A stretch of DNA of 62,737 bases, filler included, from Polymyxa betae A26-41 (Eukaryota > Protista > Endomyxa: Phytomyxea), in NCBI GenBank assembly GCA_003693705.1. It is 7 parts of 7 records of this genome, joined end to end, with 100 filler letters (N's around TTAATTAATTAA, not from the genome) between each part and the next. Parts side by side here need not be neighbours in the genome. Positions count along the whole stretch, not along the records: positions 58,901 to 62,737 come from RBZT01000537.1; 6 more parts are not named here. One strand, 5' to 3'. The notes beneath the pieces were generated by a model that did no database searches, was not told the origin of the DNA, and worked only from the letters and a program-made list of their open reading frames with translations. Within the stretch, counting starts at the first letter, position 1. Every line of letters starts with the position of its first letter. A program made the position numbers and the translations under genes. Positions 1-62,737 of the stretch are shown here, in pieces.

Positions 1-600
1 ATATCATAACCGAATTTTTCTTTTAACATTGTGAAAGCTGGCTGGATGACATAATCCAGGAAAATCGGGATTCCAACTTGTTTCTGGATTTGATAGGCGA
101 TCGAGATGCAGCTTCGCAGGCATTGAACGATCTCATCTAAACGGCAGAATGCCGGGAGTGGGTTCTCACGAAGACTGAAGCGATATTCACTCAAGTTTTG
201 CTCCACCAGAATCTTGGCGCAGATCAGCTTCGAAACGGCTTTGTAGATGGCGGCAAGGTCGTCGGCTTTAAATTTGTCATCGTTGATAATCTCCTGGAAC
301 TTGTCCATGAATCGTTTCACGAGCTCAGCCTCGTTTGCGATACTATCGCGATCGCGTTTGTCCGACCAACGAACAACATCAATAAAACAATTGGCGACCT
401 CTTCGAGCGTTTCGAGCAGCGATTGGATGCGTTCATCTTTCAGTATTTCATGAGCGTCGAAGGATCGCGGGATGGTTTCGACATCGTTATCTGCCCGGTT
501 ATCGACGCCAGCCCGAGAACTTGTGAAGAGATACGCAAAAACGAAGCAGCCAATTAAGAAGGAGAGGGCAACAGCAAATTTGAGGCGTGGACTTTGAAGA
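1..600 (-). CDS. Exon of a hypothetical alpha-helical protein, open at the left window edge
   Basis: Minus-strand frame with no stop from ~600 to base 1 (..SRAGVDNRADNDVETIPRSFDAHEILKDERIQSLLETLEEV..IPIFLDYVIQPAFTMLKEKFGYD). Plausible acceptor ctctcgcag at ~601. No family recognised. Confidence 0.5.
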
Positions 601-2049
601 CAGCTGCGAGAGGCCAACATGTTACGAATAGATTACTATTAGAGATGTTTGGATGAAACAAATATTCAATAATATGACGAACGTCCTTGGAGTGAATCTG
701 AATCAGACCGGAACCTTACAGGTTCTGAGATACTATTCCAGCAGAATGATCAAATATGGATTAATTTTTATCATTGAGGGTTTTGATTGGTATATTAAAG
801 ATTCGAGTCTTTGAGTAGGCAACTATCTTTGGATTCGAATAGTTTGTTTGTAACAACGGACGGTGCTGGATCCATAGCACAAGGCCCAAGGCATGCCGAT
901 CTGACTAGCGTGATGATCAGAGACTTTGGAAAAGACTCACAATTTATAGCTCTGAGATCCATATTGGAAGCCAGCTTTCAGATATGAATCTACGCAAAAA
1001 GCTTGTAGAGACGTCACAGCGAGATCACATTGGCTCAATTGGATAGCTTCAAAGTTGAACTATATTAAAACACGCATACTCCAAACTTCCTCTCGTGGCG
1101 AGTTTCCCATCGGTTCGGATAGGTATTTGTTGCGAGTTTGACAAACTAATGAATCGGGAGATAAAGCGCGAGACACTGCCACAAAGACTTTCGTTACCTT
1201 AACAGCTGCTGTTACAGCAGAATATAAAATCGAGCCAATGACAGATGGTGACTATTATTATCAATAACCGGACGCCACCGAAGACAACCCCCAATACAAA
1301 CAATCGGACGGCTTTTGGAGTGCCATGGTACGGTACCAAATCGGCAATGGGCGACATGGACGAATCCGGAGCCAGCTGCTGTTCCACCAGTAGACCGCCG
1401 CTACATAAAAAAACTTGAGTGTCACAGAACTCGTATGGATTGGCAGGTACGACCAACCAAGCAAGAACCACGAGATGCGAATGAATCATCACAGTTAGTA
1501 TGGACAACGTTGAAGCCATGGGTAGCAAATGTTCATACGACAAGGAATGTGAAGAAAAAAACGATCCCGAAGGACCTCGGAATCTTCACCAAAGTGCGTG
1601 ACGGCGATGATTGCCAGGGCTGCGCTTCTCAATCCGCTCCTTCGATTGTGTCGTGATAAGTGCGCCTCGAAACACTGATAGATTTGCCAGTTACATAAAA
1701 AGTGGCTTAAAGCCTTAAACTCAGAAAAATCGGCGCCGTTTTCGAAAACTTTTGCGAAATTGCGCGGAGGTCGCGCCCTTACAGACGATCCCATATCGCC
1801 TATAACAAGGCCACCCTCCTTGCAGACTTTTTATGAGGGTTGGTTAAGTAAAAAAAGAGGTAAATAAAAAAGAGGTTCATCAATTTTGCGTGGTTCGAAT
1901 GTCATCTATTGCGCGATCTCTTTTTTTGCGGCAATCTGATTGGCTAGATCTGTTGAAACTACATTTGTTATTGCCTGCAGCCCAAAGCTCTTTTAGATAT
2001 GCAATCCAAGTGTAGTATTGAAGCGAACGCTCTCTTGATTAAAAACAAG

Positions 2050-4612
2050 TATGGATTTTGACGACAGCTCCGAGAGGCCATCATGTTACGATTAGATCAC
2101 AACTTGCGACCACTTTCAAGATGAACCTCCAGTCGATCAATGGGCAAGTACGGCAGTTGGAACTGCCCGACGAGAAGCGAGGGACCTGGGAATGAATTGA
2201 AGGCGATGATTGCGCAAAGTCCGCCACGGTTCGGTACGGACTGTGATTCAAAAAATAAAAAAAAAAATAGATCCTCGAATATTTTTCGTATGATGCTCTG
2301 GGTATCAAAAGTTGGGTTTGGTGACGGAATTTGTGAAGACTTCTGAAATTGGGCCAGGTGATACTCTATGGCTGCGTCTTAGAGGATAACAAAATCTGGT
2401 TTGCAATAGTACCTATTTCGGTGAAGGATTGTAATAAAACAAAAATAGAATTTAGCAAACAAACTGAAACAAATATGTGATAGATAACAAGATGATCTAT
2501 TAATGCAAAGAAGGAAGTTATTGAAAAGAAAGTCGCTCAAACACGAGGATGAATCAAAACAGAATAGAAACGCCATTACCATACAATAGTACCATTCGTG
2601 TCGTTATTGAAGCAGTTTTCGGTCTGCTTGAGAAGGTCAAAAAGATTATCAGATGATTCGATTCGGTCATGCTATGGAGACTGATGAGATCGAGAAGCCG
2701 ATGAAGACGTCCAGTGCCGTCCAAAAACTGCAGATCGTCGAACTGGACACGTTTAATGAGAAAAGCACCAAATTCATCCAACGAAGTTAACAGCTGCAGA
2801 TCACAAGCTGAAAAGAGTTGCAGACGTAGAATCCCAACTAACAAGAGGATAGAGACTGGAAGACGAGAAACTTTGGTGAAAGAGCTGAGGCCAGAGGACC
2901 GGACGACTCGCTCATTCATGCAAGGCCAGAATGCAGAGGGCTGTATGCAGCGACACGACCCAGCCATCCGCCTGCCGGCGTCGTCGTCAGCCTGGATCGC
3001 TTGAGAGGTTTGCCCGCCAGAAGCACCGGAGATGTGAGATCGCTGACAAGGAGAACGCTGTGAACACGATACGGAATTGATCGGAAATGGGAATCTGTTT
3101 AAAAGCCGACGACGACCACATCACAGGCTGGAAGTGAAACTTTGATGATGAAGGTGTTTTGAACTGTTCGTTCTATTTACCACGAGACTCAATATACCGA
3201 GTTTTAACAGCGATTGATGCGGGAGGAGAAAACTTTGCCATTCGATGACAAACCAGAAGAATAATAGCTGCAATCGCCAAGCGAGATTTTGGATGGTCGG
3301 ATACAGAGATGTTTTTTTTATTTCAATACAGAATCGTATTGCAGATGGAAATGACGTGATTAAAGATATCATTGACAAGAAGCCAGTAAGCGCTCTCTGC
3401 TGGCAAAGGAATCTGACGGAAACGTCTCTCCATGGAGATGGCGAGCACCGGTGTATTCAACGACTTGGCAATGATAAAGATCTTGATATTGCGAGAAATG
3501 CTGAATATTGGAAGGGCTGGGTTATTTCGAGATGTCAAAAATGCACCTGGAAGCCTTTAAGACCACCTTGAATAACAATTCAGAAATCTGCCAATTTGAT
3601 ACCATGACCTGTCATAATCAAAAACCAGTATTCAGAGTGCGATTTGCAGTTTCAGCTCACGACGGGATGGTTTCCAGAACTGTTGTAGAAGCTAACGACC
3701 TTCCTGTTCATTTGTAGGAAGTACGATAAACAGGCGTGAAATAGAATGCATCTTGGTGTTCAGACCAATCTGGACGAGTCGCAATCTTGTTCTCGCATTC
3801 GAATAAGAAGATCAAGAATCGCCTGAGAGTGAAAGAGCTCTCGGATTTCGGTTATGAAAGAAATAGCCGAAGTATTCCCACTTGTCAAAAATCTCATATT
3901 GAACATCGCCAGAAGTGTTGAACCAGACGACATCAAACAGCTGACGAATGCTGATTCCAAACGCCTTAATACCGTCATCAATTGTACGGAAAACATCTGA
4001 GCTGTCCTTTGAGTCGATTGTTCATTGTGAGCAATCCATCTCGCACGACGAAATTTTCGTTTTCAAGATGAACGAGAAGCGCTGCGACCCTGTAAAGTGT
4101 AAAGTGCTGTCCCAATGAAACAACGAAATCATGGAATTTAGAGTCCAGATTTCGTATGAAAAACCATAGAAGCAGCAAAATGCAGAAGATCTTCAAGAGT
4201 AAAAATTGAAATCACCTCGAAATCACAGAACGGGAACAGTGAGTTCGTGATATCACGACTATACAGACCGACGAACGTATCAGTGGAATCCCAGATAGAC
4301 TTTCAAACATCGCGAGATCACGTTGGTCATGACTCAGAAGGCCCGACATTGTGTTCATGTGGTCGCGGGACAAGATATTTTCGTGTGATCGTTGCTCGGA
4401 TTAAGATGCTTATGCAGATGGCGTTGAATTTGAAGCGCCCGACGACAACACGCTGGAATCGGTCAACATGTTTAGAGATCAATTTAAAATGAAACGATTG
4501 ACGAACAGATCGATATGTTGTATAAAATGATTACGGAGGTGGATCCTGATAGCAGCTGAAGGAAATAGAACAGTAATAAAAAAAACGGGCTGGCTGGACC
4601 ACTCTCCTTCAT
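2050..4612 (-). pseudogene. Decayed paralog of the dual Cache-like membrane sensor gene at 58901-61518
   Basis: Fragments occur in the same order as in the contig-7 protein: TM LFYFLQLL (cf. IFLLQLLLL), QDAFYFTPV, GNHPVV..ETANRTLNTGF (cf. NGHPSLLESSVGVFRTGYF), FTKVSRLPVSI (cf. VVKIMASPISS), LIVT*WPL (cf. LGLTYWPM). Multiple stops and frameshifts. Confidence 0.5.
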
Positions 4613-4920
4613 GAGCGAATCCGTCTCAGCATTGATCTGATCAGCAAGTCAGCATTAAAAAAAATATAACAAAAAAATAACAAAATAGATCATTCATTAT
4701 GTGACGATGAAAGAAGAAAAATTCCAAAAAAAGACCATTTTGTCGATGAAAGAAGAAAAATTCCAAAAAAAGGACCATTCATTTATCACGATGAAAGGAT
4801 TCTCCACGCTCGAAGACAGCAATAATTAATAACAGTGTGTTCCGTTTTTATTGACAACAATTAAAATATCATCGTTCCAATGGAATCCGTCCGTATTTAG
4901 ATTAGAAAACAGAAAGAAGA

Positions 4921-5967
4921 TTACAGAGAGCCTCGCGGCAGTGAGTTAAGCACCCATCGAACATGCTCTTCAGAAACACCATCATGCGGAGATCCGCCAT
5001 GCATCTCTCGAACATACTCTTCAGACAAACCTGCAGACTGACGACACTTCCTGTAATGATTATCGAGAAAGAACGGAAGACCTGGGCCCCATTGTTGTCC
5101 AGCAAATTGCCTGAAAAATTCACCATTCGTTCGTTTTCCCTCTCTCACAGCTTGCTCTTCCCGATATTGGGTCAGTCTGCGCTCCCAGAGATCGCTTTTG
5201 ACGCCCGGACGAAGGCCAGTCCAATTCTCAAGCGCTTCGGGGAAAGCCACCAGCAATTCGCAAAGTTGTACTCGTCGTGCAAAATACCCATCTTGAAAAA
5301 TGATACGTTTGCCGGTAGAAACCATCTGAAAAACTTCTGCAGCCTGACCACCGAAACGAAACGCATTGATGGCTTCAGGCTCAATCTGGTGCTGAACCGA
5401 TTGAATTTTTGAAGACAGGGCTGCGTCGAGCTGAGCTCCGACATCCAGAATCCGACGAATGCAATCGCGGGCTTCCTGCAAGCTGGAGGGATGTTTGGTG
5501 CGATCCACGTTGAAGTCTGGCCAGTGGGCGTCAACGATGAAATCAAAAAGTTCCCGGTATTTGCGAAGATGCAGTGAGCTGTCATCGACCTTATCGGGGA
5601 ACGCGATCTGGTTCGCTTCTCGGGATGCCGCTAGGAGATCGCTCGTTAGTTGCGGCGACGAACCACGACCGGTAACAAACAGGATCTGGTTGACCCGGGG
5701 TCGTTGCTGGAAAACTTGATCAAAGACTTGATGCAGGAACTCGACATTTCCTAAATAAAGTTCTTTGGCACGATCAAGATCGCATTTGCTGAATACGAAA
5801 TGGATGTTGGACGCAATCTGCGAGCCATAACGCATAGACAACAGACGCAGATTGGCAGCTAACATTGGCCACTGTTGCTCGGAGAGCTCGACTACAATGT
5901 ATATCCGTTTCAACGGGGCTCTTGAGCGTTTGGCCAGCAAATAAGCTTCATCGATTGATCGGAGAAC
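4921..5967 (-). CDS. C-terminal part of a P-loop GTPase-like protein, 5' end lost at the contig break
   Basis: Open frame of at least 339 aa. LKRIYIVV strand followed by IHFVFSKCD, a G4-like (N/T/S)KxD motif. G1 and G3 would lie beyond the gap. Confidence 0.55.
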   Translation of the reverse strand, partial: VLRSIDEAYLLAKRSRAPLKRIYIVVELSEQQWPMLAANLRLLSMRYGSQIASNIHFVFSKCDLDRAKELYLGNVEFLHQVFDQVFQQRPRVNQILFVTGRGSSPQLTSDLLAASREANQIAFPDKVDDSSLHLRKYRELFDFIVDAHWPDFNVDRTKHPSSLQEARDCIRRILDVGAQLDAALSSKIQSVQHQIEPEAINAFRFGGQAAEVFQMVSTGKRIIFQDGYFARRVQLCELLVAFPEALENWTGLRPGVKSDLWERRLTQYREEQAVREGKRTNGEFFRQFAGQQWGPGLPFFLDNHYRKCRQSAGLSEEYVREMHGGSPHDGVSEEHVRWVLNSLPRGSL

Positions 5968-6067
5968 NNNNNNNNNNNNNNNNNNNNNNNNNNNNNNNNN
6001 NNNNNNNNNNNTTAATTAATTAANNNNNNNNNNNNNNNNNNNNNNNNNNNNNNNNNNNNNNNNNNNN
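5968..6067. other. Artificial contig spacer
   Basis: 100 nt of N with a central TTAATTAATTAA, which gives stops in all six frames. Confidence 0.98.
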
Positions 6068-6372
6068 AGCGCGACGGTCTCGCGGTCGTACCGCACTTGG
6101 ACGGCAACGATACGGACCAGGTCGCGGATCACGTAGTCCGAGATCGGGGGCGGTTCGACGAGGGCCTGTACGACCTGGGGACGGCCCAGAAGAAGCAGGC
6201 GGCGGCAGGTCAGAATGAAATGTCCCAAGTCCGTGACGGAGATGCCGGCCACGATCACGGCCAGAATCTCATCCGGGAGACGATCGAACCCGCATTCGGG
6301 CTCTGCCGGGGAGGCCGCCGCCCCCCGGGCCAGTACGGCTGCAGCAATCAGGACCACGATCTGAACGAGCAT
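6068..6372 (-). CDS. Signal peptide + F-box protein (candidate secreted effector), 3' end truncated by the gap
   Basis: Signal peptide MLVQIVVLIAAAVLARGAAA/S followed by FDRLPDEILAVIVAGISVTDLGHFILTCRRL, which matches the F-box pattern LP.EIL..I...L...DL......CRR. Confidence 0.8.
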
Positions 6373-6699
6373 TATGGTGGAAATGGAGAATGACGTCTCA
6401 TATTGTTCGAGTCACGGACCTGGGATCTCCTTAGTGCGTTTTGACGCACTTTTTTACAAGTTGCTGCGAAAAATACTGCGTCTGTACTGGAGCTGAAACA
6501 GAGAGTTTGAAGATGTGGATCCCAGTCATTAAATGTCAAAGTCGAAGCTGAGTGTGCTTCCGAGCCCTAAAACCCTACCAGGAGCGGATTCATCAGCTAT
6601 CATTGGGCTCATATCAGCTCCATATTGGCATCCTTATGAACAGTGTCTTCCCAGATTCACCCCCGAGTTTGTATGACAGGTTTTCTCCTAGAGAGGCTG

Positions 6700-8500
6700 C
6701 TGCCAAAAACAAACCGAGTTTACACTGAGCTCAGGGTAGTCATACAGACTTGGAGGCAATTTACGGAGAAGTCTTCTCTGATCTGAACAGCTCAAACTAA
6801 CGGAAACGCTCGCGAATGAAGAATCATTTGAGCGTTTATTGAATTGAGCTTACAAGATACGTTAGCTGCGTAAATGTTTTCCAGTTCGGAGAGTCGAGCG
6901 AATTTAAAGACTTGGCTGTAGTTAGCTGAAATTGCACTCGATTTGATCTAGCTGTTGATTCCGTTCTGTGGCGAAATTCGAAAACTCCCGATAATACTAA
7001 TCAGTGTCCACTATCATTACGTTCGATAAAACGGATTTCAACAGCACCTATTTATAAGCATCAAATATCGTTGGCGTTAACAGTACAATTTTATACGCCA
7101 CTGTGCGAGCCTCGAAGAGGCGATCCCATTTGCTGCATTTGGAAAGTATTTTACTATTCGCTGATACCATTAAGTCGGAAGAATCTGATAGGCGAACAAA
7201 GAGCTCAATAATCCGGTTAGGGTTTCCGGGCTCGTATGTCGATATGTAACGTCACCTTTGGAGAGTGGGTTGCGCCTCCATCAACGTGAGTAGGGAATTC
7301 GAGAACCGCAACACAGTGACATTGCACATAATAAATTCCGGCGCGCAGATTTTTTTTTGTACAGTACCGGTACTGAGCTCATTGGAGAGGGATTCATACT
7401 TTGATTAAAATTCTACTCATTAGCCAAGTTCGCAATCCTATGCCTGACGACAAGGCTCTCGGTTTCGTACAGAAGCTGCTCTGGCAAGACCAGACCAACG
7501 AAAGTATCATTTAGGGTTTAGGGTCACAGAATGGATCACCACTTCCTTACCTGCAAGCCAGATCGATCTCGGCAACCAGTCCGACTCCGCCAAATATCGG
7601 ACACTTTTCCATGCAGTTCTCCAGGTAGCGAACCTTTTCCCGATTACAAGAGCCAACATGTTTTGTGTCGCTTTTGTATCTTCGGGCACAGCGCACTCTG
7701 ATTGACCCTTGGCTAAACCAAATATATATTTAATGAAATTTATCTCGTTCTGATCGAAGGAAATTTTGAGAGCTTATGCTTTCAGTTTTAGTCGAGGGTT
7801 CGACGAGCTAACCGACGAAACGATTTGACATTCGGTTGATTGTATGGTCCTCACTCATCTTCGACTTTAACGCTGACGAATTCTGAGGGCGTTTTCGTTT
7901 GCGAAGTTGATTAGAATTCTGCAATGCGAGAATTTCGTTCTCTTTGAAATTGGTTTCATTGCATCCGGAGATTAAACTATTTTCTTCTTCGACGTTTTCA
8001 CGGTCCTGCTTATCGTAGACTTATTTATTATATTCTCAGGTGCTGAAAGAGTAAGTTACTTCCAAAAGCTGAACATGTGGAATAATTCCATCCCGCAGCA
8101 AACCGAGAGGAATAAATTATTCCTGAAGCATTTTCCAGGAAATAAATAGTGAAGATTTATTTCGGCATCCCTGCAGTGCACATCGACCAGAACTTGGTCG
8201 TAGGTTGCAATCCAACGTAAATACAATATTTACGGGAGCTCCTGTTTCCAAATTGATTGGTTTACGTGCGTTCGGATCCATTGCAGCTGGATACGCTGTC
8301 ACAATTACTTTTGTGAGAGCAGGATTGCCGGTTTTGGTACGCGAGCCTCCGTTACGACGGCGACTATTCTCGGCAACCTTCGATAGTTGGAGCCTCTCCA
8401 GCTGATCCGTTTTGTTTGCTGAAGCCCTTGTGAAGCCTCATTGCAATTGGTAGCGCATTGGCCTTCGGCCTCTCGACAAAATCGGCAAAACATGAGCGAA
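6700..8500 (-). pseudogene. Degraded intron-containing gene of unknown function
   Basis: Clear intron 7481-7550 (gtaagg..ttgccag) and a probable intron 7204-7255. No long intact ORF. Boundaries approximate. Confidence 0.3.
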
Positions 8501-8664
8501 AGTCACTCTCTCGAGGTAGCTCCCTTTCACAAAAATCTGCGCGACGGAATTTATTCTGTGCAAGTCACTGTATTGCGGTTCTCGTATTCCGTACGTGAGG
8601 TTGCCTGGAGCGCAGCCCATCTATCGACTTCAGGATAGATAAGTTTCCCGCTCTCAAATCGTGC

Positions 8665-9171
8665 ATGATGATGATGCCGTTTTCTCTGCATGCTGCCTGT
8701 CTGGCGGTGGTCATCGTCATCACCACCGACGCCGCCGTCCTCTCCGAACTCGATCCGGATACTCCCATATCGAGTAGCCCTTCTCCGGCGATCTCCAATT
8801 GCGCCAATTGCCTCCAGCCAACCTCTGCGATTCTCAACTGCTTCAACCATCATACGCTATGTCCTAATCGTATCCGTTTCGATGAAGATTATTTCGCCTG
8901 TTCTATCTGCAGAATGAATACTGCAGGAGGTTTGAATTTTATTCGTTTCGCTTTTACCGATGTGATCATTATCTGGTCTCTGATCATGATAATGTGTATT
9001 GTTACAGCTACTCTCTTCGCCATCATAGCTATCGTTACTACGCTAGGGGTTTGTGTCGTGATTGGATTGATGGCGTTACACTGGGGGTGGCCTTCTGCTG
9101 TTTCATTCCTAATGCGGCAACTGCAACGTTTCCTATCCGCTCCTACTCGCTGCTCAATTCCATCTCTATGA
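8665..9171 (+). CDS. Signal peptide + degenerate RING-like Zn finger + transmembrane protein
   Basis: Hydrophobic N-terminus, then CANC-x9-CFNHHTLCPNR-x9-CSIC with one expected Cys replaced by Arg, then long hydrophobic helices. Hydrophobic coding potential continues past the stop, so the gene may be decaying. Confidence 0.55.
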   Translation: MMMMPFSLHAACLAVVIVITTDAAVLSELDPDTPISSSPSPAISNCANCLQPTSAILNCFNHHTLCPNRIRFDEDYFACSICRMNTAGGLNFIRFAFTDVIIIWSLIMIMCIVTATLFAIIAIVTTLGVCVVIGLMALHWGWPSAVSFLMRQLQRFLSAPTRCSIPSL

Positions 9172-10172
9172 TATTCAACGTTCTATAAGGGCTTACATAT
9201 GCTATGTGGGCCTATCATTTCCATTATAAGCTGTTATGTTTATTACACTTCTTTACATTACCATGCAGCCCGCTACCTGTCCGGATCGTTGATCTTATGA
9301 TCTGTACTTTCCTTTAATACAATCAGTTCCGAATCGATTGGTTATTGGCCCGATAGGATCTCGATATGAGCTTATCGTTTTGATATGAAAATTTCACATT
9401 TTGTTTGAGCTTACCTATCGGTACTCATTTTTCATGGCAATTCCATATAAGCTAATACAGTCGCTATGATGATCTATTTGAATATTGTTATGTGCGACCT
9501 GCTGTGTTTCTTCGGCGAAACGCCAAAACTGGTTGAAGAAAGATGAATGCTACAAAACTCATTTTGATTTTGGCCACTGATCGTAGGTCGGAGTAGTTGG
9601 ATGGCGAACACTCGTCCGCATCATGTCAGACAAGAGACAGCGCGACGATTCTGTGGACTGTCCAAGTCCGGACTCTGTGACAATGAATTTGACGCAGCAG
9701 AACCATATCGAACCTTCCCAGGGCCAAACAACTTCTCAAATGACAGATAAATCCTAATAGAAACCCTAATTTACAACAATAACCCTAACCAAAATGAAAT
9801 TATTCACCATCATGAAATAATCTCCAATAAATCGCTGCTGAAAGAAATTTTGCCAAATCTGTCTCTCTACTCCACGCCCTAACCTTACCTGGTAAATTTG
9901 GATTTCCTTTTCTTTTGCTAATCCCTATTCGTCCGTCCATTTAATTCTAAATCTGGTTTTCTTTTCTAGTAACAAACACCGATTCTTTCCTTCTTCAAAT
10001 CTTTCTCCAAATTCTTTCCTCCGCGGTTTCAAAGGTCTCAACGAATCTTGATATCTATACTCCATTCACATTTTTAAATCTGTACGTATTCTCTTATGGT
10101 ACGTTATTGTAATTCTCTAAAGTCCCTTCAGATCAAGCGAATTCTCACCCAATCTCCAAAAATTCCAATTAA

Positions 10173-10970
10173 TTAACCAAAACCCATCCAAGACGTCGTC
10201 CATATTTCGTCATCTTTATCGCCATAGCTACTGCAGAAGCGAAGCATCAATGCCCTCAACGGGGCAAAAGAAGCTTGCATAAGCTTTAGCTTTGAAAGAA
10301 GCGATAATACTAACTGATTACATCTGACATTTAAACAGCAAGAACTGACGGGCATATATGAATGAAAGGCAAATTGTTTATCAGACAATTTCAGATAATA
10401 CACGACAATGTGATGGAGTGCATCATTAACAGCATCGCTTAACAGTATATAATGAACAAAGCGATAGACCGGGAAAATTTCGGCTTCTCGGAAAGCGTTT
10501 GAAGTTAATGACGAATCTGTTCGAGCGCGGCAGAAAACCCCTTTCATCAATGTGAATGAATTCCCAATCGGTAGCATTCGAGAAAACACCGCAGACACTT
10601 TTCGTTGCTTTGTTGGCATCCACCCGCGACTTGTAAAGAGTAGCTGTCTCGGAAACACATTGTCAAAAATCACTTTTTAAAACAAAGTAAATTTCAATAA
10701 TGACAAGAAGAAAAGTCAGTTACCTTTTGCATCAGATCGGAAGGTATCTGTGCGGCGGCTATCTGAGCAAGACGGACCGAGCGCGGAGTCTGGCCGTGCT
10801 TCCCACGGACGGGTTTCCGAATATAAATATCCATGTCTTTACCAAAACCTACAGTGTAGTCTGTCTTGAGTTTGCGCTTCTTGGCCCCATTTTTCGAAGT
10901 CATCAGTGCATAGTGTCGTAAAAATTTGTATTTTGTGCCTGATCGCACCATACAGTAAGATGGCGCTTGA
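10173..10970 (-). mobile_element. Unclassified decayed element, possibly a DDE transposase remnant
   Basis: Frameshifted ORF pieces including FIHIDE. Abuts the truncated GT-A pseudogene. Confidence 0.25.
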
Positions 10971-11089
10971 TAATCTCCCAGAACTTGGCGAATTCCAGAA
11001 CGATCCAGCACCGCGATCACACTATCGACGTCGATTTTGTCGGCATCATATCAACGGCAATAACGAGCTCGGAGAAGATTCAAAGCACG

Positions 11090-11365
11090 CCGTCGTTTGT
11101 AGTGGTAACGTAACCAATATCGTCGGTTTTGTGTTACACGTTGGGGTACTGGGGCGTTACAGAACGTCCTGAGAAGGCCCCGTATAATCTCTGTCCCTAT
11201 GTCGATGTGATACATCACCAGGCGTCTCGGAGGCCGCACCACTGGCAGGATTCGGATCAACCATCCGGATAATTAACAAAGCAGCTGGAATCATATTCAA
11301 CATGAGGTCTGTGATATGGAAGCGCTCGAGAAACGATACCCCAAGTTTTCATATCAACGAAAATC
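11090..11365 (+). pseudogene. 3' fragment of a paralog of the GT-A-like gene at 15823-16836
   Basis: Encodes GNVTNIVGFVLH..YWG..KAPYNLCPYVDVIHHQASR..TGRIRINHPDN*QSSWNHIQHEVCDMEALEKRYPKFSYQRK, close to the C-terminus of 15823-16836, with deletions and a stop. Confidence 0.9.
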
Positions 11366-11688
11366 ATATGCAATTTAGGGTTTAAGGTTTTCGAATCGAC
11401 ATACTGATCATGATAAGGATTGCTTTCCTGATCATGAAAAACATTCGTAGGCTGAATTCGAACCAATGTAGGAACTCTTATTGTTTGAAGAGAGCAAAAT
11501 AACTCCGAGCCTCTTTCAATCATTGAACAGCATATGGCGGCCTCTTTTACTCATTGAGCAGCGTAAATGGCGGCCTCTTCCGCTCTTTAAGCAGCGTAGA
11601 GAAGCCAGACCAGATGCAAACCGATTTCTGACAAGAGAGGTTGAAAATTTTGACGATTTTTGTATGAAAATTTACAATTTTGTCGTGC

Positions 11689-13345
11689 CTAGAACGACTT
11701 GCTTGAATATTGGTCGAGATCTTCTAAGCTCAGTTTGAAGCGAATTCTGTTCACAGCATCCAGGACGCGGGTAACATTAACCGTGAATTTCGTCTCGGCG
11801 TCTCCGTTATCTTCCACGAACATGACCGCCGTCATACCGGTCCGTTTCGCAGTCCGCTGATGACAGCCGTTAATCTGTTGCGGACCTTCCTCCGCATTAT
11901 TCCCGATCTTGGGATGACACTCGATCAGGGCCGAATCCTCCGGAGCGAACACGATCTAGCCGTAACATCAACATCCCATCAACGTAACATAAAACCACGG
12001 TCTTACGTTACTGAATCCAGCCCCGTGCGGCCCGATCACGATATCGGCGTGGAAATGTTTCGCGACCGTCGACAGCAGGTCTTCGTTGGGGTCGAATTCC
12101 AGTACGACCGCGTCGGGCTGCGCCCGACGCAGCGCCATCATCAACTCGGCGTGATTCGTGATGGCCCGATTCGAGTCGCCGCGCGACTGTACGACCATTG
12201 TGAAGGGTTTCGGCGTGGTTGTGCGGATCTGCGGAACATCCAATAAGATGGAACGTTGTTTGCCGGGAGTACTGCCCCCCCCCTTACCAAGTCTGGATAT
12301 TGGGTGCGGATAGCGCTACGGAGTAGTTTCTTCAGGCGGGAGGTGGCGGTGCTGATGGCGCGTCCGCAACCCGAAGGCGACGGGGTCACCGCGTGGCGCA
12401 CGAAATAGACGCTCCCCTCGCCGTACCAGATCATTCGCTCCGTGGAGATGCCGAGAAGGGGGAGAACGCTCCCGGCGACCTGATGATGGTGCATGATGAT
12501 TTTCAGGTCCGGGTGCGCATTGATATAATCGATCATGAGGGCGATTCTCGGCAAACCCTAAACCCTAGATGGTTAGGGTTTCTCATACATGCATCCCGCT
12601 ACTCGTACCTCGATCATCCAGTGATAGTAGGCGTTGCCCCAGAGCTGCGGCAGAATCAGGGCGTGATCGAGGTGGATGATATCCTCCGGGCGGGTACGAC
12701 GCACGTTGTGGATCGGAAAGGGAGCCGTATCGTGTGCGCAGCCACCTGAGAAGTACACGGCATCGGCGGTGTAGAGTTTCCCGACACTCCCGGAGACGAA
12801 TGCATCGCGCAACTCCGTGTAGAATGCGATTCCGTCATCATGATCGAATCTGCGACACCGAATCAGTCTGCGCAGCCTACAGTAACACCAGGAGGAATTT
12901 ACTCGGGCAATCGCGTGACCTTGTATAGGCCGTGGGCGTAACGTAAGACGGCGGCTCCATCATTACCGTTGATTTCCAAGTCCAGTTGCGGGAGTACGCT
13001 GAGAGCGACAGGGTTCCCGACAAATTCATTCAGCACTCTGCCGGCGCCGTATTTTTCCATCCAACGCCGCTGCTCCGTTCGCCTGTTGCCAAAATGAATT
13101 CTTCGGTCAAAAAAAAAATATCGTTGAGCCTTACAAAATTAAAAAATAATAATAATAATAATTAAGAAAGCCTCAAGCGAAACTGACCACAGAACAGCAT
13201 TGCTGATGTAGACGAGCGTGAGAGCGGACGCAGACAGTACGACCAACAGCAGCAGAGCGTTCTGGTGAGTCAGCTGCCATCGGCGGAACTGCAGGCAGCT
13301 CTTCTCGATCTGCATGGGCGAGAGCAGGTTCGGGATGGAGAGCAT
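11689..13345 (-). CDS. Glycosyltransferase family 61 (DUF563)-like type II membrane protein, multi-exon
   Basis: N-terminal TM (ALLLLVVLSASALTLVYI). Motifs WGNAYYHWMIE|GLPRI and ADIVIGPHGAGFSN..F...SALIE are GT61 hallmarks. Introns include 12558-12608. Confidence 0.85.
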
Positions 13346-13469
13346 GGACCAGCACGACGGAGACGATGTTGTGGCAAAAAAGTCGGATAGGAGATTGAAT
13401 AGCCAAAGAGATCCGGAAGCGGATCTGCTTGGGAGCATGAGTCATTTGGATGTTCGTCCGTTTGCAGTT

Positions 13470-13835
13470 TTTTCCTCAACACAGTCTGAAAAACCAGGAT
13501 AGAAACTGCGCCACTGTCGCACTTTACAACGCCAATGCGCTGAATGACAAATTTATCTCATAACGCCAAGCCAGTCACGCACAGTTTAATGCCGTTCATA
13601 TTTCTCTGTTATAAAATACTGCGTTCACTCGCAATTTTTCGTGCGTGACAGCAAGATTTTTTCCTCTCCACAGTCTGAAAAACCCTGTTAGAAAGTGCGC
13701 ACCTTGCGCACATACCACGCCAAAGCGTTGAATGTCTTACGCGAAACCAGTAAGGCACAGTTTCATGCATTTCATATTTCTCGGTCAAAAAAATACTTCG
13801 TTCACTCGCAGTTCTAATTCGTGCGTGACAGCAGA
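13470..13835. repeat. Two diverged direct copies of a ~185-bp unit upstream of the GT61 gene
   Basis: cacagtctgaaaaacc...cgttcactcgca...tcgtgcgtgacagca occurs twice (~13470-13655 and ~13660-13835). Confidence 0.8.
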
Positions 13836-15822
13836 ACTTAGTTCTATGTGGCTCGCGCATGCTATTTTACAGACCACTTTGCTTCACGCAATCACGCCAG
13901 ACTAAAAGTCGTCTCAGCATCGTCACGGCTTTACACTTGTGAACATCATTTGCGTTTGGTTGCCAAGGATGCTGTCTGGTTTCATCACCTTGGCCGACTG
14001 CCGTTCGAATGCTTTGCGTATATCGGCTTGCTTACTGTTCGGTTCCCTGATTCTGGTCATATTGGACCTGTGCTGTGTCTTTCTGCATGGATTGCATCCT
14101 TTTACCAACTGTATTATATAATTCGTCTCTGATTCGGATCAGAAGTTTTTATGAACTTTGCTTTTTCTGAGATTCTATTTTGTTTGTGAATTGTGCTTTT
14201 TTGTTGTTTGTAAAAATGTCCTGAATATATGCTAGCACTTAACCTATGCGGTATTGAACGCACTCTGAATTCTGACGGGGCTTGAATCAATGCCAGTTTG
14301 ATCCCTTTATATGCATGGAAGGCGTTCGTTGTGGATAAAGACGTCCAAGCTCGGCGTCTAGTTCGCTATCTGCTGCTTTGCGATCCCTTTATTGATATTC
14401 CTTGTGATCTTTTGATTCGCGTGAGCCAGCTCGTGAGATATCGTCCATGATTACCTGGCTACAATCCACTAAATCATATCATACCATGCGAGACTTAGCC
14501 TTTCATACTTTCAGAATGTTCGGGGTATCAAAATCGGTTTGATTGTTCACTTTGCATTGACAAATCTCAACTTTTTCTTGTTTTTTTATCGTTCTTTGTT
14601 TTCTGTTATCTCAAAGATTTCAATCTCCCGGTTTGTCATTTCAATTTCTTTCAACAGTCGTTGGCATCTTTAATCTTTTTATCTGTCTTCCTTGTGTTTT
14701 TTGACGTTTTCAGCTTTCGTTTGATTTTATCGTTCTTTCATCATTCCTATATCACATCCTTCTTTGACAGTTGTCATGTTTGCTTTGACTTCTTCCCTTA
14801 TTTTAAATTTTTTCTAGCTTGACAGTTATCGATCTTTTCTGGTTCGCTCACACCTTTCAGCATTCATTCCTTAGTTTTGCAGCAATAGCTTTCTTACTCT
14901 ATGGCATTTCTTCTGATTTGCTTCCAGTTGATCTTCCAACTACCTTTATTTAAGTATGTCGAGAGTTTAAGGGCCAACATCAAGACACCAACTGGGCTAT
15001 GTTTCTGCGAGCGTCATAATCTCATCACGGCACCAAAGTTTTCAAAAGTGGCAGGAGCAGTACGTTTATGAGCGAATCCAGGACGAAGTCTTCGAACATT
15101 TCTAGGCGTTCGAATCATTCGCTTTCAATCCCTCTTTCTCTCAATATCCTACCGATTATGCCCCCCATAATCCATTCTCAAACACATGATAGGAATAAAT
15201 CGGTATCGACCAACTATCGAAAGAACGGCGTTCAGATTGCTGAACGGCCCGAAGAATCAATCGCTCATGTTTTGAGCTTCTGCTCGTGCCTTCTGTTCTT
15301 CACTCAAAACGGTCGCCGGCACTCTTCGGAGCCCGCCACGCCGCAGAGACAGACACAAGATCAACGTCTGTCTGGGGACAATTCAGATGAAGGACCACGG
15401 ACTTACCAACCTGTGAGAGCTTCGATTATTTTCTCCGAATGACGAAGACAGTTGACAGCTTGCACCGCCACGGCATCAGCTCGTTCGTTATACCGACAGC
15501 AGAATCCCGCAGTCCATGTAACATTACAAGACGTCACAACCTTGAAGATCGTTTGGCACAGCCTCGGCTGCCTATATTCTTTCGGGGACAGAATCTACCT
15601 AATTCCATTCGATAAATTTACGGAATCTTTAACACTTTTTTGTTCACTTACAACATTGGGAGGTGATAAATAATAAATTATTTTATAAATAAATAAGAAA
15701 TCATTCTATAAGCTCTAAACCCTACCGGATCCAGCTAGCGAATGACTTTCGTGAGCAGGAAAGCACTCGCTGTCATTATTGAAACCCTAAACCCTAAATC
15801 GTATGAATGTAATCAGTGTCGT

Positions 15823-16836
15823 TTATTTTCGTTTATATGAGAACTTGGGGTATTGTTTTTTGAGAGCTTCCAGATCACAGACTTCGTGTAGATTATGATT
15901 CCAGCTGTTCTGGGAGTTATCCGGATGGTTGATCCGAATTCGGCCCGTGGCGGAGCTGCGCTCTCCCCGCGACGCGTGATGATGGATCACATCGACGTAC
16001 GGACATAGATTATAGGGGACCTTCTTCCCGCGTAACAGAACATGCATCAGGACGTTCTCAATGCCCCAGTACACCGGTGCGTAACGGGTATTGTGTAACA
16101 CATAATCATCGATCATGGTGGCGTTACCGATAAAAACGTCCGAGCTCAGCATGGAAACGTAAGCCGTACAGTCCTGTAAGCCGGGGTCGCGCCGCGACAC
16201 AGCCAACAGCTCAGTCCCGTTCCGGAACGCGTTCGGGCAAATTCCGAACAGCGGCGCCGCGTCCGGAATCACGACATCCGCGGTACTGAGCACGAACAGG
16301 CCGTGCGGATTCGTCATCTGCACGGCCAGCAGTAACATATCATACGTGACCTGGGCCGGCGACCACCACACGTCCATATCGACGTCGTACTGGGCCTGAA
16401 TGCGCTGCAGTTCGGGCAGGTATTCGGGGTCCGACAGGACCAGTACGAACCGGGCGCAGATGTTGTTACGCATGGTCTGTGTTAAGGCCGTGACGATTTC
16501 GCTGCTGCGGGTGGCGGTCTCATCGGACTGGAAGAACTCGCGGACCTGGGCGAAGGCCGGCGTCGGGGCGCAGTAACGATCGGCGCCGGCCGAGCGGCGT
16601 AACGTGGCCAGGTTGATGAGCCGCGGGAACTTCGTCGGACGCGACGGCGGCACCGTCCGATACTGGGCGCCGTTGTACGCGCTCAGCAGCAGGTACGGGC
16701 CGAGGACGCAGATCGCCAGCGTGATGGCCAGTACGACGTAGAGAATGGGGGAGACGGGGCGACGGCCGACGTTGTCGCTGATTGGGATCATCGTTTGGGG
16801 TGATGGGGCGGATTCGCTTTGAACGGTGGCGACCAT
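15823..16836 (-). CDS. Intronless type II membrane protein with a putative GT-A-fold glycosyltransferase domain
   Basis: 337-aa ORF with a single TM. Motif series RSSEI..L...M.N, VTY, LSTADV (DxD-like position), VSRRD, SSDVFI, WGIEN, NLCPYVDVIHHHAS. Confidence 0.75.
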   Translation of the reverse strand: MVATVQSESAPSPQTMIPISDNVGRRPVSPILYVVLAITLAICVLGPYLLLSAYNGAQYRTVPPSRPTKFPRLINLATLRRSAGADRYCAPTPAFAQVREFFQSDETATRSSEIVTALTQTMRNNICARFVLVLSDPEYLPELQRIQAQYDVDMDVWWSPAQVTYDMLLLAVQMTNPHGLFVLSTADVVIPDAAPLFGICPNAFRNGTELLAVSRRDPGLQDCTAYVSMLSSDVFIGNATMIDDYVLHNTRYAPVYWGIENVLMHVLLRGKKVPYNLCPYVDVIHHHASRGERSSATGRIRINHPDNSQNSWNHNLHEVCDLEALKKQYPKFSYKRK

Positions 16837-18049
16837 GGCGGCCGGCGGGATCGGAACCAGGGCGGGGGCAAGTTCCGAATGTTAGAGGCGTGAGTCAAGG
16901 CGATGGAGACGGAGGTTCCGCCGCGGACTCCGATATCCACCCCCCACCACCCCCAACCGGGGTCGGTTGCTCCCAACCCGTTCTCCATCGCGTTCGACGT
17001 TGTTCGGGACATTCTGTATGCCTCTGACATTGTAACGATTATGTTAACATAAACCGTGGTCATGGAAAAGAGCGGGAATGCTGGCCCCTGGGGTCACTGG
17101 ATTCACGGGGTTTCTGTTTGAGGTTGACTCACCAACTATTGTTTCGGGTGAAATATTTCACAGGTTTGAGACCAAGGTCGGGGCGGCCGTACTGGCCCCC
17201 CGATAAGCTCGCTGTCCGTCAGGCCCGGCTTCGGCATTAGAAAGATCGTCCAAAAGTACCGTTGAGAATCTGCAACCAGAATGATGCTGGGGTGGTCATA
17301 CTCGCCCCCAGGCGATGATCGTCTGTTTAACGTCACCAGCGGAATTTTCAACAGACTTTATTGCATTTGACGCTGGTTTACGCGATACCGACCAGCTGAT
17401 ATGAGAGAGTATTGTATAAGGTGAATGGATCATTGCTCGAAGGGATTCGGTTAACCGGGATTGAAATACGCCTGAGCTCATTTCCGTCATGCTCAGCAAG
17501 CATATTGAAAGATCAAATCGCTGGCTCGCTGTCGTATCGAGTCTAAATCCATATAAGATCGCTGAGTGAAACATATCACGATCTGAGTGCTCTTTACGTG
17601 CATTTTTAGCCAGATTTGAAACGGACTCAAAAGGAATCATTTCGGGGTTTTCATGGATTTTTTGCGGCTGAATGAGAGGTTCTAAAGAAACCGTTAATTC
17701 TTTTTATCATTATAAGATCTAGGTTAAAAATTTGATGGGTTACGGATAAGGACAGCAGATATTTGATCTTACGACGCTCGACCTATTCTATGAATATGAA
17801 CAGCTGGTAGATTGAACAGCTAAACCGATCGCTAATGTGAACGCGCTATTCAGAGGGATCGGAATTCTGCAGAACAGACTAAATGATATTGTAACATTAA
17901 CGTCATTCTCACAATGGCATGTAATGTTACCTATGGTGAATTTCGCACTGGATTCTGCTGTATCTAGATCTTGTACTAATCCTGATCACGAACATCGAAT
18001 TTTGTCAGTTTAACCCCATCACCACGTCACCCCATCTCCCCATCTCGAT

Positions 18050-19070
18050 ATCTATCTAGCGAGGTCTGCGCATCCGTCGAGCTTGTTTCGTGATGATGGG
18101 CGGCAACGATTCGATCTGTTGCTGCTATCGACATGGCGTACTGTTATCATGCTCTTCAAGATCGAGTCCAAGTAACGCAAGGCCCGGAGCCCGTTCCGGG
18201 TCAGGTCGGCGGATGGGCCAGTACGGTGACTTGGGTAATGGGGGGAGAATGAAGGGGAGGCGTTCTGGGACATTTCGATACTGGAACTGAAACTTGACTT
18301 TATATCGTGAGTTTAACTGCATGCATGTAACATAAACGGGCTCTCTGTAACGAATCGTTGCTGTTTGAGCTCTTGTCCAGGTCATAATTTATGCTGTCCG
18401 GATCTGGATTTCACCTGCTAGGGTTAGGGTTTAGAGTTCGCTCTCGGAATCTGCCTCTCACCGGGGCGCTTCAAAATCCGGCCAGCTCACGTTACGGCTA
18501 GGGGTGAGAATCCGATCGTGTTCGACGGTGCGAATCTGGGAGCGTACTGGCCCCATCTTCATCCCGATCCGTGTTCACGAGCTTGTAACGTAACCAGTAA
18601 TCAGTCAGTCTGGACAATCGGGTCCCTTAATGCCATGAGCCATGGAACCTGGGTCGTACTCATGCAGGTGCCGGTCCGATGCCACTCCAGCCACGATACC
18701 ATCGTCAGTATACAGCTATCGTTACAGACGATGTCGGACTCGATCGGATTCCAGAGACGGATCGTATCACGGGTAATCCTATTCGTTACCCCTCCGAATA
18801 GGAGCCTGTAACCCTCAATTTCCTCTCGTCTTCCAGAACTGGATATTCCTTCATTTCGAGAGATTCGCCCGAACTGGTCCAATGGTGATGGCGATGATCG
18901 AGGGAAATTTCGAATTCATTGGTCATCTTCATGTTAATCGGTCCTCTCAGATCGGCCGATTTGTGCGGGATCAATTCCTCCATATCGGAAGGTTATTCGA
19001 GACAGGAAAAGAATCGACGGGTGAAGTAACTGCTGAGAAGCAGCAAGTACCTAAGGCTGCCATAATGCCC
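18050..19070 (-). pseudogene. Degraded intron-containing gene of unknown function
   Basis: Canonical small intron 18415-18461 (gtgaga...ctaaaccctaaccctagcag) within broken ORFs. Confidence 0.3.
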
Positions 19071-19706
19071 TGAACCGAAATATTCACACCAAGAAGCCAA
19101 AGACGATCACAAAGGCGTCAGACGCTTTGAATATTACTTAGTGAGAGCTTCGCAGTCGCTGCAAAAGAGGCAAAAAAGTGCCGTCAACATCGCCTATTAA
19201 TGGCGTAAAACTTGAATAAACAAAACAAACAAAACTTTGGCAATTTCAAAATTATTTAATCTCCCATTAAGCAGGGACTGGATCAAATCGTGCCATTATT
19301 CGTCTTTGTCCAAAACAGCGAAAATACAAAAGAGCGTAACAAAGCGAATTCGCAATGACGATTTGCGCAGGGGAGCGCTTTCGGTATTCCGAATCATACA
19401 GAGCAGAGGATGGCCTAGGACCGGTGGTCGTACTGGTCGAATCGTTCACTAGAAACCCGGCAGGATACCAAGAGCCAATGGCTTGATAGTTTGCTAATAC
19501 AAGAGACGCCGTTGGGCAGGCAGCTTGATGGATAGGGTTTAGGTTTTAGGGTTTCCCCAGCCCGTATGGAAGACTTTTCTAAGGCGCGCAGTTTTTCACG
19601 CAACTCCGTGGGTCGGGAGACCGTCTCCCAGCCCCATTTTGCAGATTCGTCGTTGGCGAATATCCAGTCCCTGATTCGATCTCTGCCAACGGCGACCTCG
19701 TTCGCG

Positions 19707-22070
19707 ATGCTCTTTAGTCAGGTTCTGAGGAGACGTTCGACGTGGAGGCTGCGCCGACATTGCCGCCGCTACAGCCGGCTGGCCGCCCTGATCGCTGCTA
19801 TGATCGCCACCATTATCATGATCCTCTACATTCATCGATGTCTGACGCCGTCAGTGCTCTCCCTTCAAACAACTGTTTTTCCTTATTTCAATTATGCCAA
19901 TATCCAAGTTTGCCCAGTTTTCAGTTTCTCTCGTTTCACTTCAGTTTTTCTTTCGCATTCTCTGTCATGGAAAACTGCTCTGTCAATGTCATGAATTATT
20001 GCAATTGTTTTTTAAAACTTTCAGATTTATATTATTCAAATGACATTTAATTGATTTTTTTTTCAAAACTCTTCGCTCTTTGCTTTATCAACGGGATTTG
20101 TCTCATCATACTACATGTTGATCTTTCTTTCACTTTTTAACATTTGCTCTTCCATTTTATGTGTTTCCATTCTTACAATATGCGTAGAGCGGAAATAGCA
20201 TCATCGCCGACCCGAAGGTTCGGGGCTCGGCTCAACCTCGCCGAAGTCGTCGACCATGCGGACGCGATCTGCTCGCTGCCCGACCCGATTTTGGAAATCA
20301 ACGGGAACCACCCCGCCGCCGTTTTACGTTACGCCACCAACTCCACCTACGCCGTCACGCGAATGCCACAGTACGCCACACACATGTCCCCGTAACGTTA
20401 CATCGGCTCAGTTGTCGCCCTGGTCAGGTACGACTACGAAGACGGAATCGGATTTTATGCGGAGTTTGCGAACGTTTTCGTTACGGGGCATTCGTCGAAA
20501 ATGTACTCCGGAGAGTCGGTGTATTTCCCGGGCGGGTGCTGCTTGAATCTGGATCCGTTTCCCATCGAGAAACTCCGCGGCACGGCCCCCGCGGACATCA
20601 TCCAGCTCGATCACGCCCTGATCGTGTCGCAGTTCTGGGGCGAGGCGTACTATCACTGGATGATCGAGGTGAGAAAGCGAGGCTTGTGTGTGCCGAAAAC
20701 CTAACCCCTAGGGTTTAGGGTTTGCCGAAGATTGCCCTCATGTTGGACTATATTAAAGCGAATCGGGGCGTGAAGATTCTCGTCAAGGGACATAAAGTCC
20801 GTGAACAAGTTTTTCAGCTGTTGGATATTCCGTTCGATCAGGTCGTGGATTACGACCCGAACAAAGTGTATTTTGTGAAAAAGGCCGTCACGTCGACGCC
20901 GTCGCTCTGTGGCAATCCGATCACGAGCGGATTGCATCGGCTCAAGCAGCTGCTGCGCGATAATATACGCGCCAAATATCCCAATCTGGTACGCACAGCT
21001 TCATTCGATTTCTGTACAACTTTTTCTTTTTTTTTTACAATTTTTCGCCCAAATCTTGAGCTGTTTCTCTTCATTTGACCAAATATTCTTTCTTTTTAAA
21101 TCCTGCTTCTATTGACACCGATTTTTTGCAAATTTCTCTGAATACTTTTTTGCATGATTCGTTTCGAACCAATTCTATTTTTGTTTCCGTAAACATTTTT
21201 TCTTTTCTTTTGCTCATACAACCAGATTGATCACGCGTTTGAAAGTCACAAACCTTTTCATGATTTTTCCACAAAATCAGATTCATTTTGCCGATTTGTT
21301 TTCAATCTTTCTCTACTGAATCTGGCATTGAATTTGACCGTCTGTCAGATTGCGACGGCGCAGCCGAAACCGTTCACTGTCGTCGTACAGTCCCGCGGCG
21401 ATTCGATGCGCGCGCTGACGAATCACGCCGACCTGATGCAGGCGCTGCGTCGGTCGCAGCCGGACGCCGTCCTGATCGATTTCGGTCCCAATGAGAACCT
21501 GCTGAACACGGCCGTGAAACATTACAACGCTGATATCGTGATCGGGCCGCACGGAGCCGGCCTCAGTAACGTAAGATGCACTCGATTTGCGTCTTGACTT
21601 TCTGTCATTCTTGTTTACGTTACTCCGTCACACATTGGCTTACGTTACATGCCCACGTCACATGCCCACGTTACATGTTTACGTTTCCGTGTTTTGCAGC
21701 GCGTTTTACCTTTCATGTTGATGACGTTTCCGGTTTATGTTACGCTAGCTAGACACATTTACGTTACGATTGACGCCACCTGTGTTTACGTCACCTTGTG
21801 TAGATTATTTTCTGTCCGGACGGGGCCACGCTGATCGAGCTTCATCCGCGGCTCGGAAACGAGGCCACGGAAGGGCCGCATCACGTCAATGGATGTCATC
21901 AGCGGACAGCGCGCAAGTCCGCCTTGAAGCCGATCATGCTCCTGGAAGATAACGGCACCGATACGACTAAGTTCACGGCAAACATCACGCGGGTCGTCGA
22001 TGCCGTCGCCAAAGTCCGTGACGGCGCCGACCTCGACTCCATCGACCGGTATATCAGCTGGCAATTCTGA
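19707..22070 (+). CDS. Glycosyltransferase family 61-like protein, paralog of 11689-13345
   Basis: TM (LAALIAAMIATIIMILYI), FWGEAYYHWMIE|GLPKIAL, ADIVIGPHGAGLSN|IIFCPDGATLIELHP. Shares intron positions with the paralog (20669-20718, 21571-21803). Confidence 0.85.
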
Positions 22071-22780
22071 CACCAATAAATAAATGCTGTTACACCGTCG
22101 CCGCAGCTCTGTCCGAGTTCTGCCGCTCCGTCGTACTGGCCCGGGGGGCTGGTTCCGGCCGGCCGTTTCTCCAGCCTGCAAACCCTAGCACCGTCGGCGA
22201 GACGGCCCGAGAAGTAGGAGCGCGCCGGCCATTCGGGTCGGGGTGAAGAGGGCCAGTATCACTGGAACGGGTTTCTGGTCCTGGAACAGAACAACGACGG
22301 GCACCGTGCGATTGGAAAAACAATGCGGATGGTACCGTTATAGTTTGAGGAGTTCGCCGGAAACATAATTCGGACAGCGCGGCTTCTTTAGATCTGACGC
22401 ATTTTTTCAAGAAAAAAAATGTTTGTCGTTTGTTGAAGAACAAATTTGTTTTTCATTCTTTCAAGAACAAATTTGTTTTTAAATTTTCAAGGTAAGTAGT
22501 GCTTATTGGTTACCGGTTGAACTGAAAGACGCTGTAAATAAATGGCTCTCAATGTTGGGCGAGCTTGTCGAAACTGTGATAGACCAGTTTCCTGACTCCC
22601 GCTATTATGACGGACAGGTCGTCGATGCAACCGTTCAATGAAACGTAAAACCGTGACAGGTCATGAAGATGATTATCTGAGCGATCTACGAGTGATGATG
22701 CAGAAGACAATAAGGGTTTTAGGGTTATCAATCCTTATCTGATAGACGAAGGAATTCCAAGGTCGATAGCGCATTAGGGT

Positions 22781-34990: not shown

Positions 34991-35062
34991 GCTGCCGTGA
35001 CGCAATGGTCAGCGTGTTAGTCTTCGGAACTGGAGGTCCGGGTTCGAGTCCCGGCGGCGGTA
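34991..35062 (+). tRNA. tRNA-Arg (anticodon TCG)
   Basis: Cloverleaf: acceptor GCTGCCG/CGGCGGT, D arm ACGC/GCGT, anticodon arm TTAGT-CTTCGGA-ACTGG, T arm CCGGG-TTCGAGT-CCCGG. A T5 Pol III terminator follows. Several G.U pairs. Confidence 0.85.
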
Positions 35063-36580
35063 TTAGTTTTTGCATGAATATTCAACATCCCTTTTGGAGC
35101 TTCTGACTTCTACAACGGATTTCATGAATCAGCTAAGCTAACTCATAAAAAATTGTAATCGATTCAACATTCTGTTATCATCAACGGAGCTCAAGTCGAA
35201 ACAAACATTAAAAATTTGATGAGCTCAATCATGACATGTATCGTTCATAACCGTAAAAACAACTACAACGCTCCATTTCATTGCATTTCCCACAAGAATT
35301 GCAATAAAGTTGGCATAGGCCATATATATTCCCAGCCAAGACAGACTCGTGAATGCTTGAGTTTCATCTAGAAAGAGGCTGTTCCTGTGTCTTGCTACCG
35401 CTAAAAAAACTTTCTGTGATCGGAATTAGTAACACGATCGAAGCGTTTAAGCAACAGTCCTGATACTTGGCCCAGATCTGCCGATGCATCCAGAGCGCCA
35501 TCGCTAACAAGCCAGCAGAGCTTCCGATAATAAGCGTCTCTTTACCGTACCATTCCAAAACATCCCGATTGAGCCACGTCCTTCGTACGCCTTCGCGCTG
35601 ATCCATTTGGACGGGTGAGAACGAGATCGACGTCAACCTTCAAGAATGCTTCTGGCTTCAAATGAATGAATCAGAATGGCGCATAAGCAGGCAGGTCTGT
35701 TCCAGTTTCCTTCATTCATGATGTGATATCGCATATCTAAGCGAATGGCTCAAATTTTGCCAATCATCTGCTGGTACTTTAACAAGAGCTTCGCTCTGCT
35801 ACATCATCCGGAACTGGAGCCCTAATTAAAGAATTGAACTATAAAGAGGCAGTGATAATTGAAGCAACGCAAAGCCAAAAAGCGCTCTGAATAATTGAAA
35901 GGATTCTATGGCAATAAATGGAGGACGAGCAAGCCGAGCGATGCAGCAATGACTCTCAGGGAAACGTCTTGTTTACATAGCCTTAGCAGCTTTAACACTG
36001 AATAACCGAATCAAGCTTCCTAAAGATACTTGCGATCAGATCGCTTCATCTGTCGATCTTGGACGATCTGTATTCGCAATGAGCACTAGCCTGTGTGTTA
36101 ACTGGTACTGACCTGTTGGGCTTTGAATGAATAATAGAGACCAATTGGGACAAGGACGCCGAATACAAGACCAAGCGCTGCATTACGGGGAGTGACACTA
36201 AAAGCAGCAATAAGATTATATCGCGAACGAAACCTCGAACCTAAAATCGGAGGCGAAATCCTTCCGATTATAGGGGGAAATGAGGCATGCGCTAAACAAT
36301 AAATGCTTCAAAGCGAATCAAGTGAAGGCCAAAGCAAAATCATCCAAACCTTAAATAACGGATTACAAACAAACGTATCATCGAGAAGTCAACTTCAAAT
36401 GTGAGTCTGGAAAAGTATAGATAACAGGACACATCGAGCGATTCAGACATCCATACCGGAATCGATCTTGAAGGGTCTCACGCGCCAAATTGGCTTCCTC
36501 GATGAATCGGTTCACGCGCATCGTGCTCGGGTCGTGATTATCGCCTGCCATCGAAACGGTGATCAACCAGGTTGTCGAAA

Positions 36581-36860
36581 GCGCTTTCACAAAGTCGGCT
36601 TCAAAGAGGTTTAAAAAGAGTTCGATTTGAAGTTCGAGCGCGCACTTTTTTATATAATCCCGCGACAATGCTTTCTGCTGCGCTTTCACAAAGTCGGCTA
36701 TAAAGAGGGTCAAAAGAGTTCGATTTGAAGTTCGAGCGCGCACTTTTTTTATAATCCCGCCACAATGCTTTCTGCTGCGCTTTTCACAAAGTCGACTTCA
36801 AAGAGGCTTTCAAAAGTCAAAACTGCCTTTATGCGCGCTCGCGCACTTTTTTCAGATCCC
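36581..36860 (-). repeat. About three tandem ~99-bp units encoding a 33-aa repeat in a broken ORF
   Basis: Unit KALSRDYIKKCALELQIELFLNLFEADFVKAQQ. Outer copies are frameshifted. Confidence 0.8.
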
Positions 36861-37513
36861 GATTGAAGGCCATCAGCTTCTGTATCTCACGGTGTATCTG
36901 AATCATCAAATTTTTCGCAGATGGAGGCATTCTCAGTCCTCCGACCAGACTGCTGGTTATGTATTCTGGATTTCTGAAGCTGCGTAATGGCCTCGATTTC
37001 ACATTGAAAATAGAAAAACTGAGAACAGCGTCATGCAATATTTATCCTACAGAGACATTTCATTATTCAAGATTTGTAATTAAAGTATTTAGCAATTAAC
37101 TACTGCTGCCCCATGCAGCGGAAAACCGACACGACAGTATTCAATTATCACAATAAGATTTTGATGGCAGCTAGTGCGGAATATCCATAGATAACCGATA
37201 CTGTAAACAATTCTTCACAGAAAGCCATAAACATGAATCAGAATTAGAAGCGAAACTCTTTATCTCAAAATTTATTGCGGTAGAGTCTTTGATGAGCATT
37301 TCTGAGGTATTTTGTACCGATGAGCGCCTGAGCGTAGAGAGCGTTGAAACAGCAATCGTTTACGTTGGAAGTATCCGCTTCACAGCTGCACACACGAAAT
37401 TTGGCTATTTAGAATCGGACGCAACCACCCAAGATCAGAACAGAAAGCGCCGCATACTCAACGGGGCCAACGCCAGATCGGGTTCGCAGGACAGCTCGTA
37501 GTGAACTTGGATG

Positions 37514-38356
37514 CTAATTGGTCGTTATGCAGTGTAGAGAGGACACCGAGCGGCGTTTGCATCGATGTTCGACCTGGACGACCAGCAGCGGTAACGTCAG
37601 ACGGGCGTTACACAGCAAGTGACGTAACGTGGCGACCGAAGGCTTGGCATCGGGCGGCAGCGGAATGGCGTCGACCAGAACCGCGAAGGTCAGCGCCGCT
37701 TGCAGCGATTGCAGGACGAAAATCGCGAAGACGATGGTGAAGAATCGCGATTTGGCACGCCCGGCCTCGGTCACGGCTGTCGTCGAGCGGCAGAGCGCTA
37801 TGTCCAGGTACCGATAGAACCGCGCCACGACCACCGAATCCAAGACGACCGGTACGGCATGGGCGACGATTGCGAACGCGAATCGATCCGTGAAGCGGAA
37901 CGTGCAGGTGCCGGTTTGCGGGTAGATGAACGGGACGACGGAGACCCCGTGCCAGGCCGGCAGCGTCACGGCCAACGCCGCAGACGCATAGCGAAGGCCG
38001 CGATCCACAGCGTGGTCGATGGGATCGCCCAGGGCGTTCATCTGCGACAGACGCAGGGAGAAGATCGTCATCATGATGCCCTGGGCGAACCAGAACTCGG
38101 CACCGCCCAGCAACAGCATCGTGTGGCATTCGGGCGGCGTCAGGGCGCCATTTGCGATCTGCTGCAGCGTGTTGATGATGGTCAGGCTGACGCAAATCAT
38201 GGTCAGCTGATGGATGCGATTCCAAGGGGACGCCGTTCGCCAATGGCCGCGTACGAACCAGGCGTATAGAATTAGCATGACGAGGCTGGCTCCGGCCTGG
38301 ATCAGATAGGAAGCTGTATATGGGCCGAATATAATTGGGTCGATTAGATTCGCCAT
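37514..38356 (-). CDS. Seven-transmembrane GPCR-like protein
   Basis: About 7 hydrophobic helices, with Cys at the top of TM3 (PPECH) and Cys in ECL2 (TGTCTF), the typical GPCR disulfide pair. The 3' end may be spliced. Confidence 0.65.
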   Translation of the reverse strand: MANLIDPIIFGPYTASYLIQAGASLVMLILYAWFVRGHWRTASPWNRIHQLTMICVSLTIINTLQQIANGALTPPECHTMLLLGGAEFWFAQGIMMTIFSLRLSQMNALGDPIDHAVDRGLRYASAALAVTLPAWHGVSVVPFIYPQTGTCTFRFTDRFAFAIVAHAVPVVLDSVVVARFYRYLDIALCRSTTAVTEAGRAKSRFFTIVFAIFVLQSLQAALTFAVLVDAIPLPPDAKPSVATLRHLLCNARLTLPLLVVQVEHRCKRRSVSSLHCITTN

Positions 38357-38436
38357 GCGGGACGTTTTAATTCTCAAACGTTGGCGCGTGCCGAACTGCG
38401 CCGAATGCCGTTATTGAGGGTGGCGAAGTGGCTGAC

Positions 38437-41410
38437 TTAATCGTCGTCGACGAAATAGAACAAATTGATGAGGTCGTACCACAAGTGCATGATGGTCAAG
38501 TTCCACAGCGGCCGCAGATCTCTGAAGTAGCGAAGCGCAGCCTCTGTTTGGGGGTTTTCATCACTGCCGTTTGGCTGAACTGCGAGCTGCTGAAGGTTCC
38601 CTTTCGGCGAATTCTTCGCAATAGGACGGATCTGGCGTCCATCCAGATATAGAGCTGATGCCCTGCGCGAAATTAGTATCCAAATTTTTGCATCTGCACG
38701 ACATGCAGATACTCGATTTGTGTTTCGAAATTTTTTTGAATACTGCATTGATAATGTATTGATTCTAATATGAAGTGATGCGAAAGCTTAGGAGGCGGAG
38801 AGGCGGCGTCACTCAGTATGATCGATGTTCAGGCGAAGGCCCAATGGTTGCAGCTCATTAGGTGGCAAGGAAGACTTGGGCAATGTTGCAAACCCGGATG
38901 TAAAAACCAAACATTACAATTTCAAAGGGTTTGCTTGAGATACGCGATAAAGTTGGGGAGCACAACACATTGCATTCAATCATTGACATTCAAAGCGAAA
39001 ACCACCAAGAATACGATCAGGTGTGAAATTAACGAGCTGCTCTCAGATAGCAGATGCCGAGATGAGGAAGTCTCAAGTTTCCAAAAGGATTTCTTGTAAA
39101 TCACATTGCAGCCCGTCGTAACTTTCTAAAACTTCGGCCAACGCTGCACAGAAAGTCTGATAGAGTTGAAGCCGAAGGCGGCGCGACTCGGTGGTCCTTA
39201 GAACAGCCCGACATTCTCTTGCCGACAAACAGTCGGCAATCGCGAGCACAGCGCTGCCATCGAATGGATCGCCTTGTGATATAACAGCTTTATCTGGCAT
39301 CCATAAGCGATTGCGCTTGACAGCATCACGCAAAGCAGGGCGAAATGGACCGGATGCATTTACGATTCGTTGAACAGATAGCAGGTCAAGCACCAAGAGT
39401 TCGCAGCCCGGGCAGCAAACAATTTCGCAAACCGATTTCAAATTAGTGATGAGGGAGCCCCCAAATGTGAATCCAGGCCCGTTACGCTCTATCACTCCAG
39501 ATTCCCAGTTATAGCATAAAACCTGCATAGCCATTCAAATGGAATACTTGCAAACGAAAATAGGAAAATACCTCGCCGCATGATACAATATAATATCGGT
39601 TGTCAATGGCAGCAGTCTTGTACAAGGCGAAGTGAGAGGAAGGAACAACGGTCTCCACAGTTCGTAGAAGATCATAAAACAAGACACTGTCGTCGGGCAT
39701 CGTCAAGCGAGCAAGCTGTTCTGCAATCACAGCCCGGTATGACGGCGGCAGCTCATCATATTCGAGTCGCGAATATTCCCGTTCGGCATTACGAACCTGG
39801 AATAAGAACCAATCTTGGATTGATTGCTCCAGTTTTGGCCCACACTCTCCTACATACAGACAAACATATGAGCATCCGAGAAAAATGAATACATAATGAA
39901 GGAAATATCGTTAATGAAATAGAATGATCAAGATGCAAACATCATAAGTGATGAAATAGAATGATAAATATGCAAACATCATAAGTGATGAAATAGAATG
40001 ATGATGATGAAACCATCATTGAGTAAAGAGTAAACGGAGCCTCAAATGCTCTCTAAATTCGAATTATGTCTATACATGCAAAATTTCAACTGACGTGCGT
40101 TTAAATATTGCCGAATGGCCCAGGTACGGCCCGACACCGGATTGTCCCGAAGACGTTCCTCTAGGTTGCTCCGGGCAATGGCGACAGTCCATAAAAGGAA
40201 AGAGACGACACCAAGAGCCATCAAGAGTATGACGTAGAAACGGGTGTCAACGGTTCTCATTGATATGTCGCCGTACCCGATCGGAAAGAAAGTCGACGAC
40301 GTGAAATATAAGACACTTAGATATTGCCTGCAAGGGACTGTTAAGTTAGAAATCTGTTGAAAAAATCATGAAAAAAATGTAGGAGAATATAAGCTATCAC
40401 AATCCTAAACGACAATTTGCAAATGATGAAATATTCTCAAACCCAAATTTTTCTCAGGAGCAGCATAACAAAAATCTGTAAACTGAGCAGCATAGAATCC
40501 ACAATGACGAACATTGGGGCTTACTCAAAAAACGAATCTCCAATAACCTCGTTCTCTAGGAAAATTCCATGCATAAACATGAGAGGAATTCCGAACCAGT
40601 GAAGCACTAGAAGCAGCGAAATGGCTTCGTGATTGTTAATACACAGAGATTTCTAGAAGCAACCATCTTTGCTTTCAAAAATCTAAATTTAGCCCTTTTG
40701 AGTTGCTAACTGAGCGATAGCACCTAAAACAGTAGAAAATGAAAATAGACTTGTCCTTACTTTGTTCTGTCGGTCGAAGTTTGCTACTGTCTATATGGAA
40801 TAGACTCCATAGGCGTTCAATCACTTGAAACAGGTAGACAATGCGAAATAAGCCCAAAGCATGTACGGCCATGCTGATATCGAGGCCGTCATTAATCGTC
40901 TCGGTGTTTGAAGCGAGAGCCCATGCTAAAGTATGATATGGTACGGCAGCAATGATATCCAGCCAGAGCTGTGGTCCGACCCGGAAGGCTATCACCTCGG
41001 ACAGGGTCTCGGTTCGTGCTCCAAATCGAGTATACGCTCGCGTATTGCAATCGACAGGGATCTTCAGTAAGAAGATCAAGTCGGTCCAAGCAGACGAGAG
41101 GTACAAAGACGCAACCTGCCCGGCAACGCTGGCAGGCGTCACAAATCCCTCCCAAAGGACGGCCATAAGCCGGGCAATGTCGAAAGCCTTACGTCCCGGG
41201 TGCATCGGCTCGAACAAAGGCAGCACCAGCATCTTGGCCATTTCAGTGATTGCCTGAAAGAGCGCCCCTCTCAGCTAGCAGAGACAGGGATGAGGTCGCG
41301 CCTTCTCGTTAGTAACGAGAAATCGAAGATGAATAAACCTCCGGAGAATTTGATCCTAATAACCGTTTCGGAGGAACAAAGTAGAGGAAGCAGGCTACTC
41401 ATGTTCATGG
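38437..41410 (-). CDS. Cyclic-nucleotide-regulated (KCNH/AKT/CNG-like) cation channel, multi-exon
   Basis: S1-S4 exon (FDIARL..TDLIFL..WLDIIAAVPY), pore YLSVLYFTSSTFFPIGYGDI, S6 RFYVILLMALGV, C-linker, and a CNBD-like VISQGDPFD segment. Exact termini uncertain. Confidence 0.75.
39912..40022. repeat. Three tandem ~37-bp units in a channel intron
   Basis: atgaaatagaatgat...atgcaaacatcataagtg is repeated. Confidence 0.8.
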
Positions 41411-42076
41411 TAACAGCTATATGTTTGGGATTTCAAGCAACCTCTTGAAAGGCTTTAAAGACGATCTCGCGCAGCAAAAGATTTGAAATCTGTCGAATGA
41501 GGTTAGGTTGTCACACACTTCAATAGGTGAAATTCATCGCTTGCTAGATTATCAATCCACTGATTCTACGAGCAGCATCGACTGCATTTCATAGTAGTTT
41601 TGCATAGAATAACAATCTAACCAAGCCATACTTAGGCATTTATCGAACTTGAACGTAGATATCAAAGTTATAGTATAATATATCTGGCTAATGTAGTTCA
41701 CAGCCTTGCACACGAAGAAAATTCTCTAAGTTGAAGCGCATTTCTCTTTGTTGCCTTCGGGAAGTTCACAATGATTTTGAGGGGTGATTTCGCCCCGATG
41801 GTTTGATATCTGTCTTGAATCTTTGATGGCGGCAGGCCTTGACTCCTCAGGAATATTAATGCGAGGGGAACGAGGTTTATCGCGACTGAGTTCGCCTTGC
41901 AACCCTAATAACGTGAGCGGGAAGGGTGTTGTGAATAGTCATAAACCAAAACGGAGTTTCTAATTTTAAACTTGAATCAAGCTTACCCCATTGAAAAACA
42001 AAGCGAACATCAGCTAAAAAACCTGGCAAACAAGACAGCTTCGACCTTGAACAGAAAATCAAAATTAACACTGATA

Positions 42077-42982
42077 TTAGGAAACGAACAGAACAACAAG
42101 ACATCCAAACATCAGGGCGTAAACGCAGAAATGCGGCTTACTAGGAATAGACACAGAATAACGATAATAGGATTCTTGAGGCATCATAGATGGATAAGAG
42201 GAAGGTGGTGACCAGGGCTGCGGTGGATACCAACAGAATCCGTCGTTTTGGGCAACGTATAGCATTCCGAGCGAGTCCACGTACATGGCAGGATAGTAAG
42301 GATACGAAGCCGGCGAAAGAGCCGGTGCTGGAGCCGGCCGCGATTGAGATATTGAAGAAGCCCTCCTATAGGCAGACTGGCAATTCAAAGTTTTACCCAT
42401 GAAGACCAAAGGCGGGTCGGTTTCCTTTGCATCACGGGCAAGATCAGGGCTGGCAAAAGTTACGAATCCATACCTATCAAAACATTAAAGAACATCCTTC
42501 GCAGGGAATTGAACCCTCCGCATCATAATAGCGAAAATTACGAGGAAATGGCAAATTGCTATCAGGAAACTACAAAGAGTGAATAAAACGAAGACGCGAA
42601 AAAAGCAATTGCCAGAATCGCTTGGAGAAAGATGACAAAACAGCATAAGACTACTTTTTAACAACTAAATGCAGATAACGACCACTCAGAAGGCAAGCAC
42701 AAAATGCAGTCTGAGACAAAACCATAACTTACCCTTTCGAGCGATTAGTTTCACGATCGAATATAATTCGGCAATGTATTGCAGGCCCGATCTCATCGTT
42801 GAAAAATTCAAGCAGGTCGGCTTCCGAAGCCTGTGTCGTCTACTAAATGGCATGCTGACGTCATCGTCTCTCACTTGTACCTTCCAGTTGATGCCGCCGA
42901 CAAAAACGACCGACTTGTCGTCGGCATATCGGCGCCCATAACCAGGCCCTGGGCGGCCGTCGCCGTCGTTTTCGTCGGTCAT
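42077..42982 (-). CDS. Single-RRM RNA-binding protein with a Pro/Tyr-rich tail (DAZ/BOULE-like architecture)
   Basis: RNP2 VFVGGI, RNP1 YGFVTF, FMGKTLNCQSAYRR, then a PYYPAMY-rich tail. Several introns; 3' end uncertain. Confidence 0.7.
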
Positions 42983-43741
42983 CGGCGAAAGCAAAGCTGT
43001 GGACAGCGCCAAAGGAGTCACAGAGATAGACCAGATGGCGGGATGAGATGAGAGATTCTCGATATGACGGAGGCGACCCCGTTGGGCGTGCACGCCACGG
43101 ACAGGCCACCGATCTGTCGGAGGCCGCGCTTCCCACTTCCTGACTGTACGTCTTGCTTCTCGATTTTCGTTCGTTTTCGATTGCTGTGTGCCGAATGATT
43201 GAGCTGCCTAAACGTAACAATTGTGTGTTCGAGAACGAAAATGGTATCCGGAAGCCATGGTTGCTGAAACAGCCAGGCTGTGCCTACTATTATGTTAATG
43301 AAGGGTAGAATAGCGTCGCTGTATTTGACAAAGGAAGATGTTTTAACAAATCGCATTGATTGATAACGGCAGGGGTCCGATTGAAATCCGATGTCCGCTG
43401 GATAGAAGGGACTGATAATCACCATGACTAGATTTCATTGACAGGTTCCAAATAAACTTTGAGACTACTAGAGCCTTTTGAATGTGTTGTAATTGTAGCT
43501 AATCGGTTCTATAAACAACAGAATGCAGTATGACAGCTCATAGTGCTATCAGTGCATCTGGAGCCTTATCTGGGTGTTTAGATGGAAATCAGGGTGCGCC
43601 TGCTTCGAATTTGAACAATTCTTCAAGAGAGCGTGTGAAATGAAGCGGCTGATGGGGTCATGGGGACTGCGGTTTCAGCAGGTCACGACATTCGTATTAT
43701 GACCTTCCTGCATGCAAAGCTCAATGGACCAATGGCCGTTA

Positions 43742-44480
43742 TTAAATCCAGTCATTGACCAGGCGATAATCGTCGATTTTCAACACTAAGTGGATCATAG
43801 CCACAACGAACGTAAAGGCTCCAAGGCAGAACAGCAATAGGCCGAGCCAGTACGAAAAAATGCCCAGCACTAGGGATCCCATTATCATCACCACCCAGGC
43901 GGCCAGGGCGATCCATGTGATTTCACCGCTATCGAGATTGTCGATGTAGGAAGTCCTCTCTGGCGTGATGTCGACGTCACCGGTTTGTCCAGATCGCAAT
44001 AACCATGGACCCTCCAGATCGCCATCAAACAGATGAATGAGACAAGATCCGACCTCCGACTTACTGGAGAAATGATTTCTTCGTAGCGTCGTGCCATTCT
44101 CAATAGATCCAAGTCTAACCTCTGTTCAAGGTTTTCGATCTTCGGGCCCAATCTATAATTGAAAATGTGACATCAGCGATTTGTAAGAAGTGATCTTCAT
44201 CTCGAATTCTCCATTGTGGTAAGGAATGAGAACTTGTGTTTAAATTTGGCACTTTGTTCAACTCGAATAGGCGAATGGGATGTAAAGCAACTAGATGGGC
44301 TGTAAGTCGGAATTTGATCCTGATCTGAACGACTGATGCTATGAATCGAGTTTCTAATTTTCTTGATTCGAAAAGAGTATGCTGGGAGTCTCTGATAATT
44401 TCGGCAATATTCCATTTGATCACTCAAGATAGCAGCAGAAATTCGAGCGAACATTTTTTGTGAAAACCTGGATCTATGAA
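43742..44480 (-). CDS. Hypothetical protein with two C-terminal TM helices
   Basis: ITWIALAAWVVMIMGSLVLGIFSYWLGLLLFCLGAFTFVVAMIHLV. Upstream exons unclear. Confidence 0.4.
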
Positions 44481-46970
44481 ATCGTTTATGAAGTCATCAG
44501 TCGCCTTGGGTTTGCTGATATCCTGGATGCCAACATAAGTCTGCTCTACAAAAGCTGAAAAACCATTGGCGAGAAAAATCTAATTAGCTCAATTTCAAAC
44601 AAGCATTTAAAAGACAGGACTATTCCCCATTTTTTATGCTGGGAAGGCTCCCCACTTGGGCATCGCGAAATGATGTAAATTAATGCCAAAATATTTTACA
44701 TAAAATTTTGTAGAAGGCGTCATCAATTTCATCTATGGATATTGATACCTGATAAGCGATCATTGAAAGGTTGCAGCTGCCACAATAGGGACAGACTGAA
44801 GATTAGGGAAGGGCTCTCTCTGTGTCAGCTGCAGCCACCTAATGACAGCAAGGGTCGTATAGTGATAGTGGTTGCGCGATGTCGTCGGCCGAAGGCAAGA
44901 TTTCGTCTGAAGGCGGCGGTGAGCGTCGAGGTGGGAGCGGCTTCTGGAATGCAGACCGCTTGGCGACGCTGGACACGTATTTCATCCGGCCGTTCATTCA
45001 GGTGAGAATTGGACCTACCGCTGCCTCCAGCATCGTTCTCATTGGGTCAGGGTCTATCTTGGGGCGTCGCTACCAATGTCGCTGGTCTGTTGATATCGAC
45101 GTTGTACTTCAAGTCGGTTGGCATCTCGGTCTGTGCCAGTTGTGGCCAGCGTGAAGCCTCCAAGTCCACAGAAGATCCGAAGATGCTGCCAAGATGAGAT
45201 CGTTTGTAAATTCTTTGCCAAGAAATATCAGTATTAAATTGATTCATCTGTCTCCTCCTTAGTCTTTGGCACATTATTCGCTTACCAGTCAGTTTCTATT
45301 CAATCTAAGCTCTCCACTCGGTTTGTATCTGGACAATCAGAATGGAGTATTAATCGTTTGGAAATTGTTCTGTGAGAGATTATATCGTTATTGTAGATAT
45401 CCTATAATATTCTCTGCTTTTCTCAGTTGTTTCGTTGTCAGTTATTTATCTTTCTGGCTTGTTAGCACCGATTGTATCAGGCAAGCTTCCCGACTGGGTC
45501 TTGCCCATGCTCTTTGAATTTCTGACCCAAAATATAGAGCATGGACTAGAAATAATTAATGCCAAAGAAGACAATCGATCTGTTTGCATAACCTGGATCG
45601 AAGAGTATTGTTGTGAGAGTATCAGATTTAGAAATTCTCCCATCGTTCGGTAGGACATTTGACCCATTTTAACCAGGCACTATTTATTGATATGTTTGGC
45701 AGATATTTATCCCAGCTTGGAATCCATAGCAGGCTAACATGACTTATATAAAGTAATGTGACTTCAGCATTTTCGCCACGAAAATTTGTTGAGTTGAGTT
45801 CAAAGCAAGGAGCAGAAAGCAGCAACCGTATGGTAGATTGGAATATGTTCATAATATCAATGATGACGAAATAACTTAATGTTCAGAAACTATGTTTTGT
45901 ACGCCGTCTTGGCGATTTTCCTTTCAATTTACATAGGTTAATTGTATTCATCCTATAAGTAGACCACTTAGAAATATGAAACTCTTAAACATCCTTTGCA
46001 TAGGCTGTGTTTCATATTTGCAGTATGTCATCACGTTTGTGATCTTTGGTCTGCCAAATCTATCCAAATCAATGGTCGAACAGTAGCTGGAGCCAGTTTC
46101 TTCATCAAGCGATTTCTTGTACTTGATCGGATTCTTATAAGGACACTTCGCTCGTGGGCAGATATCATCCTTTTCGTACTCACACAGTCGTGCCCACCCA
46201 TCGCTCACTGAGGGAGGAGAGGGCTGCTACGCGCTGGCTTTAAAGGGACCGTCAAAGATTTCCTCCTGAAAGATGCCTCGATATCCTGCTGATTTGTATG
46301 GCGGCAGTTAAAGATCGAAACCTGAAAGCGCGCTCTTCTTGACGATCGCAGGCTGGTGGATGCTGTCAGCCAATGCGGTTCAAATTATGGTGGCTGATCA
46401 AAACTGCTCCTTGGCTACCAAGCGTTTTTGAATTTCGACTTAGCACAGCACGTTCATTGCGACAATCCAGCTATTTCCAAAGTCTCCATAGTATTAATAA
46501 ACAGCAGTCTAGAGGGTAAAAACAGCTAGATTTTCCATTATAGAATTATCATACGCGTTTGATTCCGCTGACCTCGAAAGGCTACAATCTGATCTCAGAC
46601 ATCTATTTCAGAAATTCGTCAGCATTTGGGGAATATGAGCCTGATACCCCCACAATTTGTTCTTCGAGCGTTTTCGTGCCAGATTCCTTCCCGTGTGCAG
46701 GCAGATAGGCTATCTTGTACTGAATGGTATGAAGGCTGTGAACTGGTAGTCCTCGTAGTCAGTTTATGCTGCATTCAACTGTTGGGAAAGGCGCGCTCTT
46801 CTAAAGATTTCAAAGTTGCTGTTGGGAACTGTAATGCATGGCGTAACCCTGCAGTTAGTCTAAGAGGCACTGCTGAACAGAGCACTGGGCAACGGCCAAG
46901 TATGACTGTAAACCCAGTGGGTAACCGAAAAGTAACGAAGACTGACTGTATGAAATCTTCCAGTCGAGGC

Positions 46971-46978
46971 ATATAAAA
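46971..46978 (+). promoter_or_regulatory. Putative TATA box
   Basis: atataaaa ~60 nt upstream of the signal-peptide ATG at 47034. Confidence 0.4.
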
Positions 46979-47033
46979 CCCGGCTGATCGCCCTGATCGA
47001 TCTCATTCTTCTATTCGCTTCTCGAATTCAATC

Positions 47034-47110
47034 ATGTTTAAGATTGCGATCTGCGTTTTGGCTTCCTGCGTTGTGCTGACTCTGGCAGATCAATATGGCT
47101 CTTATGATAA
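47034..47110 (+). CDS. 5' end of a secreted protein, truncated by the gap
   Basis: MFKIAICVLASCVVLTLA/DQYGSYD is a classic signal peptide. Confidence 0.6.
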
Positions 47111-47210
47111 NNNNNNNNNNNNNNNNNNNNNNNNNNNNNNNNNNNNNNNNNNNNTTAATTAATTAANNNNNNNNNNNNNNNNNNNNNNNNNNNNNNNNNN
47201 NNNNNNNNNN
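47111..47210. other. Artificial contig spacer
   Basis: N-run with TTAATTAATTAA. Confidence 0.98.
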
Positions 47211-47830
47211 AATTGAGGTAGCTGGTTCCCAGGAGTTTTCGGCCTCTGAAAATCCTTTCCAATGGATTAACAGCTGGAGTTCGCCAGTCTCTTCATGCAT
47301 ACGCATGTCGATCACTTTGTCAATGTCAAAGGATGCATTATCAAAAGCAAACTGCGTTTTGATATCCTCGGTAACATTCAACATATTATCTGCATAGAAC
47401 TGCAGCCGATCTCCGTGCACTTGTTGTCTCTGTCTGGTTACAATATTTTCGACTTGAAATACATAACCATTAAGCAGATCAACCACACGATATGGCCCAT
47501 GCCAGTTCAACGACAACTTCTGCCCATGTCTCTTCTCTGGAACCCCGACTAATACATAGTCACCGAGTCCAAAGTTAGGCTTCTGTCGCTTGATGCTGTG
47601 CTTTCGGTGTGCTAGGCGCTCACGCTCGGTAGCTTCATCAATGATCTTATGCATATGATCCATACTCATTTGCAACTCTTCCACATACTTCCGAATACGT
47701 TCTTCTGGGATTTGCTTTCTGTCCAAAAGTACATTTGACGGATCATGGAAAACAATGTCTAATGGATTATCAGGCTCCTTGCCTGTCCATACCGTGTATG
47801 GCGCCAATCCTCCCAGTCTGGCTTGTGGTC
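47211..47830 (-). mobile_element. Gypsy chromovirus integrase C-terminus and chromodomain
   Basis: FGLGDYVLV..KLSLNWHGPYRV (GPY/F motif) and LLIHWKGFSEAENSWEP (chromodomain). Confidence 0.92.
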
Positions 47831-47834
47831 TTCA

Positions 47835-49034
47835 ACAAGAACGTGACCGCCAAATGCAAACCGTTTTTCACAAATGGAGAAGATTGGGAACGTTTTCTCT
47901 CTCGATGGGTGAAGGTAACTGGATTCTACAACCGTTCGAGCGATTTGTTTCCAATTCAGACTTTCAGACTTTGTCGCTCTCAGACTGAAGAGCAGTTTGA
48001 CATAAATTGGATGGAGATCAATATCTCATTTTCAAGCACGCCTGGAGTTTTAAACAATCTACTTGAGACTTGGATACCATATAAGGAACGGTTCGTATCG
48101 GCATGGGCTGATACGAAGATCCATTTTGGAAACGTGAATACTTCACGAGTTGAAGGACAGCATCAAGCTGCCATCAAGAATTATCTGAAAGTCTCGACTT
48201 TGGACATTCGTGATGTTTGCAATCGCATTGATCTTTCAATGCAAAATCAGTGGAAAGAATATGAAGCTAAACTTTCGAGCAATCGAATACGAGTATCGCA
48301 TTGTCTTAATGTTCCATTCTACCGGAATGTCATTCGAAAAATTTCAACATTCGCTTTATTGCAAGTCCATAAGCAGTTTCGAATCTCCAAGAAGCCTTTA
48401 AATGAAATGGAATCTCGGTGCTCATTCACGTTCACTTCTTCTATGGGATTGCCTTGTTCGCATGCGATTAAAATCAGAATGGCACAGAACGATGTCTTAT
48501 CGGTTGATGATTTTCATCCACAGTGGCGAATAGACGGCAGCTGTCCACCAGCAGCTATCAACCCTCAATCTGATATTCCCGATATCGAACCGTTGCTAGC
48601 TTCTATTGCTAGATCGTACAATACGCTGCCGCAACATCAGCAAGCAGAAACTATCAACCAACTTTATTTCATTGCAAACCAATCACCTGATGCCCCGACT
48701 AATTTTCAGACGGCAAAAACAAGAGGACGACCATCTGGGGCCAGAAATAGGGAGGACACCAGCACCAGAAGACATCCTTCTGCTTTTGAAAGAGCCGATA
48801 ATCAGCCCAGAGCGGCGAGACGTTGCAGACAGTGTGGCCAAACGGGGCATGATAGAAGTACCTGCTCAATCCGTCCTGAAGAAATATCTTGCATCGAGTA
48901 TGGAATGCCCGACTCATTCTGATATACTCCTAATAAATTTGGAAAATGCGCCAGTGGCGCATTTTTCAAACCTTGACAATTTTATTTACTGCGTGTCGGA
49001 ATAGTAAAAGTGGGGTGTCGGAATATCACACTCC
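47835..49034 (+). mobile_element. MULE/Mutator transposase 3' half with right terminus
   Basis: KERFVSAW..HFGNVNTSRVEG.H, SWIM-like C..FT.SMGLPCSH, RGRP, CRQCGQTGHDRSTC. TIR-like end gtgtcggaatatcacactcc. Confidence 0.88.
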
Positions 49035-49109
49035 TTTATAAATTGCTAGAAATTGCTTCGAATACAATTAGCCGCTCTCGGGTCGTTGTATTTCCGGTTC
49101 TCGACTGAT

Positions 49110-51339
49110 CTCGGTTACGACTTTGAGCTTTGAAGACGATCAGGGATAGTATCATCTAATGCTAAGCGTCCGCGCCATGCCAGAATGACTGCTAGCGAAG
49201 TCGCTGCTCTTCGTAGCAAGTTTGTCTCTCCCGCTCCCACTGAGGATGATGAACAGCCACCTTCGAATGCTCGAGTTATCTGTCGCGCTTGCGGCGAAAG
49301 CGTGTCCAACTCAAACACCAGAATGATGTCTCATCTGAATTCCTCCTGCAAGACGGTCAATAATCGTTTGTTACCAGGAAACGGATTTCTCCAGCGTCGA
49401 ATTAATGATACCGATTCTGCATCGCGTATTGATTCCAATATCTCCAGCGGCACAACGATGACAGCATTATCCTCCTCTCTTCAAATGAACATCTCTGAAT
49501 ATTTACCAAAAATTCAATGGTCTCGTGCTGAAATTGAATCTGTCGAATATTTATTCGGCAAAGCCGTTATTCTTAGCGGTTTGCCGTTCAGTATCTTCGA
49601 TAATGATCATTTTCGATTTGCATTTTCTGCATTTCCTGTTAACTTCCAGCCGTTATCTCGTTCCTACCTCAGCGATCAAATACTTCCAAAACTTTATGAA
49701 CAAATCCAAAGTGATGTCCTTTCCGAGGCTGTCCGATCCACGGCCGTCGTGCTTTCCACAGATGGATGGTCGGATCGCAAGCATCAATCCATCCACAACC
49801 TCATGGTGTGTACTCCAATTCCATACTATTACAGCCGACATAAGCAAGATACCGAGAAAGCCGATGCTGAAGTTATATATGCGATTTTTTTTAAGGTAGG
49901 GAGGCGATTTCGATGGAATTTACTGCTGCAAATCAGACGGTTCCTTTTCTGTGGGCCTACCTTTGTGATTCAACCAACGTCATGCGCGCAGCGCGTTTGA
50001 AGGACCCTGATGTCGTGGGTTACGGCTGTCCATCGCACTCCCTTAATATTTTCTGTAAGGAAGTGGCCAAAAATCCCATAATCAAGGGATTACTCCGCGT
50101 TGTGTCTAACCTTCATCGATTCTTCCGAATTTCGCATCGCCCTTTAACCTTTCTGCGGAAATGCATGATAACCCATTTGGGCAAGGCTTGTTCGTTGCCA
50201 AGTTTGGGAGAAATACGGCTCGGATCAATCTTTATCCTATTCAAATCGTGCCTACAAGCCAAACCTGCCTTTGTTGAGTACTGTACTTACAGCTTGAAGG
50301 ATGGTAGCTTTGATTGCGATTTGCCAGAAGATTTGTCACAGGTCGTTCAAAGCCGTCAATTTTGGTATGCTCTCTCTGCAGCAGTTCATTTTCTGAAACC
50401 CATTGTTTGGCTAATTGGCTATTTGGAGGGGGATACGGTTCCATGCTCAGCAACCGTAGCCGCTTTCCTATTCCTGAAAAAGCACATTCAGCAGTTTGCA
50501 TCGCATCCTGAGACTGCTGGTTACCGTGACGCTTTAGGATTCGATCTTCGTGAATTACAGCGGCTGTTGGAGGCCATTGATCGCAGATGGCTGCGTATTC
50601 GTCATCCAGTGTGGTACACTGCGTTTATGTTGGATCCTCTTTTTCTCGAACTGCGAAAGGATGGCATCACATTGCTTGGTGGGGAAAATGTCCAAATCGA
50701 GAGCATGAAGGCACTTCAATGGATTGTTGACCTTTATTTGAAATCTCCTAACGGTCTAGTTTCCGAAGACGTTCTCTCCCAACTATCAGGGATTGTTATT
50801 CAAACAATCTTCAGATTGGTTGGTGAATGGTGCCCGAAACCCGTTTGTTGTTGAAAATGCATTATTGCATTTTAAAGTGGCTTGGGGATTGCTATCTGCT
50901 CTTTGGAACGAAATGGCGAAAGTTGTAGCGTTACCTGTTTTTCATTAATTTCCATGCCAGCCCATCTGGAGGCGTACGCAATTTCAAAGTGATGTCGCAG
51001 ATTGATTCACCAACCCGCATGAATCTGGGAAACATTAAAGCGGACAAGCAGGTCGCCTGCGTGTATAACTCCAACAAGTTGCGGATGGGCAGAATTCTCC
51101 CGATGCGAGATTCGGATTTCTCGATGATGTTTCAGTCTTTGACAGGGGCCCATTCTTCGTTTAATTCATCCGAAATGGCCCGCTATGAACAGATTATGCA
51201 ACAGCCAGCCGGTACCTTGCCTTCAGAAGCAAGCTGCATCATAACCGGTGACATTGATCTTTTGCGGCGTTTCCCGAATAAAGTTAGCCAAAACGAAGAA
51301 AATATCGACCTTGTTGGAAGTGACAGTGACATCCAATAG
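49110..51339 (+). mobile_element. hAT transposase pseudogene
   Basis: BED finger CRAC..HL..SC, VVLSTDGWSD, CDSTNVM, GCPSHSLN, decayed TRW and ERNF motifs. Frameshifted. Confidence 0.85.
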
Positions 51340-51509
51340 TTTCATCTTTCTACATCCTAAGTACCATTCACCTATAGTTGTAGAGCCTTCAAATTTCATT
51401 AAAAACTGGTTTCCGTACTGCTAGTCTCAAAAAGAAGACATAAACTTGATATGACGCTTTATGACGGCTATGACATGACGTCATGTCATATGACGTCATA
51501 GAGCATGCC

Positions 51510-52020
51510 GTCTTAGATATGACACATCCATAGGATAAAGGCAAGTAAACGCTGGGCCGGGGAAAGTTTTGGAGCTCGTCCATCAGTTTTTGGAGCACCC
51601 GTTGAACGGGCGTGCGTCGCAATTACTGGTGCGACTCGGTGACAAAGAAGTTCAAACTCCTCAACAGTAAAATTTGTTAAAGTTCTGAAAAGCGAAGGGG
51701 TCGCTTTCATTATAGCTAAAACATCGCGAACTAAAACATCGCGAACTCCCACATCTTTATTTACCGATTTGCTGAAAATCACTTGATAATTCATTTACAG
51801 TAAAGAACCGATAGGATTGCGCAGCAGCGGTAACGGAAGCTAAAACGATAACCATATCCTCGTCTCCATCATCGAAAAACTCATCATCGCTGCTGGAAAT
51901 GAAAGACGATTCCTGACTTGACAGGGACGAAACCGAAGTATCGGATGTCTTAGAGTCGAAGCCGTCGTCTACAGCAGCATCAGAGCCGTCATCACGGGCG
52001 AAATCGTCCCAAACATCCAT
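51510..52020 (-). mobile_element. PIF/Harbinger (DDE_Tnp_4-type) transposase N-terminal fragment
   Basis: Acidic N-terminus, then LFRTLTNFTVEEFELL..KLSPAQRLLAFILWM (HTH region). Confidence 0.65.
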
Positions 52021-52072
52021 TGATAAAACAAGAAATAAATTATTTTCAGAACTGCCGGCGAAATATTGAAAT

Positions 52073-52172
52073 NNNNNNNNNNNNNNNNNNNNNNNNNNNN
52101 NNNNNNNNNNNNNNNNTTAATTAATTAANNNNNNNNNNNNNNNNNNNNNNNNNNNNNNNNNNNNNNNNNNNN
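52073..52172. other. Artificial contig spacer
   Basis: N-run with TTAATTAATTAA. Confidence 0.98.
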
Positions 52173-52708
52173 GCAAAGTAGTTAGTTCCCTTCGTTCCCT
52201 TCATCTAACTTCAGCCGCCCCCCTTACAATGTCCTTGCTGAGTTGGGGTTCAAGGTTAAAATGCCGATTGTTCTATATCAGGACAGTCAAGGCTCAATAG
52301 CCTTCAGTGCCAGTGAAGTTAATCACTCCAAGATGAGCTTTGCTTTGTTCGGAAACTAGTGCGTGACGGTGTTCTGGTCTTTAGCTATATTCCAAGCTCT
52401 CAAAATCTTGCTGATATGTTTACCAAGTGTTTAAATGCACCAAAGTTCCAGGAGTTTCGGAACATGATTTCTTGCATAAAGAATCCCTGTATCGTTGAGG
52501 GGGAATTAGGTGGAGTCAACTCTACTGGCTCTTCTGGAGTCAATAAGTTTATCAATCGTGATTCTATTTGTGCTGACAATAAAAACACTTTCGATTCTGG
52601 TTCTAACTTAAACACATCTCTAGTTTATCTCAAGCATCTTAGTTTAGTTTCAGTCAACGTTTTGTACAAGTTCTGCTCAACGTCAGATTTTAATTGATTC
52701 TAATTACA
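52173..52708 (+). mobile_element. Copia RNase H end, polypurine tract and probable 3' LTR
   Basis: IVLYQDSQGSI..YIPSSQNLADMFTK; PPT gagggggaa at 52497-52505; a ~200-bp segment bounded by aattag...ctaatt follows. Confidence 0.75.
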
Positions 52709-52719
52709 TCAATCACAGT

Positions 52720-53991
52720 AGATATGTTCCGAAACATCCATTTACTGTTTCTGCTAGGAGGTCAGGATTCATGTTCACTGAAAGTGAAGCAGCGATCGAA
52801 ATGTCCCGAATACAAGTTGCTGCAATGCATCGGAAGCTTCGGGAAGATTTGATAGAGCATTTATGGAACCATGCTGGCAATGAAGAAGCGTGATTTATTA
52901 TTTAATGATAATAAATCAAGCATCAGCTTCGTCCTCATCATGGCTGCCTGCGCCTGCTGACTGGAGCACAGCCAACGCCCGTTTCTTGCGACCTAAGTTT
53001 AGTTGGGCATCAATCAGAGCATCTTCCTGTTTGATTTTGAGGTACCGCCGGGCTTCCTCAGACTTTGGATTCAAAGCAAACAGCGACAAAGTGAAGCGTT
53101 CCTTTTGGAAAGCAGTGCGCTCGTCAACGATGACGGCCATTCGCTTATAATAAGCGGTTTTCTCAGCCCTGGCCGTCCCAGAAATTTCATATTTCAACTT
53201 CTTCGCAGCTTTCTTTCCTAGTGCTGGTCTAGGGGTCATTTTCAAAGAGCGCTTGGACGACACCCTGGAAGTTTAACTTCTGCTGGCACGTTTTCATTGC
53301 AGCTATCGTCTTCATCCTCTTTAGACTGGTCCAAATGCAAGGCCTTCTTCATCTGCGGTGTCATATCATTCGGTAGATAAACAGAATTTTGGCAGATTTT
53401 TGATTTCCAGCCAGCAAGAGCTCATGGATAAAGGGCTTTCCCGTTTCACCTTGAGACTTCTGCTTTGCCAGACTAACTTATTTCTCTATCTGCCATCCAG
53501 AAAGATACTCTGAGACAGTTTCGTTCATACAGGCAGTAAATTTCAATAAAGCCTTCTGAATTGAATTTAGCCATCGGTTCTTTATCGCATCGGCGGTACG
53601 ATCTTGCACTTTTGCATCGCCCATCAACGCTGAGAATTTTTCGCAAATTCGATTGTAATAAGCATTGCTATCTTGATCAGTGCCTACAGCAGCATCAAGA
53701 GTGACCTCTTTATAAGCTTTGGCGATATTGATATCTTCCATAGGTTGAAAGTTTTTTGTTCCAGAAACTTGCCCGGCCCCTTCTGCCTTTCCTGGGATTG
53801 GATTCTAGCTTCTCCTACCATGATAAACTATATCGTCAGACAGACCCTCAGATTTAATGCGCGATATAACGATTCTGGATGTAATTGCCTCAATAAAAAA
53901 AACAATGTCGCGGTGCAACCCAATTTCGTTATCGTTATCCTCAAATATACCGATAACGATAACGATAACTGGCGCCCGGTAAACATGCTCT
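52720..53991. mobile_element. PIF/Harbinger element: transposase C-terminus (+) convergent with a Myb/SANT-NAM-like ORF (-, 52916-53822)
   Basis: MHRKLREDLIEHLW on +; EDINIAKAY..VGTDQ..RTADAIKNRW and RPALGKKAAK on -. gataac repeats and terminus atgctct followed by TAG at ~53991. Confidence 0.85.
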
Positions 53992-54084
53992 TAGCTCGTA
54001 AAAAGCAAGAGCTAGCCCGGCTGAAGGAAATGCCTTAGGCTTGCCAAAATTGATTCATTCATTTATCATAAAAACGAAAACAGT

Positions 54085-56060
54085 CAATTAGGTTGTAGTT
54101 TGACCTACGTGGTTCCAAAAATGCTCTATCAGATCACCTTGCAGTTTTTGATGCATATCAGCATTTCCTGAATGCGAACTAGCTCGATCATCTTTCGCTC
54201 TTCATCCAACCAGTATTATCAGCTCTTTAAACACTATTCGTGACAGGAAGCTTTGCCTGGACCGCTTGCCATGGCGGGTTGGAGGCCTGGGGACGGCCTT
54301 GGTGACCTTGAGGGCTTCAAGCGCCGCGAGTCCTCGGGCCCTCGTGAGTGCCCAGGTACCAACCTCCGGGAGTCGCAACACGTTCATGATTTAGGTCTGC
54401 TCCTCATCCGTGAACGCCTCCAGCACTCCCTGTGTATTAACAAACTCCAGGAAGAAAGCAAACACCGCTGACGGCAACGTGCCGCCAGCGTGTTCCGCTT
54501 CGCCGTAACTTTCCCGGAGAAAGCGGCTGTTATAACACGGTTCTCGGCGATCAGGAGTGCGGCGACTTCTGATTCCGTAATTAATTTGGCCACCCGTGGC
54601 GTTGCGGAGTACCTGAGTAAAATTTGAGCCATTGTGGCTCCGCCGCTGTAAATACTCTGAATCCAGATTGTTCGCTGTTCATAATCCACTAACTGAGTAC
54701 ATTGCATCGCGTGATCACAGCTTACATGATGATGTCAAGATGTGAAAGCGTGATTGGAGCATCCCAAATGCTCGTTCGATGTCTTTACGCTTGCTTTCCT
54801 GCCTCGATGCAAACAGCTCCTGTTTCCGGGTTGTCGGATTGGATATCGATTTGACAAGCAATGGTAATTCGTGTTGGTGCTGCCCCGCCAGACGAACGTC
54901 CAGCACTTGAACCTGAAGAATCAGCCATGATTGGTGACACAGAACGTACATTAAGAGAGAAGGCTCGTTAGTTAGTCACAAAGAAGAATGAATATTTGTA
55001 TTCATATAATCGATATTCATCGGTCATAGTTTACTGTGAATATTCATCAACAATTCGGATAGATTCCACCAGCTACAAGCCAAAACGGTATTGCGCAAAT
55101 ATGGCCATTTACCTGGTAGGTAACTTCCGGCGATCGCCCGTTCCTTATGTCATGCAGCAAAGGCGGCCGATCGAAAACGTTGATGTCATTTAACGATCCA
55201 CGCATTCCGAAGAAGTAGAGTCAGAAACGACAAAATCGATCGACAACTACCTCAAGAACAACGGTTTGGACTCCTTCTTTGCCTATAAACATGCCTGCCC
55301 AGCCTGCTGGGCAGTTTCTCCACGACCAATGCATACAATCGATAGAGCCGAACCAACCGACCGGGCCATTCTTGCTGATATGACTCATCCAATAAGCGGT
55401 GTATGTCTTGAGCTGTTGGTTTACGAAGGAAATGCTCACCATAGATTGCCTCGATGGCTTCGCAAAACCGAATCATACGTACTTTCACGAGTTGTTGATT
55501 TCGCCAAGCGAAAGCTGTCATCGAACTGCTGCGCCGAAGATCCAGAAGCCAAGATTCGAACAGCGCAGCCGATTTTTTGGCGTGCGCTCAAGCCAAGCTG
55601 GCTGCAAGCATCTCGCTTCTTAACAAAGTAATTGTCATATTTATGAATATCTTTAACGATCAGGTTGAATAAACCGATGGGCTGCCGAAATGTGTCTCTA
55701 AAACATCAGAATTATAGACTGGCGATGGACCCCAGTAATCGTCATGGAAAAGTTCGTATAGGACTCGACGACGATCTTTATTAGTAGAGCGACATCCTCC
55801 AGAAGCTACTTCATCACTAATCTGCAACAAACAGCTGAACAATTAATTCCTCTTCACTGCAGTCATCGCTATCGGAATCTTAATTATCAAGGCGAAACTG
55901 TTTCTAGCATTCGATAGAATCCATGACGTGGGTAAATCGTTAGAATTAAAGATTTGTATTCAAGGAGAACCCCGAGGTGGATCTCGCTTAAATCTTTAAG
56001 TTCCAATTTAACTAATTACTAAATTTACCGATAACGATTATTTCGCCGCTGTATGCCCTT
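54085..56060 (-). mobile_element. Second PIF/Harbinger transposase pseudogene with internal insertions
   Basis: GSIDCMHWSWRNCPAGWAG, GSLNDINV, QESKRKDIERAFGMLQSRF, HQKLQGDLIEHFW. Terminus tatgccct-TA at ~56059 resembles that of the neighbouring element. Confidence 0.9.
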
Positions 56061-56069
56061 ATAGAGTTA

Positions 56070-56340
56070 TATAGTCGTTCCGAAGTGCAAATGCCGTCTC
56101 AATTTACGATGACGGCTGGCTCTGCGATAGTATCTTTCCACCAAACCATCTTTCGACCGTATTGCTGAGCTTATTGAACAACATTGGCTCCAAATACACG
56201 AGCCTCTTAATGTCAGCACAGCTTTCTGGGTTCGCGATAGAGTAGCAGTCACGCTATGCAACCTGATGCATTCTGGATAGGTTAGAGACGCAGCTAAACT
56301 GTGTGGAATGGGGAAGTCCTCCGCGAACAGATTAATTGCT
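56070..56340 (+). mobile_element. Third Harbinger-type HTH fragment
   Basis: FDRIAELIE..RVAVTLCNLMHSG*VRDAAKLCGMGKSSANRLI. Confidence 0.55.
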
Positions 56341-58800
56341 CCACGTTTCCGACCAAGCACACCCCGCATTCCTGTCCAAAAACAACCTCCACCAAATGAG
56401 CTACAACGAAAGTGGGCGCATAACTCTGAGAGGCCTCGCCGCAGGTAACATCAAATCTGAAAATTTCCCATCAGTAACTAACGACACTCAGGACAATACA
56501 AACAACTGGCCGAAGCGGCCAAAACGCTCAATAGGGGGTATCAAAGTTAGGTTAAGAATCGATTCTCCGGGGGTCGAAAAACATGCGGGAGAATCGATTC
56601 TCCGGGGGTCGGAAAACATGCGGGAGAATCGATTCTCCGGGAGGGGGTATCAAAGTTAAAAATGTTGAAATGGCCGCTTTTTCTCCTATCAAGTCAAATT
56701 TTTCAAGTAATTTCGAATCAATAAACCATTGCTAGAAATTCCTTCTTGCTGGAACTGCGACTTTCATCGTTACCGTCATCTGCATTATGGGTTGTAGAAT
56801 TTCGCATTGTCTTAGCAGAAGGGGGGCGTGCAGGCGTACGCGTCTGGGGAGCAGGCGTCCTCATTCCTTTTTTGAGAGCTGTTATGCAGAACAAAAGAAA
56901 ATTGTTTATTCCATGACGAGGGTGGATTAATAAGACAAATTAGTCACGCAAAATTAACTCCGTGGGAGAATCGATTCTCCCGTAAGAATCAGGAAAATCG
57001 ACGATTCTCGTTTAAGAATCGATTCTCCGGGTCTACCCCCGGAGAATCGATTCTTAAAATGCGTGAAGATCCTAACTTTGATACCCCCCTAATAGGCCCG
57101 AAAGCGTCTTCCCCCACAGCGAAGCCAAAACTGATGAGGACCGACAGGTCGTCATCTTCCGAATCTCACCAGCGCAAATTAAGAGCCAGCACATTCTTAA
57201 GTTCTTCCGCGACAAAGAGCGACCTGTTGAACTCATCAAGCTTAACCAACCGAACACCATTAAGGTCGTTTACAATTATCCGACAGAAGCCCAGTCCGTT
57301 ATCGCACGGAAGTGGGCCACTATTGGCGACAACGTCTATGCAACAGCTGCTCCCAAGGCGAACCCGGGACGCGTATGTAAACACTGTCACGCCATTGACT
57401 GCGAACAGCGTCATAGATGCGGGAAGATTCGATGCACGATCTGCGGCGCTGCACACAACACAAAAGAATGCACCGAAGACCCCACGCAATTTTTCACACT
57501 GCATTACATGCAATCTCGAAGGGCACTTGGCCCTCGTATGCCACCTCCGAGCTGCGCCAACGAACTGAAAATAGCATAATAAATACCCAAAATTTGTCTC
57601 CACCCGTCCGAAACATTAGAGCCCCGACCAATGTCAAAATAAACAACACAAAATGGATGTCTACCCTCTTAAACAAAATGCGTAACATAAACAAAAATCC
57701 CAATCCCGACACACCGAACCCAAAAAACAAAAAAGACACATTGAGAACTTTGAACACCTGTCGACATAAAAAGCATACACGCTCTAGTCCTTTAACACAT
57801 CACCTGCAACTTAAACGACACACTAAAGTCAAACAGAGACACACACAGAGCTCAAGCGAAAACCATCAAGATGCGAGACTCGAAGAAGCGCTTTATCGAT
57901 TACCGCCCCCGTGACCGCCCCCGGGAAATACACAAACTAGTAAAGTTACACAGTCATTAATCACAAACTATTTCAGCAACCTTTCTGTCAAAGACACAAC
58001 ACTCAACAACACCACCACTGACTCCCAAAATAAAACATTGACGATCTTACAATGGAATGCCAGATCAATGAACGTTGCCAAATCCACCGAGTTGTCACAC
58101 CTCTGCAAGAAAAAACAAATTGATGTAATATGCGTATCTGAGTTAGGCCCCAGGAGACAAATATCCGGCTTCCCACAATTTGATCATACACCACGGGACA
58201 CTCAAAGCGCTATTTTTTGGCGCAACGGGATTGCGGTAAAAACAATTACAACAGAACTTGGAATGCAAACCACTGCCAGAATTCAGGTTCTAGGCATAGA
58301 AATAGAAGACGAAATCACCTTAATACACGCGTATATACCCCCAGACACTAATAAAGAAGACAGAACAAGGTTCTGGGATACTATCTATGAGTTAATTCTA
58401 CACAAAAAGTTCAAAAAGAAGCTCATTATTACAGGTGACCTCAGTACGTTAGATAGTCGGTTCGGAAGTAACCACCCCGACACATTTCAGCATCTCGATG
58501 CTATATTATACCTTGCAGTGCCGTTACGAGTAATCAGTGACCCCACGAGCAAAACTCGAGACGACAACATGCTAGACGTCACACTTGGTAGCAAAAAAAG
58601 CGAAACACAGCGTCTTAGAATGGAAAGTGCTGCGCACGTTAGACAGTGATCATTTCCCCACTATTTGCAAACTTAAAATCGAAACCAGCAGCCGCAACTT
58701 CCCTAACCGAAAGTACAGGAGCTTGACTTACACAGTTTTGAATCGCAGAGACACTTTTAAAAAGCTGGCTATTCACATGTGTAGCGGTTTCGTCTCGAGA
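56340..58800 (+). mobile_element. Non-LTR retrotransposon (LINE): ORF1 with Zn knuckles and ORF2 APE endonuclease, truncated by the gap
   Basis: ORF1 CKHC.., CTICGAAHNTKEC, CITCNLEGHLALVC. ORF2 ILQWNARS, DVICVSE, AYIPP, ITGDLS, LDVTL, SDHFP. Confidence 0.9.
56534..57089. mobile_element. Non-autonomous TIR element (MITE) inserted in LINE ORF1
   Basis: TIRs gggggtatcaaagttagg and cctaactttgataccccc, flanked by TA. Palindromic subterminal repeats (g)agaatcgattct(c), about 6 copies. A third internal TIR copy at ~56643. Confidence 0.9.
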
Positions 58801-58900
58801 NNNNNNNNNNNNNNNNNNNNNNNNNNNNNNNNNNNNNNNNNNNNTTAATTAATTAANNNNNNNNNNNNNNNNNNNNNNNNNNNNNNNNNNNNNNNNNNNN
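58801..58900. other. Artificial contig spacer
   Basis: N-run with TTAATTAATTAA. Confidence 0.98.
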
Positions 58901-61518
58901 GCAGCTGGAGTTCCTGGCGGTCGTCAACCTGACCGGCGGCATCATCAGCAGCGCTGGCCCACTCGGTCTTAACGGAGTCGTCTTCAATCCATCCAGGATT
59001 ATCACCAACTATACCGAGCTGTTCTACGAATCCGGCGAGCAGGTGATCGGAATTCGAGCGCCCTTTGTTCACAGCATTGACAATCTCGCTTCAGCTATCG
59101 GTAGCGGTGCCCGTTGAGGCCGAAATCTTCGCTCAAATGAATGCTCCTGAGTTTCGCGATAACCCGCTCGAGACGAAACTAAGCACCTGGAATTCGGATA
59201 AGCCGACCTTTACCAGATTCGTGATCCAGCCATTGTTCTGTGGAACGACGCACGCCCAGGCCTATGTTGTATGGGGTACTGCCCGATTCTCGTCCTATTT
59301 TCTATCATTGATGTTCTGTTCAGGAAATGCCATCACACCCTCGAAATATTCGTTCTTCAGCAAAGCTGTCGATATGGGGAATCACGGATTCGTGGCTTTC
59401 ATGGAGTACGATCACCACACGAACCGATTCATCACATCAAGTTCGTATCTGAAGACGAGCGCGACTGAGATCGCCTATCCGGATTTTCAAGGCCGAATCC
59501 CTGATTCCGAACTTTCGTTTGTTGCCGAGACGCAGCAGGATCATTACATGGGGACTTTAAATATCGGTCCGAATCTGGATTGTTTTTCGATTCGATTTCG
59601 CTGACAAATCTGCAGATGATACCAGTTATATCTACTCCATTGATCATGTTATGAAATCGTCGATTGGAGACGCCGAGCTCGACATCTTCCATCCGAAAGC
59701 GGTTTATGTATTCGGCCTTCCATCCACAGCTATCAAATCGACCGTTATGCACCTACTGGTCTGGCATCTGCCTGTGATTGCCTTCATTGTTATCATGAGC
59801 GCTGTAGCTGTGTATCTATTAAGTAGGCGAGCCTTTCCTCCTCTCTTATCGTATTGATGGCTGTTTTTTAGTAAAGAAATTCGTGCAGCCAATGCAGCAC
59901 CTGCTGGACTCTGTAAAGAAGAAAAAGTAAGGCGATAATCGCTACTATCCTGAGACATTGAATTCGCCTTTCAGAATCAACAATTTCAATGAGTCCATTC
60001 GTGCCATGAAATCGAATAAATCCGTCTTCTGGATTTTTCTTCTCCAGCTGCTGCTTTTAGAAGCTCTATTGGGAGGACTGATTGTCGTGAATCGTCGAAT
60101 TCTGGAGGCTGCTGTTGCTGATTTCACTTCGGCATCGGAAGAGGTATCTAAACACCATCTTGTCCTATAAATTTCTCAGTCGGCGTAGGGACCGGAAATC
60201 GCGGCTTTAGTAGCTGATAAGCATCGCGAATATTGCAGCCTATCTACAAGGATGGGCTGGATTCACATCATCAACCAGACCAGAGCTGGCAATTTTTCTG
60301 GTCATACTGTTCATGAATTAAACGACGCAGCTGCTTTCTTGAACGTCAGCAGCGTTTCCATCATTGGCGCGTTCGTCCTGTCTGCCTTTTTCAAAGCCAT
60401 TGCTGAATTCTTGCTCAGAAACACTTTGGTTCTCGAAAGCACCATGAAAGCTGCTCTGGGAAAGCCGTTTCCGCTCGATGCGCTTATCAGCTTTTTCAAT
60501 GCATCGACGGAATCACGAAGAGCGATCGTGACGACGAATTTCTGGACGCCCGATGAGTTCGAACATTTCATCCCAGCCGAAACCCAAACGAGCGTCTCGA
60601 TGGAGCTCGCGGTGGTGAAGATTATGGCGTCACCGATCAGCTCCATTTCAGGTAATGTCAGGCTTTGATTGTTTATAGTCTGAGACGACGAATCGCAGAA
60701 GAAGGCAATTCGTTGGTTCAAGGCGACGTGATCGGGGCGATCGTGGCTGTCGACCTCGTCAATGGTCATCCATCGCTTCTCGAAAGCTCCGTTGGCGTCT
60801 TTCGCACCGGCTACTTTGGTAAATTCGACGTCGAAACCTTCATTCATCGCATGCTGACGATCGCTGGCAGGATTATACGCTTGGAATCGGTTTAAGCGTG
60901 AATTCCAACTTTTAACGTCTCGGTATAAGGTCGGCCCCGGGTCTCGCTCTTCATCAGTTCGCCTCTAATTCTGTTTAGCAATCGAAAACCGATCCTGAAC
61001 TGCTGAATGTGGAATTGGGCGAGAACGGTCACGATGTTCTGTCTCGTGGCCTTTCGAGCTCGTTCTCATCAAGCCGGCTGTATGTAGAGGATCACGTCAT
61101 GATCGATTCGAAGCCCACCACGGTCGCCATCGTCCCTCTGATCCCCGTCCATGAACCATCGTTCGACGAATGCACTCTCCATGCTTATGTCGTTCGAGGG
61201 CTGGACGATACCGAATGGCTCGATCTTCTTCGACATCAGAGCGAGTTCGAGTTCGCGATCATGGCCGTCGAGCTGATCGCCGCCATGCTGGTGCTGGGCC
61301 TCACGTACTGGCCCATGAACCGGTTCCTGAAATCGATGGAGAAGGCGTTCAATGTTCCGTCATTGTCGCGGACCCATCGCGAGAAGATCGACCGTCATGC
61401 GGCGTCGATTATGGGTCTCGATCAAGCAACCAGGTCCGCATCAGCCGGTCCGATAATGCACTCGACTGCAGGGCAGGTCGTACATTCCACAGGTACCGAG
61501 AGCGGGCAGGTGGAATGA
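58901..61518 (+). CDS. Multi-exon membrane protein with two tandem Cache-like extracellular sensor domains (5' end in the gap)
   Basis: Domain 1: LEFLAVV..IISSA..GVVFNPS..FTRFVIQPL..VVWG..PKAVYVFGLPSTAI + TM. Domain 2: TM + GKPFPLD..VVKIMASPI..VIGAIVAVDLVNGHPSLLE..GYF..AYVVRGLDDT + TM. Short introns, e.g. 59043-59094. Confidence 0.7.
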
Positions 61519-61799
61519 TAATACCCTGGATGCATTAATCGTATGATTTGTATCTGCAGCAGTATCCATTACAAACAACTGTAGTTTTTAAAACGACATC
61601 AAATCTTTTTACTATTTGTTTAGAAATCATTCCACAGATATTAAACTGCAATTTTAAAAACTACTCCAGGTAATTTTTATATATCTATCATAATATTAGA
61701 AGTGAGCTATTTGCGGTATGACTGTACTGTATGAGTATCCATTACTAAAACTACGTTTTTTGAACGACGTGAAATTTAGTTTAACCAGGCGATTAAACA

Positions 61800-62737
61800 G
61801 GCGTATCACATCGATACGGTCGGGGCCTCGCATCCAGAGCTGCAGGCAATCGCCGTAGATCAACATCTCGACGCCGATTACTGTCGTAGCGAGATCTGCT
61901 TGATAGGGATCACCAGGTGGATAGGCTGCAGAAGGCTGAAGAGCGACGGTGACCTGACTTCAAAACGGTCGGCGAACTGGTAGCATTGCACGCGACGCCA
62001 GTAGGTTAGGCCGAATCGGGCGCATCATCGCAGCCAGAAGCGAACCGTGTGCAGCGACGACATCGACGATGTCGCCGAGCGTCGCGGTGACGACGATTAG
62101 GACAGGACGCTAGTTGGATTTCAGATCTGATGGTCATCAGCTGCCCGCGTTCGGCTGATACATCGGTCATTGATCTGCTGCAAAAACCCTATCACAGTCG
62201 CATGTTGGAAGTTCGTGGGACAACGCCAATCGTTTTGCTCACTATTACACATCGTATGCGAATATTTGAAGAAATCTGTGATTTGCTGCCATTCATTACT
62301 ATGGAATGCGCTTGATCAAGAGATTTCGATGCCACCACCAGTTGGTCCTTCGTTCTTGCAAGATGCGTTATGATGCCTCTTCTTTCTGGTTTGTACATAT
62401 ATCGGAGGAGACTAATAATGGCGACGAAATCAAATGCCAGCAATGAAGCTACTAAGCGCGCGCGCGCCATGCAGATGAATGATTTTTCTCCCGCAACAAC
62501 TGCGTTGGACGGGATGTTGCTTGAAAAGGCTATTCCAGAAATCCAGGCAGTCTGTCGTAATGTACGGCAAATTCATATGATACAACATTTGATGACGCTG
62601 TCAACTATTTTAGGGTTTAGGGTTGATAAACTGTTTATTTTGTAAACTTATTGCAGAGAAGCGGCTCGCGCCCGAACGAGAGCCGCGCTCAGGTCGAAGA
62701 CATTCGCCAACTTCCCTCCCGCGTTCACGTTCGCGTC
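61800..62737 (-). pseudogene. Broken intron-containing gene of unknown function
   Basis: Hydrophobic ORF piece (LVASLLAFDFVAIISLL) and an acceptor-like aaccctaaaccctaaaatag at 62605-62624. Confidence 0.25.

What the first reader, a model, noticed from the sequence alone, without database searches (positions are those of the whole stretch)
58901..61518. Eukaryotic receptor with two bacterial-chemoreceptor-like Cache ectodomains and no output domain
Seen: the spliced product reads Cache-TM-TM-Cache-TM and ends in a short low-complexity tail (..GTESGQVE*). No HAMP/MCP, histidine kinase or cyclase sequence is visible. The two ectodomains share a motif order with each other. From memory, they also match the periplasmic domain of cyanobacterial PilJ/HmpD-type methyl-accepting chemotaxis proteins (IEYATLV..IIANA..GEVFNP..LIRYTVTPV..LVSGDIVNGK..GGYSAVY..VLVRGTPETAL). 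Spliceosomal introns show the gene is nuclear rather than contamination. Inference: an undescribed eukaryotic ligand-sensing family, possibly horizontally acquired, that signals through a partner protein, e.g. in zoospore chemotaxis or host sensing.
Basis: partly seen in the sequence, partly recalled or inferred. Interest (0 to 1): 0.8.

Follow-up and report, generated by a model that had tools for sequence, protein, structure and literature searches.

The report
Protist protein with twin bacterial sensors
An intron-rich gene of a protist, probably the beet-root parasite Polymyxa betae, encodes a membrane protein with two copies of a small-molecule sensor domain of the type used by cyanobacterial chemotaxis receptors, with no signalling domain in the part we can see.

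Summary
Ten GT-AG introns of 45-52 nt give one unbroken 709-aa frame reading ectodomain-TM-loop-TM-ectodomain-TM-71-aa tail; the 5' end is cut off. Both ectodomains map in register onto the periplasmic domain of cyanobacterial PilJ-type chemoreceptors: seven exons lie on two diagonals, and exon 8 scores hhalign 94%, E 1.8e-7. That domain folds as a double Cache of the dCache_3/Cache_3-Cache_2 type. An independent language-model search puts the first repeat's proximal module nearest dCache_3 (0.92). Pfam misses the protein, and the two repeats are not directly alignable. The first helix of a HAMP domain survives after repeat 1; no MCP, kinase or cyclase domain follows repeat 2. The same DNA sits on a 672-bp scrap of a sugar-beet assembly (BVRB_035400), which suggests Polymyxa betae; this is inferred. 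No eukaryotic relative was found, but the search was too weak to reach even the cyanobacterial proteins. Best reading: a bacteria-derived, duplicated sensor that lost its output and works through a partner. Open points: the missing N-terminus, a two-gene reading, expression, ligand, and a specifically cyanobacterial donor.

The parts
58902..59042 (+). exon 1 of the visible model (gene continues 5' beyond the piece); repeat 1, distal module first strands
   Evidence: profile columns 101-133, weak alone (12 of 1000 shuffles), on diagonal
59043..59094 (+). intron, 52 nt
   Evidence: GT-AG, TTGAC at -18, frame-restoring
59095..59275 (+). exon 2, repeat 1 distal module
   Evidence: open frame; no profile score on its own
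59276..59323 (+). intron, 48 nt, in frame and stop-free
   Evidence: GT-AG, TTGAT at -16, poor codon score
59324..59566 (+). exon 3, repeat 1 end of distal and start of proximal module
   Evidence: profile columns 197-262, 0-3 of 1000 shuffles
59567..59615 (+). intron, 49 nt
   Evidence: also spliced out in public protein KMS65497.1
59616..59822 (+). exon 4, repeat 1 last strand, stalk helix and most of TM-A
   Evidence: profile columns 289-331, 0-1 of 1000 shuffles; AF2 model
59768..59873 (+). TM-A (aa 240-258; spans intron 59823-59871)
   Evidence: hydropathy 2.77
59823..59871 (+). intron, 49 nt
   Evidence: GT-AG, TTGAT at -18
59872..59926 (+). exon 5, remnant of first HAMP helix (59880-59921), cytoplasmic loop
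   Evidence: rank 1 of 559 windows, 11.0 bits
59927..59974 (+). intron, 48 nt, joining the two repeats; holds an in-frame TAA at 59928
   Evidence: GTAAGG donor, TTTCAG acceptor; chance bridging 1.4-4.7%
59975..60143 (+). exon 6 with ATG at 60006 and TM-B (60033-60089)
   Evidence: hydropathy 2.55
60144..60188 (+). intron, 45 nt (no clear branch word; a 36-nt form also fits the frame but leaves a stop)
60189..60370 (+). exon 7a, repeat 2 N-terminal helices
   Evidence: open frame; no profile score on its own
60371..60418 (+). probable in-frame intron, 48 nt
   Evidence: size, T content and CTGA at -16 match the others; removal brings repeat 2 to 305 aa; its codon score does not separate it from exon; not RNA-proven
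60419..60651 (+). exon 7b, repeat 2 distal module
   Evidence: profile columns 139-172, not significant alone but on diagonal
60652..60698 (+). intron, 47 nt
   Evidence: GT-AG, frame-restoring
60699..60818 (+). exon 8, repeat 2 core with the D-L-V-N-G motif
   Evidence: hhalign 94%, E 1.8e-7; flanks alone 0 of 20000 shuffles
60819..60870 (+). intron, 52 nt
   Evidence: GTAAAT donor, CTGAC at -17
60871..60929 (+). exon 9, repeat 2 proximal module start
   Evidence: profile columns 221-231, 4-9 of 1000 shuffles
60930..60978 (+). intron, 49 nt
   Evidence: GT-AG, CTAAT at -14
60979..61518 (+). last exon: repeat 2 proximal module, TM-C (61246-61302), 71-aa tail, stop
   Evidence: profile columns 263-341, 0-1 of 1000 shuffles; no onward splice to a long frame

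Best explanation
One nuclear gene of a protist (probably Polymyxa betae) encodes a plasma-membrane protein built from two tandem copies of a bacterial sensor unit, TM-dCache-TM-start of HAMP. The unit is of the dCache_3/Cache_3-Cache_2 type seen in cyanobacterial PilJ-type MCPs and kinases. Shown: the gene structure, the homology and fold type, the 3-TM visible topology and the absence of a C-terminal output domain. Inferred: a bacterial receptor gene entered the lineage long ago, lost everything after the first HAMP helix, was duplicated in tandem and gained introns after the duplication (intron positions differ between repeats). Also inferred: a fourth TM precedes repeat 1, both dCache domains face outside and bind small solutes such as root exudate or host metabolites, and binding moves the downstream TM helix. 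With no enzyme of its own, the protein would pass that motion through the 37-aa loop and 71-aa tail, or through the membrane helices, to a partner such as a channel, cyclase or kinase.
For: Intact 709-aa frame with 10 uniform introns. Seven exons on two diagonals of one cyanobacterial profile. Exon 8 match survives masking of the seed motif. P0001, which lies outside the seed motif, scores 17.6 bits (6.6 without its TM), 0 of 1000 shuffles. The cyanobacterial domain folds at pLDDT 94 and matches dCache structures at E about 1e-8 and Cache_3-Cache_2 kinases at TM 0.83. Language-model features of P0001 give dCache_3 at 0.92 with 174 shared features. Repeat 2 is 305 aa against 283-315 in cyanobacteria. 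HAMP-helix remnant. Intron columns differ between repeats. Precedent for bacterial binding domains reused in plasmodiophorid membrane proteins: PMC4815078.
Against: The 5' end is missing, so an N-terminal output is not excluded. No RNA evidence. No Pfam Cache model is hit. Most exons are weak alone. The AF2 model of the protist module used cyanobacterial rows, so it is partly circular, and its matches are modest (best Foldseek E 9e-3; Z up to 7.5). No ligand, partner or orthologue is known. Organism identity is inferred from a beet-assembly scrap.
Confidence: 0.5

Rival explanations
1. The protein binds solutes but does not signal: it is a capture or accessory subunit for nutrient uptake or adhesion, or a drifting remnant of a receptor that has lost its function.
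For: No output domain. Several residues invariant in the cyanobacterial domain are changed (G165 to V, K171 to H). Repeat 1 has lost the D-x-x-N motif. No orthologue found.
Against: The frame is intact over 709 aa and 10 introns, and the second copy differs only by one missense change and one intronic base. The HAMP first helix is retained after repeat 1.
Confidence: 0.18
2. It is a complete receptor whose output domain (kinase, cyclase or TPR-type adaptor) lies in the missing N-terminal cytoplasmic part, which would place it in a known receptor class.
For: At least about 100 residues, including the first TM, lie beyond the piece's edge (profile column 101 at aa 3). Some cyanobacterial members have 100-145 residues before TM1, with TPRs.
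Against: In this receptor type the output follows the second TM and HAMP. Repeat 2 starts with a short basic stretch directly before its TM, which suggests that the duplicated unit had a short N-terminus.
Confidence: 0.15
3. Two neighbouring paralogous genes, each TM-dCache-TM-short tail. The first ends at TAA 59928 and the second (423 aa) starts at ATG 60006.
For: A stop lies in frame right after the first HAMP-like helix, and an ATG lies 9 codons before TM-B. Plasmodiophorid genomes have very short intergenic spaces with overlapping UTRs (PMC4815078).
Against: The gap holds a 48-nt intron with the best donor of the gene, in frame; shuffled gaps are bridged in only 1.4-4.7% of trials. The gap is 75 nt and 43% GC, whereas the region after the final stop is 29% GC.
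Confidence: 0.12
4. The ectodomains are not Cache domains; the resemblance is chance plus a biased comparison set.
For: No Pfam, NCBIfam or PDB sequence hit. Exons 2 and 7a give no score.
Against: Masked and motif-free tests stay significant. Two colinear diagonals. The independent language-model result names dCache_3.
Confidence: 0.05

Closest known systems
Cyanobacterial PilJ/PixJ/HmpD-type MCPs and related histidine kinases (dCache_3-like periplasmic domain)
   Same: Homologous ectodomain of about 300 aa between two TMs, same motif order, HAMP first helix after the TM. The genes collected sit behind CheY and CheW genes.
   Different: No full HAMP, GAF, MCPsignal or kinase domain. The unit is duplicated in one chain. 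The gene is spliced and has no che operon. Identity is only 13-22% over the proximal module.
dCache_3 (PF14827) / Cache_3-Cache_2 (PF17201) / sCache_3_3 (PF17202) sensors of bacteria (Upadhyay et al., PMC4822843)
   Same: Fold class and nearest language-model neighbours.
   Different: The Pfam models do not score the protist exons. In that survey dCache_3 and Cache_3-Cache_2 are tabulated mainly with kinase, MCP and diguanylate cyclase outputs.
alpha2delta/CACHD1-type eukaryotic dCache_1 proteins (PMC8915833)
   Same: Eukaryotic membrane proteins with two double-Cache domains of bacterial origin. alpha2delta has no enzymatic output and acts on a partner channel (own knowledge).
   Different: Those are dCache_1, nested, with a VWA insertion in all eukaryotic cases. 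Here the domains are tandem, each has its own TM, there is no VWA, and no R-x-W-Y amino-acid motif is visible.
Cache-HAMP class III nucleotidyl cyclases of Naegleria, Euglena and kinetoplastids; plant CHASE and fungal Sln1 kinases; GPR158/179
   Same: Bacterial-type extracellular Cache sensors in eukaryotes.
   Different: All carry a cyclase, kinase or 7TM output. None is visible here, and the Cache subtype differs.
Plasmodiophora brassicae SBP/PBP-7tm_3 fusions (PMC4815078)
   Same: A prokaryotic solute-binding domain built into a plasmodiophorid membrane protein.
   Different: Different binding fold, and fused to a 7TM domain.

Membership tests
Cache superfamily, double Cache | Extracytoplasmic region between two TM helices | tested here: met
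   Repeat 2 is 305 aa between TM-B and TM-C. For repeat 1 only the downstream TM is in the piece.
Cache superfamily, double Cache | PAS-like membrane-proximal module leading into a stalk helix and TM | tested here: met
   P0001 model pLDDT 85.7, five-strand sheet, top matches Cache/PAS (alignment-guided). Independent dCache_3 features 0.92.
Cache superfamily, double Cache | Long N-terminal helix plus membrane-distal PAS-like module | tested here: inconclusive
   Exons 8, 7b, 3 and 1 map on the distal module of a domain that folds as dCache. Exons 6, 7a and 2 give no score there, and no whole ectodomain was folded because joined models were left out.
Pfam dCache_3 / Cache_3-Cache_2 | Score above the Pfam gathering threshold | tested here: not met
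   No Cache hit exon by exon. The test is weak: whole cyanobacterial proteins scored only E 0.02-0.1 or nothing, though some carry PF14827.
PilJ/HmpD-type methyl-accepting chemotaxis proteins | Homologous periplasmic sensor domain | tested here: met
PilJ/HmpD-type methyl-accepting chemotaxis proteins | Complete HAMP domain after the second TM | tested here: not met
   Only the first helix: clear after repeat 1 (11.0 bits), doubtful after repeat 2 (1.4 bits, rank 7 of 559). No Pfam HAMP.
PilJ/HmpD-type methyl-accepting chemotaxis proteins | C-terminal MCPsignal domain | tested here: not met
   71-aa tail then stop; no splice route to a long downstream frame.
PilJ/HmpD-type methyl-accepting chemotaxis proteins | Encoded with CheW/CheY/CheA genes | tested here: not met
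   Spliced eukaryotic locus with no such gene 3' of it; the 5' side is not available.
alpha2delta/CACHD1 dCache_1AA | VWA insertion and amino-acid-binding motif | tested here: not met
   No VWA hit, no room for one in the 305-aa repeat, and no R-x-W-Y string in the exons.
Cache-HAMP cyclases or kinases of eukaryotes | Catalytic output domain in the same chain | tested here: inconclusive
   Absent from the loop and C-terminus; the N-terminus is missing.
Any ligand-sensing receptor | Binds a ligand and triggers a response | not testable with these tools
   Needs experiment.

The most novel reading that the evidence does not exclude
A plasmodiophorid root parasite took a cyanobacterial-type chemotaxis sensor, stripped its bacterial output, duplicated it into a four-pass two-sensor protein, and uses it with a eukaryotic partner to detect host-root chemicals during zoospore homing. 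This would be a non-GPCR candidate chemoreceptor for a group whose chemotaxis receptors I found no report of.
Probability: 0.15. Interest if true: 0.85.

Novelty: new variant of a known kind. Interest (0 to 1): 0.56.

Why it matters
Cache domains in eukaryotes are known mainly from alpha2delta/CACHD1, CHASE and Sln1 kinases, Cache-HAMP cyclases and GPR158/179. A dCache_3-type domain in tandem TM-Cache-TM repeats without an output would be an additional, probably independent acquisition from bacteria, and one that Pfam does not see. If the host is Polymyxa betae, it is a concrete and easily expressed candidate for how plasmodiophorid zoospores sense roots. Spongospora zoospores swim to glutamine in a Ca2+-dependent way, and the one paper retrieved names no receptor (PMC8921600). 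It also shows that protein KMS65497.1, filed as sugar beet, is very probably not a plant protein.

Tried and rejected
Nothing found: Pfam and NCBIfam on exons; PDB sequence search; word search with exons 7 and 10; atlas features for exon 7; exact DNA and peptide-pattern scans of metagenomes; plasmid tblastn; exact look-up of the last-exon ORF (27). hhalign of single exons other than exon 8 was not significant. Direct comparison of repeat 1 with repeat 2 was not significant. The profile word search returned 114 proteins, cyanobacterial wherever named, so no non-cyanobacterial comparators and no tree. Rejected: bacterial contamination (10 spliceosomal introns); a sugar-beet gene (45-52-nt introns of 46% GC and GC3 of 60% are unlike beet, own knowledge); an extra TM inside repeat 2 (mostly removed by the probable intron 60371-60418); an 89-nt intron 60890-60978 (gave stops); a hidden C-terminal output by further splicing (longest continuation 37 aa into AT-rich DNA).

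Full report
Gene structure. The piece (58901-62737) was read and translated in three frames. Candidate introns gave a model of ten exons and nine GT-AG introns of 45-52 nt with a single 725-aa frame. A scan for hidden in-frame introns found one more that matches the others in size, T content and branch word, 60371-60418. Removing it gives 709 aa and shrinks a hydrophobic stretch inside repeat 2 from 2.05 to 1.62; its codon score does not prove it non-coding. One intron is independently present in a public annotation (P0001). Hydrophobic helices lie at aa 240-258, 296-314 and 620-638, the first and last followed by basic residues, which fits out-in / in-out / out-in. The tail is 71 aa. No plausible donor in it leads to a frame longer than 37 aa, and the DNA after the stop is 29% GC. 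RNA evidence could not be obtained. The joined translation was used only inside scripts, for the frame check, hydropathy, coordinates and one comparison of the two repeats with each other.

Source organism. The full-library phmmer with the exon 2-3 frame returned one protein, P0001. It is KMS65497.1, 'BVRB_035400' of Beta vulgaris, on a 672-bp contig of assembly GCA_000510975.1, identical to 59227-59899 except for one substitution and one intronic T. Introns of about 49 nt with 46% GC and GC3 of 60% are unlike beet genes (own knowledge). They resemble plasmodiophorids: P. brassicae has about 4 introns per gene of 60 bp (PMC4471660), and Polymyxa betae, the obligate beet-root parasite, has a 45% GC genome (PMC6328671). 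A short TTTTAGGG-TTTAGGG run at 62608-62622 matches the P. brassicae telomere unit, which is a minor hint. I infer P. betae as a contaminant of the beet assembly at roughly 80%; it was not tested directly.

Homology. Pfam, NCBIfam, PDB and word searches gave nothing. They encode TM-ectodomain-TM-HAMP-(GAF)-MCPsignal proteins behind CheY and CheW genes, and several relatives are named PilJ or PixJ by JGI. An alignment of 52 ectodomains folds at pLDDT 94 as a long helix plus two PAS-like modules. It matches dCache structures such as DvhD, KinD, TlpA and DctB at E 1e-8 to 1e-7, and Cache_3-Cache_2/sCache_3_3 kinases of Chloroflexota, Aminicenantota and Planctomycetota at TM 0.83. Against this profile exon 8 scores hhalign 94%, E 1.8e-7 and 19.6 bits. 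With the nine seed columns masked, its flanks still beat all 20,000 shuffles, although the register was fixed by the seed. With a 127-sequence profile, P0001 scores 17.6 bits (6.6 without its TM), exon 4 5.6, exon 3 3.3-3.8 and exon 10 6.0-6.9, each matched by at most 3 of 1000 shuffles. Exons 1, 3 and 4 fall on one diagonal (offset 98 to 75) and exons 7b, 8, 9 and 10 on a second (offset -288 to -307). Both ectodomains are therefore copies of the same domain, although they do not align directly. Repeat 2 is 305 aa against 283-315 in cyanobacteria. Repeat 1 starts at profile column about 100, so its first TM and long helix lie beyond the edge. Exons 2, 6 and 7a give no useful score.

Fold. Independent of my profile, language-model features of P0001 gave dCache_3 first (0.92, 174 shared features; 9 of the ten best named hits share a family or clan; chance rate 4-10% for such a score). 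AlphaFold2 on P0001 with cyanobacterial rows (13-22% identity) gave pLDDT 85.7 and a five-stranded sheet running into a stalk and TM helix. Top matches were chemoreceptor sensor domains, CHASE4, PAS and dCache, but at modest scores. This model is partly circular and counts as consistent, not as proof.

Output. After TM-A, exon 5 is the best of 559 windows for the first HAMP helix of the cyanobacterial proteins (11.0 bits); the stretch after TM-C is only rank 7. Nothing else of HAMP, MCPsignal, kinase or cyclase is present. The simplest history is gain of a bacterial TM-dCache-TM-HAMP-output gene, truncation inside HAMP, tandem duplication, then intron gain: introns fall at columns about 145, 198 and 269 in repeat 1 and 109, 179, 219 and 234 in repeat 2. 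The order of events is inference.

One gene or two. A TAA at 59928 lies inside the intron that joins the repeats, and an ATG at 60006 precedes TM-B, so two tandem single-sensor genes are possible in a genome type with very short spacers. A 45-52-nt in-frame intron bridges shuffled gaps in only 1.4-4.7% of trials, and the gap is 75 nt at 43% GC, so one gene is favoured.

How it most likely works. Inferred: two outward dCache domains bind small solutes, each moves its downstream TM helix as in bacterial class I receptors (established for that class, own knowledge), and the short amphipathic helix in the loop and the tail relay this to a partner protein. This parallels alpha2delta, which carries Cache domains without an enzyme and acts on a channel (own knowledge). 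Ca2+-dependent chemotaxis to glutamine is documented for Spongospora zoospores, but nothing links this gene to it. Rivals are a non-signalling binding protein or remnant (0.18), an output in the missing N-terminus (0.15), two genes (0.12) and not Cache (0.05).

Comparison with what is known. Eukaryotic Cache domains are described, and attributed to transfer from bacteria, in alpha2delta, plant and fungal kinases and a Naegleria cyclase (PMC4822843), in Euglena and kinetoplastid cyclases (PMC6366073) and in GPR158/179 (PMC12716839). Eukaryotic dCache_1 proteins carry a VWA insertion (PMC8915833). This protein fits none of them and is not an MCP. I found no paper on Cache proteins in plasmodiophorids; the library lacks most subscription journals. 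The lack of eukaryotic relatives is weak evidence: the one large search used a single 157-aa frame that did not reach the cyanobacterial homologues either. A cyanobacterial donor is plausible, since the D-x-V-N-G motif and domain length agree, but it is untested because no non-cyanobacterial sequence was scored.

Verdict. A real, intact, spliced gene with a bacterial sensor subtype and a tandem architecture that I did not find described for eukaryotes: a new variant of a known kind, interest 0.56. The missing 5' end, a single known copy, and no expression or ligand data hold the score down.

Noticed in passing
L121 (AYZY01084921.1, GCA_000510975.1), 148-631: Protein KMS65497.1 / BVRB_035400, filed as Beta vulgaris, is a fragment of this protist gene, so the beet assembly appears to hold non-plant contigs.
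   Followed up: partly
window 61780-62200: GC-rich (57-62%) stretch after an AT-rich spacer, with a likely minus-strand intron 62110-62161 and open frames at 61963-62109 and 61699-61959: probably the 3' part of a convergent neighbour gene. No Pfam hit.
   Followed up: partly
window 62608-62622: Two telomere-like units (TTTTAGGG, TTTAGGG), inside a candidate minus-strand intron 62598-62647; the first equals the P. brassicae telomere unit.
   Followed up: partly
window 61510-61559: A possible alternative last intron (50 nt) would replace the final two residues by 37 residues of AT-rich sequence; no domain results.
   Followed up: yes
L001-L120 (cyanobacterial genomes): The PilJ-type periplasmic domain is a well-folded double Cache with 26 invariant columns, yet Pfam scores it weakly or not at all and no solved structure matches it by sequence; I found no ligand named for it.
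   Followed up: partly
L117, 921-4451 minus strand: A 1177-aa protein carries the seed motif at residue 993, unlike all other hits; left out of the profile and not examined.
   Followed up: no
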